Origin: a phage
DNA: 64,000 bases
Reading direction: 5' to 3' (one strand)
Sequence record: PZ445437.1
Shown here: piece by piece, positions 1 to 64,000 of the stretch
How the letters are laid out: each line of letters opens with the position of its first letter
Position numbering within the stretch: the stretch's first letter is position 1
Translations under genes and position numbers: made by a program
The notes under the pieces: generated by a model
Told to the model about the DNA's origin: nothing
The model's database searches: none
Seen by the model: the letters and a program-made list of their open reading frames with translations, nothing else

Positions 1-53
1 TACCAAGCAACTTGATGCTCGTTTAATTGAATATCATCTTCAAATAAGCTCAT
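1..53 (-). CDS. 62: clamp loader small subunit gp62, N-terminal fragment (gene continues beyond window start)
   Basis: Reverse complement of 1-53 translates MSLFEDDIQLNEHQVAW, matching my recollection of the T4 gp62 N-terminus; its ATG overlaps the gp44 stop (TGATATG). Confidence 0.6.
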   Translation of the reverse strand, partial: MSLFEDDIQLNEHQVAW

Positions 54-54
54 A

Positions 55-1014
55 TCACTTCCACTGCATTTCGCATGCTAATTGAATGAAAAGATAAGCT
101 AGATGCAATTCAGTATTAGCTGCAATACCATGATACTGATTATTTTCGCCGACAATTTCGTACATACGAATAATACTCTGTGGAGTTACACGTGAATAGA
201 TTTCTTCGGCAAGTTTACCTACGAACCACGAATAATCGGCTGCATATTTTGGTGCTAAAGCTCTGAGTTGTTTAACATCTTTATTTTTGAGAGACTCAAG
301 AACATCATCAATAGCACCACGATCATTAGTAACCAGTGATAAAATACCAGCATCCAAAACACCTTTAGATGAATAACTATCGAGCTCGCCAATAGTTTTA
401 CGAAAATCAGGAAAATTCTTTTTAACCAAAGCTGCTACAACTTTCATATCAGCTATAGCAATACCTTCATGTTTACAGATTTCGGTCAACCGACGAATCA
501 TCTGCTTCATCATTTCAATTTTATCTTCATCGGTCGGTTGACCGAATGTGATAACTCGGCAGCGTGACTGAAGCGGTTTAATAATACCATCAATATTGTT
601 AGCAGTAATAATAATACTACAGTTTGAGCTGTAAGCTTCCATAAAGGAACGAAGATGTCGCTGAGATTCTGCTAAACCTGAACGGTCAAATTCATCAATA
701 ACGATTACTTTTTGACGACCATCAAATGAAGCGGCGCTGGCAAAATTAGTCAAAGGACCACGAACGAAATCAATTTTACAATCTGACCCATTCACAAACA
801 TCATATCAGCATTTACATCATGACACAATGCTTTTGCTACAGTTGTTTTACCTGTTCCTGGAGAAGGAGAATGAAGAATAATATGTGGAATCTTACCTTT
901 ACTTGTAATAGATTTAAAGGTTTCTTTATCAAAGGCGGGAAGAATACATTCATCGATAGTAGATGGACGATATTTCTGTTCAAGAATGTGTTCTTTTTCA
1001 TTTACGGTAATCAT
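55..1014 (-). CDS. 44: clamp loader large subunit (AAA+ ATPase) gp44
   Basis: ORF 55..1029; Walker A GTGKTT and clamp-loader motifs; start taken at MITVNEKEH to give the 319 aa length of T4 gp44. Confidence 0.92.
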   Translation of the reverse strand: MITVNEKEHILEQKYRPSTIDECILPAFDKETFKSITSKGKIPHIILHSPSPGTGKTTVAKALCHDVNADMMFVNGSDCKIDFVRGPLTNFASAASFDGRQKVIVIDEFDRSGLAESQRHLRSFMEAYSSNCSIIITANNIDGIIKPLQSRCRVITFGQPTDEDKIEMMKQMIRRLTEICKHEGIAIADMKVVAALVKKNFPDFRKTIGELDSYSSKGVLDAGILSLVTNDRGAIDDVLESLKNKDVKQLRALAPKYAADYSWFVGKLAEEIYSRVTPQSIIRMYEIVGENNQYHGIAANTELHLAYLFIQLACEMQWK

Positions 1015-1049
1015 AATTTCCTCATTCAAGTTTTAGTGTAAATTATAAA

Positions 1050-1064
1050 GGGCCGAAGCCCTCT
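1050..1064 (-). terminator. GC stem-loop with tetraloop (GGGCCGAAGCCC) just downstream of gene 45
   Basis: Perfect 5-6 bp GC stem with a 4-nt loop read directly; followed by a T-rich run on the minus strand; typical T4 intergenic hairpin. Confidence 0.5.
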
Positions 1065-1065
1065 A

Positions 1066-1752
1066 TTAAAAATCGTGGGTAGAATCAGCTTCAAGAGCTA
1101 CTACATAATTCGCATGTTCACCTTCAAATTTAGCAGCGCCTTGTTTACCTTTTGCCCAGAGCAGAAGTTTATAATTTCCTGGTTGCATTTTCATATTTGC
1201 CATATTGATAATGAAATTAAATGTGTTTTCACCATCATAATCACCAAGAGTCAAAGAATATTTAACACGGGTCAGAGCAGAATCTTCTACTTTATTAAAA
1301 CCGTTAATTACGATTTTACCTTCTTTTACTGTGATAGCAATTGTATCAATTTGCAGACCACGAGATACACGCAACAGTTGTTGAAGGTCTTCAGCTTTAA
1401 TTTCAGTAACAACAGATGCTACCGGGAATGGAATTGGTTTATTAGGAGCAACTACTGTGCTCGGATCGGCTGCTGGCCAAAAAATTGTTGAGCGGGCATC
1501 AGCAATTTTAATATTTCCATCTTCTGACTGGGAAATTTCTGCATCATCATTAACTAGAGACAGAATGCCGAGAAAACCGTTCAAATCGTAAATTGCTACA
1601 TCAAAATCAATAACGTCAGAAATATTTGCTTCCGCGTAAGTTGTACCATTAACTGCGCGAGTCATAATAAATTGACCGGATTTAAGCATAATGCCAGAGT
1701 TAATAGTAGCGAAATTTTTAAGCAGAGCAGTAGTATCTTTAGACAGTTTCAT
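1066..1752 (-). CDS. 45: sliding clamp (DNA polymerase processivity factor) gp45
   Basis: 228 aa ORF; sequence MKLSKDTTALLKNFATINSGIMLKSGQF... matches recalled T4 gp45; lies between 44 and rpbA as in T4. Confidence 0.92.
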   Translation of the reverse strand: MKLSKDTTALLKNFATINSGIMLKSGQFIMTRAVNGTTYAEANISDVIDFDVAIYDLNGFLGILSLVNDDAEISQSEDGNIKIADARSTIFWPAADPSTVVAPNKPIPFPVASVVTEIKAEDLQQLLRVSRGLQIDTIAITVKEGKIVINGFNKVEDSALTRVKYSLTLGDYDGENTFNFIINMANMKMQPGNYKLLLWAKGKQGAAKFEGEHANYVVALEADSTHDF

Positions 1753-1807
1753 GTAATTTCCTTCAATTCAAATGGGATTTAATTTTATAACTAATTAAAT
1801 AAAGCAA

Positions 1808-2197
1808 TTAACGATTAAAATCAGCTGCGATTGTTTCGGCAACAATTTGAGCAGCAACAATCAGACGTTCATCTGCATTACCGCAATAATCATCTTCAAG
1901 GCGTTCACCGCATGAAGTCATAATAAATTTAGCACCGGCGTTTAGGGATTCTGTAGTATGTTTGCGCATTAGTTCAATCCATTTATTACTTACTTCACGA
2001 TCGATAGCTTCATAATACGCATGACGAGCAGGTGCAGATTTAATTTTGTTCTGAATAACTTCCATCGCGTTATCAGAAAGAGACAAAACCCACGCTCGAC
2101 GAATTTTATTTTGGTTTTGTGGATTTGATTCAGAACGCACATGTTTTGGCTGAATATCTTTTACATCAACAGTATAATTCACAGTAATTTTAGTCAT
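1808..2197 (-). CDS. rpbA: RNA polymerase binding protein RpbA
   Basis: 129 aa ORF immediately upstream of gene 45, the T4 position and length of RpbA. Confidence 0.75.
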
Positions 2198-2206
2198 AAT
2201 ACACCT

Positions 2207-2395
2207 TTAGTCATAATAATCAGTAACAGTCCAAGCTTCATTTCTATTGGACATTATTTTTGTATATTCTGCTTTAAATGCATTCTTAAGCATAGATTCA
2301 GTAACTATATGCTCTTCATTAGAAAAATTATTTCTCAGAATATATCGTTTTATTTCAGGAATAGTTAATAGATGCTGTCCAGTTGAATATTCCAT
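2207..2395 (-). CDS. hypothetical protein (position of T4 45.2)
   Basis: 62 aa ORF between 46 and rpbA, same strand. Confidence 0.45.
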   Translation of the reverse strand: MEYSTGQHLLTIPEIKRYILRNNFSNEEHIVTESMLKNAFKAEYTKIMSNRNEAWTVTDYYD

Positions 2396-2450
2396 GTTTT
2401 TCCTCCATAGAGATTATACTCTAATAAATTAAAGCATAATCTCTTATAAA

Positions 2451-4133
2451 TTAAACCATTACAGTAAATCGACCAACTTTCTTCATTTGAAGATGCTGAC
2501 CGTATGCTTGCGGGTCATGGTCTCTATGCGAAATAACAAAAACGTTAGTATTTTTTAAACTATCTAAAATAGTTGAAATAGCTTTTACACCTTCAACGTC
2601 GGTCGCTGAATCAAAAACTTCGTCAAGAATTAACGTGTTTATTTTAACACCTGAAACTTTTTCAGCAATATCACGCCAAGTAAATAAAAGAGCAATATCA
2701 ATTCGTGCTTTTTCACCTTGACTGAATGAAGCATAACTAAAATCTTCGCGACCACGGGATTTAATTGTCTCATTAAATTCTTCATCTAATGTAAACACAT
2801 AATCCGCTTCCATTATTTTAAGATAATGGTTAATCTGCTTATTAAATAATGGAATGTACTTTTTAATAATAGCACCTTTAATACCAGAATCTTTGAGCAT
2901 ATCAGTCAAAATTCCTCGGTGGTATTTTTCCATTACTAAATTAGTTTTTGTCTTAACAATTTTATCAAGTTCTTCTTGAAGCAGTGCTATTTCATCAGCA
3001 TGGTCAATAAACTCAGAAGATGCTTTTTCTATAGCCGCTTTAACTTTTTTAGCTTTATCTACCGTTGTGATTAGAGATTGTTTTTTATTGCGAATATCAT
3101 TTGCCAACGACTGCTGGGTTTTAATATTATCTCGGTATTCATCAACAAGAACTTTTAAATTATCACGATGCGTTGAAAGCTGTTCAAACGAATGCGTGCA
3201 TTCAGAAACTTTATCTTTAATTTTAGAAACAACTTTATCACCGGAACTCAATTGTGACAAACAGGTTGGACATAATCCACCTTCGTGATACATATTAATG
3301 ACTTTATTATACGAGTCAATTTTTGATTTAATTAAAACTGCTTCTTGACCGATTTTATTAAATGCATCAGTCGGGTCTTCATCCAAAACAATATTAACTA
3401 ATCTTTCGTTAGCTTCTTCTATTTCCGATTTTAGCGTTCTAGCTTCTTTTGCCAAATCATCATACATATTTTGCAGACGAGTAAGGTTGTCACCTGTTAA
3501 TTTTTTCTGGCGTTCAACGTTATCATTATATATTTTAATTTGTTGGATAATACTATCTTTTTTAACATCAAGCACTTGGTTCTGCGAATTTAATTCACGT
3601 ATTAGTGCTTTATTAAGCTTATCCATTTCAGCTAATGTTCCTACCTCAAGCAGGTCTTCCACAAGCTTTCTTCGCGCAGGGGTCGACAAACCCATGAAAG
3701 GGGTATACCCTGCTGTACCAAGGACAACAATCTGCTTGAAACTGGCATATGACATTCCGATAAGCTGTTCAAATTCTGCTTGGAAATCTTTACTGCTGGC
3801 AGATTCATTAAGACGTGTACCGTTAACGGTGATTTCAAAAACGTTCGGTTTTTGTCCTCTTTTGATATAGTACTTTTTCTCATCATATTCCATCCACAGT
3901 TCAACTAAAAGTTCTTTCTTATTTGTGCTGTTTATTAATTGACCTTTCTTTACATCACGGAATGGCTTGCCAAAAAGCCCAAATGTGATGGCTTCTAACA
4001 TAGTAGACTTACCACCGCCATTTCGTCCAGTAATAAGAGTTTTTTGAACCTTATCTAATTGAATGTCAATAGGATTTCCACCTACTGACATTATATTTTG
4101 ATACCTAACTCGGTTTAGTTTAAAATTCTTCAC
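2451..4133 (-). CDS. 46: recombination endonuclease subunit gp46 (Rad50/SbcC-like ATPase)
   Basis: 560 aa; N-terminal Walker A GRNGGGKST, long central coiled coil with CPTC zinc hook, C-terminal signature and Walker B (LILDEVFD). Confidence 0.92.
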   Translation of the reverse strand: MKNFKLNRVRYQNIMSVGGNPIDIQLDKVQKTLITGRNGGGKSTMLEAITFGLFGKPFRDVKKGQLINSTNKKELLVELWMEYDEKKYYIKRGQKPNVFEITVNGTRLNESASSKDFQAEFEQLIGMSYASFKQIVVLGTAGYTPFMGLSTPARRKLVEDLLEVGTLAEMDKLNKALIRELNSQNQVLDVKKDSIIQQIKIYNDNVERQKKLTGDNLTRLQNMYDDLAKEARTLKSEIEEANERLVNIVLDEDPTDAFNKIGQEAVLIKSKIDSYNKVINMYHEGGLCPTCLSQLSSGDKVVSKIKDKVSECTHSFEQLSTHRDNLKVLVDEYRDNIKTQQSLANDIRNKKQSLITTVDKAKKVKAAIEKASSEFIDHADEIALLQEELDKIVKTKTNLVMEKYHRGILTDMLKDSGIKGAIIKKYIPLFNKQINHYLKIMEADYVFTLDEEFNETIKSRGREDFSYASFSQGEKARIDIALLFTWRDIAEKVSGVKINTLILDEVFDSATDVEGVKAISTILDSLKNTNVFVISHRDHDPQAYGQHLQMKKVGRFTVMV

Positions 4134-4393
4134 AAAAGATTCCTTTTAATGTATCTTTTAGACCATTCTATCATATCATCATAATCTAAAAAGTATTCAT
4201 CAAATTCAGCCATGCAAACAACACCTTGTGCTGCTTTTGATGTGATATAAATTATTCCAACATATCTAGAATCTTCTTCGGTGTAATCAATATTTGCTAT
4301 GAATTCATCATTAATGTCAAATGTCGAAAACTTCACAGTATGCATCCTTAATACAAGATACAGCCATATCTTGTAATGATTTAGGTGTGTCAT
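4130..4393 (-). CDS. hypothetical protein (46.1-like)
   Basis: 87 aa ORF, stop overlaps gp46 start; start uncertain (overlaps the next ORF). Confidence 0.4.
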   Translation of the reverse strand: MTHLNHYKIWLYLVLRMHTVKFSTFDINDEFIANIDYTEEDSRYVGIIYITSKAAQGVVCMAEFDEYFLDYDDMIEWSKRYIKRNLL

Positions 4394-4580
4394 TATCTAA
4401 AATGTTGAAGTTAAAAGATACAGCCCAGTCAGTGCAGACTGTAACCTTTTTAATACAATTATCTTCAACCTCTAGCGGTTCAAACCAATATTCAATAATT
4501 TCTTTATGCCCAATATCATCTTTTACTTCGCATTCAAAATGCTGACTCATCATAACATTTTTAAATTCATCAAAAGTCAT
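4317..4580 (-). CDS. hypothetical protein (46.2-like)
   Basis: 87 aa ORF whose start overlaps the gp47 stop (translational coupling). Confidence 0.45.
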   Translation of the reverse strand: MTFDEFKNVMMSQHFECEVKDDIGHKEIIEYWFEPLEVEDNCIKKVTVCTDWAVSFNFNILDNDTPKSLQDMAVSCIKDAYCEVFDI

Positions 4581-5596
4581 TGTGTTGCCTCTACATATAG
4601 CTGGTTTGCATATTGAATAAGTGCTTCACGGTCAGAATCAGTGATGTCTGGAATTGCATTAATGTATTCTTCCATCAACGTCTGAAGAGATTGAACTTCA
4701 ACTTCTTCACTGTCATCTGACTCGACAGAGTTATCAATTTTTGACACAACTCGTAATGAATGCACAACTTTTTCTAGTTCAGATTCGAACTTCGTTAGAT
4801 TTTTGTCTACTTCAGTTACTATAACACGTACTGATAGATTTGTAAAATCTTTATAGTCAATTTTTCCTTTAAATGGATAATGAATTCTACGATGCCAGGT
4901 AGTGTTGTTTGGAATAAATTCCATTCGTTCTGTTTCTGTATCAAACATCCAGAACCCACGAGGGTCATTCTCGTCACCTGCAGTTAGTGTCCATGGTGTC
5001 CCAATATATCTGACGTTAGCAGCCTCAGAGATAGTATGGAAGTGACCAGACCACACTTCTTTATAAGTCTTAAGGAAATCAGGTTCAAGACCATGAGATT
5101 TCATTCCTTTATAAAAATAAAATCCGTTCAGTTCCCAGTGACCAACGCAAAAAGAAGCAGATGAAGTTTTGATGTGTTCAAGAATTTCACCAGTATTTTC
5201 TTCACACATCCAAGGAATTAAATCAATTAAACATCCGTCAAAATCTACTGTAGTAGGCTTATCATATACTTTAACATTAGGATATTTAGCCAAAAGCTCA
5301 GTAGAGGCATTTGGATGCATTACATTTTTATAGTGGAGATCGTGATTTCCTACAATAGTGTGTAATGTAATTCCAGCATCATCAAGCGTTTGAACTATTT
5401 CACGGGCAAACTCCATAGTTTTATGTGTGATCGCTTTTCTCACATCAAAAATATCACCATATTGAATCCAGGTAGTAATTCCATTTTTCTTAGAATATTC
5501 TATTGCTTGTTTAATTCCATCAATTTGAATACCGCGAATCCACTCATCATCAGCTTTAACGCCTAAATGCCAATCACCCAAGTTTAGTATTTTCAT
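4577..5596 (-). CDS. 47: recombination endonuclease subunit gp47 (Mre11/SbcD-like phosphoesterase)
   Basis: 339 aa; calcineurin-like phosphoesterase motifs (GDWHLG, GDIFD, GNHD, GHWE, GHFH). Confidence 0.92.
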   Translation of the reverse strand: MKILNLGDWHLGVKADDEWIRGIQIDGIKQAIEYSKKNGITTWIQYGDIFDVRKAITHKTMEFAREIVQTLDDAGITLHTIVGNHDLHYKNVMHPNASTELLAKYPNVKVYDKPTTVDFDGCLIDLIPWMCEENTGEILEHIKTSSASFCVGHWELNGFYFYKGMKSHGLEPDFLKTYKEVWSGHFHTISEAANVRYIGTPWTLTAGDENDPRGFWMFDTETERMEFIPNNTTWHRRIHYPFKGKIDYKDFTNLSVRVIVTEVDKNLTKFESELEKVVHSLRVVSKIDNSVESDDSEEVEVQSLQTLMEEYINAIPDITDSDREALIQYANQLYVEATQ

Positions 5597-6197
5597 GGTG
5601 TCTTTTCCATCCTAATTTAGCTGCTTTTGAAACTAGTTCTTTAATTTTTCCTTTTGTCCATTCAGGACCAGGAGGTTCATGACATAACATTTGCTTAACT
5701 CCGTTATTATACCATTTTTTACCTTTATTATGTGATGAAGCTTTAAATTTATTTGACCTTCCTTTTACATAACCTTCTGGAATATAAGGCAAAAAGGCAG
5801 ATTTTCCTGTTAATGGATCATGTGAATGTATATTTCCTTTACAATTATGAGAACCATATAATGGATGATTTTGTCCTTTATTATCTCTTCCAAATGAACC
5901 TTTTGGAGCAGCATATGACATATTAAAGAATAATGGATTTTTAACTGCATCATGCAATCGTTGATAATATAACTCGCATTTAATAGCTTCTTCACGCGTA
6001 TCAAATTCAGCTAAAATGCATGAATCAAATAAGTGAGGATTATCTGAAAGCTCTTTATTATAAATTTTCTTATACTTTTTAGATAAAACTGAACCATGAT
6101 ATCCAGCTAAATGCCTATCTAAAGACGTAGATCCAATATAAAAAGGAGGAAGTTTATCTCCACTATATATTGTTAAATAAGTTATATATTTTTTCAT
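5574..6197 (-). CDS. free-standing GIY-YIG-like homing endonuclease (Seg-like)
   Basis: 207 aa; N-terminal YLTIYSGDKLPPFYIGST (GIY...YIG-type motif) with downstream R and E; C-terminal repeated NUMOD3-like motifs (HPLYGSHN, GKKWYNNG); sits between 47 and a-gt. Confidence 0.6.
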   Translation of the reverse strand: MKKYITYLTIYSGDKLPPFYIGSTSLDRHLAGYHGSVLSKKYKKIYNKELSDNPHLFDSCILAEFDTREEAIKCELYYQRLHDAVKNPLFFNMSYAAPKGSFGRDNKGQNHPLYGSHNCKGNIHSHDPLTGKSAFLPYIPEGYVKGRSNKFKASSHNKGKKWYNNGVKQMLCHEPPGPEWTKGKIKELVSKAAKLGWKRHHENTKLG

Positions 6198-6358
6198 ATA
6201 TCAAGAACCGTCATTGAAATGCAAAATAAAATTATTGAAATAAATCCATCTGGAGTGCTAAAGAACCCAATCCAACATGCTCTAGTGAATAGATAAAATG
6301 CAAGAAAAAGTATCACATATCCAAGAAATATCATTATATCAAACTCCGTATAAAGCTA

Positions 6359-6373
6359 AAGGGCCGAAGCCCT
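6359..6373 (-). terminator. GC stem-loop (GGGCCGAAGCCC) immediately downstream of a-gt
   Basis: Same tetraloop hairpin as at 1050; flanked by T runs on both strands. Confidence 0.5.
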
Positions 6374-7576
6374 TTATTTTGTAATAATGTCAAACTGTTC
6401 TTTAAAGCAGAAGCTTGAATCTTGATGCTGATACAAAAATTCATATGCTTTTTCTCGCTCACGGTCATAAAGAGCTCGGTCAGATGACAGTTCTTTAATA
6501 CGTTCAAATGTTGATTCCATATCATTTTCATCAAACCAAATGATACCGCTATCATGCGAGGTCAAAGGAGTATTATCAACACGGAATTTTAAATTTTCGC
6601 CAGTAGATTTCCAAAATACCGGAATTGTTCCACATGCACCAAGCTCGAGATGAGTATATTCTAAAGAACGTTGTAGATATTTTTTATCCAACTTACTCAA
6701 CTGATAACCAAAACCGGATTTACTCATACGCTCAAGCATTTCGCTATTTACATAACGATCGAGAATTTGCGTTGGCAAATTAGGAGCAATTTTAATTTGG
6801 TCTACTTGATGAAGACGATAATACTCGTATTGAATTCCTTTTTCTTTAATAGGAATGAACGCTGGAGAACGTTCCAGACCTTCCATAATAGTACTTAGTC
6901 CTGCAGGTTTAAGATGTTTTTCATGAAAATCAAACATCTGATAAAAACCTTTCCATGTAGTCGTACGACCAATCCAACGGTTGATATTCATGTTAATTTC
7001 AGAAACATCTTTCCAGTAGGTTGACCGAACCTTCGCAATATCCATAGGAGGCTGAAAGTTATATACTGTCGGTGCTTCTTCAATATCATCAAACAGAGAA
7101 ACAGTTTCTGGATACCATTCTTTCATCAGAACTTTATTAAAATCACCATTATCAGAATGGCTAAAAATAACATCAGCTCGACGAACAGTTTCTTCTAATC
7201 CCAAATTTCGACGCAAAGAAAGAGAAGAATGGTCATGCTGATAAACTACAACACGAACCGAAGGTTTAATGTTATCAATAATTTTTTTATAGTTATTAAT
7301 AGTGTCTTCTTCAACCGAAGTAGCAGGAACTGAATTGATAATTAGAATATCACAATCATTTACCAGCTTAAGTGTTTTATCATATTCTTTTGCCAATAAA
7401 ACCGGAATTGAAAATGATTTATAATCATGCGCGCAATTACGAGTAAATGATTTATCTTTAGCATAAACCAAAGTCACTTCATGACCATTTTTAATAAACC
7501 AATCACGTTGCTCGAGTGAGAATTTTGTTACACCACAACCTTCAAGACCTCGAGCCATAAAAATACATACTTTCAT
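6374..7576 (-). CDS. a-gt: DNA alpha-glucosyltransferase
   Basis: 400 aa; MKVCIFMARGLEGCGVTKFSLEQRDWFIKNGHEVTLVYAKDKSF... near-identical to recalled T4 alpha-GT. Confidence 0.92.
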   Translation of the reverse strand: MKVCIFMARGLEGCGVTKFSLEQRDWFIKNGHEVTLVYAKDKSFTRNCAHDYKSFSIPVLLAKEYDKTLKLVNDCDILIINSVPATSVEEDTINNYKKIIDNIKPSVRVVVYQHDHSSLSLRRNLGLEETVRRADVIFSHSDNGDFNKVLMKEWYPETVSLFDDIEEAPTVYNFQPPMDIAKVRSTYWKDVSEINMNINRWIGRTTTWKGFYQMFDFHEKHLKPAGLSTIMEGLERSPAFIPIKEKGIQYEYYRLHQVDQIKIAPNLPTQILDRYVNSEMLERMSKSGFGYQLSKLDKKYLQRSLEYTHLELGACGTIPVFWKSTGENLKFRVDNTPLTSHDSGIIWFDENDMESTFERIKELSSDRALYDREREKAYEFLYQHQDSSFCFKEQFDIITK

Positions 7577-7819
7577 TTAATATCCTCTTTGTTTTGGTTT
7601 ATTTTACCAAAAATTTATAAAGCAATATAGGAGCCGAAGCTCCTATCCGCATAATACGCCATACAGAGGCTCGTTAGAACTTTTAAATTTTATGCGCTTA
7701 TATTTTATAGTTCCTTCTGCTTTAGCTTTATCATGAGACTCTTTAAAGCGTCTCATCATTTCCTCTTTAGAGGAACGAATTTTATTATAATCTATTTCAG
7801 AAGTCTGGGTGTTCATCTT

Positions 7820-8026
7820 TCATAGTTGCCACCATTTTTTGACTTGATAGGAATCAACCCACACTTTCATATTAGGGTCTGCTCTTACAATAGGAGGATT
7901 AACTTCTTTAATTGAACTATCATGGTATTCTTTTTCAGAAATTTTCACACAAAGATGACCATTCAAAGATTCAGTAAATCCTGCATTAATTTTAAGACGC
8001 TTGAATTTTACGTGTGTAAGCATCAA
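7820..8026 (-). CDS. hypothetical protein
   Basis: 68 aa ORF between a-gt and 55, same strand. Confidence 0.35.
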   Translation of the reverse strand: MMLTHVKFKRLKINAGFTESLNGHLCVKISEKEYHDSSIKEVNPPIVRADPNMKVWVDSYQVKKWWQL

Positions 8027-8309
8027 TCATATCCTCAATTTGCGATCTAGTAGTCTTCCAAAGAATACTGATGAGTTCATCGTTATATGGCTGTTTTAGA
8101 ATATCCCGACTTTTCTTGATAGCATATTCGTATTGAGCAAAATTATTGTTTTCAGCTGCGATCTGAGCGTGCTTATAAAGACGATTCAGTTCGCGTTTGT
8201 TTTTAGACAATAACTTATTTGCTTTTCTTTCTGCTTCAAGACGGTTCTTTTCTTCAATAGAAGAAATAAGCTTTTCCACTTCATCATTAATTTCGGGTTT
8301 ATCAGTCAT
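7992..8309 (-). CDS. hypothetical protein
   Basis: 105 aa ORF, charged/coiled-coil composition, same strand. Confidence 0.4.
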   Translation of the reverse strand: MTDKPEINDEVEKLISSIEEKNRLEAERKANKLLSKNKRELNRLYKHAQIAAENNNFAQYEYAIKKSRDILKQPYNDELISILWKTTRSQIEDMIDAYTRKIQAS

Positions 8310-8310
8310 A

Positions 8311-8529
8311 TTATTTCTCTAATATAAAATAAAAATCATCATCTGTTAAATGATACCGATAGTTTAATTCTACACCATTAGATTTAAAAGCGGTATCATA
8401 CGGATTTTCTGGATCAATATCAATGTCAAGAGCTAAAACTTCCCTGAGATACATTTTAAGTAAATAGGGAATAGCTTCAACTTCAGGTATTTCTTCCAAG
8501 AATCCGGAGAGGTTAATCGTTAGCCTCAT
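8311..8529 (-). CDS. hypothetical protein
   Basis: 72 aa ORF directly downstream of gene 55, overlapping its stop. Confidence 0.4.
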
Positions 8530-9070
8530 ATAAAAAATCCAAACTAGGAGAATCGTCTACAACACTTTTCTTTTCAGCCCCCGGTGTTCTATAGGTTGAT
8601 TCTTCGTAATGCGTCATTTTATCGTAGATGTCTTGAATAAAAGTTTCATCTACTAACGCAACCATATCGTCGTCACGACTGTCATAGACATTGTGAACGA
8701 AGTAACTATATTTCTTTGCAACTTCCTTACGTTCTTTTTTAATACGCTGGACGAATGCATTAAAACAAGCTTGAGTTATATACGCATGTGGGTTTTTATA
8801 TTTCGTTTCATCAAAATTATGAAGCCCCTTAATAGAAGCTTCTATACCATCTGCAATCATTTCTTGTTTCCAAGACTGGGTGTATCCTGAAAAGTTGAAA
8901 CGTTTAGATAAGCCTTCTGCAATAAGCATAATGGCTAATCCAATAGTATCATTTTGACGAACTACTTTATTTGGGTCTTTATTATTTGCTAATTCTGTTT
9001 TCCAATCAATAATAGCTTGTAAAAGCTCTTTATTGTTTACGTAATTATATTTAGGCTTAGTTTCTGACAT
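8513..9070 (-). CDS. 55: late-transcription sigma factor gp55
   Basis: [24 protein letters not shown]... matches recalled T4 gp55; start trimmed to give 185 aa. Confidence 0.92.
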
Positions 9071-9099
9071 TTTCACCTCTTAGCTCAATTCATAGATCT

Positions 9100-9137
9100 A
9101 TTATATCATAATATTTGAAGATCTATCTTAAAGCATA
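9100..9137 (-). promoter_or_regulatory. candidate promoter upstream of gene 55 (extended -10 TGATATAAT; MotA-box-like TGCTTTAA upstream)
   Basis: Minus-strand TGATATAAT at 9100-9108 and TGCTTTAA around 9130-9137; spacing is not canonical for a T4 middle promoter. Confidence 0.3.
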
Positions 9138-9148
9138 GAGGATATCAG

Positions 9149-9418
9149 TTATCTAAGTAAACAGTATGCTTGGAATACTTTTTCCATCATCTTTTTAAAT
9201 TCATGAATATCTATATAATGACTAGTTAAATCAGCATGATATAAAAAGTCTAAAAACTTTTCATGTGTACTAACATATTCACTTTCATTTAATTCAGAAA
9301 CATGGCTTTCCCAATATCCAACACCAGTTTTATTTGGGAAAAATGAAATTTTCATGTATTGGTCAACATAGAAAATGCCATAATTTTCAATAGTAATAGA
9401 AATATTAATAAATTTCAT
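9149..9418 (-). CDS. hypothetical protein
   Basis: 89 aa ORF upstream of 55, same strand. Confidence 0.4.
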   Translation of the reverse strand: MKFINISITIENYGIFYVDQYMKISFFPNKTGVGYWESHVSELNESEYVSTHEKFLDFLYHADLTSHYIDIHEFKKMMEKVFQAYCLLR

Positions 9419-9630
9419 ACATTCATCAACTTAGCCGCTTCAAGAGCTGCATCTAGTGAATCAAATTGGTCAACATATTCAATCAATTCGCCATAATTGG
9501 CATATAACCACCATTGGCTAAATTCATACTCAAGGATGAATCCATTTCCTTCAATTTGAGTTAAACCATTGCCGTTTGTATTTACTTCATATCCGGCAAG
9601 ACGCAAATCGTTAATAAGAGCTTCGTTCAT
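9415..9630 (-). CDS. hypothetical protein
   Basis: 71 aa acidic ORF, stop overlaps next start. Confidence 0.4.
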   Translation of the reverse strand: MNEALINDLRLAGYEVNTNGNGLTQIEGNGFILEYEFSQWWLYANYGELIEYVDQFDSLDAALEAAKLMNV

Positions 9631-9632
9631 AA

Positions 9633-9959
9633 TTATACCTTAGTAATTTTCAGGTCTGCAAATTTTTTCTTGCGTTGATTTTTCATGCGACGAATAGTTT
9701 TATCGGAAATTTCATGCTTTTGATAAGCTTTAGATTCTACACCAAAAGCTTTAACATCAAATTCTGACAAGATATATTGAACCAACAATTCACGGACAGT
9801 ATTGCGTCCAATCTTCTGATCATTCTGTTTCATCGTCTGATGAAGCTCTTTTTCCCATTTATCCAAAATTTGAGGAGTTACAATATCGCCTTTTTCTAGC
9901 AAAGAAACTACTTTATCATATGCGTAAGAATTAATGACGTTTTTAATTTGAATAGTCAT
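9633..9959 (-). CDS. hypothetical protein
   Basis: 108 aa ORF; hairpin 9998-10011 lies upstream. Confidence 0.4.
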   Translation of the reverse strand: MTIQIKNVINSYAYDKVVSLLEKGDIVTPQILDKWEKELHQTMKQNDQKIGRNTVRELLVQYILSEFDVKAFGVESKAYQKHEISDKTIRRMKNQRKKKFADLKITKV

Positions 9960-10011
9960 ACATTATCCTCAATTACGTTAAAATTTTATTATCCAAAAAG
10001 GGCCGAAGCCC

Positions 10012-10212
10012 TTAGCTAAACTTTTTGGCACCCTTCCAGCCTTCATACATCATTGCGGCTGATATTAATATTGCTCCTGAGCAACTTGAATATTTGTGAT
10101 TCCAAAACCAGTTTAGAAAAACTTCATCATCAATACCTTGGGCTATCATATTTTCAAAGAACTGACGACGAGATTCGGCAATTCGTTGTGATAATTTAGA
10201 TTCAGGATTCAT
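10012..10212 (-). CDS. hypothetical protein
   Basis: 66 aa ORF followed by a GGGCCGAAGCCC hairpin. Confidence 0.35.
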   Translation of the reverse strand: MNPESKLSQRIAESRRQFFENMIAQGIDDEVFLNWFWNHKYSSCSGAILISAAMMYEGWKGAKKFS

Positions 10213-10344
10213 TTAAATTTTCCAGTTACCGTTTTCATCAATAAATTTAATCCAGTCATTTACTGACCACTTAGTTGTATCACCTTTTGGAGTAACATTT
10301 AAAGTGTATAACCCCTGCTTAAAAAGCATTCGTTTGATATTCAT
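10213..10344 (-). CDS. hypothetical small protein
   Basis: ORF 10213..10428 trimmed to an internal Met to avoid a 77-nt overlap; start uncertain. Confidence 0.25.
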   Translation of the reverse strand: MNIKRMLFKQGLYTLNVTPKGDTTKWSVNDWIKFIDENGNWKI

Positions 10345-10351
10345 AATTTCC

Positions 10352-10645
10352 TCAGCTGTAACGATAACACTCGTTTGATTTACGTTTAGCAACTCGTTGA
10401 GAAGTATTATAATCAAAATCATCGTCAATGTAAACTGATTTTTTCAACTTTCTTACTTCACCACGTAATTGGCGATTTAGCTCATCTTTAACTTCTGAAT
10501 CAATACCTTTCATTCTACGCCATTTATCTGAGCGAAAAATGTTTTCAACCATATCTTTATGACTTACCCCATCAGGAGCTTTACGCTTTCCGAAATAGTC
10601 ATAATCACGCACTTTTAAGTCTTTACGACGATACGTTTTACCCAT
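10352..10645 (-). CDS. hypothetical basic protein
   Basis: ORF 10352..10684; very Lys/Arg-rich; start chosen at MGKTYRRK. Confidence 0.35.
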   Translation of the reverse strand: MGKTYRRKDLKVRDYDYFGKRKAPDGVSHKDMVENIFRSDKWRRMKGIDSEVKDELNRQLRGEVRKLKKSVYIDDDFDYNTSQRVAKRKSNECYRYS

Positions 10646-10820
10646 GGAGTTTAATTTCCTTAGCAACTGAACTAAATGCAGCACGATCGCAAATCATGCG
10701 TTTATGTAACTTGAGTATAATATAGCAAACTTCAAAACTATTTACATGAGTAACACGAACAGCATTACCATTAATGAGATAATACTGTCCCTTTTTAATT
10801 TCTTTATCAACCATAACCAT
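10638..10820 (-). CDS. hypothetical protein
   Basis: 60 aa ORF; RBS GAGGAA before the ATG at 10820; early promoter at 10851-10880. Confidence 0.4.
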   Translation of the reverse strand: MVMVDKEIKKGQYYLINGNAVRVTHVNSFEVCYIILKLHKRMICDRAAFSSVAKEIKLHG

Positions 10821-10850
10821 ATCAATTCCTCAAAGGTAATTCATATGTTA

Positions 10851-10880
10851 ATAATACCACGGTTTGAACTTGTTGTAAAC
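10851..10880 (-). promoter_or_regulatory. T4-type early promoter (-35 GTTTAC, 18-nt spacer, extended -10 TGGTATTAT)
   Basis: Minus-strand GTTTAC at 10875-10880 and TGGTATTAT at 10851-10859, read directly. Confidence 0.55.
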
Positions 10881-10962
10881 AACTTTGTGAAAAATATTTC
10901 AGGGAATGATAAGAAAGGAACGATAGCTTAGAATGGTAATATACAGAATGTAAGAAAGAAAG

Positions 10963-10977
10963 GCCCAGAGGGCCCAT
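10963..10977 (-). terminator. GC stem-loop (GGCCCAGAGGGCC) downstream of nrdH
   Basis: Inverted repeat immediately 3' of the nrdH stop. Confidence 0.4.
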
Positions 10978-10978
10978 C

Positions 10979-11272
10979 TTAGTCTTCTATGATATCTCTA
11001 TTATATCCAAGTGAAATGAGAGTTTCTTTGAAGTGTTTAATGTTCTTTTGTCTGGAATCATTAATGAAAATGACTGGATAACGAATGTTAAGAGATGTGA
11101 ATCCAGCGCGTTTAGCAAGAGATACAATCAGTTGACGATCATACTCAATCTTACCATTATTAGTAAGAACTTTATAAAAAGTAAAAGGAACATTGAGCTC
11201 CTTTAGAAGTTTTGTAACTGATTGACATCCAGGACAACAACCTACTTCATCTGGAATTCCATAGACTTCAAT
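10979..11272 (-). CDS. nrdH: glutaredoxin-like protein NrdH
   Basis: CPGC redox motif in KIEVYGIPDEVGCCPGCQSV; the start is unclear (no in-frame ATG just upstream of the redox domain; an ATT or GTG start is possible), so the 5' end is approximate. Confidence 0.55.
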   Translation of the reverse strand: MEVYGIPDEVGCCPGCQSVTKLLKELNVPFTFYKVLTNNGKIEYDRQLIVSLAKRAGFTSLNIRYPVIFINDSRQKNIKHFKETLISLGYNRDIIED

Positions 11273-11273
11273 C

Positions 11274-11585
11274 TTATTCTTTAAGTTCGAGTTTTGTTCC
11301 ACGAGAAATAATTCCTTGGTAAGCCCAATAAGGAGGATTAACAGAATCCTCACCAGAGTTTTCTTCAGGAAAATAAACCTGGATAACGAAGCCGGATTCA
11401 TCAAAGGTAAAATAAACCGTAGGCAGTTCACCTAACAAATCGGCACGAGCGTTGATTTCTTCGAGGTCTTGTTCACGTCCAGCCCAGAAGCTTGGGTTCA
11501 GACTACATTCATAGAAATAATAGTCATTACCGAACATATCAAAACCATTCCAACTCTCTACTACATACCGCTCAAAACTAATCAT
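11274..11585 (-). CDS. hypothetical protein
   Basis: 103 aa acidic ORF directly upstream of nrdH. Confidence 0.4.
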   Translation of the reverse strand: MISFERYVVESWNGFDMFGNDYYFYECSLNPSFWAGREQDLEEINARADLLGELPTVYFTFDESGFVIQVYFPEENSGEDSVNPPYWAYQGIISRGTKLELKE

Positions 11586-11587
11586 AA

Positions 11588-11803
11588 TTAATCCTTTTTA
11601 TCAAGAACCGCATTCAGCTTGTTAGTAATTTTATCCAGACGCTCATTGAACTCACTAGAAGATAAGCCCTTTTCTGGAGAAATTAAACTAATCACGAAAA
11701 ATATAGCAATAAAAGGAATAAGGAAAATAGCTCCAACTGCCATAAACAGAAAGAATGTTACAGTTGTAAGAAAATCAGCTAAACCTTTACGAAATTTATA
11801 CAT
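11588..11803 (-). CDS. small membrane protein
   Basis: 71 aa with one long hydrophobic segment (FFLFMAVGAIFLIPFIAIFFVISLI). Confidence 0.4.
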   Translation of the reverse strand: MYKFRKGLADFLTTVTFFLFMAVGAIFLIPFIAIFFVISLISPEKGLSSSEFNERLDKITNKLNAVLDKKD

Positions 11804-11918
11804 ATTTTACCCTTAATTGATTAACCAAGCATTGATAAGCACTAAACTATATTGCGAATAAAATTCTGGACCAAAATGAAAAATCATATCATTTATAGTA
11901 TCCATAATGTAATTCAAT

Positions 11919-12389
11919 TTAATCATGTGTCCACACCCCATCGGTATTTGACCAAAGTCGCTGATTATCTGATCCTCGCCACAGCTTTTTAGTCGGAAGA
12001 TTTTTCTCATACTTCCCATCAATAATAACATCAACATATTTAAGCATTTCTAGTTGTTTAATATCTTCAAACTTATATCCTGTCCACAACCAAATGCTTT
12101 TATTGGGATAAAGATTTTTAATAGTTTGAACCACAGAGTGAATCACGTCTCTGTTATCAGGATAAAGAGGGTCACCTCCGGTTATAGTCAATCCTTCTAT
12201 ATAATCATTATTCAAACATTCAATTAATTGTTCTAGTGTTTCACCAGTGAATGGAACACCATTTCTAGCATTCCATGTTGATTTATTATAACACCCTTCG
12301 CATTTATGCAAACAACCTGTAACGAAAAGAACTGTCCTGCATCCAGGACCATTAACAAAGCAGCACGGGTATATTCTGTCATAATTCAT
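11919..12389 (-). CDS. nrdG: anaerobic ribonucleotide reductase activating protein (radical SAM)
   Basis: 156 aa; radical-SAM CxxxCxxC motif (CLHKCEGC) and N-terminal MNYDRIYPCCFVNGPG. Confidence 0.9.
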   Translation of the reverse strand: MNYDRIYPCCFVNGPGCRTVLFVTGCLHKCEGCYNKSTWNARNGVPFTGETLEQLIECLNNDYIEGLTITGGDPLYPDNRDVIHSVVQTIKNLYPNKSIWLWTGYKFEDIKQLEMLKYVDVIIDGKYEKNLPTKKLWRGSDNQRLWSNTDGVWTHD

Positions 12390-13218
12390 TTATATATTTC
12401 CAATTATAGCCTTCAACACTTTTACGTTCGCCATTTAAACATTTTAAAATATTTCCTTTGCTAGAAATATTAAAATATTTTGCTGCGTCTGGTATATAAT
12501 TAAATGTTTTTAAAAGAACACCATCTTTATATGCGCCAAATAAATTAAGAGTATATTTTTCTCGAAGACGCTGATGTTTCCTTTTCATAACCTCAGGATT
12601 TGCATACGCCAACTTCAATGAATTTCTGTGTTTTTCTTTTACTTCAGGTTTTTGCATTGCTAACTTAGTTAGCCTGGAAATTTTATTTCTAACTTCGTCA
12701 GTTTTCATTGCATTTGACAAATTTAATAAAGTTTTATTTCTAACTTCAGGTTTTTGCATTGCTAGCTTAGTTAGTTCTCTATGTCTTTTTCTAAAATCGT
12801 CATCCTTCCATATATTTTTCGATAATTTTGACATAGAGCGGTGAAATAATTCCTTTTCACTGGAATACAATTTAAAAATTTCATCCAATTCATCCGCATT
12901 AAATCTATCGGTATTCGAGTTTATCATTCTATGAAAGGCATAACACATTTTACTATTGCTTGTTTTAGCTAAATAGTAATGAGCTAACGCATGGTCATAA
13001 TATGACAAATTAACAATATTCCATTTATCTGTTTTATATTCAGGAAATATAGATTTGGGAAGCACGTGATGTGCTTCCGTTTTTCCTTTTATTTTAGGAT
13101 TATTATAATTTTTTGTTATCAAATCAACATATGACAATAGTAAATCATTATTTTCTTCAAATATTAAAGATAATTTATCATTCACAAAATCGCAAGGATA
13201 AAATCTATCATAATTCAT
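12379..13218 (-). CDS. mobD: HNH-family homing endonuclease-like protein MobD
   Basis: 279 aa between nrdG and nrdD; HNH-like EAHHVLPKS...HALAHY; repeated basic motifs; N-terminus MNYDRFYPCDFVN copies the nrdG N-terminus. Confidence 0.75.
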   Translation of the reverse strand: MNYDRFYPCDFVNDKLSLIFEENNDLLLSYVDLITKNYNNPKIKGKTEAHHVLPKSIFPEYKTDKWNIVNLSYYDHALAHYYLAKTSNSKMCYAFHRMINSNTDRFNADELDEIFKLYSSEKELFHRSMSKLSKNIWKDDDFRKRHRELTKLAMQKPEVRNKTLLNLSNAMKTDEVRNKISRLTKLAMQKPEVKEKHRNSLKLAYANPEVMKRKHQRLREKYTLNLFGAYKDGVLLKTFNYIPDAAKYFNISSKGNILKCLNGERKSVEGYNWKYINEL

Positions 13219-15032
13219 TGGTGTTTAACCCTATGCATGATTTCTTTATTTTTACCGAGATTAAATCCGCGTTCGTTCGGATTTCCCAAATAACCACATG
13301 TTCTTCTTATTGTGTTCATCTTTTTAGGATCAGTTTCTCCACAAATAGAACAAACAAATCCGTTTTCAGTAGGAGTCATTTCATGGGTACTTCCACATGT
13401 AAAACATTTATCTACTGGCATATTAACACCAAAATAATCTAAATGTTGTGCAGCATAATCCCATACGGCCTCAAGACCCTTTAAGTTATTTTTCATATCA
13501 GGAAGTTCAACATAAGAAATGTGACCACCTGTCGCAATGAAATGATATGGCGCTTCACGAGAAATCTTTTCAAACGGAGTAATATTTTCTTCTACTGAAA
13601 CGTGGAAACTGTTAGTGTACCAGCCTTTATCGGTAACATCTTTTACACTTCCATATTTTTCTGTATCAAGTTTACAGAAGCGATAACAAAGGTTTTCAGC
13701 AGGAGTAGAATACAAACTAAAAGCAAACCCAGTTCTTTCAGTCCACTGTTTAAGACGAGCATTCATTTTAGTTAAAATTTCTCGTCCAATATCACGACCT
13801 ACAAGAATATTCAATTCGTGAATACCAATGTATCCTAGAGACACTGAACTTCTGCCATTTTTAAATAACTCAATTATATCGTCATCAGGTTTAAGACGAA
13901 CCCCGAATGCACCTTCTTGGTAAAGAATAGGAGCAACAGTTGCTTTAACTCCTTTTAAGGAACTAATTCTACACATCAAAGCTTCAAAACACAAATCCAT
14001 TCGCTCATTGAACAATTCGATAAATTTCTGTTCATTGAACTGTGTTCCAATATAAGAATCTAATGCGATACGAGGAAGATTCAGTGTTACAACACCAAGA
14101 TTATTACGTCCATCAAGAATTTCATTACCAGTCGAATCTTTCCATACGCTCAAGAAACTACGGCAACCCATCGGAGAAACAGGAACAGATGAACCAGTGA
14201 TAGCTTTATTGTTCTTAGCTGAAATAATATCAGGATACATCCTTTTGCTTGCGCACTCTAGAGCAAGCTGTTTAATATCATAGTTCGGATCGTCTTTATA
14301 AAGATTAACACCTTCTTCAACAAACATAACAAGCTTAGGGAAAATAGGAGTTATCCCATCACGACCAAGACCTTTAATACGATTTTTCAGAATTGCTTTC
14401 TGAATCATTCGTTCAGTCCAGTCAGTTCCCGTACCAAATGTAATTGTTACAAAAGGCGTTTGTCCGTTTGAACTAAAGAGAGTATTTACTTCATATTCAT
14501 AAGCTTGGAATGCATCGTATACATCTTTTTCTGTTTTAGATTGAGCATAATTCAGTGCATCGGCGATTTGCCATTTTTCTGCATCCTCAATATGTTTTGC
14601 ATAGGTGCGTTTAACATAAGGAGAAAGTACTTTATCTACATTAGCAAAAGTCGTTCCGCCGTATTGATGGGAAGCAACCTGTGCAGTAATTTGTGCCATA
14701 ATTGCAGTAGCAACTCCAATTGATTTAGGAGTTTCAATCTGCGCATTACCAAGCTTAAATCCGTTCTCAAGCATTCCTTTTAAATCTACTAAACAGCAAT
14801 TAGTAAAAGGCAATGATATACTGTAATCTAAATCATGAAAATGAATTAATCCAACATTATGGGCATTTACAATATGACTTGGAAGAATACGACAAGCGAT
14901 ATGTTTAGAAACAATACCGGCCATTAAATCTCTTTTTGTTGGAAAGACGCGAGAATCTTTGTTGGCGTTTTCTGTATTTAATTCTTTATCTTTATTTGAA
15001 ATAAAATTTAAAACATCTTTTTCTAAAGACAT
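13215..15032 (-). CDS. nrdD: anaerobic ribonucleoside-triphosphate reductase (glycyl radical enzyme)
   Basis: 605 aa continuous ORF; C-terminal zinc ribbon (CFTCGS...CSICG) and glycyl radical motif RTCGYLG. Confidence 0.93.
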   Translation of the reverse strand: MSLEKDVLNFISNKDKELNTENANKDSRVFPTKRDLMAGIVSKHIACRILPSHIVNAHNVGLIHFHDLDYSISLPFTNCCLVDLKGMLENGFKLGNAQIETPKSIGVATAIMAQITAQVASHQYGGTTFANVDKVLSPYVKRTYAKHIEDAEKWQIADALNYAQSKTEKDVYDAFQAYEYEVNTLFSSNGQTPFVTITFGTGTDWTERMIQKAILKNRIKGLGRDGITPIFPKLVMFVEEGVNLYKDDPNYDIKQLALECASKRMYPDIISAKNNKAITGSSVPVSPMGCRSFLSVWKDSTGNEILDGRNNLGVVTLNLPRIALDSYIGTQFNEQKFIELFNERMDLCFEALMCRISSLKGVKATVAPILYQEGAFGVRLKPDDDIIELFKNGRSSVSLGYIGIHELNILVGRDIGREILTKMNARLKQWTERTGFAFSLYSTPAENLCYRFCKLDTEKYGSVKDVTDKGWYTNSFHVSVEENITPFEKISREAPYHFIATGGHISYVELPDMKNNLKGLEAVWDYAAQHLDYFGVNMPVDKCFTCGSTHEMTPTENGFVCSICGETDPKKMNTIRRTCGYLGNPNERGFNLGKNKEIMHRVKHQ

Positions 15033-15844
15033 AATTCTAATTTATCCTTTTGAAATTCTTCGTCTAAATATGGGTTCCAACCCATTTTAAACCTTTTGAT
15101 GAAATTATCAATTCTAAATTTCGGTAAGTTTAAATCCGCAAAAATAGATGATTTACTTTTAAAATCTGGACTTAAATAATCATATAAAATTTCTGCGTAT
15201 TTTAACCATAATATACAAGTACCAGATTTAATTGCTCTCGGAGTTTTCCAAGGTTTTACACCATACATCGGATTTCCGCTTCCTTTATGCCTGATAGAAG
15301 ATGAAATTCCAATTTTAATTTTAGCTTCCTTTGTATGCGAAAATCCACGATGTGGATTTTCTTTCCAGTATTTTTTAGAAGCTTCTGATATTTTCTTTCT
15401 GGCTAAATTAGTATGATGCTTTCCATAAAATCCATGATTTTTGCCTTTATTACGATTTCTTTTAATCATGGTTATTGATTGCTTTTCTCTAGTTTCTTTA
15501 GAAGGAGAAATACCATATGTCGTAAATTTGCCATCAGCATATGCTAAATTAAAATACTCTTTATTCCATACATCTTTTTCTATATTCTTTTGAAATTCAG
15601 CTTCAATGCTAGTTATTTGTTCATCTCCGACTAATTGAAAATATAATATTTCAACTTTCGGCGTTTCTTTCAATAAGGCTTTTTGAAATTCGGAAGATGA
15701 CGAAGACGAATAATAAAATTTACCATTTTTATCAATAATATTCGTTCCATCAAAAGTGCAATTGGTTTTACTTCCAATGTAATAATATGGTGGGGTTTTA
15801 GCATTAATTCTATTAATAAATGATAGTTTATATACTACATTCAT
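15023..15844 (-). CDS. free-standing GIY-YIG homing endonuclease-like protein (Seg-like)
   Basis: 273 aa; N-terminal VYKLSFINRINAKTPPYYYIGSKT (GIY-YIG-type) and NUMOD3-like motifs (GKNHGFYGKHHT, GNPMYGVKP); 3' end overlaps the nrdD start by 10 nt. Confidence 0.65.
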   Translation of the reverse strand: MNVVYKLSFINRINAKTPPYYYIGSKTNCTFDGTNIIDKNGKFYYSSSSSSEFQKALLKETPKVEILYFQLVGDEQITSIEAEFQKNIEKDVWNKEYFNLAYADGKFTTYGISPSKETREKQSITMIKRNRNKGKNHGFYGKHHTNLARKKISEASKKYWKENPHRGFSHTKEAKIKIGISSSIRHKGSGNPMYGVKPWKTPRAIKSGTCILWLKYAEILYDYLSPDFKSKSSIFADLNLPKFRIDNFIKRFKMGWNPYLDEEFQKDKLELCL

Positions 15845-16314
15845 TTTAAACTCTTTCTAAGCTGCTTCTTAAATGAAGCTATTAATTGTGTTTTAGTGTC
15901 AGATTCATTATATTCAAATCCTCTTTGAAGCATCTCAGCCATCATTTCCTCTTTTCCTAAACGAGAAAATTCCTTTGATTTATCTCCAACGAAGTTAGGG
16001 TGAATATTATTTTGGGTGTAATCGGATTTTAAATAAGTAAGTAAATTTTCTAACCATTCAAGATAATCAACTCCTTGTCCCTTTAAGCCAGAACGATTAA
16101 ATTTATGCTTCATTTGACCTTCTGCGGCATTGCAGAGATTACAAAGCAATCCACGTACCTTTCCTGCTTTTGGTCCATTTAATTCATGGTCATGGTCGAG
16201 GTGATTAGCTTGAACATCAGGATTTAGTTCTCGTTGGCAAATTAAGCATTTACCATTTTGTGCATCATAAAATTTCTGTTTTTCTTCTTTATATAATTTG
16301 CCAGTCAATAACAT
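15841..16314 (-). CDS. 49: endonuclease VII (Holliday junction resolvase) gp49
   Basis: 157 aa; MLLTGKLYKEEKQKFYDAQNGKCLICQREL... with CxxC...CxxC zinc site and HLDHDH motif, as recalled for T4 gp49. Confidence 0.9.
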   Translation of the reverse strand: MLLTGKLYKEEKQKFYDAQNGKCLICQRELNPDVQANHLDHDHELNGPKAGKVRGLLCNLCNAAEGQMKHKFNRSGLKGQGVDYLEWLENLLTYLKSDYTQNNIHPNFVGDKSKEFSRLGKEEMMAEMLQRGFEYNESDTKTQLIASFKKQLRKSLK

Positions 16315-16356
16315 AATAAAACCCTTACCTTAAATAGATAAGGGTATTTATTATTT

Positions 16357-16842
16357 TCAAGTATTGTAAAACATTTGATTCAATCGCTTATATTGCCGAA
16401 TCTTTTGGTCAGAAAAAGAAATTTGGGTTTCAAGCCATTCAATATATTCTGCCGCAGCTTGCATCAAATTTCCTTCATAGCCATCGTTATTTTCTTGTGC
16501 AGCTAATTTAGCTAATGCGTATGGAATACGTTCACCTTGAAAATCGGCTTTAGGCTTCTGAACAACTTGATTAGTTCTCTCTACAACTTCTTCAATTTCG
16601 CCATTTTCTACTGATTCAGTATTCCACAAGCACCAATACGTAATTGGCTTATCGTAGATGTTAATAATCTTTCCGTCGGAAAGTTCAATTTCAACAATTC
16701 CAGTATCAGGTTCTATATCATCTTCACATTCTTTTGCAAGTTCACGAACTTTAAAGACAGTACCTGCGCTAAGTTCCGGCCAGTAATTACATAGCCCTGT
16801 ATCAGCACGATTAATTCTAAACCACTTATCTACTGTAATCAT
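16357..16842 (-). CDS. pin: probable Pin (inhibitor of host Lon protease)
   Basis: 161 aa from the internal Met; T4 position (next to 49) and length fit Pin; the sequence itself was not verified. Confidence 0.5.
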   Translation of the reverse strand: MITVDKWFRINRADTGLCNYWPELSAGTVFKVRELAKECEDDIEPDTGIVEIELSDGKIINIYDKPITYWCLWNTESVENGEIEEVVERTNQVVQKPKADFQGERIPYALAKLAAQENNDGYEGNLMQAAAEYIEWLETQISFSDQKIRQYKRLNQMFYNT

Positions 16843-16964
16843 GTCCCATCTCCATATCAATTAAGTCATTTATCGTTGGTTCATTATATACTGTTTCTTC
16901 ATCAGTGTAAACCGGTTCTTCCGGCTCTGGTTCTACAGTTTCCCATCTAGACGCCCACCAAGGT

Positions 16965-17174
16965 TTAACCCCGAAGCTTATTAAGTTCTTCATAATCAAT
17001 CCAGGATTCTAATCCTGATGGCAAATCAGATTCAATTTCCCAAAGAAGTTCTTCAATTTTATGAAGACGATCTAGTTCTTTAGCAGGAATAGTAACCATT
17101 GACGGAGCTCTTGCTACATTAATATCGTAAATCATATTTACCCCAGTTTGACCATACAATCGCCATATTTCCAC
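16965..17174 (-). CDS. hypothetical protein
   Basis: 69 aa ORF, start uncertain. Confidence 0.35.
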   Translation of the reverse strand: MEIWRLYGQTGVNMIYDINVARAPSMVTIPAKELDRLHKIEELLWEIESDLPSGLESWIDYEELNKLRG

Positions 17175-17353
17175 TTAGAAATAGACTTTTCACCATTAGA
17201 ATAATAAACTTCAAGTTTAGCACGATTATTTTTAATTTGAATAACCTTTGCTGTCATCAAAGTTCCATACCCATAATAAACTGCAACTTCATCACCTACA
17301 TATACCGCGCTTCCGCGGTAATCGTGAATATAGTCAGTTCCTTCGAGCATCAT
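17138..17353 (-). CDS. hypothetical protein
   Basis: 71 aa ORF whose start overlaps the nrdC stop. Confidence 0.4.
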   Translation of the reverse strand: MMLEGTDYIHDYRGSAVYVGDEVAVYYGYGTLMTAKVIQIKNNRAKLEVYYSNGEKSISKWKYGDCMVKLG

Positions 17354-17613
17354 TTAAAATATTCTCGCAGTTGGTCAAATCCACCAATATGACTTCCATC
17401 AGGAGCAAATACCTGGGGCATTGTCAAGCCGATTTGAGTATCACGACCTAGTTTAGTTAGAAGCTCAGCGATTTTCTCATCATCAAAAACACCTTTTTCC
17501 GGCATAATGTTGATAAATTCAAACGGCTGTTTCTTCACGGTCAAAAGACGTTTTGCATTATCACAATACACGCATTTATGAATGTTGCTATCATAACCAT
17601 ATACTTTAAACAT
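17350..17613 (-). CDS. nrdC: thioredoxin NrdC
   Basis: 87 aa; MFKVYGYDSNIHKCVYCDNAKRLL... with CVYC redox site, matching recalled T4 NrdC. Confidence 0.88.
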   Translation of the reverse strand: MFKVYGYDSNIHKCVYCDNAKRLLTVKKQPFEFINIMPEKGVFDDEKIAELLTKLGRDTQIGLTMPQVFAPDGSHIGGFDQLREYFK

Positions 17614-17614
17614 A

Positions 17615-17872
17615 TTATTCCTTAATTCCTAGTACTTGTTTAAAAGTCTCGTCGTAATCAAGACTTTGGCCCGTTTGTTCTTTATGTTTGTATATAATAT
17701 CACTTACTTCTAATAGCATATTTTTATATGAACGAGTTAAAGCAGATTTAAGCACGCTGTATTTATCAGGAAATTTACCATGTTCATTATAATAAGCTAT
17801 TGCTAATTCACGGACTGCCTTTTCAGCAGTCTCCATATATTCTTTACGCTTGGCCATTTTCTTCTCTCTCAA
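17615..17872 (-). CDS. hypothetical protein
   Basis: 85 aa ORF immediately upstream of nrdC. Confidence 0.4.
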
Positions 17873-18161
17873 ATCGGTGTTTGCAATGACGGCATTTATA
17901 ACGAAGAATACTAGTCTGCCAATGAACTAATTGTACCTGTTCAGTACCACATTTTGGGCAGTTCGGAACATTCTTAGAAGCCCTTTCGCGACGTTCAACC
18001 ATAACCATAATGGCATCCAAAGCAGGAGGTTTAAAGTCTAAATCGTCACAACCATGAATCTTTCCACGCATTTCCAGATCGTCTTCTTCACCAGTCATAA
18101 TAATTTTAATTAGACTAGAATTACTTGAAGCTGCAATGTCTTCTAATAGACGCTTTTTCAT
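17844..18161 (-). CDS. hypothetical zinc-ribbon protein
   Basis: 105 aa; CPKCG...CRHCKH (four-Cys zinc ribbon). Confidence 0.4.
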
Positions 18162-19087
18162 TTCAATACCTCAATAGCATTACGTAAACCATTTGCTTTT
18201 GCATTAAGAGCTTTTAACAGTTTGGTGTGTTCGGCAATCTGGGCTTCAACTTCAATCAAACGAGCATTGAGATATTCACGTTCTTCGCTCAGGTTATCAA
18301 CCTTTTCTACTTTAGGTTCTTTTACAACTTGCTTATATGTATTAGGGTTCTTCAGTTTAATTAGAATGCGTGAACTGTACAGCATTGAACCATTATCTTC
18401 GGTTTCGTCATACATTTCCACTACGTCCATCATCTCCACCATCGTGCAGAGTTTATAAGACAACGAACGAATAATTTTGTTGTGCTTATTAATTTCTCTA
18501 GCTGTCATGGTGCCGAGATTACGTGAGTAATAATAAGGAACCTGGATATTAATTAATACTGATAAACCACCTGGCTTGTGTGTTACTTCATCAGCAATAA
18601 CCCAATCCTTAACATGAACTGTATTTGTACGGTCATCGCCCGCGGTAAATAGTTTACGAGCATGCTTAAAAAGCATATTCACTTGGGTATTGAATTGACA
18701 AGCGAATTTATCAGCAAATTTAGTTTCGGGAATGGTAGATAACCAATCAGCTAAATGGGTCTTTTTAACATCGTTAACAATAGTAAATTCAACCAAATCG
18801 GTTATAGATGTCTCAGATTTAATGAAGCTCGGCTTCATAAAGTTTTTAATGTTATCACTAGCTACAGTAGAAGATAACAGACGAGAACGTTTAAACCATT
18901 GAAGCAAATTGCCTAACGAATGAGAATAAGCGTTTTGAGTATCTTTACAGATATGATTTTCCTGACCAACATATTGAAGGAAATCACGAAGAATATTATT
19001 GATTACTGCTCTGTGCCCGATCTGATAATTACGGTGTTTAGTAATAAGACTGTCAAAATAATCAATATAATGTTTACGAGTTTTCAT
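18158..19087 (-). CDS. hypothetical protein
   Basis: 309 aa ORF with C-terminal coiled coil; no motif recognised. Confidence 0.45.
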   Translation of the reverse strand: MKTRKHYIDYFDSLITKHRNYQIGHRAVINNILRDFLQYVGQENHICKDTQNAYSHSLGNLLQWFKRSRLLSSTVASDNIKNFMKPSFIKSETSITDLVEFTIVNDVKKTHLADWLSTIPETKFADKFACQFNTQVNMLFKHARKLFTAGDDRTNTVHVKDWVIADEVTHKPGGLSVLINIQVPYYYSRNLGTMTAREINKHNKIIRSLSYKLCTMVEMMDVVEMYDETEDNGSMLYSSRILIKLKNPNTYKQVVKEPKVEKVDNLSEEREYLNARLIEVEAQIAEHTKLLKALNAKANGLRNAIEVLK

Positions 19088-19142
19088 ATTCTTCTCACTT
19101 GGTTAATGGTTTATACTCCGAGCCATCCTTGGTATAAAGCGG

Positions 19143-19670
19143 TTATGCGAGTACCGTCTTTAACCGTTCTTCAAACTTCCGAAGAGTATTCTGGCGTTCA
19201 GCTCTTTGCTTTTTGTAAGTTTCAATACGCTCTGAAATGAGAGTGTATCGTTCATTTACTGATTCTTTCATAAAATCAGGAATTTCACGAGAAGCTTTAA
19301 TCTCATCAAATTTATCAATAACAGCTTGCTCTTCAGCAATTAAGTTATCATACATCAAAATATCTTTCTTGATGAACTCAATATCTTCTTGAGTTACACG
19401 AGATAATTTAGATGCTTTATCCTTTTTGTACTGTTCGTTAGTATCACGAGACCAGTGTAATGTACGATTTTTATTCGTATTCTTGTAAATTTCTACAATA
19501 CCAATCTCATCGATAATAACGATCCAATTCCAACGAGATTTGTAAATTTGTCCTCCGTCAACCGTGATTTCACCTCCGATTGAGATGTCATTAAAGAACT
19601 TGCTTTGTGCTTCTGATTTAAATTTACCATCGTTGTAATTTACCAGGTTGAAAATATCTTTAGCGTTCAT
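19143..19670 (-). CDS. hypothetical protein
   Basis: 175 aa; RBS GGAGGAA before the ATG; early promoter just upstream. Confidence 0.45.
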   Translation of the reverse strand: MNAKDIFNLVNYNDGKFKSEAQSKFFNDISIGGEITVDGGQIYKSRWNWIVIIDEIGIVEIYKNTNKNRTLHWSRDTNEQYKKDKASKLSRVTQEDIEFIKKDILMYDNLIAEEQAVIDKFDEIKASREIPDFMKESVNERYTLISERIETYKKQRAERQNTLRKFEERLKTVLA

Positions 19671-19698
19671 TTTGTGTTCCTCCGTAGTTGATAGTTGT

Positions 19699-19728
19699 AT
19701 AGTACCACAAAGGAACAGTCTTGTAAAC
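19699..19728 (-). promoter_or_regulatory. T4-type early promoter (-35 GTTTAC, 18-nt spacer, -10 TGGTACTAT)
   Basis: Minus-strand GTTTAC at 19723-19728 and TACTAT at 19699-19704 with an upstream TG. Confidence 0.55.
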
Positions 19729-19730
19729 CA

Positions 19731-20045
19731 CTAAAAGAAACTTCTTTCACAATTTTTTCCACTGAACCACGCGCTCACCGCTTTCTTAGTCTCAGGAGCA
19801 GTGTTATCCATAAACCATTCAAAGGCAGCCTTTTTATGATTCTGGAGGGCTTCTCGGGCTTTAATCTGCTCACGGTCTATTAACACTAACATATGAGCCT
19901 TTCTTGTCACCATGGGCTTCTTATGATTTTTTGAATACTCCCAATCATTTGTCCATCGCATCGTTGTTGCGAACTGAAATACTGCTTCTTTAATTTTAGT
20001 TTCGTAAATTTCACGAGCCTTTGAGTATAACATCACTACCTCCAT
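19731..20045 (-). CDS. hypothetical protein
   Basis: 104 aa ORF. Confidence 0.4.
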   Translation of the reverse strand: MEVVMLYSKAREIYETKIKEAVFQFATTMRWTNDWEYSKNHKKPMVTRKAHMLVLIDREQIKAREALQNHKKAAFEWFMDNTAPETKKAVSAWFSGKNCERSFF

Positions 20046-20134
20046 TTACCAGTTTAATTCTAGTCATCTTTTTGATGGCAGTCCATATAATCTATTTCTG
20101 AACTGCCTTTTTGTCATAGAAGGCCTCTTATGAA

Positions 20135-21103
20135 TTATTTCAGAAGAGTAACCTCAGCAATTTCTTCCCAACCATTTTTGTCGGTCATAATAAAGTCAGC
20201 AAGATAAAGAGCAGTACGCAGTGAAACATTGCGTAAACGATTAACATTGACTTTCATCCATGATAATGCTTTATAAGTTTCTTCATCAGAAAGACCGCGC
20301 TTTTGCATCATATCAGTCGAAAGAATAACATCTTCAACCCTGACCATAATTTCTTCATTAGTGTGAACACCCAAATCCAAATAAACTGAGCGGGACACTA
20401 ATGCTTGTAAATGTGGAGCAAGTTTAGTACCACGGTCTAATTCGCGGTCAATGTCAACGTTTGTGATAAAAACAATCGTTCCTTTAAATTCAAACTCACG
20501 CTCAATGCCTTTTTCTTCTAAGTAAGAAGATGCAGTGCTCCAGCAGACTTTACGGGTCTCTCCAGTGTCCAGAGCAGCTTTCAGAAGATTAAGAATGTCC
20601 ATATCAGAGAAAACATCCACATCATCAATCAAAAGGACAGAATTCTCTTCACGATTATTCCAAAGCTGTTCATAAAGACCGATACCAGAGATTTTACCGT
20701 TAATGCTTTTATATTCAATGTATCCAATATCATTTGCTTTATTTAAAGCTTTATCTAAAGAATACGTTTTACCAATACCCGCCGCACCAGAGATAATTAA
20801 TGAACGAATATTTCCATTAATAATACCATTCGTCATCATTCCCATAACATTAAATCTTTTATTAATGCGGGTTTTCATATCTTCATATGATTCTTTAACT
20901 TCTTCAACTTTTACACCATCATATGAAATGTCTGATTTATAAACCCAAACACCGCGACGTTTACCGTCAATTTCAACAAAAACTTTACCATCTCCTTGTG
21001 CATCTACCGGAGCATTATCTGGGAACCATTCGCCTAAGAGCTCAAAAGTTCCAGAGATTTCTTTACCGAAGTAGATACCCTTATTGATAGTTACAGTTTT
21101 CAT
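20135..21103 (-). CDS. P-loop NTPase (AAA-like ATPase) of unknown function
   Basis: 322 aa; Walker A GAAGIGKT and Walker B-like VLLIDDVD. Confidence 0.55.
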   Translation of the reverse strand: MKTVTINKGIYFGKEISGTFELLGEWFPDNAPVDAQGDGKVFVEIDGKRRGVWVYKSDISYDGVKVEEVKESYEDMKTRINKRFNVMGMMTNGIINGNIRSLIISGAAGIGKTYSLDKALNKANDIGYIEYKSINGKISGIGLYEQLWNNREENSVLLIDDVDVFSDMDILNLLKAALDTGETRKVCWSTASSYLEEKGIEREFEFKGTIVFITNVDIDRELDRGTKLAPHLQALVSRSVYLDLGVHTNEEIMVRVEDVILSTDMMQKRGLSDEETYKALSWMKVNVNRLRNVSLRTALYLADFIMTDKNGWEEIAEVTLLK

Positions 21104-21160
21104 TTTATTCTCCTTTGATTTGATAGGACTACTATAACATAGTCCTATCAGTTTGTATAC

Positions 21161-21361
21161 TTATTTTGACATTTCTTCGATGTCACGACGATACCCGTCA
21201 CGAACTTCACGAAGAGCTTCAAGGCCACACATAGGCTCGATACCTGTAATGTGAACTTGATTAATCTGATACTCTACATCTTCTAACTGAGCGAAAACAT
21301 AACGACGTTCAGCTGCACAACCAGATTTAGCTTTACCGAAACGTTTATTCAAAGTAGTCAT
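21161..21361 (-). CDS. hypothetical protein
   Basis: 66 aa; RBS GGAGAT before the ATG; early promoter upstream. Confidence 0.4.
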   Translation of the reverse strand: MTTLNKRFGKAKSGCAAERRYVFAQLEDVEYQINQVHITGIEPMCGLEALREVRDGYRRDIEEMSK

Positions 21362-21399
21362 TTTGTATCTCCAATTTACTCATTTGTTTTGATAGGTCT

Positions 21400-21429
21400 A
21401 TAGTATCAACAACTACAGACCATGTAAAC
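21400..21429 (-). promoter_or_regulatory. T4-type early promoter (-35 GTTTAC, -10 TGATACTAT)
   Basis: Minus-strand GTTTAC at 21424-21429 and TACTAT at 21400-21405, 18-nt spacer. Confidence 0.5.
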
Positions 21430-21460
21430 CGTTTTGTGAAAAATTTTTGAAATAAAAAAG

Positions 21461-21479
21461 GGAGCCCGAAGGCTCCCTA
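21461..21479 (-). terminator. GC stem-loop (GGGAGCCCGAAGGCTCCC)
   Basis: 7-bp GC stem with tetraloop immediately 3' of the 337-aa ORF. Confidence 0.45.
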
Positions 21480-22493
21480 TCATTTATAATAACTTCGGTG
21501 GTTTTCAAGATAGACCTTCTCAAGGAAGTCATCCCAGAAACTCATGTCTACTGTTTTAGGCATACCGTTCTTAGAAGCTTCAGTAGATGCTGCTTCTACT
21601 TGATCGACCACATCTTCCAAAAACTCTTGAACTGTTTTAAATGGATGTTTACCCAACTTCACGTCGAGAATAAATGGAGCATCTTGAAGTGGATAGACTA
21701 AGTCACCAGTTTTGTAAATTTCCAATAGTTGGAGTCCACCACGACAAGCATGACTCAAAGCTTTCCAGTCAATACCTTCATTGGCTTCAGCCTTACGAGC
21801 ACGTTCACCGTATTCAGCATCTAATTTGTTCAGTGACTGCTTAAGCTCAATAAGAGAAAGCGTTGTCTGATATTTACGACCCAACACTGTGTAAAACGTC
21901 TGTGGGCCTGTTTTCTCATGATTATGGAACACCCATTCACAGAATTCGTTTTCTGGAAGACGATGCTTAATATCTTCAACTTTAGTACGACGCTGCTTAA
22001 TGGAACCGTCTTCTTGGTAATCAACCCATTGCTCAGGGATTTGATTAACTACTTTCAATACATCGCGTAATGCAGCCAAACGAGAACCCTTGACACCGTA
22101 TTTAGAAGCTTGCTTGCGGACATATCCTAAATAGGATTTCATGTTAGTCGTATAAAAACGAGAACGGTTGTCTTGAATAAACTTCCACACATCAGGCAAA
22201 TCAGATTTAACCACTAGTTCAGGTGGAGTGTGAAGCATATCCAATGCTACAGTTTCACCATCTGCTGCTAATTTAAAGAAATATTTAAGACTGTATAGTT
22301 CATGGTCAATATCATCTTTAGTGTTTTTAGATGATGTGTTGTTAGTGTTTTTACTCATGTGCTCTTTGACATTTCCGATAAGAATATCACGAGCAGGAGG
22401 AACAAAAATTTCTTTAAAATCTACATCAGATTCTGGGGTAGAAGTTCCATAAAGATGACTACCAAAATAGCTTTTCATTACTGTTTTCATCAT
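21480..22493 (-). CDS. putative pol-beta-superfamily nucleotidyltransferase-like protein
   Basis: 337 aa; N-terminal GSHLYGTSTPESDVDF fits the GS-x(9-13)-DxD nucleotidyltransferase signature; the rest is unassigned. Confidence 0.45.
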   Translation of the reverse strand: MMKTVMKSYFGSHLYGTSTPESDVDFKEIFVPPARDILIGNVKEHMSKNTNNTSSKNTKDDIDHELYSLKYFFKLAADGETVALDMLHTPPELVVKSDLPDVWKFIQDNRSRFYTTNMKSYLGYVRKQASKYGVKGSRLAALRDVLKVVNQIPEQWVDYQEDGSIKQRRTKVEDIKHRLPENEFCEWVFHNHEKTGPQTFYTVLGRKYQTTLSLIELKQSLNKLDAEYGERARKAEANEGIDWKALSHACRGGLQLLEIYKTGDLVYPLQDAPFILDVKLGKHPFKTVQEFLEDVVDQVEAASTEASKNGMPKTVDMSFWDDFLEKVYLENHRSYYK

Positions 22494-22663
22494 TCAGCCT
22501 TATATTCAATAACAGGACATACTTTAGCTTTACGAGCTTTTAAAAATTCAACGATAATCGATTTCTTGGGTTGAATAGGAGGTAAACCTTTATACGCCCT
22601 ATCAATATTTTCTATGTGTAAAGCATAATCCTTTTTTCCATTTATAATCTTTATATTTTTCAT
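22490..22663 (-). CDS. hypothetical small protein
   Basis: ORF 22490..22789 trimmed to an internal Met; stop overlaps the downstream start (ATGA). Confidence 0.3.
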   Translation of the reverse strand: MKNIKIINGKKDYALHIENIDRAYKGLPPIQPKKSIIVEFLKARKAKVCPVIEYKAE

Positions 22664-22952
22664 GCAAATGTGCAGGAATAACAAATGAACCGATAATAAG
22701 TAAAACAACCAAAAGCGCAAGTATAAATGCTGATGGAAGAAGAGTCCATAAACTACCGAAAATAAGCCAACGTTGTAGGCTTTCTGCACAAATAATTGTT
22801 AGCCCTACGAGTATAGCACATCCAAAAATAGAAACGAAAAATGTAGGAATGGCAATAGACCAAAAATATGCGCATAGTGTCTTAGGTCGTTGCCATTCAT
22901 CGTTAAACAATTTGAATAATTTATAGTGCCAAGCGTTTTCATTAATAATCAT
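22602..22952 (-). CDS. membrane protein (about 3 TM segments)
   Basis: 116 aa with three long hydrophobic stretches. Confidence 0.45.
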   Translation of the reverse strand: MIINENAWHYKLFKLFNDEWQRPKTLCAYFWSIAIPTFFVSIFGCAILVGLTIICAESLQRWLIFGSLWTLLPSAFILALLVVLLIIGSFVIPAHLHEKYKDYKWKKGLCFTHRKY

Positions 22953-22954
22953 AA

Positions 22955-23245
22955 TTATCCTTTCATTGAAGGCGTAACAGTTGTTAAATACTTAATCATA
23001 GCTTCAGCTTCTGATTTTGATAATGAAATTTCTCCATTGTTTTGACGAATAGAAATAAAATCCGGATGACGGTCACCACCAGCTTTTAAAACACACATAT
23101 AAGTATCAACTTCATCACACATATTATAACGTTTCTTAAGAAGTTCTACAAGTTCTTCACTAGTAACTTCATCCATGTCGACGAAAAAATCACCATTAAT
23201 GATGACGTAGATATTTCCTTCTTGATTGAGTGCTTCAATTTTCAT
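22955..23245 (-). CDS. hypothetical protein
   Basis: Start moved to MKIEALNQ (ATG at 23245) because a strong RBS AAGAGGAGAA precedes it and the promoter overlaps the longer ORF. Confidence 0.45.
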
Positions 23246-23273
23246 GATGTTCTCCTCTTTATCTGATAGTTGT

Positions 23274-23303
23274 ATAGTACCACAGCTCAAACGGAAAGTA
23301 AAC
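23274..23303 (-). promoter_or_regulatory. T4-type early promoter (-35 GTTTAC, -10 TGGTACTAT)
   Basis: Minus-strand GTTTAC at 23298-23303 and TACTAT at 23274-23279; same module as at 19699. Confidence 0.55.
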
Positions 23304-23340
23304 CGGTAAAATGAAAAAAGTCTCCCGAAGGAGACTAATG

Positions 23341-23727
23341 TTATTCGAGGGAAAGAAGATACTTACTCTGATAAAACATTCCAGTAATATCATCTATCGT
23401 GCTTTGGATGGCTGGAGGCATTTCTTTATAAATGCTGTTAGATTGGTCTAGTATGCGATCAATCATTTTAATTGTGTCGGTAGGAAGTTTACTGGCATCT
23501 GGAATTGAAGGTGTGTATTTTCTACCAGAATACCCCAAATATTGCTCACCAAATTTATCAATCAAATCTGGCAACTCGGAGAAAATAAAATCGTATGCTT
23601 TGTGTCTAGCATAATTTTTAGTTTCAAAATGTGCAGAATGAAAATAAGCTTGTGCAGCCATTAATAAACCTAAGTATTCATCTGCCTTTGAAGGTTTTCC
23701 ACTTTGTGAAAAGTCGCTGAATTTCAT
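23341..23727 (-). CDS. hypothetical protein
   Basis: 128 aa ORF followed by hairpin GTCTCCCGAAGGAGAC. Confidence 0.4.
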
Positions 23728-24017
23728 TCAGTCTCCAATTTAATGTTCATAATTCTAGCGTATGATTGTGCCATCTCCGCGCCTCGTTCTATACATTCAA
23801 AATCAGAAGAGCACGGGTCATTTTTATAGGTCGTTCTCATAAAACTATAGAATTGTTCAGACGATTCTATAGTTTTATTTTCAAAAAGCATATAAACGTG
23901 CCTAATACCAGATTCCATAAATTTATCAAAATGAGGATCGACATTCGCTTCAATCGATGGAGATAAAACAAATGACAATCCTAGCATGGCAAAAAGTGCC
24001 GTTGCTTTTAAGGCCAT
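23724..24017 (-). CDS. rI: lysis inhibition regulator RI (antiholin)
   Basis: 97 aa; N-terminal signal/SAR-like MALKATALFAMLGLSFVLSPSIEA; sequence matches recalled T4 RI. Confidence 0.8.
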   Translation of the reverse strand: MALKATALFAMLGLSFVLSPSIEANVDPHFDKFMESGIRHVYMLFENKTIESSEQFYSFMRTTYKNDPCSSDFECIERGAEMAQSYARIMNIKLETE

Positions 24018-24029
24018 AAAGGCCTCCTA

Positions 24030-24242
24030 TCATTTTTGTCCTGTATTTACTTTATGCCGATGCACGGCCTTAACTTTATCAAGGTATTTTTCAAAATTTC
24101 GCAATCTAGTATAGTCTGCCGGAGATTGGTTGAGTGATACTTCTCGACGCAAAGCTGAAATGATATTTCCAACTTCCCTACGAATTTCATCTAATTGAAG
24201 CACAGTAAGATTGCGAAGTTGCTTTTCAGTTAATTGTAGCAT
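24030..24242 (-). CDS. hypothetical protein
   Basis: 70 aa ORF between tk and rI. Confidence 0.4.
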
Positions 24243-24284
24243 ATATACCCCTTTAGTTAGATAAACCTATTTATAACTTTTACA

Positions 24285-24866
24285 CTAACCGAGCTTTTTA
24301 GTTAATTCATTCCAATGTTTTCTGCACAAAGAAACATAAATTTCATCACCAATACAGATTTGATTACCTTCTTTAACTGGTGTTCCATCTTCCATTAATC
24401 GAGCTGTCATAATCGCTTTTTTGCCGCAATGACAAACTGCCTTTAGTTCAATAAGTTTATCTGCAATCGCTAAAAGTTCTTTAGAACCTTCAAACAATTT
24501 TCCAGCGAAATCAGTCCTTAATCCATAAGCCATAACAGGAACATTATATGTATCAACAATTCGACTTAATTGATGCACCTGTTCAGTTTTTAAAAACTGA
24601 GCTTCATCTACAAATACGCAATGAATATCTTTTTGTGCTTCAGCCCATTTATAGAACTCGAAAATATCCATATCATCTGTAATAATATTCGCTTCCTGTT
24701 TAATTCCAATGCGAGAAACAACTTCACAGACAGAATCGCGAGTATCAATAGCAGGCTTAAGAACTAATACACTCATTCCACGTTCTTTATAATTATGTGC
24801 AGCAGTCAAAAGAGAAGCAGATTTTCCAGCATTCATTGCTGCATAAGTAAAAATTAAACTCGCCAT
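24285..24866 (-). CDS. tk: thymidine kinase
   Basis: 193 aa; P-loop YAAMNAGKS and C-terminal zinc-binding cysteines (CHCG...C..C). Confidence 0.9.
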   Translation of the reverse strand: MASLIFTYAAMNAGKSASLLTAAHNYKERGMSVLVLKPAIDTRDSVCEVVSRIGIKQEANIITDDMDIFEFYKWAEAQKDIHCVFVDEAQFLKTEQVHQLSRIVDTYNVPVMAYGLRTDFAGKLFEGSKELLAIADKLIELKAVCHCGKKAIMTARLMEDGTPVKEGNQICIGDEIYVSLCRKHWNELTKKLG

Positions 24867-24867
24867 C

Positions 24868-25056
24868 TTAGTCCTTAGTTAAATTTTCTAAATATGTTTC
24901 TAAATCATTTTCAGCTTTATCGATAGATTTTACTAATTCGTAATATGTTTCGGCATCTCCATATTCAGAAGATATTTCAAAAGACAAATCCTTTTCTAAA
25001 CTAATAATTTCACCAACTAAAAATAATATTTCGTTCTTTTGTTCGCGAGTAATCAT
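24868..25056 (-). CDS. hypothetical small acidic protein (paralogue of the next ORF)
   Basis: 62 aa; REQKNEILFLVGEI pattern. Confidence 0.4.
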   Translation of the reverse strand: MITREQKNEILFLVGEIISLEKDLSFEISSEYGDAETYYELVKSIDKAENDLETYLENLTKD

Positions 25057-25238
25057 AAGGAATTTATATAATTAATAAGTTCTTGTTCTTTATTATCGAA
25101 TTCTTTAGAAAGTTCTTCGTACTCGTTTGCACTAAAAGGACCGCATTCATTACAAACTTTTTCCAATTCGCTATTTTTATCCATAACTTCGTGGATAAGA
25201 GAAAAGAGTTTGTCTTTTTGTTCTTTGCTTAGGCTCAT
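25053..25238 (-). CDS. hypothetical small acidic protein (paralogue of the previous ORF)
   Basis: 61 aa; KEQKDKLFSLIHEV pattern. Confidence 0.4.
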   Translation of the reverse strand: MSLSKEQKDKLFSLIHEVMDKNSELEKVCNECGPFSANEYEELSKEFDNKEQELINYINSL

Positions 25239-25404
25239 ATATTAATTTCCAGAAGTTTTAAAATAATTCGCTTTTGCTTAAATATTTCCATAGTTAAATG
25301 ATCAGTATCTTTTTGACCAATTCCAATGGCAAAACCTTTATTAGCAGCGAGTTCAATTAAATTATCAAGTTCACGTAACACTTCGTACTGTAACTCAGAA
25401 CTAT

Positions 25405-25617
25405 TCATTTCGGTTTACCTTCTTTAACGAAATCTGGATAAGGATAAAATCCCGAATAAAATCCTTCACCTTTATGATTGACGCATCCTTTATTAGAACA
25501 ATAGCACCAATAATCGAAATCACAAGCCATTTCATCGTTGCATAAAGCAAAAACAACCGGCCACTTACACTTTTCACAATGGGCATTTTTAAGAATACTA
25601 GTTTGGCTCATAACCAT
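25405..25617 (-). CDS. cysteine-rich small protein (putative zinc binding)
   Basis: 70 aa with 9 Cys, including CEKCKW and CYCSNKGC. Confidence 0.4.
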   Translation of the reverse strand: MVMSQTSILKNAHCEKCKWPVVFALCNDEMACDFDYWCYCSNKGCVNHKGEGFYSGFYPYPDFVKEGKPK

Positions 25618-25835
25618 GTCACCTTTAAGCAGTATTCTTCTACATGCTGTTTACGACCTTTCTTATCAATAAAGGTATATTCAACGAATGTTCCAATGTA
25701 GTCTTTATCTACATCATGTGGACTATTAATTGGACATTTAGTACGGCAAATGCGTTCCCATTGACGAATAATTACTGCCTTATTCTTTGGGTCATACGGA
25801 TGTGGATAATGTATATTCATAATAACGGTTCCCAA
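25608..25835 (-). CDS. hypothetical protein
   Basis: 75 aa ORF. Confidence 0.4.
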   Translation of the reverse strand: MGTVIMNIHYPHPYDPKNKAVIIRQWERICRTKCPINSPHDVDKDYIGTFVEYTFIDKKGRKQHVEEYCLKVTWL

Positions 25836-26284
25836 TCAACAATCACAATTTCTAATTTAGAGGAATATGTATCTAAAATCCCCTCAATAATATCCCAGTT
25901 CCCTTTACCTATGCCTGCACCAATCCTAGGCATATAGATTGTAGGTTTAATCAGTTTATTTTCACCAAACTCATTTAATTCTAACATACAATTCATTAAA
26001 GCGGAATACTCAAAATTTGGCCCCGGTTGAAATTGAGTATAAAGATTGAAGCAGTAAGCTTTATGAGTCCTAAAGTATTTTTCATAGACTGAGTAAGAAC
26101 CGAGTTTAGTTACATCGCCCCATTCTGTCTGTAATTTATCAGCTTCCAAAATTTTAGGGAAAGCTTTGGTTAATTGACCCGCTACGCCTGAACCCATAGT
26201 ATGAAAACAATTGCATCCATGCGCAATATTTTTACCTTCAGCGAAAAGGGCGACAATATCGCCCTTGATATATTTTACAATCAT
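25817..26284 (-). CDS. macro domain protein (putative ADP-ribose binding/hydrolase)
   Basis: 155 aa; GDIVALFAEG..IAHGCNCFHTMGSGVAG and later IGAGIGKG, resembling macrodomain nucleotide-binding loops. Confidence 0.55.
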   Translation of the reverse strand: MIVKYIKGDIVALFAEGKNIAHGCNCFHTMGSGVAGQLTKAFPKILEADKLQTEWGDVTKLGSYSVYEKYFRTHKAYCFNLYTQFQPGPNFEYSALMNCMLELNEFGENKLIKPTIYMPRIGAGIGKGNWDIIEGILDTYSSKLEIVIVDWEPLL

Positions 26285-26628
26285 CTAGTACTCAATCCTC
26301 GATTATAAGAATCTACCAAACAGTCAACCATTGAATGACAAGCGGCTTTATCTTTCTCCTCCGCAACTGAGCATTCTAAGGTATTCCACTTTTTAGCATA
26401 TCGTTTTAATAATGTATCGTTTTTGTATCTGCTTGATTTATCTCTTTCTCCGTCTTTATATGCATATATTAATTTCTGTGCAAATTCAACTTGGCATGCT
26501 TTATTTTTCCCACAATAATCTGCCGCAGTGCGGTTTACATATTCTCTAATTTCAGTATATGATGTATCTGCTGATGCAGAAGCAGAAAATGAAATTAATC
26601 CTATACATAAAACCAAAATTTTAGTCAT
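26281..26628 (-). CDS. secreted cysteine-containing protein
   Basis: 115 aa; N-terminal signal-peptide-like MTKILVLCIGLISFSASASA; 6 Cys. Confidence 0.45.
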   Translation of the reverse strand: MTKILVLCIGLISFSASASADTSYTEIREYVNRTAADYCGKNKACQVEFAQKLIYAYKDGERDKSSRYKNDTLLKRYAKKWNTLECSVAEEKDKAACHSMVDCLVDSYNRGLSTR

Positions 26629-27166
26629 TTACTATTTCCAAAAGTTTATTATTTTTAAGGTAATTAGCCTTTTCTAGGACTTCAGAAGCATATTTAGAAC
26701 CTGCTTTAACATTCCATCCCGAATTATAAGAGGATATTGCTTTTCTTATATCGCCCTTATGTATATTTAACCAATAAGAAAGTTCAATGTACGCCCAGGA
26801 AGCTGAATTGGATCGTTTATTCAACATTCTTTTTATTTCAGCATCAGTCATATTATAACCAAGTTCCTTAACTCTCGCTCGCATAGTAGGCAAATAATTT
26901 TGGAACATTCCATAAGCGTGATGCTTTGGTTTAGATTTTAAATTAACTCCGCCAGAGCTTTCTTGCCATAAAATGGCTGCCATTATATGACCTAATCCGC
27001 TCTTGTGGATATTTTTATGTGTTTTATATTTTCCATCCTTAGAAAATTGTTCCCCGAATTGATACGCGTAACGCATGTTATCGAGTTGGACATTACTGAA
27101 AGTATGCTCGGAGCTATGTGCCATCATTGAAATGGCCAATAGACCAGCGAGTAGTGCTTTTCTCAT
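26621..27166 (-). CDS. secreted lytic-transglycosylase-like protein
   Basis: 181 aa; signal-peptide-like N-terminus; LWQESSGG and YGMFQ resemble lytic transglycosylase catalytic motifs. Confidence 0.5.
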   Translation of the reverse strand: MRKALLAGLLAISMMAHSSEHTFSNVQLDNMRYAYQFGEQFSKDGKYKTHKNIHKSGLGHIMAAILWQESSGGVNLKSKPKHHAYGMFQNYLPTMRARVKELGYNMTDAEIKRMLNKRSNSASWAYIELSYWLNIHKGDIRKAISSYNSGWNVKAGSKYASEVLEKANYLKNNKLLEIVND

Positions 27167-27173
27167 GCTTACC

Positions 27174-27635
27174 TCATTGAGTTTTAATTACTGCTTTAGA
27201 AGCCTTTCCTGGTAAACGACGACTGTTAATAATTGCCATCCTACATTGAAGTGACGGGTCTTTGAACTTCTCGTTAGGTTTACAAACTGTAAATCCAAGC
27301 CAAAGATTTCCATCTGTGATTTCTAAACGTCCAGGACGATATTCAACCCCATCAATAAAATCCTCGTCAATGTCAGGACGCGGAGGCATACTCAGGAATT
27401 CATTAACTTCTAAAACATGGTCTTTTATTTTATGGAATAATTCAAAAACATATGTCTCATCAATCTCCCGCTGAATTGCGCGATCAAGAAGATGCTGAGA
27501 ATATTTTAGATGAAACGATGAGACCCCTGCTGCTTTTGATGCCTCACGAATCTCATTGTTAATTTGACGAAACTCCGACTCAAAGTGACGACGAAGCTTA
27601 TTTCGACGAATAAAAACTTCTGTATTGATAGTCAT
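27174..27635 (-). CDS. regB: endoribonuclease RegB
   Basis: 153 aa; sequence and position consistent with T4 RegB; RBS AAGAGGAGAA and early promoter upstream. Confidence 0.75.
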   Translation of the reverse strand: MTINTEVFIRRNKLRRHFESEFRQINNEIREASKAAGVSSFHLKYSQHLLDRAIQREIDETYVFELFHKIKDHVLEVNEFLSMPPRPDIDEDFIDGVEYRPGRLEITDGNLWLGFTVCKPNEKFKDPSLQCRMAIINSRRLPGKASKAVIKTQ

Positions 27636-27662
27636 GTTGTTCTCCTCTTAACTGATAGAAAA

Positions 27663-27692
27663 ATTATACCACAGTCAAGAGGAAAAGTAAAC
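27663..27692 (-). promoter_or_regulatory. T4-type early promoter upstream of regB (-35 GTTTAC, extended -10 TGGTATAAT)
   Basis: Minus-strand GTTTAC at 27687-27692 and TGGTATAAT at 27663-27671. Confidence 0.6.
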
Positions 27693-27694
27693 AG

Positions 27695-28015
27695 TTATTC
27701 TTTAAATCTAATCAATTTATTCATAGACTTTGAAACTTCTGCACGAACCTCATGTAGATTTTTGAGCTGTTCAAGACGCTGCGTATAGTAAGCAATTTCA
27801 TCTTCTTCGAGACAGTCCTGCGAATCTTCTTTAAGATAACGTGCATAGTCCTGAAAAGCGTTACGGATTACTTCCTGGAAGTCATCAAGACTTTGAATTT
27901 TCTTAGGAGCAGCAGATACACGACAAGGGGCAGTATAATACTCATAACCAAACCCTGCGCTTAATTGAGCCATTAGTATTTTTCCTCTGGTTGGAACACT
28001 GCACGACAAGCCCAC
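27695..28015 (-). CDS. hypothetical protein
   Basis: 106 aa ORF, start uncertain. Confidence 0.4.
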
Positions 28016-28275
28016 ATACTGGCTTCTTTGAGTTTCGTTTTAGCAATAGTTAACTGATCGAGGCTTTCGGCGTAATTCTTCGCGAGTTCATCATCTTCAC
28101 AGCTATCAAATGCTTCCCAAAATTCATCGTATAAAGCATCAAAGATAAGTCCTAAACGAACTTCAGCGTCTTTAATAGCATTTACTTTACCGATTTTTTC
28201 GTCGGTATGTGGCTTATAACCTTTAATATCTTCAATCATATTTGACTTCCTCACCAGTACATAAATCGTATTCAA
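27973..28275 (-). CDS. hypothetical small protein; by synteny a candidate Vs.4/Acb2-like anti-CBASS sponge
   Basis: 100 aa ORF three genes upstream of regB; assignment rests on recalled T4 gene order only. Confidence 0.3.
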
Positions 28276-28453
28276 CTAAACGAATAGGTTCATGAATGCC
28301 ATATCCCTGAACAGAAATTTCTGTAGTAGGATAAATTCCATTAATATCACCCATGTTCCATGCTTCGTTAAATTGCTGTTCGCCTGAATTACTAAACCAT
28401 TCGGCGAAAGCATTTAGCACATCTTCAGAACCTTCAATAATTATCTTTGCCAT
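28232..28453 (-). CDS. hypothetical protein
   Basis: 73 aa acidic ORF. Confidence 0.4.
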   Translation of the reverse strand: MAKIIIEGSEDVLNAFAEWFSNSGEQQFNEAWNMGDINGIYPTTEISVQGYGIHEPIRLVEYDLCTGEEVKYD

Positions 28454-28815
28454 TACAAACTCTCGGTAAAGGTACGAGCGATAACGTCGCGCTGCTGTTC
28501 CGGAGTCAGAGAGTTAAAGCGAACTGCATAACCGGATACACGGATGGTCAGCTGCGGATATTTTTCCGGATGCTTAACTGCATCTTCCAGAGTTTCGCGA
28601 CGCAGAACGTTAACGTTCAGGTGTTGACCACCTTCAATTTTAACTGTAGGCTGTTGCTCAATTTCAATTTCACGGGCATGCAAACCGTAGAAAATTTCTG
28701 GGTCTACAAAAGAGTCCTCTTTAAAGGTTTTGGAGACAATAATTCGTGCTTGAATACCATCTTCAAAATAAATAGTACCTTTATGTGTGCCTTCAAGAAT
28801 TTGATATGCTTTCAT
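28453..28815 (-). CDS. GrcA/YfiD-like autonomous glycyl radical cofactor
   Basis: 120 aa; C-terminal RVSGYAVRF glycyl-radical motif in a small stand-alone protein. Confidence 0.75.
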
Positions 28816-28822
28816 ATAAACC

Positions 28823-29203
28823 TCAATTAGAAAATAAATTTATCCAAGATTGTTCTTTAATTAAAAATGGCTCAGAATCATATGCCATTAAACTTTGCGT
28901 AATTAATCCTTTAAAAGGTCCATCAATAAATTCCATGGTAAAATATGGAATTTTATTCATTAGCCGTGCATTAGGAGCAGTGCACAAAACTCTGCATCCT
29001 TTGAATACGCCTTTTTGTAATTTGTATTGCTTAGGATAAAATTCACTTAAAATGTTATTTTTTGCCAAAATTTCAAAATGATTCACCAATTTATTTTTAA
29101 TAGTTTTTGGTGAAAAATAAAGATACTCGAAAAGTTGCGCATCTGTCATCATTGCATTCCGATTACGAAAAACTGCGGACGAGTAATACCACCAATGCAA
29201 CAT
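28823..29203 (-). CDS. hypothetical protein
   Basis: 126 aa ORF; start probably internal. Confidence 0.35.
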
Positions 29204-29736
29204 TTACTATTACAGCAGTAGTGTACAGTGTCAATATGGACACTATAAATCTTATCCATATCAGGAGATTTGACAGGCTCATCAATTATATACAAAATTC
29301 GCGAAAGCGATAAACCTCTGAACTTGCTTCCTTTATTACCAATAAAACTGCGCACAGAATCAGTAAATAAACGAAAACGTATATCATCATTAGAATAACG
29401 CGAAAATTCCTTTTTAATGTTATTTGCAGAAATTTTAGCGTAAGCTGAAGTATTAGAAAGAACAATAACTGTTCCGCCATCATACAGCCAATTAGCAGCA
29501 AAGTTAGTCACAGCAATTGATTTACCAGATTGACGTCCACCGTCTAGTCGAAGTGTGCAGTACTGTTTAAGTAATTCTTCAAATGGCGGGATATATTCGT
29601 TTTTACAAATTTCTTCTACTCTAGCATCAGAATGGTGTGTAAAAGCATTCATCAGGGATAGATAAGGACCAGTTAAAAATGTTCTCATTTTCTTCTCTCT
29701 AAGTTTGGGCCATTCCATGGCGCATGAATTGTCCAT
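29149..29736 (-). CDS. P-loop NTPase-like protein
   Basis: 195 aa; Walker A-like GGRQSGKS and Walker B-like LYIIDEP. Confidence 0.45.
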   Translation of the reverse strand: MDNSCAMEWPKLREKKMRTFLTGPYLSLMNAFTHHSDARVEEICKNEYIPPFEELLKQYCTLRLDGGRQSGKSIAVTNFAANWLYDGGTVIVLSNTSAYAKISANNIKKEFSRYSNDDIRFRLFTDSVRSFIGNKGSKFRGLSLSRILYIIDEPVKSPDMDKIYSVHIDTVHYCCNSKCCIGGITRPQFFVIGMQ

Positions 29737-29829
29737 TTCTGTATTTACCCATTACCGCACTTGGGCTCGACCTTATTACAGGTTGGCGGGAATCCCTCAC
29801 AGAATCATGAGGTCCAGGTTGTTCCCATA

Positions 29830-30303
29830 TTATTTGAACGATTTAACGTACTGAATAGAACCTTTACTATTCACAAAGGCAATTTTACCATTTTTGTTAT
29901 ACATGGTAGCAGTACGTTGATAGCCATAAGTTTGTTTACCAGATTGATAACCAACTAATGCAAAATTATCTTCACCCATTTTATTCTGTTTAGCGCGAAT
30001 GCGTTCATGGCCATGTGCCATAAGAACCTTAGCATCACCTGTTGCAATGGATCGACGAGTTTTTTCATCTTCAACTGTATTAACAAAGTCGTCAAATGAA
30101 TCAAATTTAGCATGAGATTTATTATACAGTTTTCCATCTACTGCATAATTATATCCTTGTACATCCATCTCAACTTCTGTACCATCATCCAGTACAGCAG
30201 TGATTTTCTGTCCTTTTTTAAATTTCAAAAGATCAGTAAAAGATTCAGCAATAATTTGAGAATTAATAGTTGCTTCAGTAATAAATTCTTGATATGTTTT
30301 CAT
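29830..30303 (-). CDS. internal-protein-like protein with prohead-protease capsid-targeting sequence
   Basis: 157 aa; starts MKTYQEFITEA, the conserved capsid-targeting N-terminus of T-even internal proteins. Confidence 0.6.
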   Translation of the reverse strand: MKTYQEFITEATINSQIIAESFTDLLKFKKGQKITAVLDDGTEVEMDVQGYNYAVDGKLYNKSHAKFDSFDDFVNTVEDEKTRRSIATGDAKVLMAHGHERIRAKQNKMGEDNFALVGYQSGKQTYGYQRTATMYNKNGKIAFVNSKGSIQYVKSFK

Positions 30304-30363
30304 GTGTATCCTTTAAATGTAAATATTTTAATTAATAATTTGGCTCTTCAAGTAACTGTGAAT

Positions 30364-30393
30364 ATACTATCACAATTCTAGGAGAAAGTAAAC
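30364..30393 (-). promoter_or_regulatory. T4-type early promoter (-35 GTTTAC, -10 TGATAGTAT)
   Basis: Minus-strand GTTTAC at 30388-30393 and TAGTAT at 30364-30369. Confidence 0.5.
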
Positions 30394-30397
30394 AACT

Positions 30398-31366
<969 letters not shown>

Positions 31367-31385
<19 letters not shown>

Positions 31386-31855
31386 TCAGTGATAAAGTTA
31401 TTTAAATTTTGAGTGTATTTCTTTTCATCAAAAATCTTTTGCTGTCTGCGTAGCCGCCATGGCATTTCAATGAACACGCACCATATCCCAGATAATATTG
31501 CTGCTGTAAAAATATTAACAAGTATGGTTAAAAGAATCCAATCTCCTATTCTGTCCATTGGATTTTTTATAAAAAAGTAAAATACGAATGATGTCACAGG
31601 AAGACTAATAATATACCACAGAATCATAATTTTATCTGTGAACCAATCAGCGTTCGTTAACTTAGCACGACCATTATGAATACACACGAATTTATCATCT
31701 GTTATAATAGATGGCTTAGCTGCTTGATATCCCATTCTAAACTCCCTAATCAACAAATTTTTCATATCTTCGGAACAACCATTCCAGTCAACTCTATCAA
31801 CTGAAATGCCATCATCCCCATCATCTAAATCATACCAGCGAGTTTTTAAAATCAT
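31367..31855 (-). CDS. membrane protein
   Basis: 162 aa with two adjacent TM segments. Confidence 0.4.
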
Positions 31856-32214
31856 TTAATTTTCCTACAATCACTCACAAACTCTTCCATTGATTCTTTT
31901 TCAATATAAGACATATAGCTATTATATTCCTTTAATTGTATTTTGTAATCCTTTTTTCTTTGCCAATTTATTTTAAAATTATCATAATGAAAATATAACA
32001 TTGTACCAAAGAATGAAAATAATGAAATAATTTTAGTATAGCGAAGTTCACTCCAAACTTCTATTATATTTACTGTGCCGTCGATGTTTAAAATAAGACA
32101 GTCAATTAACAATCCAAAAAGACTACCCGCAAGAGCTGCAGCCAACGCCACAGCAAAAATTAAAAATGACTCAGGAAGCGAATATTTGACTTTATTTAGT
32201 TTTGGCTTTTGCAT
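31852..32214 (-). CDS. membrane protein
   Basis: 120 aa with two TM segments. Confidence 0.4.
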   Translation of the reverse strand: MQKPKLNKVKYSLPESFLIFAVALAAALAGSLFGLLIDCLILNIDGTVNIIEVWSELRYTKIISLFSFFGTMLYFHYDNFKINWQRKKDYKIQLKEYNSYMSYIEKESMEEFVSDCRKIK

Positions 32215-32609
32215 CGTGATTCCTTAACAAATTTCATAATTTCATCAAATTCATACGCAGCAAGTTTAAGCTGGTGTTCCTTTTTAATCTTTTTACACTG
32301 TGCTTTCCATTCGCGTACGCGTTTACGATAATGTCTTCCTTGATACCAGTATCCTACCCAATTTACAGGTACTAATAAAAATGGAACTACTAATGGAAGA
32401 ATTAATACTAACAGAAATATTACGCCAGATTCAATATCAGTCATAACGTCTATAATCATTCCAACAATCAATAGAATTACAAATGATATAGCTGTCACAG
32501 GACCTATTAATACATCAGTAGAAATTAGCTGGCGCTTTAATTCATACTTTAAGGGTTTACTTGGAAGATACATTGATGGCTTTGACATATTCTCTACATT
32601 CCTTAACAA
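32196..32609 (-). CDS. membrane protein
   Basis: 137 aa with two TM segments. Confidence 0.4.
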   Translation of the reverse strand: MLRNVENMSKPSMYLPSKPLKYELKRQLISTDVLIGPVTAISFVILLIVGMIIDVMTDIESGVIFLLVLILPLVVPFLLVPVNWVGYWYQGRHYRKRVREWKAQCKKIKKEHQLKLAAYEFDEIMKFVKESRCKSQN

Positions 32610-33162
32610 ATTTTTCTAGTAATAAATCGCTTTCAAAACTAGGATTTTCCACGAATTTATCAAAAAGATCATCAACAATAGTTAAGATATTCTTTTTACT
32701 AAGAATACGCTTATTTTCATGCTTCGTTTCAGAATCAACTATAAGAGTAAAGAAATATTTCTTGCCCTGAAATTTTACAGTAGTATCAATATAGAATAAA
32801 TTTGACTTTTGTAAATTACGTTTAAACCATGCATCACTTAAACTATAAACGCCAAGATAATCATAATCGTCGTTTAAATAACAGACCGTCCATTCAGGAG
32901 AAACAAAATCAGTAAATTCAACGTCAAAATCGCATGTTAATAAATGAATTGATTCAATACTGTTAATAAGTATTCCAGGACGTATTAAAGACTTTTTACC
33001 TTTATAAAATCCAGAAAGACTTTCATCAGTTTCATATGAAGAACCCCAATAATAATTACGTCCTTCTGCCATACGTTTAAGAGCATTTAATAATTGGTCT
33101 GGAACATCAACCTGTCTTTGGAACTCTTCAAACATTGAATTGAAATCACTTTGCATTTTCAT
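32557..33162 (-). CDS. hypothetical protein
   Basis: 201 aa ORF followed by hairpin GGGGCCGAAGCCCC (33182-33195). Confidence 0.45.
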   Translation of the reverse strand: MKMQSDFNSMFEEFQRQVDVPDQLLNALKRMAEGRNYYWGSSYETDESLSGFYKGKKSLIRPGILINSIESIHLLTCDFDVEFTDFVSPEWTVCYLNDDYDYLGVYSLSDAWFKRNLQKSNLFYIDTTVKFQGKKYFFTLIVDSETKHENKRILSKKNILTIVDDLFDKFVENPSFESDLLLEKFVKECREYVKAINVSSK

Positions 33163-33203
33163 TCCTACTTACTCCAAGTAATAGGGGCCGAAGCCCCTTA
33201 TCA

Positions 33204-33797
33204 TTATTTCAGAGAATTAATGTATTCCTGAACATCGGCAGAGGTAGTTTCAACCCCAGAAATATTGCCATTAAAGGTTTCAACTCGAGCAAGAGTATCT
33301 TCAATATCAACCTTAGTCAGTGCTGCAATTTCAACTACATCATCAGCAGTACTAATTCCGAGGGCATTCGCGGCGCGAGTTTCACGGATATATTCCAATT
33401 TAACTGCAAGTTCTTGGCGAGCATCATCTAACTCAACTACTTTCTTGGCAATTTCAATTCGCATTTCAGCATAACCATCAGCTTTAGTAGTCAACTGCTC
33501 AGCTGTTCGACGATATAGTAAACCGAGTTTAGCATGCATTGTTACATCTTGACCTTCAGAAAGAAGCTTGCGAATTTCACGCTCTTTTGATTCGGCCTGC
33601 TTATTCTTTTCGACAATAAGTTCACGAATACGCTTTTCTTCATTAATAGATTTAACAGAAGCAGTTTTTAGATCTTTAATCTTATCAAGTAGTTTTGCTG
33701 CCGCAGCAGTATACTGTTCTTCAACAGATAGATTTTTAGCCATAGCAGAACCAAGTTTAGTGCGAATAAACTCAACAATTTTCTTCAGCATGTTCAT
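33204..33797 (-). CDS. coiled-coil protein (possibly PspA/IM30-like)
   Basis: 197 aa, predominantly heptad-like charged helices; PspA-like assignment is a guess from composition. Confidence 0.4.
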
Positions 33798-33841
33798 AGC
33801 ATTTCCTTTAGTTAATTAAGGGTTTTATAATCCGTGGGAGT

Positions 33842-33871
33842 ATTATACTCTACTCCCAAGAGTTTGTAAAC
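33842..33871 (-). promoter_or_regulatory. T4-type early promoter (-35 GTTTAC, -10 TATAAT)
   Basis: Minus-strand GTTTAC at 33866-33871 and TATAAT at 33842-33847. Confidence 0.55.
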
Positions 33872-34204
33872 TTATTCTTCGTCCAATTCATCAATAAATT
33901 TATCGATACTACTATTAATAGACTCATCGATGATTAACAAAGCATCATCATCTATAATATTAATATTTTCTAAAGCATCAATATAAGCTTGATTGACTAT
34001 AGACCATGCCCTTTGAAAATATGGGGCTTCATCATCAGGACTGAACCAACGTACACCTTCAAAGATACGTTTAGCATAATCCAACACCCATTGTACAGGC
34101 ATGTTTTGAGAGCGTTCATTAAACTCTTCAAAGTCCTTAGATTCAAAAAGCTCTTCAGGATAATAATTTCTATTACAAAAAGCTTTACTAAAGTTACGTT
34201 TCAT
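33872..34204 (-). CDS. hypothetical acidic protein
   Basis: 110 aa; RBS GAGGAGAA before the ATG. Confidence 0.45.
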   Translation of the reverse strand: MKRNFSKAFCNRNYYPEELFESKDFEEFNERSQNMPVQWVLDYAKRIFEGVRWFSPDDEAPYFQRAWSIVNQAYIDALENINIIDDDALLIIDESINSSIDKFIDELDEE

Positions 34205-34230
34205 AATGTTCTCCTCAAAGTTATAGGCTC

Positions 34231-34260
34231 ATAATATCTCAATCATGAGCCTGTGTAAAC
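34231..34260 (-). promoter_or_regulatory. T4-type early promoter (-35 GTTTAC, -10 TATTAT)
   Basis: Minus-strand GTTTAC at 34255-34260 and TATTAT at 34231-34236. Confidence 0.5.
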
Positions 34261-34524
34261 TTATTTCATATTATTGAAATATTCTTCTGCGATTTCGTCG
34301 TTATCATGGTAAACTTTAGAAGACAGTTTAACATAACTTTCAGCAGTGAACATGTTAATCACAACCTTTACAGTATACCACTGACCATCTTCATTACCCA
34401 TTACTGCGTAAGTTTCAAACATCGGATGATCAGGACCGATAACTTTAATATCATTCACTGTACGACCAAAATCTTCTGAAACACATTTCATAAAGAAGTT
34501 GAACAGTTCGCCGTAATTATCCAT
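34261..34524 (-). CDS. hypothetical protein
   Basis: Start moved to MDNYGELF (ATG 34524, RBS GGAGAA) because the longer ORF overlaps the promoter. Confidence 0.4.
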   Translation of the reverse strand: MDNYGELFNFFMKCVSEDFGRTVNDIKVIGPDHPMFETYAVMGNEDGQWYTVKVVINMFTAESYVKLSSKVYHDNDEIAEEYFNNMK

Positions 34525-34567
34525 TTCATTCTCCAAGTTGTTTTCTGTATCAGTAGTTGATAGTTGT

Positions 34568-34597
34568 ATAGTACCATGGAAGGACAAGGATGTAAAC
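34568..34597 (-). promoter_or_regulatory. T4-type early promoter (-35 GTTTAC, -10 TGGTACTAT)
   Basis: Minus-strand GTTTAC at 34592-34597 and TACTAT at 34568-34573. Confidence 0.55.
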
Positions 34598-34739
34598 CGT
34601 TTTGTGAAAAAATTTTTAAAAAGTTTTGGGGAATTCTAGGGCAGGGAGGGGAAATCAAAGGATAGGATAATATATTATAAAGGGTAGAAACTAAATGATG
34701 TCTAGAGAGGCCTGGAAAGGCCTAGATACCAAAAAGCCC

Positions 34740-34763
34740 CAACCTTTCGGCTAGGGCTAAGAA
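34740..34763 (-). terminator. rho-independent terminator (hairpin AGCCCTAGCCGAAAGGTTGGGGCT followed by TTTTT on the minus strand)
   Basis: Inverted repeat with GAAA loop and U-tract immediately 3' of the 34766 ORF. Confidence 0.6.
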
Positions 34764-34765
34764 TG

Positions 34766-35239
34766 TTATTTGATTTGTTTAGCAGACCAAATGCGGTCTT
34801 TAATAATTTTTTGGATGTCTTCAACATACTCAAGAGAGTGAGCATGTGGGTTATCTTTGAAACTATAAGCACGAGCTAGCTTTTGGCCTTCAGTTTTGAT
34901 TACTAAAAGCTCTTTAAGGATAGCTTCATATTTGGAGATAATTCCTTTAACGATATTTTTCTCTTGCGTGACTTTAGGATCTGCTTTAGGAGCAGGTTTA
35001 CCTGAAGCCTTTGCAAAAGCAGCTCCAGTAGCAACTAAACTTTTCCAAGCCATACTAACTGCATTCCCTGTAAATCCTTCGGCTTTCATATCACGAGCAA
35101 ATTGGAATCGTGATTCATCGGAAGCATCTTTATAGGAATATTTACCCGCGGCAATGGCTGCTTTTGCGACAGCTTGAATTTCGGTGCTAGATGCTTCATT
35201 TAACACCGCTTCATTTAAAAATTGAGCATATGATTTCAT
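34766..35239 (-). CDS. internal-protein-like protein with divergent capsid-targeting sequence
   Basis: 157 aa; N-terminus MKSYAQFLNEA resembles the MKTYQEFIAEA motif; Ala/Lys-rich. Confidence 0.5.
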   Translation of the reverse strand: MKSYAQFLNEAVLNEASSTEIQAVAKAAIAAGKYSYKDASDESRFQFARDMKAEGFTGNAVSMAWKSLVATGAAFAKASGKPAPKADPKVTQEKNIVKGIISKYEAILKELLVIKTEGQKLARAYSFKDNPHAHSLEYVEDIQKIIKDRIWSAKQIK

Positions 35240-35288
35240 CTTATTTCCTGTTTTAATTTGTGGTTTTAATATACTTATTTATACTAAA

Positions 35289-35312
35289 AAGCCCCAACCT
35301 TTCGGCTGGGGC
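35289..35312 (-). terminator. rho-independent terminator (near-identical copy of the 34740 hairpin)
   Basis: AGCCCCAGCCGAAAGGTTGGGGCT followed by TTTTT on the minus strand. Confidence 0.6.
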
Positions 35313-35620
35313 TAAGCCTTGCGGCAACCTTGTCGGGGTTCCACCTGCTAAGGCAAGTGTTTGTACGAAACGCCGGGATTCGAACCCGGTTATCAAGCAG
35401 TTGACGCTACTCAATATTTTTAAAAGGCCATATCTCGACCATATCCGAACGTTCCGTCAAAAACGCTACTCGGCTTACGGCAAAGATATTTCCTCGAATC
35501 GATAATTCGGTGCGCCGTTTCTGCTGTGATATAAGGGGACATTAACAAAACATAAAGATTTATTAATGCCAGTCCTTAAACAGGGAACATCAGTCCGACG
35601 ACTTACCGGTAGCGACCCGG
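35313..35620 (-). ncRNA. candidate small stable RNA(s) with a tRNA-like T-arm
   Basis: Non-coding 300-nt stretch between a minus-strand ORF and a terminator; contains CCGGGTTCGAATCCCGG on the minus strand; no complete cloverleaf found. Confidence 0.35.
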
Positions 35621-35624
35621 TTTC

Positions 35625-35975
35625 TTAATATTCTTTTAAAGCATCAATCTGTTCACGGCGTTTACGCCATAAATCAATTGCTTCATACACAGATTCAGCA
35701 TTTCGAATTAGCCGGCATTTATGTAAAGACTTATGATTTTGATATTGTGTAGATAATGGAATTGTATCTAAAAGGTCTTTACGATCAAAGTATTCGTAAC
35801 CATCTAAACCAAATGAACGATTTTTGAGAAATTGCCAATGGCCAAATTCATTTTCAACATAAACATAATCTGCATGCTGATAAAGTAAATTAATTACACG
35901 TTCAGAAATAGCAGTATCATTATGATTAAAATAGAATGTTAAATCATGAACTACTAAATAAACATTACCTTTCAT
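35625..35975 (-). CDS. hypothetical protein
   Basis: 116 aa ORF immediately downstream of tRNA-Arg. Confidence 0.4.
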   Translation of the reverse strand: MKGNVYLVVHDLTFYFNHNDTAISERVINLLYQHADYVYVENEFGHWQFLKNRSFGLDGYEYFDRKDLLDTIPLSTQYQNHKSLHKCRLIRNAESVYEAIDLWRKRREQIDALKEY

Positions 35976-35993
35976 ATTTTCCTCACTTATAAT

Positions 35994-36069
35994 TGGTCGA
36001 GGCAGTAGGGATCGAACCTACGACCTAGGACTTAGAAGGTCCTTGCTCTTCCTTCTGAGCTATGCCCCG
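35994..36069 (-). tRNA. tRNA-Arg (anticodon UCU)
   Basis: Cloverleaf folded by hand: acceptor CGGGGCA/TGCCTCG, anticodon loop CUUCUAA, T-arm GGTTCGATCC, encoded CCA. Confidence 0.8.
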
Positions 36070-36073
36070 TAAT

Positions 36074-36149
36074 TGGGGTGACCGATGGGAGTCGAACCCA
36101 TGACTACGAGAATCACAATCTCGAGTTCTACCAACTGAACTACGGCCAC
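36074..36149 (-). tRNA. tRNA-His (anticodon GUG)
   Basis: Acceptor GTGGCCG/CGGTCAC, anticodon loop TTGTGAT, discriminator C, encoded CCA. Confidence 0.65.
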
Positions 36150-36263
36150 ATTAATACCTACTCCAACAATCAAGATGTCTTCACACGAAATTAAGAGAAG
36201 AGTGATCAGTTCAACCCCTATAATCGCGTCAAGTAGATATTAATGTGACAGTTGTCACAAATT

Positions 36264-36338
36264 TGGCGGACGTGATAGGATTCGAACCTATAACCAATCG
36301 CTTAACAGGCGATCGCTCTGCCATTGAGCTACACATCC
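36264..36338 (-). tRNA. tRNA-Asn (anticodon GUU)
   Basis: Acceptor GGATGTG/CACGTCC, D-arm GCTC/GAGC, anticodon loop CTGTTAA, encoded CCA. Confidence 0.7.
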
Positions 36339-36342
36339 AAAT

Positions 36343-36429
36343 TGGTGGGGAGTGATGGAGTCGAACCACCCGAGTCGCAATGACAATGGATTTACAGTCC
36401 ACACCGCTACCTCTACGGGATAACTCCCC
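36343..36429 (-). tRNA. tRNA-Tyr (anticodon GUA), class II with long variable arm
   Basis: Acceptor GGGGAGT/ACTCCCC, anticodon loop CTGTAAA, 15-nt variable arm, encoded CCA. Confidence 0.65.
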
Positions 36430-36438
36430 AAATTAATT

Positions 36439-36513
36439 TGGTGGCCCTGGGTGGAATTGAACCACCATCTGGCGATTATGAGTCGCTTGCTTGAACCTTC
36501 CAGCTACAGGGCC
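36439..36513 (-). tRNA. tRNA with anticodon CAU (Ile via lysidine, as in T4, or Met)
   Basis: Acceptor GGCCCTG/CAGGGCC, anticodon loop CTCATAA, encoded CCA. Confidence 0.7.
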
Positions 36514-36514
36514 T

Positions 36515-36590
36515 TGGTGCTGATTGACGGAATCGAACCGCCGACCTTCTCATTACAAGTGAGTTGCTCTACCTACTGAGCTAAATCAGC
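36515..36590 (-). tRNA. tRNA-Thr (anticodon UGU)
   Basis: Acceptor GCTGATT/AATCAGC, anticodon loop CTTGTAA, encoded CCA. Confidence 0.8.
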
Positions 36591-36595
36591 AAAAC

Positions 36596-36685
36596 TGGCG
36601 GAGGCGATAGGATTTGAACCTATGAGTCGCCGGAGCGACTGCCGGTTTTCAAGACCGGTGCATTAAACCACTCTGCCACGCCTCC
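36596..36685 (-). tRNA. tRNA-Ser (anticodon UGA), class II
   Basis: Acceptor GGAGGCG/CGCCTCC, anticodon stem-loop CCGGT-CTTGAAA-ACCGG, long variable arm, encoded CCA. Confidence 0.8.
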
Positions 36686-36691
36686 AAATAT

Positions 36692-37300
36692 TTATATATT
36701 GTTAATTTGATTTAGAATTCTTTTTGCTTGAGTATGACTTACGCCAATATGCTTAGCATATTTAGATAATTCACCACGCTTAGAAAAATCATATAATTTA
36801 GAAATTTCTATTCTTCTTTTTCTTTCATCCACAGAAACTTTTGCTTCGTTTGCTTTTGCTATTTTACGTTTAGCTTCTTGAGAATGAGTTTTACCAGCAA
36901 AGCCATTCTTCATTAATCCATTTGAAGACCATCCTTTTAATTTTCCGTTAGAATGTGCCTTTTTAACACCCAATGAAATTAATTCGCGTTGCTGGTCTGT
37001 CATAGGATAATTATTTATATGATCCCATCCACCTTCACCGCCAAGTTTTAAATTATACACATCTGGTCTATTTAAAAACTCTTCTGTAACAATATTTTTC
37101 TCGGCTTCAAGCATAGATTCTTTATCATCAAAATACTCTAATATTTCTTTAGAAAAATTTTCTATACCATACTTATCTTGGGCTCTTTTTAATAATTTAC
37201 CAGAACCCATATATCCATCATCTAAATTTTCGGTAGAATGCACACCAATATAAATTTTATTATTAATTTTATTTGTTATTTTATAAAGATAAAAATGCAT
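36692..37300 (-). CDS. segB: GIY-YIG homing endonuclease SegB-like, inside the tRNA cluster
   Basis: ORF 36692..37342; MHFYLYKITNKINNKIYIGVH GIY-YIG-type motif plus NUMOD-like C-terminus; start at the internal Met is preferred because the longer ORF abuts tRNA-Gly. Confidence 0.65.
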   Translation of the reverse strand: MHFYLYKITNKINNKIYIGVHSTENLDDGYMGSGKLLKRAQDKYGIENFSKEILEYFDDKESMLEAEKNIVTEEFLNRPDVYNLKLGGEGGWDHINNYPMTDQQRELISLGVKKAHSNGKLKGWSSNGLMKNGFAGKTHSQEAKRKIAKANEAKVSVDERKRRIEISKLYDFSKRGELSKYAKHIGVSHTQAKRILNQINNI

Positions 37301-37346
37301 ATCAGTCCCTAATAAAGAACTGAGCGTCTCACGACGAGTCATAAAT

Positions 37347-37420
<74 letters not shown>

Positions 37421-37425
37421 AAATT

Positions 37426-37512
37426 TGGTGCGAGAAGTGGGACTCGAACCCACAAGGAAATCATTCCGCAGCATTTTAAGTGCTGTGCCTTTACCAATTT
37501 GACCATTCTCGC
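37426..37512 (-). tRNA. tRNA-Leu (anticodon UAA), class II
   Basis: Acceptor GCGAGAA/TTCTCGC, anticodon stem-loop CAGCA-CTTAAAA-TGCTG, encoded CCA; 1 nt from tRNA-Gln. Confidence 0.8.
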
Positions 37513-37513
37513 G

Positions 37514-37586
37514 CTGGGAATAAAGGACTCGAACCTTTGCATCCTGGAATCAAAATCCAGTGCCTTACCAACTTGGCTAATTCCCA
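37514..37586 (-). tRNA. tRNA-Gln (anticodon UUG)
   Basis: Acceptor TGGGAAT/ATTCCCA, anticodon stem-loop CTGGA-TTTTGAT-TCCAG; CCA not encoded. Confidence 0.8.
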
Positions 37587-37672
37587 ATTATTAACAAAGG
37601 CTCTCAAGCAAGAACCCTTGATGATAGAGGGTATTAATCAGTGCGGTATGAGTTAATAATAACAAATAATTC

Positions 37673-38188
37673 TTAAAGCAAATTAAACATTTTAACAGTC
37701 GGCAAAACAATTTCTTTTTCTATATAAGAGTATTTAACACTCTCAACTACGCGCAGAAAATCATAATCATAATATTCAGAAGCACTGCCTAAAATATTAA
37801 TAAGTCCTTCAAGCACTTTATTACCATTCACAAAGAATAAGTCAAATACACGTTCTTCATCTTCTTCAGATTTATTACCAAGGTCAACTTCTATATCAAA
37901 GACCTTTTTAATGAATTCTGGATAAAGCTGGTCTGAGAACAGTCCTTCAACCAAGTATTCATAGATAAAAAGCGATTGCTCGCTGAACAAGCCATTACCA
38001 CAATAACGTTCAGCTTTAGTACTAGAATGTCTACTTTTAAACTTCTTTAAAAGATATTGAAATTGTAAGATTTCATGCTCTTCTACGCCAAACAGTGTTT
38101 TAGTTTTATAGTTGTCACCATCATTTTCCCAGGTAGTGACATCAATTACGTAACCCTGTGGAATTGTAGTACCTAAACAAATATTCAT
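37673..38188 (-). CDS. hypothetical protein
   Basis: 171 aa ORF upstream of the tRNA cluster. Confidence 0.45.
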   Translation of the reverse strand: MNICLGTTIPQGYVIDVTTWENDGDNYKTKTLFGVEEHEILQFQYLLKKFKSRHSSTKAERYCGNGLFSEQSLFIYEYLVEGLFSDQLYPEFIKKVFDIEVDLGNKSEEDEERVFDLFFVNGNKVLEGLINILGSASEYYDYDFLRVVESVKYSYIEKEIVLPTVKMFNLL

Positions 38189-38478
38189 TTGCTCACCATA
38201 TTAATGTAAGTATATTCAATACATTCAAGACCCAAAGGATTCTTGAAAATATCATATTCAAGAGGACCTTTTTCCGTTTCAATAAAGAAATCAAAATTTA
38301 CTGTATTAAATTTACGGTCTTCCTTCACTAATTTAACCTGAGAAGATGAACGGTCAATGTAAACCTTTTCAACTTCAAAACATGTTAAAATGCCATAATC
38401 ATCAATCAAGGCTTTAGCTGCTTCTTGATCATATTTATATCCATTTTCAATGGATGATACTTTAGCATAAAGAATCAT
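38185..38478 (-). CDS. hypothetical protein
   Basis: 97 aa ORF, stop overlaps downstream start. Confidence 0.4.
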   Translation of the reverse strand: MILYAKVSSIENGYKYDQEAAKALIDDYGILTCFEVEKVYIDRSSSQVKLVKEDRKFNTVNFDFFIETEKGPLEYDIFKNPLGLECIEYTYINMVSK

Positions 38479-38480
38479 TA

Positions 38481-38891
38481 TCAGCCTCTATCAACGATAG
38501 CATGAGTATGGGCATTTACGATTTGCCACCAGTCGAAACGATTGGAACCATAATCTGGTTTATTTTCATTTTCTTTAATGATATCACGCAACTTATCTTC
38601 TGTTTCAGCATACGCAATTAAATCATCATATCCACCGCAAGGATAATAATTATCACCTGCGAATAAAAGAAAATTTACCTTAGATGGATTTACGTAATAA
38701 TGGTCTTTAGGATATTTAGTTCCTCTCCAATCAGTTACTTCAACATAACGGTAAGAAAATCCATTTTTACTTTCAATCCAACTCCACGCTTCAAAAGGAG
38801 TATTAAAAACTTTATCAGGTATTAAATTACCTTCAAAATGAGAAGGATTTGCATAATCCCCGGCATAAACATAATATTCGTTAATACTCAT
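38481..38891 (-). CDS. hypothetical protein
   Basis: 136 aa ORF, aromatic-rich. Confidence 0.45.
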   Translation of the reverse strand: MSINEYYVYAGDYANPSHFEGNLIPDKVFNTPFEAWSWIESKNGFSYRYVEVTDWRGTKYPKDHYYVNPSKVNFLLFAGDNYYPCGGYDDLIAYAETEDKLRDIIKENENKPDYGSNRFDWWQIVNAHTHAIVDRG

Positions 38892-39077
38892 TTATTCACC
38901 TTTAGAAATTTTATCCATAACGATAGCGATTAAACCAATTAAAAATGCTACTACAAGCGAAAACACATTTTCTGCTGTAGTTAATAATCCGCATATAAAT
39001 CCAACAAACATTGAAAAACTAAAAGCGGAAGCAGAAATTGCAATAGCAACATTTCGAATTAATTCACAACGTTTCAT
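38892..39077 (-). CDS. small membrane protein
   Basis: 61 aa with two hydrophobic helices; RBS GAGGAGAA before the ATG. Confidence 0.4.
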   Translation of the reverse strand: MKRCELIRNVAIAISASAFSFSMFVGFICGLLTTAENVFSLVVAFLIGLIAIVMDKISKGE

Positions 39078-39105
39078 TTTATTCTCCTCAGTAGTAGATA
39101 GGGTA

Positions 39106-39135
39106 ATAGTATCACTACCCTATCTAAAAGTAAAC
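39106..39135 (-). promoter_or_regulatory. T4-type early promoter (-35 GTTTAC, -10 TGATACTAT)
   Basis: Minus-strand GTTTAC at 39130-39135 and TACTAT at 39106-39111; part of a repeated cassette (see 39406). Confidence 0.55.
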
Positions 39136-39369
39136 TTATTTTTTACGAAAAATTGATTTATATTTATCAGCCCATTTCTCGATGACTTTTGCCGGGCCAT
39201 AGATAACAAAATAATCACCAAACTCTTCACCACCGAGTTGACCGAAATTATCTAATGCATCACGAAGAACTCCATGAGGCATTTCGCCCATTTTATCTTT
39301 CTTACCAATGTAAATAAACTCAACTTTTACATCAGCAGCTTCAGCAATAAATTCTTGATACGTTTTCAT
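39136..39369 (-). CDS. internal protein (IPI-like) with capsid-targeting sequence
   Basis: Starts MKTYQEFIAEA at the RBS-preceded internal Met of ORF 39136..39387; 77 aa. Confidence 0.6.
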   Translation of the reverse strand: MKTYQEFIAEAADVKVEFIYIGKKDKMGEMPHGVLRDALDNFGQLGGEEFGDYFVIYGPAKVIEKWADKYKSIFRKK

Positions 39370-39405
39370 TTTATTCTCCAATTTCACATTTGTTTTGATA
39401 GGGTA

Positions 39406-39435
39406 ATAGTATCACAACTAAAACCCTATGTAAAC
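39406..39435 (-). promoter_or_regulatory. T4-type early promoter (-35 GTTTAC, -10 TGATACTAT)
   Basis: Minus-strand GTTTAC at 39430-39435 and TACTAT at 39406-39411; shares GATAGGGTAATAGTATCAC with the promoter at 39106. Confidence 0.55.
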
Positions 39436-39447
39436 AACTTTGTGAAA

Positions 39448-40144
<697 letters not shown>

Positions 40145-40145
<1 letters not shown>

Positions 40146-40870
40146 TATAGTACCTTTAGTGTATTTTTAATTTTAGAAAAAAGTTCTTCAAGAGAACCAT
40201 CGTTTGTAATTACTAAATCGCCATCACGAATTGGCAATCCAGCTTCTGTAATATGTGTATCATTGGATTTTTGACCAGGACGAACTACATGAATTACTGT
40301 AGCACCCATCGCCCTAGCCGCATCCATTTCATGATCTTGACGGGTATCAGGAACGATATAATAATCATAACCTGAGTTAAATTTATCAAGATAATCTAAA
40401 GCAAATAATTTTACCCAGTACATGCGGTCGAAGTTATTAACAATCAAATCCGTACCTAGGGCTTGCATCAGACGACGGACTGACCATTGATCTTCAATAT
40501 TATTTATAACGTCAATAATCTTGTTAAATGCTACGGAATTAACTGATTCTTGTCCTTCGTCATCAAAAACAAACACACCTTTAATCGGGCTTTTACCATT
40601 AAGATAGCAAAATGCTTGTTCCATAATCGTGATTACTTCTAATTTAGTCAGATTTAAATTAGTCTCACGATCATAGTCAATTCCTTCAAACTCTTTACGA
40701 GTTAAGCAAGGATAGTCAGTGTTTGCTGCAAATACTCCCCATGCATAAGCCAATGCATCCTTAATAGGACCAGCAAGTTGGTATTTAACTGCAGAATAAT
40801 TGCTCATGATAAAATCAGCAGTAGTATCTTTTCCACTGCGCTTTACACCGCTTAAAAAGATTAGTTTCAT
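40145..40870 (-). CDS. 1: deoxynucleoside monophosphate kinase gp1
   Basis: P-loop GVKRSGKDT; start taken at MKLIFLSG to give 241 aa. Confidence 0.85.
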
Positions 40871-40919
40871 GTGTTTCTCCTCAAATTTAATTAAGATTAT
40901 AACACACAAAACTGAAGCA

Positions 40920-41450
40920 TTAAACTTCCGCTATAATTTTTCCATCTTTTTCTACTTGAAAATAGGTGTAAGGAATCGTTGCAGTACATACTAAAGCCGG
41001 GTCTGAATCTTCTGTGTAGCTAAATTCTACTTCAGACAGGTCAGAAACCCAAGGCTTATAAAAATTTATTGACATCACGATTTCAGTTTTGCTATTATCT
41101 AAGATGTAAAGCGTAATGTATTCAGGACCTGTTTTTTGAGCAGTATTTTCACCTGTAAGATAGTTACTAGTTCCTAGCATCCATTCATACATTCCTATCC
41201 ACGACTTAAGTTCTTCATCAACTATAAATCTCACAATGAGTGGATCGTATTCAAATGTAACACCTGGTCGTTGTGCTCGGCCAAGTCCAAACGGCCCAGT
41301 CACGGTATCAGTAACAGGTATTCTAATTCCTGGAATAGGAACTGACTGAGCATTTAAAGTAAAAGCAGATGTAGTATTACTATGTGGTATTGATACTACA
41401 AAGTTAGTTGTATTTGCTTGGTTAAAAATTTGTTGCAGAGCTTGCGACAT
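40920..41450 (-). CDS. 3: tail completion / sheath stabilizer gp3
   Basis: ORF 40920..41531; internal Met start gives the 176 aa expected for gp3; T4 gene order 1-3-2-4. Confidence 0.75.
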   Translation of the reverse strand: MSQALQQIFNQANTTNFVVSIPHSNTTSAFTLNAQSVPIPGIRIPVTDTVTGPFGLGRAQRPGVTFEYDPLIVRFIVDEELKSWIGMYEWMLGTSNYLTGENTAQKTGPEYITLYILDNSKTEIVMSINFYKPWVSDLSEVEFSYTEDSDPALVCTATIPYTYFQVEKDGKIIAEV

Positions 41451-41556
41451 ATATTCCTCATAATGCTTTATAACTGTTGGTGGTATAATGGGTCTAAGTC
41501 CCTTCCATTCAATTCCATTTAGAACAAACAACAGAAAAGAATGGAAGATAATAGAA

Positions 41557-42381
41557 TTAGATATTTGACCAGACTTTGTTTGCAGAGAAACGTTTTCCTT
41601 TTGAAACGAACTGCTGAAGTGGCATCAACACAACGTTCGCCCAGTCTTTCGGGGCGATTTCAACAAGGCTACCCATAATATTACCGGGTATATATGCCTT
41701 AATCATTTGGTCTGCACCCCTAAATCCTTTCACTTGACTCCAATCAATTTTTAATTTCGTTTTATTAGTAATAGTAGGTGTATTTGAATATTGCTTTAAA
41801 AGCTCTTCTAGAAATTGCTGACGAGCTTTAGGTGGAATATAGTGCAAGTTCAATCCGTACATTAAATTATGCTTACCTAAACCAAGGTAAATTATCAAAG
41901 GAAATTTATCCCAGTAAGGAAGAGTTTCCTTGTGTTTAGCATCATAAGCAAAAGCATATATTCGTCCCGGCTGCGGGCGAACAACTTTATGTCCTTTTAC
42001 TTGCTTAATAGTTTCAGCAAACCACTTTCTGGTTTTATTATTAATTGCTGCACCTTCATTACGAATTTTATCACGCAATGTTTGTCTGAATGAATTTATC
42101 ATAAGCAGTTGTCTTTCTTGCTTATTGAGTTTATTCATTGGTTTTGATTCAAGTTTTTGAATCTTTTCAGCTGTTTTAATTCCTGAAGCATATTTTGACA
42201 TTGCCGAAGTAAACGTAGAGTATTTGATTCCTCTTTCTTCAGCAAATTGCTTTCCTGTCATTCCTTTTGCTTTGGCCTTTTTATATTCAAGACCTATTTG
42301 AATCCATTTCTTTTCGTTTAATGATTGCTTAACCTTTGGAACTTGGGGAGTGCTTTCATTAATTATTTGAAAAATAGCCAT
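41557..42381 (-). CDS. 2: DNA end protector protein gp2
   Basis: 274 aa basic protein between 3 and 4; length and order match T4 gp2. Confidence 0.8.
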
Positions 42382-42833
42382 TATGCCCCCTTAAAGCCAA
42401 GAGCTCGTAATCCATCTTCTGTTAGAATTCTAAATTTTATTCCACGCTTTTCAGCTAAAGATTGTGCTGCTTTCCATTTATCAGTGTTCACAGACCAGGT
42501 ATAAATTTCATTCATAAATCTTTTCTTCGCTGCGGTTGTTAGATGTGCTGGTTTAACTGGTGGTTGTGTTTCTTTTTTAGGTTTTATTTCAATAAAAAAT
42601 TCTTGTCCAGAAGAATCTTTCATCCAAATATCCATGAAGTATCTACGTTTTTTCCCTTCTGCATTACAAAAATAAGGAATTACTGCTGTTTCACTACCCC
42701 ATGCAATAATTTCTGGATTTTTATCTAACCATTCAAAAAAGAATTTTTCCCAATTTGATCTATACGTAATTTTTTTAGGGTCACCTCTATACTTTGATAT
42801 ATTTTTAGGAACCCATTTTCCAGAATATGCCAT
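42381..42833 (-). CDS. 4: head completion protein gp4
   Basis: 150 aa ORF, first gene of the minus-strand block, divergent from gene 53. Confidence 0.8.
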
Positions 42834-42844
42834 TGGATTCTCCT

Positions 42845-42852
42845 TATAAATA
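42845..42852 (+). promoter_or_regulatory. T4 late promoter TATAAATA upstream of gene 53
   Basis: Exact TATAAATA about 29 nt upstream of the gene 53 ATG, followed by RBS AGGAGG. Confidence 0.65.
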
Positions 42853-42880
42853 GATAATATATTTATAAACAGGAGGGCCC

Positions 42881-43471
42881 ATGCTCTTTACATTTTTTGA
42901 TCCGATTGAATATGCGGCCAAAACGGTGAATAAAAACGCGCCGACTATTCCTATGACAGATATTTTTAGAAACTATAAAGACTATTTTAAACGCGCTCTT
43001 GTGGGATACCGCTTACGTACTTATTATATTAAAGGTTCACCACGCCCGGAAGAATTAGCAAATACTATATATGGAAATCCACAGTTGTATTGGGTTTTAT
43101 TGATGTGTAATGATAATTATGATCCATATTATGGATGGATTACTTCACAAGAAGCTGCTTATCAAGCATCTATACAAAAATACAAAAATGTAGGTGGAGA
43201 CCAAATAGTATATCATGTGAATGAGAATGGTGAAAAATTTTATAATTTAATATCATACGATGATAATCCATATGTTTGGTATGATAAAGGCGATAAAGCT
43301 AGAAAATATCCTCAATATGAAGGAGCACTTGCTGCGGTCGATACGTATGAAGCGGCTGTTCTTGAAAATGAAAAACTTCGTCAAATAAAAATAATAGCAA
43401 AATCAGACATTAATTCATTTATGAACGACCTTATACGTATAATGGAGAAATCTTATGGAAATGATAAGTAA
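42881..43471 (+). CDS. 53: baseplate wedge protein gp53
   Basis: 196 aa ORF; position and length of T4 gp53. Confidence 0.85.
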   Translation: MLFTFFDPIEYAAKTVNKNAPTIPMTDIFRNYKDYFKRALVGYRLRTYYIKGSPRPEELANTIYGNPQLYWVLLMCNDNYDPYYGWITSQEAAYQASIQKYKNVGGDQIVYHVNENGEKFYNLISYDDNPYVWYDKGDKARKYPQYEGALAAVDTYEAAVLENEKLRQIKIIAKSDINSFMNDLIRIMEKSYGNDK

Positions 43472-45182
43472 TAACCTTAATTGGTTTGTTGGTGTTGTTG
43501 AAGATAGAATGGACCCATTAAAATTAGGTCGTGTTCGTGTTCGTGTGGTTGGTCTGCATCCACCACAAAGAGCACAAGGTGATGTAATGGGTATTCCAAC
43601 TGAAAAATTACCATGGATGTCAGTTATTCAACCTATAACTTCTGCAGCAATGTCAGGAATTGGAGGTTCTGTTACAGGGCCAGTAGAAGGAACTAGAGTT
43701 TATGGTCATTTTTTAGACAAATGGAAAACTAACGGAATTGTCCTTGGCACGTATGGTGGAATAGTTCGCGAAAAACCGAATAGACTTGAAGGATTTTCTG
43801 ATCCAACTGGGCAATATCCTAGACGTTTAGGAAATGATACGAACGTATTAAACCAAGGCGGAGAAGTAGGATATGATTCGTCTTCTAACATTATCCAAGA
43901 TAGTAACTTAGACACCGCAATAAATCCCGATGATAGACCACTATCAGAGATTCCAACCGATGATAATCCAAATATGTCAATGGCTGAAATGCTTCGCCGT
44001 GATGAAGGATTAAGATTAAAAGTTTATTGGGATACTGAAGGATATCCGACAATTGGTATTGGTCATCTTATCATGAAGCAGCCAGTTCGTGATATGGCTC
44101 AAATTAATAAAGTTTTATCAAAACAAGTTGGTCGTGAAATTACTGGAAACCCAGGTTCTATTACAATGGAAGAGGCGACAGCTTTATTTGAGCGTGATTT
44201 GGCTGATATGCAACGGGACATTAAATCACATTCTAAAGTTGGCCCAGTTTGGCAGGCAGTTAATCGTTCTCGTCAAATGGCGTTAGAAAATATGGCATTT
44301 CAGATGGGTGTTGGCGGTGTAGCTAAATTTAACACAATGTTAACTGCTATGTTAGCCGGAGATTGGGAAAAAGCATATAAAGCTGGTCGTGATTCATTGT
44401 GGTATCAACAAACAAAAGGCCGTGCATCCCGTGTTACCATGATTATTCTTACAGGGAATTTGGAATCATACGGTATTGAAGTGAAAACACCGGCTAGGTC
44501 TTTGTCTGCAATGGCTGCTACTGTAGCTAAATCTTCTGACCCTGCTGATCCTCCTATTCCAAATGACTCGAGAATTTTATTCAAAGAACCAGTTTCTTCA
44601 TATAAAGGTGAATATCCTTATGTGCATACAATGGAAACTGAAAGTGGACATATCCAAGAATTTGATGATACCCCTGGGCAAGAACGATACAGATTAGTTC
44701 ATCCAACTGGAACTTATGAAGAAGTATCACCGTCAGGAAGAAGAACAAGAAAAACTGTTGATAATTTGTATGATATAACCAACGCTGATGGTAATTTTTT
44801 GGTAGCCGGTGATAAAAAGACTAACGTCGGTGGTTCAGAAATTTATTATAACATGGATAATCGTCTTCACCAAATAGATGGAAGCAATACAATATTTGTA
44901 CGTGGCGATGAAACTAAGACGGTTGAAGGTAATGGAACTATCCTAGTCAAAGGTAATGTTACTATTGTAGTTGAAGGCAATGCTGACATTACAGTTAAAG
45001 GAGATGCTACCACTTTAGTTGAAGGTAATCAAACTAATACAGTAAATGGAAATCTTTCTTGGAAAGTTGCTGGGACAGTTGATTGGGACGTTGGCGGTGA
45101 TTGGACAGAAAAAATGGCATCTATGAGTTCTATTTCATCTGGTCAATACACAATTGATGGATCGAGGATTGACATTGGCTAA
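43455..45182 (+). CDS. 5: baseplate hub / tail-associated lysozyme gp5
   Basis: 575 aa; central T4-lysozyme-like domain (MAEMLRRDEGLRLKVYWDTEGYPTIGIGHL) and C-terminal VxGxxxxx beta-helix repeats. Confidence 0.95.
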   Translation: MEMISNNLNWFVGVVEDRMDPLKLGRVRVRVVGLHPPQRAQGDVMGIPTEKLPWMSVIQPITSAAMSGIGGSVTGPVEGTRVYGHFLDKWKTNGIVLGTYGGIVREKPNRLEGFSDPTGQYPRRLGNDTNVLNQGGEVGYDSSSNIIQDSNLDTAINPDDRPLSEIPTDDNPNMSMAEMLRRDEGLRLKVYWDTEGYPTIGIGHLIMKQPVRDMAQINKVLSKQVGREITGNPGSITMEEATALFERDLADMQRDIKSHSKVGPVWQAVNRSRQMALENMAFQMGVGGVAKFNTMLTAMLAGDWEKAYKAGRDSLWYQQTKGRASRVTMIILTGNLESYGIEVKTPARSLSAMAATVAKSSDPADPPIPNDSRILFKEPVSSYKGEYPYVHTMETESGHIQEFDDTPGQERYRLVHPTGTYEEVSPSGRRTRKTVDNLYDITNADGNFLVAGDKKTNVGGSEIYYNMDNRLHQIDGSNTIFVRGDETKTVEGNGTILVKGNVTIVVEGNADITVKGDATTLVEGNQTNTVNGNLSWKVAGTVDWDVGGDWTEKMASMSSISSGQYTIDGSRIDIG

Positions 45183-45216
45183 TATACTTCCAATGAGCGC
45201 TGATTTAGGAGAATCC

Positions 45217-45711
45217 ATGGAAGGTTCTTCTATCGACGTCACCTTTACCGCTCAATTAGAAACAGGTGAAACGTTAGTATCTATAAATATAACTAGTTAC
45301 GAAGAAACTCCTGGGGTTTTAGTAGAAGAAAATCGCTTATATGGAACATATGAATCTGTGTTTGGATTTGGAAATGACGCGTTGAAATATCGTTTAGGCG
45401 ATGAATTTAAAACTTCTGCTTCATGGGAAGAACTTCCTACTGATTCTGATACTCAGTTGTATTTGTGGAAAGCTCCTCAGAATCTCCAGAAGACATTCAC
45501 TTACGAAGTAACATTAATATATGACTACCAAGAACAAAGTGAATCTGGAGGTTCTGGTAGTAATTCTAGGTCATCTTCTGATACTACTGAACCAACAGAT
45601 CCTCCTGCTCCAGTAAGAAAAACTCTCGTTAAAAATTATACTAAAACTATAGTTGGAAATTGGAGTCGTTGGGCTAATAAACTGAGAGAATATGTCTATG
45701 CAAGACCATAA
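45217..45711 (+). CDS. 5.1: hypothetical protein gp5.1
   Basis: ORF 45154..45711; start placed at the ATG preceded by RBS AGGAGA (MEGSSIDV...). Confidence 0.55.
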   Translation: MEGSSIDVTFTAQLETGETLVSINITSYEETPGVLVEENRLYGTYESVFGFGNDALKYRLGDEFKTSASWEELPTDSDTQLYLWKAPQNLQKTFTYEVTLIYDYQEQSESGGSGSNSRSSSDTTEPTDPPAPVRKTLVKNYTKTIVGNWSRWANKLREYVYARP

Positions 45712-46288
45712 ATATTTTTATTTGTATTCAATAACTAATAAAACAACAGGAAAAATTTATGTAGGCGTCCACAAAACTTCAAATTTGGATGATGGGTATA
45801 TGGGTTCTGGCGTTGCCATTAAAAATGCCATTAAAAAATATGGCATAGATAATTTTTATAAGCATATTATAAAATTCTTTGAATCTGAAAAAGCTATGTA
45901 TGACGCAGAGGCAGAAATAGTCACAGAGGAATTTGTTAAATCTAAGAAAACTTATAATATGAAACTAGGCGGTATCGGTGGCTTCCCAAAACATAACACA
46001 GCGGGTGCTAAAAATGGATTTTACGGTAAATCTCATTCGCGTGAAACTAGATTGAAAATTAGCATTAAATCGTCTAGAAAAAGAGGGCCTAGAGGGCCTA
46101 GAGGTAAAACTCTGAAGATGTGTGGCGCCAATAACCCAAGGTATGGCAAAATAGCCCCTAATGCTAAATCTGTTATTATCAACGGCGTTTTATATAAAAG
46201 TATTAAAATCGCAGCTAAAGCTCTTAATATAAATTATAGTACCTTAAAGGGGCGAGTTAAAGCGGGGTATTATAAATGTCAGGATTAA
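45692..46288 (+). CDS. segC: GIY-YIG homing endonuclease SegC-like
   Basis: 198 aa; [20 protein letters not shown] motif, paralogous to the SegB-like protein; between 5.1 and 5.4. Confidence 0.7.
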
Positions 46289-46569
46289 GTTATGATAAGT
46301 GTGTTACTGCTGGCCATGAAGCGTGGCCTCCAACAGTTGTGAATGCTACACAAAGTAAAGTATTCACTGGAGGAATTGCTGTTCTCGTAGCAGGTGATCC
46401 AATTACAGAACATACAGAAATTAAAAAGCCATATGAAACACATGGCGGAGTGACACAACCTAGAACTTCTAAGGTATATGTCACTGGAAAGAAAGCTGTT
46501 CAAATGGCTGATCCAATATCATGCGGTGATACTGTGGCTCAGGCATCATCTAAAGTATTCATTAAATAG
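46276..46569 (+). CDS. 5.4: PAAR-repeat spike tip protein gp5.4
   Basis: 97 aa Gly/Cys-containing ORF immediately upstream of gene 6. Confidence 0.75.
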
Positions 46570-46577
46570 GATTTAAA

Positions 46578-48560
46578 ATGGCAAATACCCCTGTAAATTA
46601 TCAATTAACAAGAACAGCAAATGCTATTCCCGAGATATTCGTCGGGGGTACGTTTGCTGAAATAAAACAAAACCTCATTGAATGGCTTAATGGCCAAAAT
46701 GAATTTTTGGATTATGATTTTGAAGGCTCAAGATTAAACGTTCTGTGTGACCTTTTGGCTTATAATACGCTGTACATTCAGCAGTTTGGTAATGCTGCTG
46801 TGTATGAAAGCTTTATGCGTACTGCTAACTTACGAAGTTCAGTTGTTCAAGCTGCACAAGATAACGGATATTTACCTACTTCAAAATCCGCTGCGCAGAC
46901 CGAAATTATGTTAACATGCACCGACGCATTGAATAGGAATTACATTACTATTCCTCGCGGAACTCGCTTTTTAGCATATGCAAAAGATACTTCTGTTAAT
47001 CCATATAACTTCGTTTCTACCGAAGACGTTATTGCTATTCGTGATAAAAATAACCAATATTTTCCACGTTTAAAATTGGCCCAGGGACGTATAGTAAGAA
47101 CTGAAATCATTTATGATAAATTAACACCTATTATCATTTATGATAAAAATATTGATAGAAACCAGGTTAAATTATATGTTGATGGAGCGGAATGGATTAA
47201 CTGGACGAGAAAGTCAATGGTTCATGCTGGTTCAACATCAACGATTTACTATATGCGTGAAACTATTGATGGAAACACTGAATTCTATTTTGGCGAAGGT
47301 GAAATTTCTGTTAATGCTTCTGAAGGAGCTTTGACCGCTAATTATATCGGAGGTCTTAAACCTACTCAGAACTCTACGATTGTTATTGAGTACATCAGTA
47401 CTAACGGTGCAGATGCGAATGGCGCAGTCGGATTTTCATATGCAGATACATTAACAAATATAACTGTCATCAATATTAATGAAAATCCAAACGACGACCC
47501 AGATTTTGTCGGAGCAGATGGTGGTGGTGATCCGGAAGATATTGAGCGTATTCGCGAATTGGGTACTATTAAACGCGAAACCCAGCAACGCTGCGTAACT
47601 GCAACTGATTATGATACATTCGTTTCAGAGAGATTTGGTTCTATTATTCAAGCAGTTCAGACTTTCACTGATTCTACTAAACCTGGGTATGCATTTATTG
47701 CTGCTAAACCTAAATCAGGTCTGTATTTAACTACCGTACAGCGCGAAGATATTAAAAATTATCTCAAAGACTATAATTTAGCTCCTATTACGCCATCAAT
47801 TATTTCTCCTAATTATCTTTTTATTAAGACTAATTTAAAAGTCACATATGCTTTAAATAAACTGCAAGAATCCGAGCAGTGGCTTGAAGGTCAAATAATT
47901 GATAAAATTGATCGCTATTATACCGAAGATGTAGAAATTTTTAACTCGTCTTTCGCTAAATCTAAGATGTTGACATATGTAGATGATGTAGATCATTCTG
48001 TCATTGGTTCATCAGCGACTATTCAAATGGTTCGTGAAGTACAAAACTTCTATAAAACGCCTGAAGCGGGTATTAAATACAATAATCAAATAAAAGATCG
48101 TTCTATGGAATCTAATACGTTTTCATTTAATTCTGGACGAAAGGTTGTAAATCCTGATACTGGTTTAGAAGAAGATGTATTATATGACGTTCGTATAGTA
48201 TCAACAGACCGAGATTCTAAAGGAATTGGTAAAGTTATTATTGGTCCATTTGCTTCTGGCGATGTTACAGAAAATGAAAACATTCAGCCGTATACAGGCA
48301 ACGATTTTAACAAATTAGCAAATTCTGATGGACGCGACAAATATTATGTTATCGGTGAAATAAATTATCCAGCTGACATGATTTATTGGAATATCGCTAA
48401 AATTAATTTAACATCTGAAAAATTTGAAGTTCAGACTATTGAATTATATTCTGACCCAACCGATGATGTTATCTTTACTCGCGATGGTTCACTGATTGTA
48501 TTTGAAAATGACTTACGTCCACAATACTTAACTATCGATTTGGAGCCTATATCACAATGA
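46578..48560 (+). CDS. 6: baseplate wedge protein gp6
   Basis: 660 aa, matching T4 gp6 length and order. Confidence 0.9.
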   Translation: MANTPVNYQLTRTANAIPEIFVGGTFAEIKQNLIEWLNGQNEFLDYDFEGSRLNVLCDLLAYNTLYIQQFGNAAVYESFMRTANLRSSVVQAAQDNGYLPTSKSAAQTEIMLTCTDALNRNYITIPRGTRFLAYAKDTSVNPYNFVSTEDVIAIRDKNNQYFPRLKLAQGRIVRTEIIYDKLTPIIIYDKNIDRNQVKLYVDGAEWINWTRKSMVHAGSTSTIYYMRETIDGNTEFYFGEGEISVNASEGALTANYIGGLKPTQNSTIVIEYISTNGADANGAVGFSYADTLTNITVININENPNDDPDFVGADGGGDPEDIERIRELGTIKRETQQRCVTATDYDTFVSERFGSIIQAVQTFTDSTKPGYAFIAAKPKSGLYLTTVQREDIKNYLKDYNLAPITPSIISPNYLFIKTNLKVTYALNKLQESEQWLEGQIIDKIDRYYTEDVEIFNSSFAKSKMLTYVDDVDHSVIGSSATIQMVREVQNFYKTPEAGIKYNNQIKDRSMESNTFSFNSGRKVVNPDTGLEEDVLYDVRIVSTDRDSKGIGKVIIGPFASGDVTENENIQPYTGNDFNKLANSDGRDKYYVIGEINYPADMIYWNIAKINLTSEKFEVQTIELYSDPTDDVIFTRDGSLIVFENDLRPQYLTIDLEPISQ

Positions 48561-51500
48561 CAGTAAAAGCACCTTCAGTCACTAGTCTCAGAATTTCCAA
48601 GTTATCCGCAAATCAGGTGCAAGTACGCTGGGATGACGTTGGTGCTAATTTCTACTATTTTGTAGAAATCGCTGAGACAAAAACAAACTCGGGGGAAAAA
48701 CTCCCGAGTAATCAATATCGTTGGATTAATTTAGGATATACAGCAAATAATAGTTTCTTTTTTGATGATGCTGATCCATTAACAACATACATTATTAGAG
48801 TAGCCACAGCTGCGCAAGATTTTGAGCAGTCTGACTGGATTTATACAGAAGAGTTTGAAACTTTTGCTACAAATGCTTATACATTTCAAAACATGATTGA
48901 AATGCAATTAGCCAATAAATTCATTCAGGAAAAATTTACTCTTAATAATTCTGATTATGTTAATTTTAATAATGACACTATAATGGCTGCATTGATGAAT
49001 GAATCGTTCCAATTCAGCCCATCATATGTTGATGTTTCATCAATAAGTAATTTTATTATTGGTGAAAATGAGTATCATGAAATACAAGGTTCTATTCAGC
49101 AAGTATGTAAGGATATTAACCGAGTTTATTTGATGGAATCAGAAGGAATTCTATATCTTTTTGAGCGCTATCAACCTGTAGTTAAAGTATCCAATGATAA
49201 AGGACAAACCTGGAAAGCCGTAAAGCTCTTCAATGACCGTGTAGGATATCCTTTATCTAAGACAGTATATTACCAATCTGCGAACACAACATACGTTCTA
49301 GGATACGACAAGATTTTCTATGGCCGTAAATCTACTGATGTTAGATGGTCAGCTGATGATGTCAGATTTAGTTCTCAGGATATAACATTTGCTAAACTTG
49401 GCGACCAGTTATATTTAGGATTTGATGTAGAAATCTTTGGTACTTATGCGACTTTACCAGCGAATGTATATCGTATAGCTGAAGCCATTACTTGTACGGA
49501 TGATTATATCTATGTTGTTGCCAGAGATAAAGTTAGATATATAAAAACGAGCAATGCACCTATAGATTCTGATCCATTATCTCCAACATATTCGGAAAGG
49601 CTATTTGAATCTGATACAATGACTATAACTGGAAATCCTAAAGCAGTATGCTATAAAATGGATTCTATTGGTGATAAAGTTTTTGCTCTTATTATTGGTG
49701 AAGTTGAAACATTAAATGCTAATCCTAGAACATCAAAAATAATTGATTCCGCTGATAAAGGAATATATGTTTTAAATCATGACGAAAAAACATGGAAAAG
49801 AGTTTTTGGTAATACTGAAGAAGAAAGAAGACGTATTCAACCCGGATATGCGAATATGTCAACTGACGGTAAATTAGTTTCTCTGTCTTCGAGTAATTTT
49901 AAATTTTTAAGTGATAATGTTGTTAATGACCCTGAAACTGTGGTGAAATATCAGTTAATCGGTGCTGTTAAATATGAATTTCCTCGTGAATGGTTAGCTG
50001 ATAAGCATTATCATATGATGGCATTTATAGCGGATGAAAAATCTGATTGGGAAACTTTTACGCCTCAGCCAATGAAATACTACGCAGAACCGTTCTTTAA
50101 CTGGTCTAAAAAATCTAACACACGTTGTTGGATAAACAACTCCGATAGGGTTGTAGTAGTTTATGCTGATTTAAAATACACTAAAGTTATAGAAAATATT
50201 CCGGAAACATCACCAGATAGATTAGTTCATGAATACTGGGATGATGGCGATTGTACTATAGTAATGCCAAATGTTAAATTCACTGGATTTAAAAAATATG
50301 CATCTGGGATGCTTTTCTATAAAGCCTCTGGTGAAATAATTTCTTACTATGATTTTAACTATCGCGTGAGAGATACAGTAGAAATTATTTGGAAGCCAAC
50401 TGAAGTATTTTTAAAAGCGTTTTTACAAAACCAAGAGCATGAGACTCCTTGGTCACCAGAAGAAGAGCGTGGATTAGCTGACCCTGATTTAAGACCATTA
50501 ATTGGCACAATGATGCCTGATTCTTATTTGTTGCAGGATTCGAATTTTGAAGCATTTTGCGAAGCATATATTCAGTATCTTTCTGATGGATATGGAACTC
50601 AATACAATAATTTACGAAATTTAATTCGTAATCAGTATCCTAGAGAAGAGCATGCGTGGGAATATTTGTGGTCAGAGATATATAAAAGAAACATTTATTT
50701 AAATGCTGACAAACGTGATGCTGTTGCAAGATTTTTCGAATCACGTAGCTATGATTTTTATTCTACTAAAGGAATTGAAGCATCATACAAATTTCTTTTT
50801 AAAGTTCTTTATAATGAAGAGGTTGAAATTGAAATTGAATCTGGGGCTGGTACTGAATATGATATAATCGTTCAATCTGATTCTTTGACTGAAGACTTAG
50901 TAGGACAAACGATTTATACAGCTACAGGAAGATGTAATGTTACTTATATAGAAAGAAGCTATTCTAATGGTAAATTGCAATGGACCGTAACTATTCATAA
51001 TCTTTTGGGACGATTAATTGCTGGCCAAGAAGTTAAAGCAGAAAGACTTCCTAGTTTTGAAGGCGAAATTATTCGTGGGGTTAAAGGAAAGGATTTGCTT
51101 CAAAATAATATAGACTATATTAATAGAAGTCGATCATATTATGTAATGAAAATTAAATCCAATTTACCTTCTTCTCGTTGGAAATCTGACGTTATTCGTT
51201 TTGTTCATCCAGTAGGATTTGGATTTATAGCAATTACCCTTTTAACGATGTTTATTAATGTTGGTTTAACTCTTAAACACACAGAGACTATAATTAATAA
51301 ATACAAAAACTATAAATGGGATTCTGGATTGCCTACTGAATATGCTGATAGAGTAGCTAAATTGACTCCAACTGGTGAAATTGAGCATGATTCGGTAACA
51401 GGCGAAGCAATTTATGAGCCTGGCCCAATGGCTGGTGTAGAATATCCTCTTCCTGATGACTATAATGCTGAAAATAACAATTCAATATTTCAAGGTCAAT

Positions 51501-51655
51501 TGCCGTCTGAACGACGTAAATTAATGAGTCCTCTATTTGACGCATCTGGAACAACATTTGCACAATTTAGAGATTTAGTTAATAAACGTCTAAAAGACAA
51601 TATAGGAAATCCAAGAGACCCTGAAAATCCAACACAGGTTAAAATAGATGAATGA
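48557..51655 (+). CDS. 7: baseplate wedge initiator gp7
   Basis: 1032 aa, matching T4 gp7 length and order. Confidence 0.9.
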   Translation: MTVKAPSVTSLRISKLSANQVQVRWDDVGANFYYFVEIAETKTNSGEKLPSNQYRWINLGYTANNSFFFDDADPLTTYIIRVATAAQDFEQSDWIYTEEFETFATNAYTFQNMIEMQLANKFIQEKFTLNNSDYVNFNNDTIMAALMNESFQFSPSYVDVSSISNFIIGENEYHEIQGSIQQVCKDINRVYLMESEGILYLFERYQPVVKVSNDKGQTWKAVKLFNDRVGYPLSKTVYYQSANTTYVLGYDKIFYGRKSTDVRWSADDVRFSSQDITFAKLGDQLYLGFDVEIFGTYATLPANVYRIAEAITCTDDYIYVVARDKVRYIKTSNAPIDSDPLSPTYSERLFESDTMTITGNPKAVCYKMDSIGDKVFALIIGEVETLNANPRTSKIIDSADKGIYVLNHDEKTWKRVFGNTEEERRRIQPGYANMSTDGKLVSLSSSNFKFLSDNVVNDPETVVKYQLIGAVKYEFPREWLADKHYHMMAFIADEKSDWETFTPQPMKYYAEPFFNWSKKSNTRCWINNSDRVVVVYADLKYTKVIENIPETSPDRLVHEYWDDGDCTIVMPNVKFTGFKKYASGMLFYKASGEIISYYDFNYRVRDTVEIIWKPTEVFLKAFLQNQEHETPWSPEEERGLADPDLRPLIGTMMPDSYLLQDSNFEAFCEAYIQYLSDGYGTQYNNLRNLIRNQYPREEHAWEYLWSEIYKRNIYLNADKRDAVARFFESRSYDFYSTKGIEASYKFLFKVLYNEEVEIEIESGAGTEYDIIVQSDSLTEDLVGQTIYTATGRCNVTYIERSYSNGKLQWTVTIHNLLGRLIAGQEVKAERLPSFEGEIIRGVKGKDLLQNNIDYINRSRSYYVMKIKSNLPSSRWKSDVIRFVHPVGFGFIAITLLTMFINVGLTLKHTETIINKYKNYKWDSGLPTEYADRVAKLTPTGEIEHDSVTGEAIYEPGPMAGVEYPLPDDYNAENNNSIFQGQLPSERRKLMSPLFDASGTTFAQFRDLVNKRLKDNIGNPRDPENPTQVKIDE

Positions 51656-52652
51656 TTCAAGTGTTATCTATCGTGCGATAGTTACTTCAAAATTTAGAAC
51701 AGAAAAAATGTTGAATTTTTATAATTCAATTGGAAGTGGTCCGGATAAAAACACTATCTTTATCACATTTGGAAGATCAGAACCGTGGTCATCAAATGAA
51801 AATGAGGTGGGCTTTGCCCCACCTTATCCAACCGATTCTGTATTAGGCGTAACTGACATGTGGACGCATATGATGGGAACAGTAAAGGTTCTTCCATCAA
51901 TGCTTGATGCTGTTATTCCTCGCAGAGATTGGGGAGATACTAGATATCCGGATCCATACACATTTAGAATTAACGATATTGTAGTGTGTAACTCAGCTCC
52001 TTACAATGCTACTGAATCAGGCGCAGGCTGGTTAGTATATCGTTGTTTAGATGTTCCTGATACCGGAATGTGTTCAATAACATCTTTAACTGATAAGGAT
52101 GAATGCCTCAAATTAGGTGGAAAATGGACTCCTTCTGCTAGGTCAATGACTCCGCCTGAAGGCCGAGGAGATGCTGAAGGAACAATTGAACCTGGGGACG
52201 GATATGTTTGGGAATATCTATTTGAGATTCCGCCTGATGTATCTATAAATAGATGCACGAATGAATATATCGTGGTTCCTTGGCCTGAGGAATTAAAAGA
52301 AGACCCGACTAGATGGGGATATGAAGATAATTTCACTTGGCAGCAAGATGATTTTGGATTAATTTACCGTGTTAAGGCAAATACTATCCGTTTTAAAGCA
52401 TATTTAGATTCAGTTTATTTTCCTGAAGCTGCATTGCCAGGAAATAAAGGATTTAGACAAATATCAATAATCACGAATCCTCTTGAAGCTAAAGCTCATC
52501 CAAATGACCCAAACGTTAAAGCTGAAAAGGATTATTATGATCCGGAAGATTTAATGAGGCATTCGGGCGAAATGATTTATATGGAAAATAGGCCACCTAT
52601 TATTATGGCAATGGATCAGACAGAAGAAATCAATATTCTGTTTACATTTTAA
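51648..52652 (+). CDS. 8: baseplate wedge protein gp8
   Basis: 334 aa, matching T4 gp8. Confidence 0.9.
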   Translation: MNDSSVIYRAIVTSKFRTEKMLNFYNSIGSGPDKNTIFITFGRSEPWSSNENEVGFAPPYPTDSVLGVTDMWTHMMGTVKVLPSMLDAVIPRRDWGDTRYPDPYTFRINDIVVCNSAPYNATESGAGWLVYRCLDVPDTGMCSITSLTDKDECLKLGGKWTPSARSMTPPEGRGDAEGTIEPGDGYVWEYLFEIPPDVSINRCTNEYIVVPWPEELKEDPTRWGYEDNFTWQQDDFGLIYRVKANTIRFKAYLDSVYFPEAALPGNKGFRQISIITNPLEAKAHPNDPNVKAEKDYYDPEDLMRHSGEMIYMENRPPIIMAMDQTEEINILFTF

Positions 52653-52657
52653 ATTAA

Positions 52658-52680
52658 GGGAGCCCATGGGCTCCCTTTTT
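52658..52680 (+). terminator. rho-independent terminator after gene 8 (GGGAGCCCATGGGCTCCC + TTTTT)
   Basis: Perfect 7-bp GC stem followed by T5. Confidence 0.7.
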
Positions 52681-52683
52681 CTT

Positions 52684-52691
52684 TATAAATA
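52684..52691 (+). promoter_or_regulatory. T4 late promoter TATAAATA upstream of gene 9
   Basis: Exact TATAAATA 25 nt upstream of the gene 9 ATG. Confidence 0.65.
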
Positions 52692-52715
52692 CTATAAACT
52701 CATAAGGAAACCGCT

Positions 52716-53582
52716 ATGTTCATTCAAGAACCAAAGAAATTGATTGATACCGGCGAAATTGGTAACGCTTCTACTGGTGATATCTTATTCGACGGTGGTA
52801 ATAAAATTAATAGTGATTTTAACGCAATTTATAATGCGTTTGGCGATCAACGTAAAATGGCAGTAGCAAATGGCACCGGAGCAGATGGTCAAATTATCCA
52901 TGCTACTGGATATTATCAAAAACACTCTATTGCAGAGTATGCAACTCCAGTAAAAGTTGGCACTAGGCATGATATTGATACCTCTACCGTAGGTGTTAAA
53001 GTTATCATTGAAAGAGGCGAACTCGGCGATTGTGTTGAATTCATTAATTCTAACGGATCAATATCAGTTACTAATCCTTTGACAATTCAAGCTATTGATT
53101 CAATTAAAGGTGTTTCAGGTAATTTAGTAGTAACTAGCCCATATAGTAAAGTTACTTTACGCTGTATTTCATCTGATAATTCTACGTCGGTTTGGAATTA
53201 TTCTATTGAAAGTATGTTTGGACAAAAGGAATCACCAGCTGAAGGTACATGGAATATTTCTACATCTGGATCAGTTGACATTCCATTATTTCATCGCACT
53301 GAATACAATATGGCTAAATTACTAGTTACATGCCAATCGATAGATGGAAGAAAAATTAAAACAGCAGAAATAAATATTCTTGTGGATACTGTTAATTCAG
53401 AGGTCATTTCTTCTGAATATGCTGTCATGCGAGTTGGGAATGAAACCGAAGAAGACGAAATCGCTAATATTGCATTTAGTATTAAAGAAAATTATGTAAC
53501 GGCGACTATAAGTTCTTCAACTGTCGGTATGAGAGCAGCAGTTAAAGTTATCGCTACGCAGAAAATCGGGGTGGCTCAATAA
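52716..53582 (+). CDS. 9: baseplate wedge / long-tail-fiber socket protein gp9
   Basis: 288 aa, T4 gp9 length and order. Confidence 0.9.
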   Translation: MFIQEPKKLIDTGEIGNASTGDILFDGGNKINSDFNAIYNAFGDQRKMAVANGTGADGQIIHATGYYQKHSIAEYATPVKVGTRHDIDTSTVGVKVIIERGELGDCVEFINSNGSISVTNPLTIQAIDSIKGVSGNLVVTSPYSKVTLRCISSDNSTSVWNYSIESMFGQKESPAEGTWNISTSGSVDIPLFHRTEYNMAKLLVTCQSIDGRKIKTAEINILVDTVNSEVISSEYAVMRVGNETEEDEIANIAFSIKENYVTATISSSTVGMRAAVKVIATQKIGVAQ

Positions 53583-55390
53583 TGAAACAAAATATTAATA
53601 TCGGTAATGTTGTAGATGATGGTACCGGTGACTACCTGCGTAAAGGTGGTATAAAAATAAATGAAAACTTTGATGAGCTTTATTATGAACTCGGTGATGG
53701 TGATGTTCCATATTCAGCCGGTGCCTGGAAAACTTATAATGCTTCATCAGGACAAACATTAACAGCAGAATGGGGAAAATCATACGCTATTAATACATCT
53801 TCTGGAAGAGTGACTATAAATCTTCCAAAGGGCACAGTTAATGATTACAACAAGGTAATTAGAGCTAGAGACGTATTTGCTACATGGAACGTTAATCCAG
53901 TTACACTAGTAGCTGCTTCCGGAGATACGATTAAAGGGTCTGCAGTACCAGTTGAAATTAATGTTCAATTCAGCGATTTAGAACTAGTGTATTGTGCCCC
54001 AGGACGTTGGGAATATGTCAAAAATAAACAAATTGACAAAATTACCAGTTCAGACATTAGTAATGTAGCTCGTAAAGAATTTTTAGTCGAAGTCCAAGGA
54101 CAAACAGACTTTTTAGATGTTTTCCGTGGAACCAGTTATAATGTAAATAACATCAGAGTAAAACATCGTGGTAACGAATTGTATTACGGCGATGTGTTTA
54201 GCGAAAACAGCGATTTTGGCTCTCCGGGCGAAAATGAAGGAGAACTAGTTCCTCTTGATGGATTTAATATTCGATTAAGACAGCCTTGTAATATTGGTGA
54301 CACTGTTCAAATTGAAACATTTATGGATGGTGTATCGCAGTGGAGAAGTTCATATACAAGACGTCAAATTAGATTGTTAGATTCAAAATTAACGTCAAAA
54401 ACTTCTTTAGAAGGAAGTATTTACGTTACTGATTTATCAACAATGAAATCAATTCCATTTTCTGCTTTTGGATTAATTCCAGGAGAACCTATTAATCCTA
54501 ATTCTCTTGAGGTTCGTTTTAACGGGATTTTGCAGGAATTGGCTGGAACAGTTGGAATGCCATTATTTCATTGTGTTGGTGCCGATTCAGACGATGAAGT
54601 AGAATGCTCTGTTTTAGGTGGAACTTGGGAACAATCTCATACCGATTATTCAGTTGAAACTGATGAAAACGGCATACCGGAAATTTTACATTTCGATAGA
54701 GTATTTGAGCATGGTGACATTATCAATATCACCTGGTTTAATAATGATTTGGGTACATTATTAACGAAAGATGAGATTATTGATGAAACTGATAATCTCT
54801 ATGTATCGCAAGGACCAGGGGTAGATATTTCAGGTGATGTAAATTTAACAGACTTCGATAAAATTGGTTGGCCAAATGTAGAAGTAGTTCAATCTTATCA
54901 ACGCGAATTTAATGCTGTTTCAAATATCTTTGATACGATTTATCCTATTGGAACTATATATGAAAACGCTGTTAATCCAAACAACCCTGTTACATATATG
55001 GGATTCGGCTCATGGAAATTATTTGGGCAAGGAAAAGTTTTAGTTGGATGGAATGAAGATATTTCGGATCCGAATTTTGCTCTAAATAACAACGATTTAG
55101 ATTCTGGCGGAAATCCTTCGCATACTGCAGGTGGAACAGGTGGTTCTACTTCTGTTACATTGGAAAATGCTAATCTTCCTGCAACTGAAACAGATGAAGA
55201 AGTTCTAATAGTTGATGAAAATGGATCAGTCATTGTTGGTGGGTGTCAATACGATCCAGATGAATCCGGTCCAATTTACACTAAATACCGTGAAGCTAAA
55301 GCATCTACTAACTCTACTCACACTCCGCCAACATCAATAACTAACATTCAACCATATATTACAGTTTATCGTTGGATAAGGATTGCATAA
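53582..55390 (+). CDS. 10: baseplate wedge protein gp10
   Basis: 602 aa, T4 gp10 length and order. Confidence 0.9.
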
Positions 55391-56049
55391 TGAGTTTACT
55401 TAATAATAAAGCGGGAGTTATTTCCCGCTTAGCCGATTTTCTTGGTTTTAGACCTAAAGCTGGTAATATAGATGTAATGAATCGTCAATCAGTTGGGTCA
55501 GTGACAATTTCTCAATTAGCGAAAGGTTTTTATGAACCAAACGTAGAATCAGCTATTAATGATGTTCATAATTTTTCTATAAAAGACGTTGGTACAATTA
55601 TTACTAATAAAACTGGTGTTTCTCCTGAGGGTGTTTCTCAAACTGATTATTGGGCATTTTCTGGAACTGTAACAGACGATTCTCTTCCTCCGGGTTCTCC
55701 TGTTACAGTATTAGTATTTGGTCTTCCAGTTTCAGCAACAACTGGAATGACGACAATTGAGTTTGTTGCAAAAGTTCGTGTTGCCCTTCAAGAAGCTATT
55801 GCGTCATTTACTGCTATCAACTCATATAAAGACCATCCGACAGATGGTAGTAAATTAGAAGTTACTTATTTAGATAATCAAAAACATGTATTAAGCACAT
55901 ATTCTACATATGGAATAACTATTTCACAGGAAATTATTTCTGAGTCTAAACCTGGCTACGGTACATGGAATTTATTAGGCGCACAAACTGTAACTTTAGA
56001 TAATCAGCAGACTCCTACAGTATTTTATCATTTTGAGAGAACAGCATGA
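55390..56049 (+). CDS. 11: baseplate wedge protein gp11 (short tail fiber attachment)
   Basis: Start at [10 protein letters not shown] (ATG overlapping the gp10 stop, ATAATGA) gives 219 aa. Confidence 0.88.
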
Positions 56050-57629
56050 GTAATAATACATATCAACACGTTTCTAATGAATCTCGTTATGTAAAATTTG
56101 ATCCTACCGATACGAATTTTCCACCAGAGATTACTGATGTTCAGGCTGCTATAGCAGCCATTTCTCCTGCTGGCGTAAATGGAGTTCCTGATGCATCGTC
56201 AACAACAAAGGGAATTTTATTTCTTGCCACTGAACAGGAAGTTATAGATGGAACTAATAATACCAAAGCAGTTACACCAGCAACGTTGGCAACAAGATTA
56301 TCATATCCAAACGCAACTGAAACTGTTTACGGATTAACAAGATATTCAACCAATGATGAAGCCATTGCCGGAGTTAATAATGAATCTTCTATAACTCCAG
56401 CTAAATTTACTGTTGCTCTTAATAATGCGTTTGAAACACGAGTTTCAACTGAATCCTCGAATGGTGTTATTAAAATTTCATCTCTACCGCAAGCATTAGC
56501 TGGTGCAGATGATACTACTGCAATGACTCCATTAAAAACACAGCAGTTAGCTATTAAATTAATTGCGCAAATTGCTCCTTCTGAAACCACAGCTACTGAA
56601 TCGGACCAAGGTGTTGTTCAATTAGCAACAGTAGCGCAGGTTCGTCAGGGAACTTTGAGAGAAGGCTATGCAATTTCTCCTTATACGTTTATGAATTCAT
56701 CTGCTACTGAAGAATATAAAGGCGTAATTAAATTAGGAACACAATCAGAAGTTAACTCGAATAATGCTTCTGTTGCGGTTACTGGCGCAACTCTTAATGG
56801 TCGTGGTTCTACAACGTCAATGAGAGGCGTAGTTAGATTAACAACAACGGCCGGTTCACAGAGTGGAGGAGATGCTTCATCAGCCTTAGCTTGGAATGCT
56901 GACGTTATCCACCAAAGAGGCGGTCAAACTATCAATGGAACACTTCGCATTAATAACACGCTTACAATAGCTTCAGGTGGAGCAAATATTACCGGAACAG
57001 TTAACATGACCGGTGGTTATATTCAAGGTAAGCGTGTCGTAACACAAAATGAAATTGATAGAACTATTCCTGTCGGAGCTATTATGATGTGGGCCGCTGA
57101 TAGTCTTCCTAGTGATGCTTGGCGTTTTTGCCACGGTGGAACTGTTTCAGCGTCAGATTGTCCATTATATGCTTCTAGAATTGGAACAAGATATGGCGGA
57201 AGCTCATCAAATCCTGGATTGCCTGACATGCGTGGTCTTTTTGTTCGTGGCTCTGGTCGTGGCTCTCACTTAACAAATCCAAATGTTAATGGTAATGACC
57301 AATTTGGTAAACCTAGATTAGGTGTAGGTTGTACTGGTGGATATGTTGGTGAAGTACAGAAACAGCAGATGTCTTATCATAAACATGCTGGTGGATTTGG
57401 TGAGCATGATGATTCTGGGGCATTCGGTAATACCCGTAGATCAAATTTTGTTGGTACACGTAAAGGACTTGACTGGGATAACCGTTCATACTTCACCAAT
57501 GATGGATATGAAATTGACCCGGCATCGCAGCGAAATTCCAAATATACGTTAAATCGCCCTGAATTAATTGGAAATGAAACACGTCCATGGAACATTTCTT
57601 TAAACTACATAATTAAGGTAAAAGAATGA
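56046..57629 (+). CDS. 12: short tail fiber protein gp12
   Basis: 527 aa, T4 gp12 length and order. Confidence 0.92.
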
Positions 57630-59089
57630 CAGATATTGTACTGAATGACTTACCATTCGTTGACGGCCCTCCTGCAGAGGGCCAGAGCCGCATTTCCTGG
57701 ATTAAAAACGGCGAAGAAATATTAGGAGCTGACACACAGTATGGAAGCGAAGGTTCAATGAATAGACCTACAGTTTCTGTACTAAGAAATGTTGAAGTTC
57801 TTGATAAAAACATTGGAATACTTAAAACATCTTTAGAAACCGCAAATAGTGATATTAAAACAATTCAGGGCATCTTAGATGTATCTGGTGATATTGAAGC
57901 TTTGGCCCAAATAGGTATCAATAAAAAGGATATTTCTGACCTCAAAACGCTAACCAGTGAACACACAGAAATATTAAATGGAACTAATAATACGGTTGAC
58001 AGTATTCTTGCCGATATTGGTCCATTTAACTCCGAGGCCAACTCTGTATACAGAACAATCAGAAATGATTTATTGTGGATAAAGCGTGAACTTGGACAAT
58101 ACACTGGTCAAGATATTAATGGTCTTCCTGTTGTAGGAAATCCTAGTAGTGGAATGAAGCATCGTATTATTAATAATACTGATGTCATTACTTCACAGGG
58201 AATACGTTTAAGCGAATTAGAAACAAAATTTATTGAATCTGATGTAGGTTCTTTAACTATCGAAGTTGGTAATCTTCGCGAAGAGCTTGGACCGAAACCA
58301 CCATCATTTTCACAGAACGTTTACAGTCGTTTAAATGAAATTGACACTAAACAGACAACAGTTGAGTCTGACATTAGTGCTATTAAGACCTCAATAGGAT
58401 ATCCAGGAAATAATTCGATTATCACGAGTGTTAATACAAACACTGATAATATTGCATCTATTAATTTAGAGCTAAATCAAAGTGGAGGTATTAAACAGCG
58501 TTTAACCGTTATTGAAACTTCTATTGGATCAGACGATATTCCTTCAAGTATTAAAGGCCAAATCAAAGATAATACAACTTCAATCGAATCTCTAAATGGA
58601 ATCGTCGGTGAAAACACTTCATCTGGTTTAAGAGCGAATGTTTCGTGGTTAAACCAAATTGTTGGAACTGATTCTAGCGGTGGACAACCTTCTCCTCCTG
58701 GGTCTCTTTTAAACCGAGTTTCTACAATTGAAACTTCTGTTTCAGGCTTGAATAATGATGTTCAAAACCTACAAGTAGAGATTGGTAATAACAGCACAGG
58801 AATTAAAGGGCAAGTTGTAGCGTTAAATACTTTAGTAAATGGAACTAATCCAAACGGTTCAACTGTTGAAGAACGCGGATTAACCAATTCAATAAAAGCT
58901 AACGAAACCAACATTGCATCAGTTACACAAGAAGTGAATACAGCTAAAGGCAATATATCTTCTTTACAAGGCGATGTTCAAGCTCTCCAAGAAGCCGGTT
59001 ATATTCCTGAAGCGCCAAGAGATGGGCAAGCTTACGTTCGTAAAGACGGCGAATGGGTATTGCTTTCTACCTTTTTATCACCAGCATAA
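57626..59089 (+). CDS. wac: fibritin (whisker antigen control)
   Basis: 487 aa; long coiled-coil region and C-terminal foldon-like [27 protein letters not shown]. Confidence 0.95.
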
Positions 59090-59092
59090 CAT

Positions 59093-59108
59093 GGGGCCGC
59101 AAGGCCCC
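59093..59108 (+). other. GC stem-loop (GGGGCCGCAAGGCCCC) after wac
   Basis: 6-bp GC stem with tetraloop; no U-tract follows. Confidence 0.4.
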
Positions 59109-59120
59109 AAAGGATTTTAA

Positions 59121-60822
<1,702 letters not shown>

Positions 60823-60863
60823 TAAATATTATAAACTAATTAAAGCCCAGATTAGGAGAAATC

Positions 60864-64000
<3,137 letters not shown>

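What the first reader, a model, noticed from the sequence alone, without database searches (positions are those of the whole stretch)
5574..6197. Free-standing GIY-YIG homing-endonuclease-like gene between gene 47 and a-gt
A 207-aa ORF with an N-terminal GIY-YIG-type motif (TIYSGDKLPPFYIGST) and NUMOD3-like C-terminal repeats overlaps the 5' end of the Mre11-like gene 47. I do not recall a seg or mob gene at this site in T4, so this may be an additional mobile endonuclease insertion next to essential recombination genes.
Basis: partly seen in the sequence, partly recalled or inferred. Interest (0 to 1): 0.55.

Follow-up and report, generated by a model that had tools for sequence, protein, structure and literature searches.

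The report
SegE-like homing endonuclease gene before gene 47
This T4-like phage carries an extra selfish-DNA gene (a GIY-YIG "homing endonuclease" related to T4 SegE) inserted just in front of the recombination-nuclease gene 47; it is an ordinary, uncharacterised member of a well-known class, with an unusually clear predicted target site.

Summary

Of 512 Tequatrovirus records, 68 carry the gene. Of those, 67 also carry four synonymous changes in codons 3-6 of gene 47. The 435 records with an empty T4-type junction carry the T4 version, and 9 empty sites carry the variant. The single exception is an UNVERIFIED, indel-ridden record. Same-site relatives occur in at least four other T-even genera or groups, with dN/dS about 0.15-0.26.

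Best reading: an active, SegE-like intronless homing element that targets the 5' end of gene 47, with its own genome protected by the silent changes. Cleavage itself is untested. This is a new member of a known kind, of modest interest.

The parts
5574..6197 (-). Free-standing homing-endonuclease gene (207 aa), SegE-like GIY-YIG
   Evidence: ORF. PHROG 10820 E=1e-94. Pfam GIY-YIG E=3e-4. Protein 100% identical in many Tequatrovirus records.
5913..6188 (-). N-terminal GIY-YIG catalytic domain (aa 4-95)
5757..5846 (-). C-terminal repeat 1 (aa ~118-147, ...HSHDPLTGKSAFLPYIPEGYVKGR), predicted beta-hairpin; presumed DNA-binding module
   Evidence: Strands at 123-126 and 133-136. Aligns to SegE CYTNGTKNIFIKPGELVPEGFVKG. 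No Pfam model.
5640..5729 (-). C-terminal repeat 2 (aa ~157-186, ...KKWYNNGVKQMLCHEPPGPEWTKGK), predicted beta-hairpin; presumed DNA-binding module
   Evidence: Strands at 161-164 and 169-172. Aligns to SegE FWVNNGAINKLIQPDGIIPDGFIKGR.
5597..6197 (-). 601-nt insertion relative to T4. The boundary is ambiguous by 7 nt because ATGAAAA occurs at both ends (6191-6197 and 5590-5596).
   Evidence: Window/T4 alignment. The insert is 29.8% G+C against 35% for the window.
5579..5588 (-). Four synonymous substitutions in codons 3-6 of gene 47 (nt +9, +10, +15, +18: ATT TTA AAT TTA in T4 becomes ATA CTA AAC TTG here); predicted cleavage-resistant version of the target
   Evidence: The changes co-segregate with the endonuclease gene in 512 records. 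The chance of this clustering is about 2.5e-5.
5574..5596 (-). 23-nt overlap in which the endonuclease C-terminal tail (HENTKLG*) and gene 47 codons 1-8 are both encoded
   Evidence: The same 23-nt overlap occurs in metagenomic relatives L043-L045. Overlaps of 1-17 nt occur in other genera.
4577..5596 (-). Gene 47 (Mre11/SbcD-like recombination nuclease subunit), the predicted target gene
   Evidence: 99.7% aa identity to T4 gp47. T4 annotation.
6194..6334 (-). Gene 47.1 (46-aa predicted membrane protein). Its stop overlaps the endonuclease start as ATGA.
   Evidence: 100% identical to T4 gp47.1.
6333..6376 (-). UUCG-loop hairpin after a-gt, followed by a MotA-box-like AGCTTTA, a 12-nt spacer and TATAAT; a possible middle promoter for the 47.1 / endonuclease / 47 unit (inferred)
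   Evidence: Hairpin found. The sequence is identical to T4. The promoter reading is my comparison with the T4 middle-promoter consensus and was not tested.

Best explanation
The ORF encodes an active, SegE-like GIY-YIG homing endonuclease that spreads by intronless homing. It has no promoter of its own. It is transcribed with 47.1, 47 and 46, and it is translated from the initiation region that serves gene 47 in T4 (the ATGA overlap with 47.1). Its own 3' end supplies the new sequence upstream of gene 47. In a mixed infection with a relative that has the empty site, the C-terminal beta-hairpin modules would bind the T4-type sequence at the start of gene 47 (...ATGAAAATTTTAAATTTAGG...). The GIY-YIG domain would then cut nearby. 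The break would be resected and repaired by the phage recombination machinery, using the endonuclease-carrying genome as template. That copies the gene and its flanking markers into the recipient. The carrier genome would be protected by four silent changes in codons 3-6 of gene 47. Shown here: the gene anatomy, the fold, the homology to SegE, the patchy distribution, the precise insertion, the allele association and purifying selection. Inferred: enzymatic activity, the exact recognition and cleavage site, resistance of the variant allele and the repair pathway.
For: Fold and family:
- A profile built from 40 relatives matches T4 SegE best among the T4 GIY-YIG proteins. The match (E=6e-13, in a search of only 10 T4 proteins) is colinear over both domains. 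BLASTP against SegE gives 28% identity over 193 aa.
- SegE is an experimentally active free-standing endonuclease that targets the adjacent gene uvsW (PMC2988022, Table 1).

Mobility signature:
- The insertion is a clean 601 nt. The 206 nt aligned upstream are 100% identical to T4.
- The protein is present at >=90% identity in 68 records, while about 500 closely related records match the surrounding region.
- The 58-nt junction queries give this table: endonuclease + variant allele 67; empty site + T4 allele 435; empty site + variant allele 9; endonuclease + T4 allele 1. Fisher p is about 1e-72, ignoring relatedness.
- The one exception is an UNVERIFIED_ORG record. It has homopolymer indels both inside and outside the gene.
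- Four of the eight window/T4 differences in 399 aligned nt fall within 10 nt next to the insertion, and all four are synonymous (p about 2.5e-5).

Site-locked lineage under selection:
- Relatives 60-76% identical sit directly upstream of gene 47 in a Klebsiella phage, Winklervirus, Mosigvirus, Dhakavirus and metagenomic T-even contigs.
- dN/dS among these copies is 0.15-0.26.
Against: - No cleavage or inheritance data exist for this protein.
- The position equivalent to the catalytic Arg27 of I-TevI is R28 here but K, Q or N in relatives, so the active-site chemistry is not fully canonical.
- Pfam GIY-YIG is just below its gathering score, although SegE is too.
- Sequence searches of PDB chains found nothing.
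- The four silent changes lie within 18 nt of the insertion, so tight linkage alone would make them co-segregate. They could mark the edge of imported donor DNA rather than immunity.
- Nine empty sites carry the variant allele, so the variant exists without the gene.
- A few copies carry a +1 frameshift (ESh36, ZCEC15).
- Free-standing T4 endonucleases usually cut hundreds of bp or more from their gene (PMC2988022), so the true site may lie elsewhere.
Confidence: 0.7

Rival explanations
1. The gene is a real homing endonuclease, but its recognition or cleavage site is not codons 3-6 of gene 47. On this view the four silent changes are hitchhiking donor sequence: the right-hand edge of the DNA segment that first brought the gene into Tequatrovirus from another T-even genus. 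The true target would lie further into 47, or in 47.1 or a-gt.
For: - The first 15 nt of the variant allele (ATGAAAATACTAAAC) are identical to the gene 47 start of a Dhakavirus-like phage with an empty site (L023). This is compatible with import from another genus.
- Known free-standing T4 endonucleases often cut hundreds of bp or more from their gene (PMC2988022).
- Nine genomes carry the variant allele without the gene.
Against: - No other difference within about 300 nt on either side segregates with the gene. Carrier genomes have at least two different downstream gene 47 haplotypes, yet all share the 4-nt cluster.
- The one carrier with the T4 allele is an unreliable record.
- A hitchhiking tract that ends exactly after four silent changes, with no amino-acid change, is what selection for a resistant but functional essential gene would also produce.
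Confidence: 0.2
2. The gene is an inactive or decaying remnant of a homing endonuclease. It invaded recently, is no longer cutting, and is simply carried along or on its way to loss.
For: - The Arg27-equivalent column is not conserved in the family.
- Frameshifted copies exist (ESh36 and ZCEC15, +1 A in an A-run).
- Nine empty sites with the variant allele look like the state that follows loss.
- Tequatrovirus copies are so alike (>=97.6% aa) that selection within the genus cannot be measured.
Against: - The reading frame is intact, at >=99% aa identity, in 50 records.
- dN/dS is 0.15-0.26 between same-site copies in different genera.
- The Tyr, Glu and Asn catalytic-motif positions are invariant or nearly so.
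- The frameshifts are in homopolymers, and one of the two records is UNVERIFIED, so they may be sequencing errors.
Confidence: 0.1
3. The gene is retained mainly for a function useful to the phage. It might exclude or cripple co-infecting relatives by cutting their essential gene 47. Or it might be kept because its 3' end now supplies the translation-initiation region of gene 47.
For: - The endonuclease took over the original gene 47 initiation region. Gene 47 now starts inside the endonuclease reading frame.
- An overlap of 1-23 nt is conserved in most genera.
- A phage homing endonuclease with a host-beneficial side effect has been reported: SegB and anti-defence amplification (PMC13096335, abstract only).
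Against: - Nine genomes have a precise empty site with the same gene 47 allele, so gene 47 works without the endonuclease.
- In Serratia phage LC53 the endonuclease ends 121 nt before gene 47.
- No RNA structure stands out at either start codon.
- Marker exclusion is the same biochemical act as homing, not a separate mechanism.
Confidence: 0.1

Closest known systems
T4 SegE (free-standing GIY-YIG homing endonuclease between inh and uvsW; targets uvsW)
   Same: - Best T4 match to the family profile (E=6e-13, in a search of only 10 T4 proteins) and 28% identity over 193 aa.
- Same size (205 vs 207 aa).
- Same two-part layout: a Seg-type GIY-YIG domain with the G-Y-x-G-S motif, then two 'NG...P(E/D)G(F/W/Y)xKG(R/K)' beta-hairpin repeats.
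- Same lifestyle: a free-standing gene immediately upstream of, and in the same orientation as, the DNA-metabolism gene it is thought to target.
- Nearly the same sub-threshold Pfam GIY-YIG score (21.6 vs 21.4 bits).
   Different: - A different insertion site and a different predicted target (gene 47 rather than uvsW).
- It lacks the His two residues after YIG that SegA-E share (YIGSTS here, YIGKHS in SegE).
- It does not reach any score on Pfam SegE_GIY-YIG.
- It ends inside its target gene.
- Its activity has not been tested.
I-TevI (td intron GIY-YIG homing endonuclease), catalytic domain 1LN0/1MK0
   Different: - It is not intron-encoded.
- There is no detectable sequence similarity to PDB chains.
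- It has no zinc finger, NUMOD3 helix or helix-turn-helix DNA-binding domain.
- The Arg27 column is not conserved in this family.
NUMOD3-bearing phage GIY-YIG endonucleases that share the same N-terminal domain (e.g. Yersinia phage TG1 'GIY-YIG homing endonuclease', Enterobacteria phage IME281 protein)
   Same: The N-terminal domain is 45-70% identical. 18 of the 40 aligned relatives carry Pfam NUMOD3.
   Different: Their C-terminal halves are NUMOD3 repeats, and they sit at other genomic sites. The window protein and its same-site relatives have the beta-hairpin modules instead. This looks like a domain swap that goes with a change of target.

Membership tests
GIY-YIG nuclease superfamily | Catalytic-domain fold like the I-TevI, UvrC or Eco29kI N-terminal domain | tested here: met
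GIY-YIG nuclease superfamily | The two Tyr motifs ('GIY' and 'YIG') | tested here: met
   Y7 and Y11 (TYLTIY) and Y20-I21-G22 are at least 90% conserved in 40 relatives.
GIY-YIG nuclease superfamily | Conserved catalytic Glu and Asn (I-TevI E75 and N90) | tested here: met
   E75 and N92 are invariant in the 40-sequence alignment. Their equivalence to I-TevI E75 and N90 rests on motif order and the Pfam match to profile positions 2-74. No residue-level structural superposition was done.
GIY-YIG nuclease superfamily | Conserved Arg after the YIG motif (I-TevI R27) | tested here: inconclusive
   The window protein has R28, but the column holds R, K, Q or N in relatives. The Seg proteins of T4, which are active enzymes, also diverge here.
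GIY-YIG nuclease superfamily | Pfam PF01541 gathering score (22.6 bits) | tested here: not met
   21.4 bits, E=3.1e-4. Calibration: the experimentally active T4 SegE scores 21.6 bits. 15 of 40 relatives match at E<=0.01.
T4-type Seg free-standing homing endonucleases | Sequence homology to Seg proteins | tested here: met
   Family profile against T4 proteins: SegE 6e-13, SegC 2e-7, SegG 7e-7, SegD 2e-6, SegA 6e-5, SegB 6e-4. BLASTP vs SegE gives 28% identity, E=2e-5.
T4-type Seg free-standing homing endonucleases | Free-standing ORF between conserved genes, present or absent among close relatives with precise boundaries | tested here: met
   A 601-nt insertion between 47.1 and 47. About 68 of 512 Tequatrovirus records carry it.
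T4-type Seg free-standing homing endonucleases | The carrier genome has a variant (resistant) target sequence | tested here: inconclusive
   Four silent changes in gene 47 codons 3-6 segregate with the gene (67/1 vs 9/435). Resistance itself was not measured, and linkage is an alternative explanation.
T4-type Seg free-standing homing endonucleases | Site-specific double-strand cleavage of the empty allele | not testable with these tools
   This needs purified protein and DNA substrates.
T4-type Seg free-standing homing endonucleases | Preferential inheritance with co-conversion of flanking markers in mixed infection | not testable with these tools
   This needs phage crosses. The only indirect sign is that carriers have at least two different flanking haplotypes.
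NUMOD3 / I-TevI-type DNA-binding domain | Pfam NUMOD3 (PF07460) motif or the I-TevI zinc finger | tested here: not met
   No hit at E<=10 for the whole protein or for the C-terminal 108 aa. Relatives with a different C-terminus do have it.
HNH endonuclease (the label given by RefSeq and PHROG 10820) | HNH / beta-beta-alpha-metal motif | tested here: not met
   There is no HNH Pfam hit, and the fold and motifs are GIY-YIG. The 'HNH endonuclease' label is a misannotation.

The most novel reading that the evidence does not exclude
This may be a site-locked endonuclease lineage that has merged with the control region of an essential gene. In several T-even genera its reading frame took over gene 47's original translation start and ends inside gene 47's first codons, so its C-terminal tail and gene 47's initiation region are encoded by the same bases. 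That would couple expression of the Mre11-like nuclease to translation of the selfish gene. It would also favour retention of the element. In addition, the two C-terminal beta-hairpin repeats shared with SegE may be an undescribed DNA-binding module. Swapping that module in place of NUMOD3 would then be what retargeted this lineage to gene 47.
Probability: 0.15. Interest if true: 0.5.

Novelty: new member of a known kind. Interest (0 to 1): 0.3.

Why it matters
Free-standing homing endonucleases shape which genes win in mixed T-even infections, and only the T4 set has been studied. This one offers a very clean natural experiment. The flanks are identical to T4. The predicted target is 10 nt wide and is defined by four silent changes. 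Hundreds of sequenced genomes fall into all four allele/gene classes, and a culture-collection phage (BASEL Bas39) carries the identical protein. The predicted target is the start of the gene for the Mre11-like nuclease, the enzyme that T4 recombination uses to process double-strand breaks. So the element would cut the gene for part of the machinery it depends on. On the practical side, the widespread 'HNH endonuclease' annotation of this protein family is wrong and should read GIY-YIG (Seg-like).

Tried and rejected
- Sequence search of PDB chains, with the single protein and with a 40-sequence profile, found nothing relevant. Fold comparison was needed instead.
- NUMOD3 was not found.
- Own promoter: there is no late-promoter TATAAATA within 18 kb of the gene, and no excess of sigma-70-like sites. 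I therefore treat the gene as a promoter-less cassette.
- RNA structure hiding either start codon: folds of 100 nt around the endonuclease start, the gene 47 start and the T4 junction are no more stable than shuffled sequence (z +0.6 to +1.2).
- Defence-system relationship: PADLOC gave only a weak generic 'homing endonuclease' hit.
- Independent replicate of the silent-change pattern in Dhakavirus-like phages: carriers and non-carriers do differ synonymously at codons 3-6. But background divergence there is about 10%, and the first 30 nt are not enriched for differences, so I do not count it.
- IMG/VR held seven Tequatrovirus loci, all with empty T4-type sites and none with this gene.
- Degraded copies: KNP1 is an assembly gap (a run of N). 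ERS-1 has homopolymer indels inside and outside the gene. Neither is good evidence for decay.
- Literature: four full-text searches found no paper describing an endonuclease at the 47.1/47 site. The T4 mobile-element review does not list one.

Full report
**1. What is at the coordinates**

One search lists an ATG-initiated ORF at 5574..6197 on the minus strand. It encodes 207 aa beginning MKKYITYLTIYSGDKLPPFYIGSTS. Downstream lies gene 47 (4577..5596, 339 aa), which is 99.7% identical to T4 gp47. Upstream lie a 46-aa ORF (6194..6334) that is 100% identical to T4 gp47.1, and then a-gt (6374..7576). The ORF start overlaps the 47.1 stop as ATGA. Its last 23 nt overlap gene 47. The window comes from a Tequatrovirus that is not identical to any record in the phage collection. 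The best 25-kb match has 95% coverage at 98.3% identity.

**2. Comparison with T4**

T4 (NC_000866) has 47.1 abutting 47, with nothing between them. Aligning the two sequences gives the following:
- The 206 nt upstream are 100% identical.
- A 601-nt block is present only in the window, bounded by ATGAAAA on both sides.
- Gene 47 follows, with eight differences in the remaining aligned sequence.
- Four of those eight fall at nt +9, +10, +15 and +18 of gene 47. T4 has ATT TTA AAT TTA; the window has ATA CTA AAC TTG. All four changes are synonymous.

The chance that four of eight differences fall in one given 10-nt stretch of 399 aligned nt is about 2.5e-5. The insert is 29.8% G+C, against 35% for the window.

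**3. What the protein is**

*Profile searches.*
- Pfam gives only GIY-YIG (aa 4-84, E=3.1e-4, 21.4 bits, gathering score 22.6) and no NUMOD3.
- PHROG 10820 matches at 1e-94, but that family is labelled 'HNH endonuclease'.
- NCBIfam and PADLOC add nothing.
- The sub-threshold Pfam score is not a concern. The experimentally active T4 SegE scores 21.6 bits on the same model.

*Predicted structure.* An AlphaFold2 model built on 40 relatives has mean pLDDT 81.9, with values above 90 over aa 1-95.
- Foldseek's best PDB hits are the I-TevI catalytic domain (1LN0, 1MK0; probability 1.0).
- Sequence searches of PDB chains found nothing.

*Conserved residues.* In the 40-sequence alignment Y33, G35, S39, F57, A71, E75 and N92 are invariant. 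Y7, Y11 and Y20-I21-G22 are at least 90% conserved. The column equivalent to I-TevI R27 is R here but K, Q or N in relatives.

*Closest T4 relative.* I extracted all T4 GIY-YIG proteins from the T4 record and searched them with the family profile. SegE is the best match. The match (E=6e-13, in a search of only 10 T4 proteins) is colinear across the whole protein. SegC, SegG, SegD, SegA and SegB follow. I-TevI gave only a marginal hit in its C-terminal half, and I-TevII gave none. BLASTP against SegE gives 28% identity over 193 aa.

*C-terminal half.* It holds two repeats (aa ~118-147 and ~157-186), each predicted as a beta-hairpin followed by P-E-G-(Y/W)-x-K-G-(R/K). They align with the two equivalent repeats of SegE. 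No Pfam model covers them in either protein.

*Relation to NUMOD3.* 18 of the 40 relatives carry NUMOD3 repeats after the same N-terminal domain, and such relatives sit at other genomic sites. Only aa 108-116 of the window protein align with the start of a NUMOD3 motif. The lineage looks like a C-terminal domain swap.

**4. Distribution**

The 3.3-kb region matches 599 phage records. The protein is found at >=90% identity in only 68 of them. To avoid partial matches I designed four 58-nt junction queries, each combining one upstream context with one gene 47 allele.

| Upstream context | Gene 47 allele | Records with >=80% coverage |
|---|---|---|
| Empty site (47.1) | T4 allele | 435 |
| Endonuclease 3' end | Variant allele | 67 |
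| Empty site (47.1) | Variant allele | 9 |
| Endonuclease 3' end | T4 allele | 1 |

Fisher p is about 1e-72 if relatedness is ignored. Because the changes are tightly linked to the insertion, this is an association and not proof of immunity.

- The single exception, ERS-1, is an UNVERIFIED_ORG record. It has homopolymer indels both inside and outside the gene.
- ESh36 (UNVERIFIED) has a +1 A frameshift in an A-run. ZCEC15 shows the same two-piece tblastn pattern.
- KNP1 is an assembly gap.
- One of the nine empty-variant genomes was fetched. It shows 47.1 abutting 47 exactly as in T4, but with the variant codons.
- Carriers have at least two different gene 47 haplotypes further downstream. The gene is therefore not tied to one flank.

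**5. Beyond Tequatrovirus**

Relatives 60-76% identical sit immediately upstream of gene 47 in other T-even groups:
- Klebsiella phage SmallBear, Serratia phage LC53 (Winklervirus), Escherichia phage AV116 (Mosigvirus) and IME540/QL01-like phages (Dhakavirus);
- three metagenomic T-even contigs.

The reading frame ends 1-23 nt inside gene 47 in all but LC53, where it stops 121 nt short. dN/dS among these copies is 0.15-0.26, although dS is saturated. This is therefore an old lineage under purifying selection that is specialised for this one site. In Dhakavirus-like phages, carriers and non-carriers also differ synonymously at codons 3-6. Background divergence there is about 10%, so I do not count that as a replicate.

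**6. Expression**

- There is no late-promoter TATAAATA within 18 kb of the gene, and sigma-70-like sites are not enriched.
- The a-gt hairpin and the sequence after it (AGCTTTA, 12 nt, TATAAT) are identical to T4. By my reading they resemble a MotA-type middle promoter. This is an inference.
- The gene therefore looks like a promoter-less cassette, as described for several T4 seg and mob genes (PMC2988022).
- It uses the initiation region that serves gene 47 in T4, and it supplies new upstream sequence for gene 47.
- No unusual RNA structure was found at either start codon.

**7. Interpretation**

The best-supported reading is an active SegE-like homing endonuclease with these features:
- it targets the T4-type start of gene 47;
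- it spreads by double-strand-break repair in mixed infections;
- it protects its own genome through the four silent changes.

The distribution shows the states expected of a homing-endonuclease life cycle: empty sensitive sites (435), occupied resistant sites (67), possibly decaying copies, and empty resistant sites (9).

Three rival readings remain:
- the silent changes are merely linked donor sequence, and the true site lies elsewhere;
- the gene is now inactive;
- the gene is retained for a host-beneficial or regulatory role.

None is excluded without biochemistry or crosses.

**8. Novelty**

I found no paper on this element in the held library. The T4 mobile-element review lists no endonuclease at 47.1/47. 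GenBank and RefSeq already annotate the ORF as 'putative homing endonuclease', 'hypothetical protein' or, wrongly, 'HNH endonuclease'. It is a new, uncharacterised member of a well-known kind. A specialist would not be surprised by it, but it is a tidy and directly testable case.

Noticed in passing
window 7577-7642 (between a-gt and the a-gt.2 homologue at 7643-7816): T4 carries the HNH endonuclease gene mobB between a-gt and a-gt.2. This phage has no gene there, only a 66-nt spacer with a hairpin at 7627-7646. The neighbouring intergenic site therefore shows the opposite presence/absence state to T4.
   Followed up: partly
window ~36850-37300 (-), ~45692-46096 (+), ~15467-15844 (-), ~12394-13131 (-): tblastn with T4 proteins finds other endonuclease genes in the window. 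One is SegB-like (83% identity over the N-terminal 117 aa). One is SegC (98.5%). One is a distant SegG-like gene (40%). One is an HNH mob-like gene next to nrdD, only 27-38% identical to T4 mobB, mobC, mobD and mobE. The gene 47 endonuclease is single-copy in the window.
   Followed up: no
database annotation of the protein family (PHROG 10820; RefSeq records such as NC_054919, NC_054925): This GIY-YIG protein is widely labelled 'HNH endonuclease'. The fold and motifs show that the label is wrong.
   Followed up: yes
L014, L017, L018 (IMG/VR T-even genomes, gp47 about 72% identical), gene 47 nt 1-29: These distant phages with empty sites keep the exact T4 sequence ATGAAAATTTTAAATTTAGGTGATTGGCA at the start of gene 47, although the next 45 nt are heavily diverged. 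This could reflect constraint on the initiation region or past gene conversion. It also means the predicted target exists outside Tequatrovirus.
   Followed up: no
window 6374-7576 (a-gt): The a-gt protein is only 91% identical to T4 a-gt but 99% identical to that of other Tequatrovirus loci, some with and some without the endonuclease. There appear to be two a-gt allele classes, independent of the endonuclease.
   Followed up: no
phage record PV654520.1 ('Pseudomonas phage vB_PSGBLB0006', 142 kb): This record is labelled as a Pseudomonas aeruginosa phage. It matches this T4-like coliphage region at 98% identity and carries the same endonuclease. The host label is probably wrong, or the sample was contaminated.
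   Followed up: no
L032 (Shigella phage ESh36) and PQ871103 (ZCEC15), endonuclease codon ~158: ESh36 has one extra A in the run GGTAAAAAATGG, which splits the endonuclease ORF. ZCEC15 shows the same two-piece tblastn pattern. This is either early decay of the gene or a shared homopolymer sequencing error.
   Followed up: partly
C-terminal repeats, window 5640-5846 (-); T4 SegE and SegB C-termini: A repeated module, 'x-N-(N)-G ... P-(E/D)-G-(W/F/Y)-x-K-G-(R/K)', predicted as a beta-hairpin, recurs in this protein and SegE (twice each) and in SegB (once). It has no Pfam model. A weak, non-significant resemblance to ribosomal protein bL32 appeared.
   Followed up: partly

Follow-up and report, generated by a model that had tools for sequence, protein, structure and literature searches.

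Endonuclease genes that replace the end of the gene they enter are known from fungal mitochondria, where mORFs with a replacement terminus have been described in atp6 of Allomyces macrogynus and in atp6, atp9, cox2 and nad3 of Glomus (PMC3630166). In these systems, the endonuclease ORF lies inside the end of a host gene and in phase with it, the host gene stays complete because the element supplies a foreign, diverged version of the terminus that it displaced, and the native terminus persists alongside, matching that of close relatives without the element (PMC3630166). In phage T4, mobA splits the topoisomerase gene 39/60 and carries a 50-nt bypass element, and endonucleases of other types can take its place (bioRxiv 10.1101/2022.08.31.505936). 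The mob genes are the least understood of the T4 homing endonucleases. For T4 mobC, the activity is given as 'ND' and the target as unknown (PMC2988022). Here, we analysed a 64-kb stretch of phage DNA (the window), whose minus strand carries nrdD, a mob ORF and nrdG (Table 1), and compared it with phages that have or lack the mob gene. We put the probability at about three in four that this locus holds an 829-bp homing cassette inside the 5' end of nrdG, with a captured start codon and a recoded copy of the nrdG terminus.

Table 1. Features of the nrdD-mob-nrdG locus, in positions of the window.
Feature	Positions	Strand	Details	Basis
nrdD, anaerobic ribonucleotide reductase large subunit	13215..15032	(-)	605 aa, intronless	ORF list; annotation in near-identical phages
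mob ORF, HNH homing-endonuclease-like	12379..13218	(-)	279 aa; mobC position; PST type
Upstream (5') repeat copy	13179..13218	(-)	resident nrdG nt 1-40; mob codons 1-13 (+1 nt), MNYDRFYPCDFVN
829-bp stretch missing from mob-less relatives	12350..13178	(-)	mob codon 14 to stop plus replacement nrdG nt 1-40
HNH core	12967..13080	(-)	TEAHHVLPKS...WNIVNLSYYDHALAHYYLA, residues 47-84	alignment A2 of the Mob family
Two direct repeats encoding LTKLAMQKPEV	12742-12774 and 12640-12672	(-)	NUMOD3-like linker, span 12640..12774
C-terminal NUMOD-like / I-HmuI-like helix-turn-helix module	12403..12510	(-)	putative DNA-binding	Pfam, PHROG matches
Overlap of mob stop and nrdG start	12379..12389	(-)	11 nt, ATGAATTATGA	ORF coordinates
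Downstream (3') repeat copy	12350..12389	(-)	recoded nrdG nt 1-40, MNYDRIYPCCFVN; functional nrdG start
Palindrome GTCCTGGATGCAGGAC	12334..12349	(-)	nrdG codons 14-19, directly 3' of the insertion point
nrdG, anaerobic RNR activase (radical SAM)	11919..12389	(-)	156 aa	Pfam Fer4_12 (E=9e-49) and Radical_SAM

The TGA stop codon of nrdD overlaps the ATG of the mob ORF as ATGA (13215-13218), and the TGA stop of the mob ORF sits 8 nt downstream of the nrdG ATG. Through this 11-nt overlap, translation of nrdG could possibly be coupled to that of mob; in phage KP01, a TA insertion removes the overlap. A sigma-70 promoter scan returned 10 sites compared to 11.2 in shuffled sequences, that is, no excess. 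The N-termini encoded by the mob ORF and by nrdG are alike at 11 of 13 residues (codons 1-13), and nucleotides 1-40 of the two ORFs are identical at 31 of 40 positions (78%), no identical run being longer than 11 nt. The similarity begins exactly at the ATG and stops after nt 40 (AATG), the sequences upstream of both ATGs and downstream of nt 40 being unrelated between the copies. When all 40-mers on both strands of the window were scanned, the next best matches reached 26/40 and 24/40, and in a six-frame scan of the window no other 13-mer reached 6/13, which together exclude chance. An earlier note on this DNA had reported that the HNH ORF opens with a diverged copy of the nrdG N-terminus and that its 3' end overlaps the nrdG start; both observations hold, and in the pairwise DNA comparison the match spans ATG to nt 40, well above background. 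Its further suggestion of a duplicated translation-initiation region does not: as the bases upstream of the two ATGs are unrelated, the ribosome-binding region itself was not duplicated, and the repeat comprises 40 coding nucleotides only. The name mobD used there is also misplaced, as the gene sits between nrdD and nrdG, in the mobC position, whereas T4 mobD is located at nrdC.11/mobD.1 (PMC2988022 Table 1).

Phages lacking the mob gene revealed what the site looked like before. In mob-less Tequatroviruses, nrdD is followed by nrdG in an nrdD-ATGA-nrdG arrangement, and this ancestral junction contributes the nrdG nt 1-40 that now open the mob ORF. The 829-bp stretch was defined by comparing the window with the mob-less phages L001 and L005-L012; its boundaries are ambiguous inside the repeat and may fall inside the 7-nt GTGAATG. 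Between the window and its close relative L001, these 829 bp are present or absent at one site, with flanks more than 99% identical (upstream 99.7%, 1/300 differing; beyond nrdG nt 100 99.2%, 3/371). The upstream copy in the window agrees with the nrdG start of mob-less Tequatroviruses at 40/40 positions in L009-L012 and at 39/40 in L001 and L005, and identity to local empty sites is 39-40/40 for the window and PST and 38/40 for TB004. Jiaodavirus, a genus of Klebsiella phages, offers the same comparison: at the empty sites (L022, L030) nrdG starts MNFDRIYPSDFVN followed by GPG, at the occupied sites (L003, L045, L046) the ORF starts MNFDRIYPSDFVN followed by DKLS, the three upstream copies are 39-40/40 identical to the Jiaodavirus empty sites, and nrdG behind mob starts with the same peptide as in the window. 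An imperfect palindrome resembling GTCCTGGATGCAGGAC is also found in empty-site nrdG alleles. The mob gene occurs in 31 of 50,697 phage records, with hundreds of records empty or otherwise occupied, and its presence varies among 96-99% identical phages of E. coli, Shigella, Salmonella and Yersinia. Among the database annotations, two 'activating proteins' are given for one Klebsiella phage, and nrdG begins late in several T6-like records. Scanning IMG/VR and JGI metagenomes with the Mob protein yielded mob-less nrdG starts and one unrelated weak match, but no third lineage. These alignments show a cassette that consists of an HNH mob ORF without a start of its own, followed by recoded nrdG nt 1-40; the carried copy restores full-length nrdG, while the resident nt 1-40 stay upstream, in frame with mob. 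The repeat is accordingly a footprint of endonuclease insertion at the nrdD/nrdG junction, as had been proposed, except that the insertion point lies not between the two genes but inside nrdG, after nt 40 (codon 13/14). All occupied sites may derive from a single fusion event, so the preserved reading frame does not count as independent evidence.

Which of the two copies is foreign follows from comparing the two genera. The downstream peptide MNYDRIYPCCFVN is common to all Mob+ phages of both genera; its coding sequence differs between them by 4-6 nt, all synonymous, compared to 8-11 nt between each genus's downstream copy and the local empty site. In Jiaodavirus, the downstream copy (MNYDRIYPCC) even has the Tequatrovirus-like residues Y3 and C9 and lies 10-11 nt from the local allele (MNFDRIYPSD). 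This pattern bears on the earlier proposal that the nrdG start was duplicated in place when the gene inserted between nrdD and nrdG, in the manner of a target-site duplication, and then diverged. Two direct copies with 78% identity do flank the mob body, as such a duplication would leave them, but the downstream copy should then derive from its own local sequence, which is the reverse of what Jiaodavirus displays; moreover, the upstream copies are the ones within 0-1 nt of the local empty sites (2 nt in TB004), and nothing upstream of the ATG was duplicated. We therefore consider in-place duplication very improbable, the upstream copy being resident and the downstream copy cassette-borne in both genera. 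Within nrdG of the window, mismatches to the local empty site amount to 8/40 in nt 1-40 as compared to 5/431 in the remainder (Fisher p=1.3e-6), and beyond about nt 57 the gene is the local Tequatrovirus allele. A wholly foreign nrdG behind mob was rejected, as the sequence beyond about nt 57 is local in both genera. On this evidence, the downstream copy arrived with the cassette. The mob body is 85% identical between the genera, in line with the divergence of the downstream copies. With a dN/dS of 0.08-0.09, Mob is under purifying selection. The dS between Tequatrovirus and Jiaodavirus is 0.83-0.89 for mob and 1.63 for the adjacent nrdG, and this lower value for mob indicates horizontal transfer after the genera split; the cassette has evidently moved between phage genera.

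The Mob protein is related to HNH homing endonucleases. It matches phrog_655 ('homing endonuclease', E=5e-37) and phrog_12434 ('HNH endonuclease', E=7e-15). Pfam HNH models did not match the protein by itself and a PDB search with the single sequence returned nothing meaningful; HNH nucleases were reached by the family profile only, the A2 profile matching McrA (6ghc, E=2e-4), Cas8f-HNH and colicin E9. Residues H50, H51, N67, H76 and H80, which make up the HNH catalytic motif (His as general base, Asn and metal-binding His), are invariant in A2. The LTKLAMQKPEV repeats of the linker are spaced 102 nt, and P0003, a variant from the database, is shorter by exactly one 34-aa unit. For the C-terminal module, PF22083 (E=2.4e-4, 21.1 bits, cutoff 27) and PF07453 (17.3 bits) both scored below the cutoff, and phrog_7140 and phrog_314 match residues 161-278. 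The gene is annotated as mobC in Yersinia phage PST. BLASTP against T4 MobC (NP_049689) gave 38% identity over 60 aa only, the proteins differ in length (279 and 210 aa) and the N-terminal and linker regions differ as well; the gene is not the T4 mobC orthologue and has the genomic position alone in common with it. The C-terminus of Mob can be aligned by eye with that of T4 MobC (GYxWKY).

Homologues at other loci (P0004, P0005 at the gene 47/46 site, and DK-13) lack the NrdG leader, and the start of P0004, MKDLLKS, aligns with residues 12-18 of the window Mob, VNDKLSL. Because these leaderless proteins begin at the fusion point, the leader is not native to Mob. An alternative would be that T4-type Mob proteins natively begin MNYxxIY, so that the likeness to NrdG is a family motif or convergence. 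T4 MobB does start MNYLNIY, and T4 MobC starts MNYDRIY followed by SNLVN, with 7 residues in common with NrdG; the window Mob, however, shares 13, including the NrdG-specific YPCDFVN, as well as 40/40 nucleotides with empty-site alleles in two genera, compared to 26/40 for the best background 40-mer, and its closest homologues do not start MNY. A convergent start is thus contradicted for the window Mob, where we give it next to no credence, but may apply to T4 mobC. Leader capture by T4 mobC itself was considered but not adopted, MNYxxIY being also the native start of T4 MobB.

A foreign gene fused to a resident start codon raises the matter of where Mob translation begins. After the first ATG, the next in-frame ATG of the mob ORF is codon 91. 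In Jiaodavirus, the first ATG is preceded by GAGGTAAGG, with a GAGG/AAGG motif 6-12 nt upstream. Conceivably, the 13 upstream codons persist without being translated and Mob initiates internally, for example at GTG codon 12 or TTG codon 27, without forming a NrdG-Mob fusion. The GTG is in frame and the homologues begin at about this point, but no Shine-Dalgarno-like sequence precedes it (TATCCTTGCGATTTTGTG), whereas the first ATG both overlaps the nrdD stop (ATGA) and, in Jiaodavirus, follows the GAGG/AAGG motif; in addition, the leader is free of stop codons in 6/6 occupied loci read. Internal initiation therefore seems unlikely to us. Mob is probably translated from the resident nrdG ATG: translation would start where this codon overlaps the nrdD stop, the product would bear a 13-residue NrdG leader, and nrdG would be re-initiated at the new ATG, 8 nt before the mob stop. 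In the homing reaction that we envisage, Mob would cut or nick a mob-less nrdG close to its 5' end, and repair templated by a co-infecting Mob+ genome would then bring in the cassette; the left homology arm would comprise nrdD and the resident 40 nt, the right arm the body of nrdG. Inclusion of the resident 40 nt in the left arm would explain why the leader always has the local sequence.

The function of the recoding is less certain. It affects 9/40 nucleotides, of which positions 18, 24, 28 and 29 are consistently changed in both genera, and the consistent changes include the substitution D10C. The sequence at the insertion point itself, TTTGTKAATGGYCCTGG, is unaltered in the downstream copy, so any immunity must sit 10-22 nt upstream of that point. 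The recoding might render the occupied allele resistant to Mob, a proposal to which we give somewhat less than even odds, and by restricting the longest identical run to 11 nt it would also limit recombinational deletion of the cassette. The diverged copy may instead have no adaptive role, being the 5' end of a donor-lineage nrdG carried along as a co-converted flank; the repeat would then be a side effect of joining nrdG codons 12-14 (GTG AAT G) to a former mob start ([A/G]TG AAT GAT) through an illegitimate or microhomology-based event. The junction does read GTGAATG followed by AT, and MKDLLKS of P0004 would align well with a native start M-N-D-K-L. Nor is the MNYDRIYPCC allele exclusive to Mob: it also lies behind segH, a GIY-YIG gene, in T6 and numerous other phages (77 records), T6 nrdG being 41/41 nt identical to the downstream copy of the window, and in phage ESh24, which carries no homing endonuclease gene (HEG). 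Instead of conferring immunity, the allele could thus simply be one ordinary form of nrdG in the lineage that the HEGs colonized. SegH, moreover, reportedly also cleaves its own genome, in which case HEGs at this site need no immune allele. Against a neutral flank, D10C takes 2-3 nucleotide changes, 28/28 non-HEG-linked nrdG genes surveyed have Asp at this position, and the allele nearly always adjoins an endonuclease gene, with at least one HEG-less case among the 60 matches listed of the 77 records. The peptide is also constant despite 4-6 synonymous changes between genera, indicating that selection at least preserves the variant. A copy devoid of adaptive role is therefore a minority option in our assessment, albeit one to be taken seriously. 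Returning to homing with start capture, we tentatively suggest, with considerable doubt, a joint reading: a start-less HEG enters an operon gene at its first codons, appropriates the nrdG start along with its coupling to nrdD, and in exchange supplies an immune, recombination-resistant recoded 5' end; nrdG would become dependent on mob translation in an addiction-like manner, and two unrelated enzymes competing for the site, HNH Mob and GIY-YIG SegH, would have the D10C allele in common. A homing endonuclease gene acting in this way would, if the reading is true, represent a strategy of its own among phages.

The locus makes concrete predictions. It places the Mob target at about nt 15-55 of nrdG and names four candidate immunity positions, and it offers natural occupied/empty pairs in two genera together with a diagnostic N-terminal peptide. 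The arrangement also explains mislabelled or mis-started genes at this locus in annotation pipelines.

Compared to known phage systems, T4 mobC and segH occupy the same nrdD/nrdG junction in the same orientation and promoter-less arrangement. T4 mobC likewise overlaps the nrdD stop as ATGA, its own stop shows an identical 11-nt overlap with the nrdG start, and T4 MobC, like the window Mob, matches phrog_655. The IYPCC allele of nrdG is also found in segH phages, but SegH is a GIY-YIG enzyme whose gene has its own start overlapping the nrdD end. Intronless homing by SegF, SegG and MobE resembles the present case in its one-site presence or absence among near-identical phages and in a short tract of raised divergence in the adjacent gene (class background PMC2988022). 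However, classical free-standing HEGs lie between host genes and have their own start, whereas mob has none and is inside its target ORF at the DNA level. In the T4-like Aeromonas phage Aeh1, mobE is likewise a Mob-family HNH gene within the coding sequence of an RNR gene (nrdA) whose function is retained, but NrdA there consists of two reassembling polypeptides (PMC3653736), while NrdG is unsplit. A duplicated nrdG start is mentioned neither by Edgell et al. 2010 (PMC2988022) nor in the 2013 phage RNR survey (PMC3653736) or the 2022 mobA preprint (bioRxiv 10.1101/2022.08.31.505936).

The closest analogues are the T4 mobA/gene 60 cassette and the fungal mitochondrial mORFs with a replacement C-terminus. 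The mobA cassette also places a Mob-family HNH gene within the coding sequence of a T4-like phage gene and brings additional sequence through which the interrupted gene is expressed again. The gene 60 insert reportedly protects against MobA cleavage as well. There, the host protein is made as two polypeptides and with translational bypass, whereas NrdG remains in one piece, its first 13 codons being supplied again so that no bypass is needed. As for the mORFs, the features of their terminus replacement all recur at nrdG, for the 5' rather than the 3' terminus. Mitochondrial elements replace the 3' end and leave the native C-terminus downstream, often unexpressed; in the phage, it is the 5' end that the element replaces, while the native N-terminus stays upstream, apparently reused as endonuclease start and leader. 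The enzymes are LAGLIDADG or GIY-YIG proteins in mitochondria and an HNH protein in this T4-like phage, and the phage repeat, at 40 nt, is much shorter than that of the mORFs. Gene-terminus replacement of the mORF type thus exists in phages too, mirrored at the 5' end, where it probably doubles as a route to translation for a start-less endonuclease gene. As replacement of a terminus by an endonuclease gene is already known from the mORFs, the nrdG locus is a variant of that arrangement and not a new kind of system.

The window is a segment of a Tequatrovirus (T4-like) genome, whose bases 11900-13500 share 99.6% identity with Escherichia phage Paracelsus and 98.6% with Yersinia phage PST. The HNH ORF between nrdD and nrdG (here mob) encodes a protein starting with MNYDRFYPCDFVN, and NrdG of the window starts with MNYDRIYPCCFVN. 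Pairwise DNA alignment revealed 31 identities in the first 40 nt of the two genes, as compared to 26/40 for the runner-up among all 40-mers on both strands of the window, and no further 13-mer with at least 6/13 matches was present in any frame of the window. The resemblance of the two starts, pointed out in an earlier note, is thus confirmed, and these scans exclude chance similarity. The likeness runs from the ATG to nt 40, ending after AATG; past nt 40 and upstream of the ATGs the two sequences showed no relatedness, so the translation-initiation region of nrdG, contrary to the earlier proposal, was not duplicated. At its 5' end, mob shares an ATGA with the nrdD stop codon, and at its 3' end, as had been claimed, it overlaps the nrdG start; the overlap measures 11 nt, the mob stop lying 8 nt past the ATG of nrdG. 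This 11-nt overlap is not essential, because in Klebsiella phage KP01 (locus L045, 2300-2335) a TA inserted into the 3' end of mob creates a TAA stop directly 5' of the nrdG ATG and thereby abolishes the overlap. The name mobD, used previously for the ORF, is wrong, as T4 mobD is located between nrdC.11 and mobD.1 (PMC2988022, Table 1); the PST annotation calls the ORF mobC. Orthology to T4 mobC was ruled out as well, the identity to T4 MobC being 38% over 60 aa only.

Features of the nrdD-nrdG region in window coordinates
Feature	Position	Strand
gene 49	15841-16314	minus
seg-like GIY-YIG/NUMOD3 ORF	15023-15844	minus
nrdD, intronless	13215-15032	minus
nrdD 5' end, recoded	14940-15032	
mob, HNH ORF, 279 aa	12379-13218	minus
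5' copy (mob codons 1-13)	13179-13218	
extra bases relative to empty site	12350-13178	
region with LTKLAMQKPEV repeats	12640-12774	minus
3' copy (start of nrdG)	12350-12389	
palindrome	12334-12349	minus
nrdG	11919-12389	minus

In mob-less Tequatroviruses (DalCa, L001, and eight IMG/VR contigs, L005-L012), nrdD and nrdG are directly joined via ATGA, and nrdG starts with ATGAATTATGATAGATTTTATCCTTGCGATTTTGT[G/T]AATG followed by G. This empty-site start is 39-40/40 identical to the mob start of the window, not to its nrdG start. Compared to the empty site, the window shows one mismatch over 300 nt of upstream sequence and three in nrdG nt 101-471, while nrdG nt 1-40 contain 8/40 mismatches vs 5/431 elsewhere in the gene (Fisher p=1.3e-6). 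Together, the empty-site identities and the clustered mismatches place an insert of 829 bp after nrdG nt 40. Directly 3' of this point, in nrdG codons 14-19, lies a palindrome, GTCCTGGATGCAGGAC, with a similar one, GGTCCTGGCTGCAGGACC, in empty-site alleles; the palindrome may belong to the target of the nuclease.

Klebsiella phages of the genus Jiaodavirus carry an additional 77-aa ORF between nrdD and nrdG. At their empty sites (L022, L030) nrdG begins with MNFDRIYPSDFVN followed by GPG, whereas at occupied sites (Roth04, L003; KP01, L045; ValerieMcCarty03, L046) it is mob that begins with MNFDRIYPSDFVN, followed by DKLS, having 39-40/40 identity to the local empty site, and the nrdG behind it begins with MNYDRIYPCCFVN, the variant peptide of the window. 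In a distance matrix, 5' copies differed from the local empty site by 0-1 mismatches/40 (2 for TB004) and 3' copies by 8-11, whereas the 3' copies of Tequatrovirus and Jiaodavirus differed from each other by 4-6, all synonymous, a divergence matching the 85% identity of the mob body between the genera. From about nt 57 onward, both genera carry their local nrdG allele. Judging from the matrix and the Jiaodavirus sites, the upstream copy is resident DNA and the downstream copy moves with the cassette. Duplication in place followed by divergence is contradicted by these data, since the 3' copies of both genera are alike and the 5' copies local. Of the earlier reading, the footprint of an endonuclease-gene insertion is therefore borne out by the mob-less phages; the insertion point, formerly set between nrdD and nrdG, and the direction of duplication need correcting, along with the gene name and the duplicated initiation region.

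Only eight Mob relatives were found in 5.8 billion proteins. Those away from the nrdG site (P0004, the closest; P0005/P0006, which T6-like phages carry at the gene 47/46 site; P0007 and P0008; and a gene close to gene 49 in Gaprivervirus DK-13) have N-termini unrelated to the Mob leader, so the 13 codons are foreign to Mob. In the family alignment A2, the P0004 start, MKDLLKS, pairs with window residues 12-18, VNDKLSL, which marks the fusion point as the native Mob start. The junction, GTGAATG followed by AT, would allow a microhomology join of nrdG codons 12-14 to an ancestral mob start, [A/G]TG AAT GAT. Mob matches phrog_655 'homing endonuclease' (E=5e-37) and phrog_12434 'HNH endonuclease', its HH...N...H...H motif is invariant across A2, and the family profile matches the HNH nucleases McrA, Cas8f-HNH and colicin E9 in the PDB; C-terminal NUMOD and I-HmuI-like matches are sub-threshold. 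With a dN/dS of 0.08 between genera and 0.09 within Tequatrovirus, Mob is under purifying selection. Because dS between genera is lower for mob (0.83-0.89) than for nrdG (1.63), sequence divergence indicates a mob transfer after the Tequatrovirus/Jiaodavirus split. Among 50,697 phage records, 31 contain the gene (21 Tequatrovirus-like, 10 Klebsiella). Within mob, the peptide LTKLAMQKPEV is encoded twice, by direct repeats spaced 102 nt apart; precisely one 34-aa unit is missing from the 242-aa database variant P0003, which is what recombination between the repeats would produce.

For a cassette whose anatomy, repeat direction, movement between genera and intact ORF are documented by sequence comparison, we propose the following mechanism. 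Mob would be translated from the resident nrdG ATG, which still overlaps the stop codon of nrdD and, in Jiaodavirus, is preceded by GAGGTAAGG; no further ATG occurs in frame before codon 91, and no Shine-Dalgarno-like sequence precedes the in-frame GTG at codon 12. Translation of nrdG would re-initiate at the ATG brought by the cassette, in a manner coupled to termination of mob. In Jiaodavirus, where the intervening 77-aa ORF extends 29 nt into nrdG or mob (L003, L022, L030), nrdG is predicted to be coupled to this ORF instead of nrdD. The ORF itself begins with MLEKPMKQVDWNQLSEWG and is MazG-like according to one record's annotation. During homing, Mob would cleave mob-less nrdG, with the Mob+ genome serving as repair source. 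The resident 40 nt would belong to the left homology arm, accounting for the invariably local sequence of the leader. Positions 18, 24, 28 and 29 are altered in the 3' copies of both genera, and among the changes is D10C, replacing an Asp present in 28/28 surveyed nrdG genes unlinked to a homing endonuclease gene (HEG). Such recoding could destroy the Mob recognition site, and should limit cassette loss through recombination, the longest identical stretch between the repeats being 11 nt.

The recoded start, the IYPCC allele MNYDRIYPCCFVN, is carried by 77 phage records, and in nearly all of the 60 listed among these it adjoins an endonuclease gene. In T6 (L048), the GIY-YIG gene segH occupies the nrdD/nrdG junction, and the first 41 nt of the following nrdG are identical to those in the window; one nrdG 5' haplotype is thus linked to two unrelated endonuclease genes. 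In the HEG-less Shigella phage ESh24 (L049, 1971-2080), nrdD-ATGA is joined straight to the IYPCC allele, which looks like cassette loss by crossover in the first 11 identical nt of the repeats, but could also be ancestral. Because the allele occurs in segH phages and ESh24, immunity through the recoded 3' copy is only moderately likely. The allele is not private to this Mob, and the 3' copy may instead be just the flank of a donor lineage. The annotated T6 segH start seems too late, as the GIY-YIG motif (YYIIYKITN...YIG) is read from ATGCATAGG overlapping the nrdD end; in the window this 9-mer is read as M-H-R, five codons upstream of the nrdD stop. The C-terminal tail of T6 NrdD is diverged. 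For T4 mobC, leader capture cannot be claimed: T4 MobC shares only MNYDRIY with NrdG, and T4 MobB begins with MNYLNIY. T4 NrdG (L004), encoded beside mobC, is 79% identical to that of the window (other Tequatroviruses, 94-99%) and may represent a co-converted foreign allele.

A seg-like ORF between gene 49 and nrdD starts exactly at the ATGA where nrdD begins in phages without it (ESh24, T6), and in the nrdD that follows, the N-terminus is heavily recoded, MSLEKDVLNFISNKDKELNTENANK vs MTIEKEIEGLIHKTNKDLLNENANK. To judge from sequence, the same operon harbors a second divergent 5' end linked to an endonuclease, here without leader capture.

These features make the uncharacterised Mob endonuclease a directly testable case. 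The nearest T4-like cases are the mobA/gene 60 cassette, Aeh1 nrdA split by mobE, and ordinary free-standing seg/mob genes with co-conversion tracts (PMC2988022); the works on T4 mobile elements covered here, namely Edgell et al. 2010, a 2013 survey of phage ribonucleotide reductases and a 2022 preprint on mobA, do not mention a duplicated nrdG start. The closest analogue is the fungal mitochondrial mORFs. These are endonuclease ORFs that lie in phase with atp6, atp9, cox2 or nad3 and supply a foreign, diverged C-terminus; the native C-terminus, the same as in relatives, remains alongside (PMC3630166). The mob cassette likewise brings a diverged host-gene terminus with the native one kept. However, the arrangement is mirrored, at the 5' end, in a phage and with an HNH enzyme, and the native fragment serves anew as the predicted start of the endonuclease.

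Follow-up and report, generated by a model that had tools for sequence, protein, structure and literature searches.

A SegG-like endonuclease gene and a foreign nrdD 5′ end as a putative homing cassette at the gene 49/nrdD junction of T4-like phages

In endonuclease-less T4-like phages, gene 49 is joined directly to nrdD by an ATGA start/stop overlap. In the window, which is the whole 64,000-nucleotide stretch of phage DNA analysed here (PZ445437.1), a 273-amino acid ORF stands between these two genes. This raises the question of what the ORF encodes, how it came to lie in so tight a junction, and whether it spreads. From the comparisons described below, it is probable that the ORF encodes a free-standing GIY-YIG homing endonuclease of the Seg family, similar to SegG, and that it is part of a cassette copied by homing.

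The ORF starts with an ATG at 15844..15842, which overlaps the TGA of gene 49 (15843..15841) as ATGA. Its TAG stop codon (15025..15023) lies inside nrdD, the ATG of which is located at 15032..15030, giving an overlap of exactly 10 nt. An AAGGA sequence is found 12 nt upstream of the nrdD ATG, within the endonuclease ORF. The nrdD product matches the Pfam family NRDD over residues 21-604 (E 5e-171) and contains a Gly_radical domain. As stated in the first-pass annotation, ORF table and sequence agree in that nrdD is one uninterrupted ORF of 605 amino acids with the 273-amino acid gene directly upstream, and a group I intron of the T4/PST type, with I-TevII, is missing. That intron follows nrdD nt 538 in phage PST, corresponding to window position 14495/14494, and this site is empty here. 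The coordinates are summarized in Table 1.

Table 1. Features of the nrdD region in window coordinates
Feature	Position	Strand	Basis or remark
Endonuclease gene, 273 aa, SegG-like, free-standing	15023..15844	-	ORF table, PHROG 7504, T4 SegG similarity
GIY-YIG catalytic domain, residues 1-105 (Y5, Y22-I-G24, E81, N99)	15530..15844	-	
NUMOD3 DNA-binding motif, residues 130-153	15386..15457	-	Pfam PF07460
C-terminal region, residues 186-273	15026..15289	-	also contains nrdD ribosome-binding region and start
Gene 49 (endonuclease VII, 157 aa), left homology arm	15841..16314	-	Pfam Endonuclease_7, Endonuc-dimeris
nrdD, intronless, 605 aa	13215..15032	-	ORF table, Pfam
nrdD nt 1-225, foreign endonuclease-linked version	14808..15032	-	right-hand part of mobile cassette
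Inferred mobile unit, 1,033 nt: endonuclease gene and replacement nrdD 5′ end	14808..15840	-	
mobC (HNH-type free-standing endonuclease, 279 aa), between nrdD and nrdG	12379..13218	-	

A cassette at the gene 49/nrdD junction

Comparison with related phages shows that the endonuclease gene belongs to a cassette of 1,033 nt, inserted exactly at the gene 49/nrdD junction of T4-like phages. The last ~100 nt of gene 49 are near-identical in phages with and without the endonuclease, in Tequatrovirus as well as in Mosigvirus, and the two kinds of sequence diverge directly after the ATGA, so that the left edge is exact. The right edge lies at nrdD nt 225/226 in every copy. Between 12 plus and 8 minus sequences, 70 fixed differences are found in nrdD nt 4-225 and none later, polymorphism beyond nt 225 being shared. 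The segment that follows the endonuclease gene, i.e., the first 225 nt or 75 codons of nrdD, is 55-77% identical to that of all endonuclease-less phages compared; from nt 241 onward, identity is at least 95%. What is new in this analysis is that the predicted mobile element comprises, in addition to the endonuclease gene, nrdD nt 1-225 in a foreign version.

The cassette is 95-100% identical between Mosigvirus and Tequatrovirus hosts, the gene 49 sequences of which are ~81% identical to each other. Relative to the window, Mosigvirus phages have 97-99% identity in the endonuclease gene, 95-98% in nrdD nt 1-240, and 81% in gene 49. The foreign nrdD 5′ haplotype is confined to the 48 endonuclease-bearing records and to phage OLB35, which carries a deletion scar, and it was not found in any phage that was never invaded; apart from this 5′ end, nothing at the locus is tied to the endonuclease gene. 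A donor lineage for it was not found among any of the endonuclease-less phages, and the best unrelated matches (~75%) are to the Klebsiella KP27 group. Downstream of nt 226, nrdD-nrdG is ~95% identical between both genera even in endonuclease-less phages; exchange across the genera is therefore common at this locus and not specific to the element.

In endonuclease-less phages, the ATGA overlap couples nrdD to gene 49; the inserted endonuclease gene has taken this overlap for itself, and its own 3′ end supplies nrdD with a new ribosome-binding region and start codon. In endonuclease-less phages of several genera, NrdD has the conserved N-terminus MTIE.EI.GLI..TNKDLLNENANKD..FPTQRD, and the region encoding it is a plausible candidate target.

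Complete copies of the gene are present in 48 phage records and a truncated one in a further record, against ~690 records with at least 90% identity to the locus. They occupy the same gene 49/nrdD junction in Tequatrovirus and Mosigvirus genomes and are 96.7-99.5% identical to the window gene. IMG/VR contains only 2 copies, and a metagenome scan returned 1 close copy and no new distant relatives. Many GenBank/RefSeq records already annotate the gene as "homing endonuclease"; the JK42 record names it "SegG", a label given by similarity only. No paper naming or testing this gene was found in a literature search. As is typical of Seg-type genes, it is an ORF of its own between conserved genes, outside of any intron or intein, its NUMOD modules are joined to the catalytic domain, and its presence is sporadic and, judged by the comparisons above, incongruent with the host genome.

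The gene had initially been taken to be present instead of the intron. This does not hold, since phage G8 contains both the 273-amino acid gene and the I-TevII intron, and the endonuclease-bearing records of fPS-2, Manna, F26, and Lv5cm are annotated with a split nrdD. Because of this co-occurrence in G8 and in fPS-2-type records, endonuclease gene and I-TevII intron are independent invaders.

Family of the 273-amino acid protein

The assignment of the protein to GIY-YIG/NUMOD3 relatives in the first-pass annotation is borne out by several lines of evidence. T4 SegG is 40% identical across residues 1-128 (E 4e-27), a similarity that is also detected by tblastn. In an alignment of 28 homologues, which include PF01541-positive proteins, residues Y5, Y22, G24, E81, and N99 are invariant, with V4-Y5 and Y22-I23-G24 representing the likewise invariant GIY...YIG strand pair; the conserved GIY-YIG residues have their I-TevI equivalents in Y6, Y17, E75, and N90. 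The family profile matches both the catalytic domain of I-TevI (1LN0, E 4.4e-7; residues 1-103 against I-TevI 1-95) and its DNA-binding domain (1I3J, E 4.2e-5), whereas a single-sequence search of PDB sequences found nothing. Pfam recognizes NUMOD3 in residues 130-153 (E 6.2e-7; 29.7 bits against a curated cut-off of 20.4), and a second NUMOD3-like repeat is visible in the alignment at about residues 165-185. The protein furthermore shows the alpha/beta fold of GIY-YIG enzymes, matches PHROG 7504, "homing endonuclease" (E 2.4e-34), and has, at E up to 0.001, 299 relatives in a set of 1.84 billion representative proteins.

The proposed comparison with Seg proteins and I-TevII had an outcome in two parts: the protein is a relative of SegG, but similarity to I-TevII is not detectable (E = 1.0). 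Relatedness to I-TevII was rejected on this pairwise value.

Pfam PF01541 (GIY-YIG) did not match the 273-amino acid protein at E up to 0.1. In a control, T4 SegG had no Pfam match at all, and I-TevII had a sub-threshold SegE_GIY-YIG match only; on account of the SegG result, the miss is uninformative with respect to family membership. A Foldseek comparison with I-TevI was not significant (E 1.6; TM 0.56 on the target). No arginine equivalent to R27 of I-TevI is present at the aligned position in the 273-amino acid protein, in SegG, or in other Seg-like homologues, K26 of the YIGSK motif being conserved in its place. Since SegG, which is reported to be active, also has no arginine there, this is probably a variation of the subfamily.

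The structure of the C-terminal half is predicted with low model confidence. This part has weak tblastn similarity to the C-termini of homing endonucleases from Vi1-like phages, e.g., F-LimV, and within it GWNPYLD-EFQK is conserved in P0002 and P0004. Residues 186-273 are presumed to form the target-specific DNA-binding module.

Homing and competing explanations

Reading the arrangement as intronless homing, with the endonuclease aimed at the conserved neighbouring gene, had already been suggested from the window, and it fits every comparative test that was run (family membership, patchy distribution, near-identity across genera, the linked nrdD tract, decayed copies, and a deletion scar). In the proposed mechanism, the endonuclease gene would have no promoter of its own and would be transcribed together with gene 49. 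Neither a TATAAATA late promoter nor a MotA-box middle promoter adjoins the gene, and a scan for sigma-70-type promoters remained at the level of shuffled sequences. In phage Lutter, an annotated "promoter" spans the start codon and was given no weight. A small hairpin that can pair the endonuclease start codon (z -1.9) and a fold in the nrdD start region (z -2.3) are both too weak to be claimed. In a mixed infection, the enzyme would cut the conserved T4-type allele somewhere in the stretch from the gene 49 end to about nrdD nt 225. The break would be repaired from the endonuclease-bearing genome, the homology arms being the conserved gene 49 3′ end on one side and nrdD from nt 226 onward on the other. 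Repair via these flanking arms would consequently copy in the whole cassette. The divergent nrdD 5′ segment would not be able to recombine internally and would most likely protect the carrier against self-cleavage. Alternatively, the cleavage target could be the gene 49/nrdD junction itself, in which case the foreign 225 nt would be hitch-hiking donor DNA and not an immunity determinant. The footprint of homing in the population, i.e., a linked tract of constant extent beyond which recombination is free, is consistent with unidirectional inheritance and co-conversion, and the sharp, constant boundary at nrdD nt 225 narrows the interval for a cleavage-site search.

Further stages are represented in other genomes. 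Phages Pu-Krd-SF3/4 contain frameshifted copies. OLB35 has an in-frame deletion scar, its NrdD beginning with MNVVYKL of the endonuclease itself, while FL18 has a truncated copy adjoined by a SegH-like gene and has lost nrdD; these two deletions imply that the element may later remodel or destroy its own target gene. At a metagenomic locus (L050), a frameshifted homologue (59% identical) stands behind 55 codons left over from the resident nrdD 5′ end; a complete nrdD comes after it and bears the cassette-type signature ELNTENANKD..FPTKRD. The displaced resident 5′ end, still retained as a remnant in L050, would have been fully removed in the T4-like lineage. Decayed copies, deletion scar, and the relative with the displaced 5′ end would complete the life cycle of a homing element. 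Public genomes contain a full natural series for the element, from invasion and cross-genus spread through decay to its clean loss and, as collateral damage, loss of the gene it targets.

Rather than a bare endonuclease gene, the mobile unit may be a composite cassette for start-of-gene replacement, which combines a captured coupling signal with a new ribosome-binding site and a surrogate 5′ end immune to cleavage, and which displaces the resident 5′ end on entry. The chances that this fuller description is correct are judged to be about even. Such a design would explain how elements of this kind enter translationally coupled operons without breaking them; if it is true, free-standing endonucleases could in this way invade tightly coupled operons without polar damage.

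An unlikely alternative, albeit the most serious one, is that the gene is stranded and no longer mobile, being either inactive or kept only because its 3′ end provides the nrdD translation start and its 5′ end the coupling to gene 49; its spread would then reflect ordinary recombination at a hot locus. The exchange of nrdD-nrdG between Mosigvirus and Tequatrovirus in phages without the element would agree with this, as would the decayed copies and the R27-equivalent arginine that is not evident, and the nrdD ribosome-binding site and start inside the ORF would constrain its 3′ end. Yet the ORF is intact in 12 of the 13 copies sampled. Its variable codons comprise 26 with synonymous changes only against 16 with amino acid changes, the catalytic residues (Y5, Y22, G24, E81, and N99) are unchanged, and the synonymous excess is spread over the whole ORF, which supports the view that the endonuclease ORF is under purifying selection. 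The same motif pattern is found in SegG, an active enzyme. In addition, OLB35 has deleted the ORF cleanly and retained nrdD; the dependence of nrdD on the ORF does not, therefore, force retention of all 273 codons.

It is more doubtful still that competition between phages or another non-homing role (marker exclusion, segmental amplification, or DNA-binding regulation) is the main function, with spread as a side effect. Such roles have precedents, as SegF and SegG cause localized marker exclusion. SegB is reported in a 2026 paper to promote the amplification of anti-defence loci (PMC13096335), and I-TevI doubles as an autorepressor (PMC2988022). Against this, PADLOC matched no defence model to the 273-amino acid protein, and within the locus the gene is linked to nothing but the nrdD 5′ end. 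As marker exclusion and homing share one and the same mechanism, such a role would be an added consequence of homing rather than an alternative to it. Finally, a chance ORF or mis-annotation with spurious GIY-YIG similarity, for which only the PF01541 and Foldseek results could speak, is refuted by the conservation of an intact ORF, with its excess of synonymous changes, in dozens of genomes, by the SegG homology, and by the 299 relatives.

Comparison with known phage endonucleases

The closest characterized paralogue is T4 SegG, with which the protein shares the motif pattern MN(I/V)VY...TPPYYYIGSK.NC.F...EYFNL. In T2, SegG makes its cut within gene 32, which neighbours it, and drives the co-conversion of markers in the flanks. 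Both genes are promoter-less cassettes between conserved genes of DNA metabolism, inserted at 59/32 in the case of SegG and at 49/nrdD here. They differ in that the 273-amino acid protein is longer (273 versus 210 amino acids), has NUMOD3 repeats, and has a C-terminal half unrelated to that of SegG. I-TevI is only 21% identical to the protein and is intron-encoded, and its R27 is without obvious counterpart here. I-TevII is also aimed at nrdD, is a member of the same broad superfamily, and carries DNA-binding modules of NUMOD type; unlike the gene described here, it is encoded in an intron at nrdD nt 538/539 and is not free-standing at the gene start.

For intronless homing by SegF, Belle, Landthaler, and Shub are said to have described in 2002 a free-standing GIY-YIG gene, the neighbouring gene's sequence being replaced during its spread. 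The 273-amino acid gene likewise is a free-standing GIY-YIG gene adjoining a conserved gene whose sequence has been replaced. In comparison with SegF, the boundary of the linked tract is fixed here, and the tract diverges as much as one from a different genus would. The element is a well-documented example of an already familiar kind of mobile DNA; it introduces no new principle and leaves the understanding of homing endonucleases unchanged.

MobC and SegH invade the same operon with the same build. The mobC gene of the window, which adds a second mobile endonuclease on the other side of nrdD, shares 99.9% identity with mobC as annotated in phage PST (PHROG 655, 12434); its start shares an ATGA with the upstream stop codon, its end reaches 11 nt into the start of nrdG, and its first 39 nt match the nrdG 5′ end in 30 positions (30/39), an arrangement that mirrors the remnant plus replacement seen in L050. 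Relatedness of the proteins themselves was rejected, MobC being an HNH enzyme without similarity to the 273-amino acid protein. According to Sandegren, Nord, and Sjoberg (2005), SegH reportedly occupies the mobC site between nrdD and nrdG. As mobC/nrdG shows the same design, start-of-gene replacement may be a general strategy of free-standing endonucleases. Beside I-TevII, MobC, and SegH, the SegG-like gene at the gene 49/nrdD junction would be the fourth independent mobile endonuclease at the anaerobic ribonucleotide reductase locus of T4-like phages.

Locus layout and protein identity

The window belongs to a T4-like phage; over 5.3 kb surrounding the endonuclease gene, it is 95-98% identical to Tequatrovirus genomes. 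The ATG of the 273-amino-acid ORF and the stop codon of gene 49 share an ATGA, and the 3' end of the ORF reaches 10 nt into nrdD, while the I-TevII intron site, which follows nrdD nt 538 in T4 and PST, is empty. ORF, sequence, and intron-site checks showed the first-pass annotation, which had described this ORF, its 10-nt overlap, and a continuous nrdD without the I-TevII intron, to be right in every detail. Directly 3' of the empty site, nrdD nt 539-560 read GTAAATACTCTCTTT in the intronless allele of the window and GTGAACACGTTATTC in the intron-bearing phages G8 and PST; this cluster of differences appears to resemble the exon polymorphism expected beside a homing site.

Features of the locus in the window
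Feature	Position	Strand
Terminator-like or regulatory hairpin upstream of gene 49	16321-16345	-
Gene 49, endonuclease VII	16314..15841	-
273-aa ORF	15844..15023	-
Cassette (1,033 nt)	14808..15840	
nrdD, 605 aa, uninterrupted	15032..13215	-
Segment containing nrdD nt 539-560	14494-14540	-
Empty I-TevII intron site	14495/14494	
mobC	13218..12379	-
nrdG	12389..11919	-

Pfam assigned only NUMOD3 to the 273-amino-acid protein (residues 130-153, above the curated cut-off) and no GIY-YIG domain (PF01541); the latter miss is uninformative either way, because T4 SegG, taken as a control, is likewise without any Pfam match. PHROGs placed the protein in homing-endonuclease families. A comparison with the Seg proteins and I-TevII had been proposed, of which the Seg side held, T4 SegG being the closest characterised relative (40% identity, residues 1-128, pairwise E 4e-27). 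Kinship to I-TevII was dropped, as was kinship to MobC, pairwise similarity being undetectable in either case. The GIY, YIG, Glu, and Asn positions of the GIY-YIG superfamily, here Y5, Y22, G24, E81, and N99, do not vary in an alignment of 28 homologues, PF01541-positive proteins among them. The profile of these homologues matches I-TevI twice, at the catalytic domain with E 4.4e-7 (1LN0) and at the DNA-binding domain with E 4.2e-5 (1I3J). AlphaFold2 modelled residues 1-105 with confidence and the C-terminal half poorly. An arginine equivalent to I-TevI R27 is evident in this alignment neither in the subfamily of the protein nor in SegG. With invariant motif residues, I-TevI profile matches, and SegG similarity in agreement, the GIY-YIG identity originally proposed is supported; this one motif residue aside, the protein belongs to that family by sequence and fold, and it is a new member of the Seg family.

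A paralogue, P0003 (273 amino acids, 56% identical over the N-terminal half), is encoded by another T4-like phage (ENA contig ERZ13617658, 5001-5822) at the segC-type position, flanked by gene 5 and the baseplate genes downstream of it. Recombination has therefore joined the same catalytic domain to different C-terminal modules at separate sites.

A composite cassette with exact boundaries

Against every endonuclease-less relative, in which gene 49 is joined directly to nrdD, nt 1-240 of the window nrdD are 55-77% identical, and identity is at least 95% thereafter. Comparison of 12 sequences with the endonuclease and 8 without it gave 70 fixed differences, every one at nrdD nt 4-225; past nt 225 none is fixed and polymorphism is shared. 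On the left, the sequences part directly after ATGA, and gene 49 is near-identical over its final ~100 nt across all phages compared. These two edges thus delimit a cassette made up of the endonuclease gene and a foreign nrdD nt 1-225. The cassette-type nrdD 5' haplotype occurs only in endonuclease-bearing records and in phage OLB35; as to its donor, no endonuclease-less lineage has it, and the best unrelated matches reach ~75%. In place of the conserved NrdD N-terminus and FPTQRD of endonuclease-less phages from several genera, cassette copies encode ELNTENANKD and FPTKRD. Compared with the window, Mosigvirus carriers are 97-99% identical in the endonuclease gene and 95-98% in nrdD nt 1-240, but only 81% in gene 49. 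The foreign nrdD segment is linked to the endonuclease gene, the boundaries of the cassette are exact, and its near-identity extends across genera.

In the neighbouring mobC gene, the 5' end is a copy of that of nrdG (identical at 30 of the initial 39 nt; protein starts MNYDRFYPCDFVN and MNYDRIYPCCFVN, respectively), the start codon and the nrdD stop share an ATGA, and the 3' end runs 11 nt into nrdG. In insertion design, mobC at nrdD/nrdG matches the 49/nrdD endonuclease.

Distribution, decay, and remnants of the element

The endonuclease gene is present in 48 phage records (96.7-99.5% identity), always between gene 49 and nrdD, and as a truncated copy in one more, FL18; existing labels are mostly 'homing endonuclease' or 'hypothetical protein', with a single 'SegG'. 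Occupancy is ~7%, given ~690 records with ≥90% identity to the locus. Carriers span Tequatrovirus and Mosigvirus. The first-pass annotation saw the endonuclease as present instead of the intron, which was not borne out; G8 has both elements and nrdD is annotated as split in the carriers fPS-2, Manna, F26, and Lv5cm, and the endonuclease is, therefore, no stand-in for the intron. Endonuclease and mobC occur together in none of the listed phage-collection records, the best of which covers 85% of the locus (window 11500-16800); the window phage would therefore appear to be a new, unsampled recombinant, in which nrdD lacks the intron and has an endonuclease gene on either side, the two being unrelated.

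The element has left several footprints of a proposed homing life cycle: decayed copies, a deletion scar, and a remnant of displaced nrdD. Twelve of the 13 sampled endonuclease copies are intact, and the variable codons comprise 26 synonymous-only and 16 amino-acid-changing ones. A 1-nt insertion in Pu-Krd-SF4 cuts the protein to 245 amino acids, and Pu-Krd-SF3 has the same additional base. In OLB35 (MH992122, flagged UNVERIFIED; 2980-3010), an in-frame 812-nt deletion removed the endonuclease gene, so that nrdD opens with 22 nt from the endonuclease start (MNVVYKL) and runs on in frame into cassette-type nrdD from nt 23; this junction is a clean deletion scar and proves a past invasion. In FL18 (PP400780, 3497-4988), endonuclease residues 1-201 run directly into the final ~18 residues of NrdD, and nrdD is therefore lost; a gene for a 276-amino-acid SegH-like GIY-YIG protein and then nrdG follow. 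The activase gene is thus retained in FL18 and the reductase gene gone.

A metagenomic locus from a distant T4-like phage (Logan contig of SRR27536177, 2188-3180) has a 59%-identical endonuclease homologue, frameshifted into 50 + 222 amino acids. Gene 49 is followed there by a 55-codon 5' remnant of the resident nrdD, an ATGA joint, the homologue, and an entire nrdD bearing the cassette-type signature. The element is thus bracketed by a target gene partially duplicated at its 5' end, which shows that the cassette arrives with an nrdD 5' end of its own, and that the resident 5' end is displaced.

Expression, proposed homing, and known systems

The hairpin upstream of gene 49 has a 10-bp stem followed by a T-run, and is preceded by AATAAATA at 16352. 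Both may be equivalents of the hairpin and late promoter known to control gene 49 in T4, in which case the timing of the translationally coupled endonuclease would be set by the same control. No T4 late or middle promoter motif was found adjoining the endonuclease gene, where a generic promoter scan stayed at background level. In endonuclease-less phages, gene 49 and nrdD are coupled through ATGA, an overlap that would serve the endonuclease in carriers; the nrdD ATG lies inside the last codons of the endonuclease, 12 nt past AAGGA, and hairpins predicted at either start are weak. Lack of a promoter, ATGA coupling, and the internal nrdD start thus make expression look like that of the Seg cassettes without own promoter described in PMC2988022.

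The enzyme would cut the conserved allele of T4 type somewhere from the 3' end of gene 49 to nrdD nt 225. Repair from a carrier would copy the cassette, gene 49 on one side and nrdD starting at nt 226 on the other acting as homology arms. The divergent 225 nt would protect the carrier against self-cleavage; alternatively, they could be passenger DNA and not an immunity determinant. The main caveat to homing is that nrdD-nrdG is ~95% identical between Tequatrovirus and Mosigvirus even without the element, and general exchange at the locus is therefore frequent.

In dozens of genomes, the gene is already labelled a homing endonuclease, and its biology is of a well-understood kind. In the literature, no paper was found dealing with the 49/nrdD endonuclease gene, and this site is absent from the list of T4 endonuclease sites in the 2010 review (PMC2988022). 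In its mode of action, the endonuclease may be likened to SegF and SegG. The reading of the 49/nrdD element as a composite cassette has its parallel in mobC/nrdG, and these two together are the most novel point that the evidence allows.

Follow-up and report, generated by a model that had tools for sequence, protein, structure and literature searches.

The minus-strand reading frame analysed here is gene tk.4 (adfM) of a T4-like Tequatrovirus, and its product is an ALC1-like macrodomain with no further domains, which very probably serves the phage as an 'orphan antitoxin' by erasing thymine-linked ADP-ribose (T-ADPr). Both its annotation as a macrodomain and its standing as the anti-DarTG2 factor AdfM are already known for this gene; the published HIDEN-SEQ results (below) concern an identical protein. 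What we add is incremental: a comparison of sequences suggesting that Tk.4 differs in mechanism from DarG and from the AdfM protein of phage PhiKZ.

The DNA studied is a 64,000-nucleotide stretch of a phage genome record (PZ445437.1; hereafter the window). Its list of open reading frames contains a 155-aa ATG-to-TGA frame at 25817..26284; a preliminary description of the region had reported this frame without its strand, which is minus. All 155 of 155 residues of the encoded protein are identical to those of T4 Tk.4 (NP_049723.1; the T4 counterpart is also ORF 60.5 of X04567), and the six differences between the window and T4 in the 468 nt of tk.4 are all synonymous (0 non-synonymous). The frame is not a chance one, given this identity with synonymous changes only and tblastn matches in 2750 of 50,697 phage records, the match spanning 80% or more of the protein in 2417 of them. 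It is phage T4 gene tk.4, orthologous by sequence and by its conserved position between vs and tk.3.

The surrounding 3.5 kb is 98–99% identical to many Tequatrovirus (T4-like) genomes. The host phage is one other than T4 itself: the flanks of tk.4 are 98.2–98.6% identical to T4, and the window has approximately 367 bp between tk.2 and tk.3 (25240..25606) that are extra relative to NC_000866. The tk–regB location given in the preliminary description is correct, and this interval is made up of small minus-strand genes arranged head-to-tail (Table 1). In NC_000866, T4 tk.4 carries the long-standing annotation 'phosphatase; contains A1pp phosphatase motif', whereas elsewhere in the databases it is entered as a macro domain protein.

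Table 1. Genes, predicted functional sites and signals in and around tk.4. Coordinates are positions in the window; residue numbers are those of Tk.4. The start of the tk.3-type gene is the one annotated in phage 303Ecol101PP (98.9% identical).
Feature	Position	Strand	Basis or remark
tk (thymidine kinase)	24285..24866	-	
tk.3-type gene (DUF7202)	25608..25820		downstream of tk.4; PF23832, 131 bits
ATGA overlap, tk.4 stop / tk.3-type gene start	25817..25820	-	read from sequence
tk.4 / adfM CDS	25817..26284	-	155-aa stand-alone macrodomain; ORF, NP_049723.1 identity, Pfam, AF2, Foldseek
Loop 2, P119-W130 PRIGAGIGKGNW (RIGAGIGKGN = 120-129)	25895..25930	-	predicted diphosphate-binding loop
Gln84 codon CAA	26033..26035	-	at the catalytic Lys position of TARG1 (K84) and DarG (K80); HMM and MAFFT
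Asp49 codon GAT	26138..26140	-	family-specific invariant residue
Loop 1, H22-GCNCFHTMGSGVAG-Q37 (HGCNCFHTMGSGVAGQ, residues 22-37)	26174..26221	-	predicted ADP-ribose-binding/catalytic loop, contains Asn25
Asn25 codon	26210..26212	-	within loop 1
ATGA overlap, vs stop (TGA) / tk.4 start (ATG)	26281..26284	-	read from sequence and ORF ends
vs	26281..26628		adjoins tk.4 on its upstream side
regB	27174..27635	-	PF10715, 231 bits
Promoter-like site TTTACT-17-TATAAT, TG before second hexamer	27663..27691	-	upstream of regB; best-scoring site of the region

The promoter-like site upstream of regB and the ATGA overlaps suggest that tk.4 may be co-transcribed and translationally coupled with regB, vs.1 and vs. 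The site is a candidate start of a regB-vs.1-vs-tk.4 transcript and is suggestive only: the region as a whole held 19 promoter-like sites against 18.0 expected from shuffled sequence, which is no excess, and its count of terminator-like elements was not above that of shuffles. Both the AUG and the Shine-Dalgarno sequence of tk.4 are paired in the predicted RNA fold, which also has a GC-rich hairpin in codons 7–13. A regulatory RNA structure at this start was rejected (z = -1.78; an energy as good was reached by 9 of 200 shuffles).

We confirmed the predicted macrodomain fold of Tk.4 by sequence matches in Pfam and the PDB and by an AF2 model with its Foldseek matches. The Pfam Macro family (PF01661), whose gathering cutoff is 22 bits, scored 27.7, with Tk.4 residues 22–132 aligned to profile positions 2–113 of 118, and PHROG 335, which is labelled 'phosphatase', matched at 1e-65. 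The AF2 model, made from the alignment behind a 57-homologue profile, had a mean pLDDT of 95.7 and a pTM of 0.91, with six strands and five helices. Foldseek returned 116 PDB matches at E<=0.001, and the best 50 of these 116 were macrodomains or designed hydrolases on macrodomain scaffolds, each at probability 1.00. The leading matches were TARG1 (8.5e-10), BT1257 (2.8e-9), Poa1p (2.9e-9) and DarG (1.4e-7), with TM-scores of 0.68–0.81. The preliminary description had proposed a macrodomain and had named the absence of this fold from a profile search or structure prediction as the result that would speak against it; both analyses were run, and a macrodomain was seen in each.

By sequence and predicted structure, Tk.4 belongs to the ALC1-like (TARG1/DarG/SCO6735/Poa1p) class, to which it is closer than to MacroD-, PARG- or viral Mac1-type domains. 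When the single sequence was searched against the PDB, the best match was BT1257 (1.3e-9), followed by yeast Poa1p, SCO6735, DarG and human TARG1. The 57-homologue profile gave BT1257 at 8e-18, TARG1 at 7e-15, SCO6735 at 6.5e-14, M. tuberculosis DarG at 1.8e-13 and Poa1p at 2.8e-13, with coronavirus Mac1 at only 1.6e-3. All of the top 15 PDB sequence matches of the family profile were ALC1-like (E 8e-18 to 2e-7), and the Foldseek order agreed.

Both glycine-rich stretches that had been pointed out earlier are present in the translation (H22–Q37 and R120–N129), and they align with the loops of TARG1, DarG and SCO6735 (N25 and G33; G122 and G124). Across the 57 homologues, G23, N25, G33 and A35 of loop 1 and P119, I121, G122 and G124 of loop 2 were unchanged. 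Residues were also counted over 259 Tk.4-family sequences, including representatives of 50%-identity clusters; N25 was kept in 258 of the 259, and Gln84 and Asp49 in every one (259/259 each). When Tk.4 was aligned by MAFFT with references drawn from the results of the PDB searches and from the PhiKZ paper, N25 fell on SCO6735 Asn27 and PhiKZ AdfM Asn23, mutation of either of which lowers activity (PMC9411070; PMC13309987).

Three positions place Tk.4 among its relatives. At the catalytic Lys position, Tk.4 has Gln84, as SCO6735 has Gln85 and BT1257 a Gln; TARG1 has Lys84 there, DarG Lys80 and PhiKZ gp104 a Lys. Loop 2 aligns by HMM with TARG1 'PRIGCGLDRLQW', which puts Gly126 of Tk.4 at the position of the catalytic Asp125 of TARG1, where DarG and PhiKZ gp104 also have Gly and SCO6735 has Ala. 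The loop-1 Asn is shared by Tk.4 (Asn25), DarG, PhiKZ gp104 (Asn23) and SCO6735 (Asn27), and is Ser26 in TARG1. From the alignment of Q84 and N25 with SCO6735 Gln85 and Asn27, and from their consistent retention, we infer that Tk.4 belongs with the Gln-type thymine-ADP-ribose glycohydrolases. SCO6735 itself loses all activity through Q85A or Q85E and nearly all through N27S (PMC9411070).

Two further features separate Tk.4 from SCO6735 and BT1257. The mobile loop of Tk.4 is short, with 8 residues between Q84 and Y93 (the same in 152 of 259 relatives), and Asp49 stands where BT1257, SCO6735, both DarG proteins and PhiKZ gp104 have Tyr (MAFFT). It is conceivable, if rather doubtful, that thymine-ADP-ribose glycohydrolases include a third mechanistic type, which the Tk.4 family would represent and which Gln84/Asn25, the short loop and Asp49 together would define. 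Such a type would stand apart both from DarG, TARG1 and PhiKZ AdfM (Lys-type) and from SCO6735 and Bt_1257 (long-loop Gln-type), and in it Asp49 might serve as the missing general base or as a nucleic acid contact. If this were true, the family might act on further substrates, such as uracil-linked ADP-ribosylation of RNA, and have an anti-defence spectrum beyond DarTG2.

The biological role of tk.4 is described in the HIDEN-SEQ preprint, posted on bioRxiv in November 2025 (10.1101/2025.11.20.689424). In it, tk.4 was the sole significant hit from a T4 transposon library on DarTG2-expressing E. coli, and T4 with a clean tk.4 knockout was sensitised to DarTG2; the DarTG2 experiments used M9 glucose medium at 30 C. 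The authors name the gene adfM, for anti-DarT factor Macrodomain, liken Tk.4 to the M. tuberculosis DarG macrodomain, and say of enzymatic ADP-ribose removal from DNA that it 'seems likely', going no further. The preliminary description had raised DarTG as a possible target and had proposed infecting DarTG-carrying hosts; this is already published for the identical T4 protein, with the single library hit and the sensitised knockout as the outcome.

In the explanation that we favour, host DarT2 would ADP-ribosylate thymidines in single-stranded phage DNA and so block replication. Tk.4 would bind the ADP-ribose through its two glycine-rich loops and hydrolyse the thymine-ribose N-glycosidic bond, restoring normal DNA. 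Its chemistry is probably Gln-type and water-mediated, as proposed for SCO6735, with Gln84 positioned by Asn25, and not Lys-dependent. Since Tk.4 has no DarT-binding domain, it would act on the modification and not on the toxin. Analogy with characterised relatives points to enzymatic protection, to T-ADPr DNA as the substrate and to catalytic roles for Q84 and N25. SCO6735 rescues DarT toxicity and outpaces both DarG and TARG1 in cleaving DarT-made thymidine-ADP-ribose DNA; the mechanism put forward for it is water-mediated and uses a backbone carbonyl (PMC9411070). An independent phage precedent is the in vitro removal of DarT2-made ADP-ribose from DNA by PhiKZ gp104 (PMC13309987). Counting against this explanation, Tk.4 has neither the DarG catalytic Lys nor the extended mobile loop of the SCO6735 type, its invariant Asp49 is unaccounted for, and the genetic evidence comes from a preprint.

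Relatives of tk.4 are widespread. The phages matched by tblastn infect mostly Escherichia, Klebsiella, Salmonella, Pseudomonas, Vibrio and Acinetobacter, and in an exhaustive profile search 18,112 cluster representatives passed E<=1e-3, of which 8868 also passed E<=1e-10 and 1161 passed E<=1e-30. Most of the top 150 profile matches are stand-alone proteins of 145–190 aa (longest, 302 aa); judged by length, none of these 150 is a DarG-sized protein, as a fusion to a toxin-binding domain would be. Two distant homologues are labelled by NCBI as proteins of bacterial metagenome-assembled genomes (P0072 and P0118). Both contigs are T4-like phage DNA, carrying Rnl1, a Dda-like helicase, PNKP, dCMP deaminase and SLT, and the two homologues are therefore uninformative on a bacterial origin; acquisition from a bacterial toxin-antitoxin locus gains no support from them. 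Among their neighbours there was no Pfam match to the ART family, and several neighbours had no Pfam match of any kind.

We weighed this DNA-repairing role against functions in which DarT2 adducts are not the target. Tk.4 could be a metabolite enzyme, either an ADP-ribose-1''-phosphate phosphatase like Poa1p or an O-acetyl-ADP-ribose deacetylase, that clears by-products of NAD-dependent reactions. Database names point this way ('phosphatase' in NC_000866 and PHROG 335; O-acetyl-ADP-ribose deacetylase for homologues at JGI), as do the match of Poa1p in sequence (phmmer, 2.8e-6, with the main match spanning only residues 3–98) and in fold (2.9e-9, TMq 0.81), and the conservation as H22 of the His altered in the Poa1p H23A structure ('IHSCNC' in Poa1p, 'AHGCNC' in Tk.4). 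The residues mutated in Poa1p structures are H23, S30 and F152; the S30 position is Thr29 in Tk.4 by alignment reading. The names, however, derive from motifs, and we know of no Appr1p-generating pathway (a Tpt1/KptA-type 2'-phosphotransferase) in T4. A metabolite role would also leave unexplained the DarTG2-specific phenotype, the sole one on record, and the closest characterised Gln-type relative, SCO6735, acts on DNA (PMC9411070). We regard such a role as improbable; phosphatase or deacetylase action is possible as a side activity. Reversal or tuning of the protein ADP-ribosylation or RNAylation that the phage's own Alt, ModA and ModB write, which the preliminary description had raised first, is plausible insofar as T4 encodes these three ADP-ribosyltransferases and could pair a writer with an eraser (PMC8120803). 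The modified residues named in that source are arginines, though (RNA polymerase alpha Arg265 for ModA; MazF Arg84), and characterised ALC1-like macrodomains act on Glu/Asp esters, T-ADPr DNA and U-ADPr RNA (PMC9411070, PMC13036486), with arginine-linked ADP-ribose not among the ALC1-like substrates reported in the literature surveyed. In the plaque assay, the empty-vector control host supported growth of the tk.4 knockout, which was sensitised only with DarTG2 (10.1101/2025.11.20.689424). The idea thus found no support, and we hold it to be extremely unlikely.

Other alternatives accept the DarTG2 phenotype and differ on how it arises. Protection could be non-catalytic, with Tk.4 binding DarT2, NAD+ or ADP-ribosylated DNA and so blocking the toxin or shielding the lesion; the other anti-DarT factors AdfA and AdfB are direct DarT inhibitors (PMC13309987), and Tk.4 is missing the canonical catalytic Lys. 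Yet the DarT-binding C-terminal region of DarG is absent from Tk.4, the conservation of the Gln-type residues Q84 and N25 (259/259 and 258/259) fits selection for an enzyme, and SCO6735, a relative of the Gln-type, hydrolyses its substrate fast (PMC9411070), all of which make a purely protective binder very improbable. It is also unlikely, but less remote, that the key target is broader or different, namely uracil-linked ADP-ribosylated RNA or another ADP-ribosylating defence, with DarTG2 as one of several. TARG1, DarG and SCO6735 each cleave uracil-linked ADP-ribose on single-stranded RNA (PMC13036486), and the wide spread of the family in phages (2750 records; 8868 cluster representatives at E<=1e-10) would suit such a range. 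On the other side, no bacterial uracil-ADP-ribosylating defence was found in the literature surveyed, and the available HIDEN-SEQ text includes only one other ADP-ribosylating defence, DarTG1 (10.1101/2025.11.20.689424).

If the erasure of T-ADPr is correct, Tk.4 would be a phage orphan antitoxin in the sense that it removes a host toxin's DNA modification instead of inhibiting the toxin, a view drawn by analogy. The family is large, numbering 8868 or more cluster representatives at E<=1e-10, and an understanding of its chemistry and of the substrates it accepts would make it easier to foresee which phages can evade defences of the DarTG2 type.

Among known systems, DarG shares with Tk.4 a homologous N-terminal macrodomain (PADLOC 1.3e-9; Foldseek 1.4e-7, TMq 0.77; DarG reference structures PDB 5M31, 5M3E and 5M3I) and the biological outcome, neutralisation of DarT2. 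We nevertheless rejected membership of Tk.4 in the DarG family. The NCBIfam equivalog antitoxin_DarG (NF048014) scored 30.3 bits against a cutoff of 250 (2.5e-7; model positions 2–146 of 338), and the PADLOC DarG model matched at positions 2–145 of 329, in its macro part only. With 155 aa, Tk.4 is without the C-terminal DarT-binding domain; the catalytic Lys80 of the T. aquaticus and M. tuberculosis proteins is Gln84; and there is no darT gene beside tk.4, whose neighbours are vs and the DUF7202 (tk.3-type) gene.

The closest solved sequences are the Gln-type ALC1-like proteins BT1257 of Bacteroides thetaiotaomicron (Bt_1257, PDB 2FG1; profile E 8e-18) and SCO6735 of Streptomyces coelicolor (PDB 5E3B; 6.5e-14), which are 54%-identical homologues of one another (PMC9411070). 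Like Tk.4, they have Gln at the catalytic-Lys position with a positioning Asn and no equivalent of TARG1 D125. However, BT1257 is only approximately 24–25% identical to Tk.4 (Foldseek), and it is on this level of identity that the transfer of the SCO6735 mechanism to Tk.4 rests. The mobile loop of SCO6735 and Bt_1257 is approximately 5 residues longer than that of DarG and TARG1, and the authors tie it to high DNA activity (PMC9411070); Tk.4 is without this extension (a 5–6-residue gap in MAFFT). Tk.4 differs, too, in being phage-borne with a demonstrated anti-defence role, as the preprint describes. Human TARG1/OARD1 (PDB 4J5R), the top Foldseek match and of the same ALC1-like class, also takes T-ADPr off DNA (PMC8501950), but uses a Lys84/Asp125 dyad where Tk.4 has Gln84 and Gly126.

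PhiKZ gp104 was also named AdfM, independently (Cell Rep 2026, PMC13309987), and is likewise a stand-alone phage macrodomain directed against DarTG2, with N23 aligning with Tk.4 N25. It strips DarT2-made ADP-ribose from an oligonucleotide in vitro and is impaired by N23A (PMC13309987), whereas for Tk.4 no such assay was found in the literature surveyed. Unlike Tk.4, gp104 is imported into the phage nucleus (PMC13309987), has Lys at the catalytic position ('FPTKDNW') and finds its match in M. tuberculosis DarG at 9e-25; the BLASTP alignment between the two phage proteins covers just 23 residues (E 0.005). These differences assign the two AdfM proteins to different lineages, so that two unrelated macrodomain lineages share one name. 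AdfN of T4 (gene 30.3; PMC11825919) comes from the same phage and is also an orphan antitoxin-like hydrolase that erases DarT-made ADP-ribosylation of DNA, but it has an unrelated NADAR fold, and its substrate is the guanine-linked ADP-ribose that DarT1 makes and not the thymine-linked form that DarT2 makes. Thus, T4 would appear to carry one such enzyme per DarT type, AdfN for guanine adducts and, if our reading of its substrate holds, Tk.4/AdfM for thymine adducts.

Two distant homologues of Tk.4, the macrodomain protein encoded by tk.4, lie on contigs L003 and L004; both homologues carry database labels of bacterial metagenome-assembled genomes (MAGs). The gene content around these homologues comprises Rnl1, a Dda-like helicase, PNKP, dCMP deaminase, a T4 spanin and SLT, and the contigs look like T4-like phage DNA. 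On L004 the order of macrodomain gene, small ORF and SLT gene resembles that of tk.4, vs and vs.1 in the window.

In the window, the SLT domain of vs.1 scored 25 bits against a cutoff of 21.3, and a Pfam search with vs returned no match. According to the HIDEN-SEQ preprint, a T4 transposon screen (bioRxiv 10.1101/2025.11.20.689424), growth in minimal medium depleted vs more strongly than any other T4 gene. Both tk.1 and tk.2 matched PF24219 (DUF7438), at 56 and 69 bits. Between tk.2 and tk.3, approximately 367 bp (25240..25606) are missing from T4 (NC_000866) and are common to the closest database phages, such as 303Ecol101PP.

Features in the window and on the two contigs
Feature	Position	Strand	Remarks
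Tk.4 homologue, L003	1927..2397		Distant; this protein and that on L004 bear the MAG labels 'Bacilli' and 'Culicoidibacterales'
Tk.4 homologue, L004	6001..6480		Distant
tk.1, tk.2	24868..25056 and 25053..25238	both -	Tandem paralogues
57-aa ORF	25235..25408	-	Extra segment; no Pfam match
70-aa Cys-rich ORF	25405..25617	-	101-bit match to PF23895 ('Phage zinc binding domain')
Asp49 codon of tk.4	26138..26140
GC-rich hairpin, 9 bp	26246..26266		tk.4 codons 7-13; predicted RNA fold
vs (valyl-tRNA synthetase modifier)	26281..26628	-	Hydrophobic signal-peptide-like N-terminus MTKILVLCIGLISFSASASA
vs.1	26621..27166	-	Signal-like segment at start; SLT transglycosylase domain

In the predicted RNA fold of 26243..26321 (minus strand), the GAGGA Shine-Dalgarno and the tk.4 AUG were paired with upstream vs coding sequence. 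Comparison with shuffled sequences gave this fold weak support (z = -1.78; 9/200 shuffles equally good); it could be compatible with translational coupling of tk.4 to vs.

Asp49 was kept in all 259 proteins of the Tk.4 family (259/259), whereas a Tyr aligned at this position in BT1257 and SCO6735 (Gln-type, ALC1-like macrodomains), in both structures of the DarTG2 antitoxin DarG, and in PhiKZ gp104. The name AdfM was coined independently by two groups, for T4 Tk.4 (bioRxiv 10.1101/2025.11.20.689424) and for PhiKZ gp104 (Cell Reports; PMC13309987). According to the Cell Reports paper, there had been no earlier report of a macrodomain Adf. The two proteins called AdfM are non-orthologous: T4 Tk.4 is a Gln-type macrodomain, whereas PhiKZ gp104 is Lys-type and DarG-like.

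Follow-up and report, generated by a model that had tools for sequence, protein, structure and literature searches.

An intact T4-like acb2 gene and an interrupted acb1 gene in the Escherichia phage Bas43

The genes described here lie in a 64,000-nucleotide stretch of phage DNA (hereafter the window), which is from Escherichia phage TadeuszReichstein (BASEL Bas43; MZ501106). The locus of interest is a tightly packed run of minus-strand genes, regB, vs.3, vs.4, vs.5 and vs.6, in which vs.4 overlaps each neighbour at a start or stop codon. Two of these genes anchor the order by Pfam profiles: regB (27174–27635) encodes the endoribonuclease (REGB_T4, 230.8 bits) and vs.6 (28453–28815) a GrcA-like glycyl-radical protein (Gly_radical, 67 bits), confirming the arrangement on which the original prediction of a vs.4 gene was based. 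The ATG of vs.3 (27695–27973; PHROG 2037) shares one base with the TAA of vs.4 (a TAATG overlap), and the stop codon of vs.5 (28232–28453; PHROG 1986) overlaps vs.4 codons 2 and 3. Promoter and terminator counts across 27100–29900 equalled the shuffled expectation, and thus nothing can be said from them about dedicated regulation of the vs genes. Just upstream of the vs gene, a 155-residue Macro-domain protein (PF01661, 27.7 bits; 25817–26284, minus strand) is encoded, which could be an ADP-ribose-removing counter-defence enzyme.

The reading frame of vs.4 extends over 100 codons of the minus strand, opening with TTG (28275) and closing with TAA (27973–27975), and it was initially taken to specify a 100-residue protein. 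The frame is real, but its product is most likely 88 residues long, the length of T4 Vs.4, starting at an ATG (28239–28237) that sits 36 bases downstream of the TTG. A strong Shine-Dalgarno sequence read from the DNA (GAGGAAG, 28246–28252, minus strand) precedes this ATG with a spacing of 6 nt, whereas inspection of the sequence before the TTG found none. The same ATG is the annotated start in PhiZZ23, in T4 and Bas38 and in five homologues that are more distant; the N termini of the homologues all begin M-I/G/A-E/D-D in the alignment, and the RefSeq annotation of PhiZZ23 gives the same vs.4 coordinates. Because the Shine-Dalgarno sequence and the annotated starts of the homologues favour this ATG, we place the gene at 27973–28239 (88 codons plus TAA); the 12 codons that precede it (28240–28275, minus strand), which overlap the 3′ end of vs.5, are most likely untranslated as part of Vs.4.

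The open reading frame at 27973–28239 is a T4-like vs.4/acb2 gene. In a phmmer search against PDB chains, the best match of its product is T4 Vs.4 (7UQ2; E = 3.6e-53; 84 identities over 89 aligned positions and an overall identity of 94%), and Acb2 of phage PaMx33 (8H2J; E = 0.04) is next in rank. The protein covers the full 58-position Pfam profile Acb2_Tad1_hairpin (PF24729; 70.4 bits, with a cut-off of 27) and matches PHROG 717 (E = 5.6e-32), the family by which Jenson et al. defined Vs.4 homologues (PMC10097602). PHROGs itself gives a family number only for Vs.4, without a function, and NCBIfam holds no model for Vs.4, Acb1, vs.3 or vs.5. From the single sequence, AlphaFold2 predicts with pLDDT 87 a hairpin of two helices (residues 11–45 and 50–81), for which Foldseek against the PDB again returns 7UQ2 at the top (E = 8e-10, TM 0.74), followed by the Acb2 entries 8H2X and 8H2J. 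The original assignment had been made by gene order alone and was to be abandoned if neither sequence nor structure resembled Acb2; the alignment and the structure prediction proposed as checks both came out positive, and the resemblance is clear at both levels. Homologues of vs.4 were found by tblastn in 1,242 phage records (59 at 100% identity), so the frame is not a chance one, and most GenBank records still label its product "hypothetical protein".

The Acb2 protein of the window differs from T4 Vs.4 by five substitutions (E13D, L44F, N46S, C50D and F52L), and the alignment shows no change at any of the 18 residues mapped functionally in T4. These are the residues that stack on or hydrogen-bond to cGAMP (Y8, F82, H11, K23, R79 and S74), the helix cap T12 and the hexamer-interface residues L29, F33, A66, A73 and A77 (PMC10097602), as well as Y37, A57, L60, D61 and T64, which in T4 Acb2 close off the pocket used for cA3 (PMC10312549), and T68, at which a change to M weakens binding (PMC12657230). 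The acb2 gene is intact in Bas43, as had been proposed. Eight columns (K6, G7, Y8, N20, K23, M75, R79 and P84) do not vary across nine homologues of 23–94% identity. Each of the five substitutions lies in a variable column, four being at the tip of the hairpin, a region of differing length among homologues. Of the five states, three (F44, S46 and L52) recur in Acb2 of Bas38 (AugustSocin), which differs from the window's protein at residues 13 and 50 only and the expression of which activates Panoptes (PMC12657218). Most homologues have D at position 13; both D13 and D50 are absent from the assayed T4 and Bas38 proteins.

Because the mapped residues are kept, the changes lie in variable columns, several states are shared with Bas38 and the allele occurs in 59 records, we infer from the sequence that the protein is a working cyclic-dinucleotide sponge that would bind 3′3′-cGAMP tightly without cleaving it. 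T4 Acb2 binds 3′3′-cGAMP at about 30–84 nM, and does not bind cA3 or cAAG (PMC10097602, PMC10312549); for 2′3′-c-di-AMP the corresponding T4 value is 62 nM. With all five hexamer-interface residues retained, the protein probably forms a hexamer. Binding of cyclic trinucleotides would not be expected, by analogy with the characterized proteins, since the sequence departs from the trinucleotide signature of the PaMx33/JBD67 type, which comprises equivalents of R67 and T74 and a kinked pocket helix: D61 occupies the position of R67 and the helix packing is of the T4 type (Y37, A57, L60 and T64), with T68 present.

The second gene of the pair, acb1 (gene 57B; 39448–39903, minus strand), lies directly after 57A and comprises 152 codons with one in-frame stop. 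Its read-through translation matches the Acb1 structure 7T26 (E = 4e-62) and the locus matches PHROG 755 (E = 5e-68). The Acb1 homologue is interrupted, as originally noted, by a TGA at codon 60 (39724–39726), which in relatives is GGA (Gly); on the plus strand, the alteration is at 39726, an A in place of the C of relatives. The remaining six differences from acb1 of PhiZZ23 are all synonymous, and only two bases, one of them making the stop, separate the gene from that of AV122, the closest relative found. Catalysis by Acb1 needs the tetrad H44/T46/H113/T115 (T4 numbering; PMC9117128). In the window, the first HxT motif (H43-S-T45) precedes the TGA and the second (H112-I-T114) follows it, so no single polypeptide carries both; the 59-residue N-terminal fragment (39724–39903, minus strand) is identical to GenBank QXV84986.1 (bas43_0260). 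We found by inspection no downstream start with a ribosome-binding site in acb1, and no opal suppressor among the 10 tRNAs of the tRNA cluster in the scanned stretch (34500–38500).

The genome carrying this stop was sequenced by Illumina NextSeq at 87x coverage, and the exact 59-residue Acb1 fragment is on record only from TadeuszReichstein. The stop is rare. Over the 61 nt around it, none of 479 matching phage records (a set that does not contain the Bas43 record MZ501106) is identical; the lack of an identical nucleotide match among phage records follows from the absence of MZ501106 from that collection. An exact search with a 35-mer of the TGA allele had no match in IMG/VR or JGI metagenomes, where the wild-type 35-mer used as a control was found, and none of 36 Acb1 loci in IMG/VR has an in-frame stop. 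The exact 88-residue Acb2, by contrast with the stop, is shared by 59 phage records, including Bas42 (AndreasVesalius) and Bas44 (AdolfPortmann), both of which have a full-length 152-residue acb1 product. Other apparent or actual lesions of the two genes were seen elsewhere. In OM339528.1 (phage 132) and MZ417521.1 (SV76), GenBank annotates only a 68-residue C-terminal "Acb1"; we rejected these as further interrupted alleles, given that the 152-codon frame (9752–10207) is intact in both, and such a short annotation is an artefact able to mimic a truncated gene. The reverse state occurs in IMGVR_UViG_2706796257_000001, a 158-kb T4-like contig in which vs.4/acb2 is frameshifted after codon 23 (about 18019–18296) and acb1 is intact. 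In three Logan read-set assemblies (SRR23190650, SRR23190655 and ERR10772828), acb1 is frameshifted by −1 within its A6 run (nt 118–123 of the gene) and gives a 51-residue product; the lesion may be real or an assembly error.

When the open reading frames of PhiZZ23 (at least 60 codons) were compared with the window, two gene lesions were found, the acb1 stop and a frameshift, and acb1 is the only annotated gene shared with PhiZZ23 that bears an in-frame stop. The frameshift lies on the minus strand in 22493–22952, where an A-run (about 22632–22637) has one additional A (A6, versus A5 in PhiZZ23 and relatives); it affects a 153-residue membrane-protein gene homologous to PhiZZ23 gp100 and yields a 116-residue product (QXV84947.1, bas43_0211), the exact protein again being on record only from TadeuszReichstein. 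Over 63 nt around the A-run, none of 417 phage records (MZ501106 not among them) is identical. Between tRNA-Ser (36596–36685) and tRNA-Gly (37347–37420) we observed a GIY-YIG/NUMOD3 homing-endonuclease gene (36692–37342, minus strand) at the exact site of tRNA-Pro in PhiZZ23. With the endonuclease gene at this position, the phage has 10 tRNAs and no tRNA-Pro. A single match covers at least 80% of the endonuclease stretch in 56 phage records, and those listed with tRNA annotation, such as Bas42, AV122 and AR1, have the same arrangement. The junction at 30304–30397, between an ipIII-like gene (29830–30303) and the lysozyme gene e (30398–30892), lacks the denV and ipII-like genes found in PhiZZ23; tblastn found no denV (endonuclease V) in the 64-kb window, and the denV-less junction is common to other T-even phages, for example vB_EcoM_112 and RB27.

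Both genes have a published context. Vs.4/Acb2 has been a characterized sponge since 2023 (PMC10097602). The nonsense mutation in Bas43 acb1 appears in Doherty et al. 2025 (Extended Data Fig. 7d; PMC12657230), who count Bas43 among three T4-like phages with natural resistance to type I Panoptes, and a 2026 study (PMC13577387) reports escape of Bas43 from type II Panoptes as well. According to that study, type II Panoptes guards a pool of cA3, is triggered by Acb1 and restricts relatives in which acb1 is intact; laboratory-derived escapers of Bas35 gain mutations in acb1. The interrupted acb1 is therefore an already published and phenotyped allele with a known selective reason for its loss, the same phage, the same lesion and the escape from Panoptes being described in the two articles (PMC12657230, PMC13577387). 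In the portions of these articles that were consulted, no statement on the intactness of acb2 in Bas43 was found. Bas42 and Bas44 are not named among the resistant T4-like phages in the text of PMC12657230, which suggests that they are sensitive to type I Panoptes. For T4, Sullivan et al. showed that Acb2 is both needed and sufficient for triggering type I Panoptes, and that deletion of acb1 has no effect (PMC12657218).

By analogy with T4 Vs.4, six copies of the two-helix hairpin would assemble into a hexamer with three pockets, each between two subunits and each able to clamp one cyclic dinucleotide. In this way 3′3′-cGAMP and related CBASS signals would be kept from the host effector and the infected cell spared self-killing, while cyclic trinucleotides would, as in T4, be left to the phosphodiesterase Acb1, the gene for which is cut at codon 60 in Bas43. 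Since acb2 is intact and no polypeptide has both HxT motifs, we predict that Bas43 keeps its cover against dinucleotide signals and has lost its cover against trinucleotide signals: Acb2 would protect it from cyclic-dinucleotide CBASS and, because Acb2 of the T4 type does not bind cA3 or cAAG and Acb1 is gone, the phage would be exposed to signalling by both. It would in turn escape guards that sense the activity of Acb1, such as type II Panoptes. We hold it very probable that this combination, with cover against dinucleotide CBASS kept, destruction of cAAA and cAAG lost and type II Panoptes escaped, is what the two genes confer.

Three other explanations bear on the parts of this reading. One concerns the start codon. 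Were the full 100-residue frame translated from the TTG at 28275, Acb2 would carry a 12-residue N-terminal extension; the frame is open from the TTG, but we rejected this start on the Shine-Dalgarno sequence of the ATG and the N termini of the homologues, eight of which, along with all annotations, begin at the ATG. The extension would also overlap vs.5, and Y8, which lies near the free N terminus, is part of the ligand pocket (PMC10097602), leaving the longer product with almost no chance of being the real one. Another is that the acb1 stop entails no functional loss, being either a sequencing error or a codon read through often enough to supply sufficient Acb1. The TGA is private among the 479 records (without MZ501106), and the window has a second private lesion, the additional A of the A-run. 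Termination at UGA is leaky, and relatively so when A follows, as here; a trace of full-length Acb1 may therefore be made. A sequencing error is nevertheless unlikely, and we discarded it, because the Bas43 genome has 87x Illumina coverage and the lesion is published with matching phenotypes: two independent laboratories report the nonsense mutation and the phenotype that goes with it (PMC12657230, PMC13577387). The scanned tRNA cluster also offers no suppressor, and acb1 stands alone in its in-frame stop among the annotated genes shared with PhiZZ23. We consider a harmless stop very unlikely.

The remaining explanation addresses a tension: Bas43 escapes type I Panoptes (PMC12657230, PMC13577387) despite an Acb2 of wild-type appearance, although the trigger in T4 is Acb2, with acb1 deletion irrelevant (PMC12657218). 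Taken alone, this escape could hint at weak activity or expression of Acb2 in Bas43. The five substitutions might have weakened or retuned the protein, for example by lowering its affinity for 2′3′-c-di-AMP, in which case both anti-CBASS proteins would be impaired; a single substitution, T68M in Bas35, suffices to lower affinity and weaken Acb2 (PMC12657230). However, the five changes spare all mapped ligand and interface residues and are all in variable columns. The exact allele is found in 59 records; among them are Bas42 and Bas44, neither of which that article lists as resistant, and F44, S46 and L52 occur in the active Bas38 protein, D13 being the majority state. A weakened Acb2 thus seems improbable to us, to about the same degree as a harmless acb1 stop. 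Returning to a functional Acb2, we can offer, tentatively and as a rather doubtful extension, that in some phage–Panoptes pairings Acb1 and Acb2 are jointly needed to deplete the decoy 2′3′-c-di-AMP sufficiently, or that Acb2 is poorly expressed in Bas43; either way, the loss of acb1 would be adaptive, keeping the cover against dinucleotide CBASS while evading both Panoptes guards. Another difference between the phages is also a possible source of the type I escape.

The acb2/acb1 gene pair is already known: the sponge is a known protein, its allele is widespread and the acb1 lesion is published, the broken gene having been described with its phenotype since 2025 (PMC12657230). What is added here is the Bas43 genotype, in which Acb2 is intact and predicted to act on dinucleotides only and Acb1 is null. 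As this case confirms, gene order in a T4-like genome can lead correctly to an anti-defence gene. Bas43 and Bas42/Bas44 form a natural pair, with the same Acb2 and with acb1 interrupted in the one and intact in the others, for studying the overlap of sponge and nuclease against di- and trinucleotide CBASS, and the pair also suits the question of how Acb1 and Acb2 each trigger Panoptes.

Among known systems, PaMx33 Acb2 (a Pseudomonas phage protein; 8H2J and 8H2X; PMC10312549) resembles the window's protein in its hairpin fold (TM about 0.71) and in its ligand pair Y11/K26, equivalent to Y8/K23 here; it is only about 23% identical, however, and uses R67 and T74 to bind cA3 and cAAG as well. The read-through frame of acb1 resembles T4 Acb1 (57B) and FBB1 Acb1 (7T26; PMC9117128) in having both HxT motifs and its place after 57A, but the TGA leaves a 59-residue fragment with the first motif only. 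The Citrobacter phage PhiZZ23 is 100% identical over 27600–28900; we nonetheless ruled out that the window is PhiZZ23, as the rest is a mosaic of 92–99.8% identity and denV is missing. Bas42 and Bas44 have a 100% identical Acb2 but, unlike Bas43, a full-length acb1. The published Bas43 genotype is the same phage with the same lesion, its truncated product being exactly bas43_0260. The nearest characterized relative of the sponge is T4 Vs.4/Acb2 (7UQ2; Jenson et al. 2023, PMC10097602), which is likewise 88 residues long, is encoded at the same place with vs.3 and vs.5 on either side, is 94% identical and shares every mapped cGAMP-binding, hexamer-interface and trinucleotide-excluding residue, differing in the five substitutions, four of which cluster at the hairpin tip, away from the ligand pocket.
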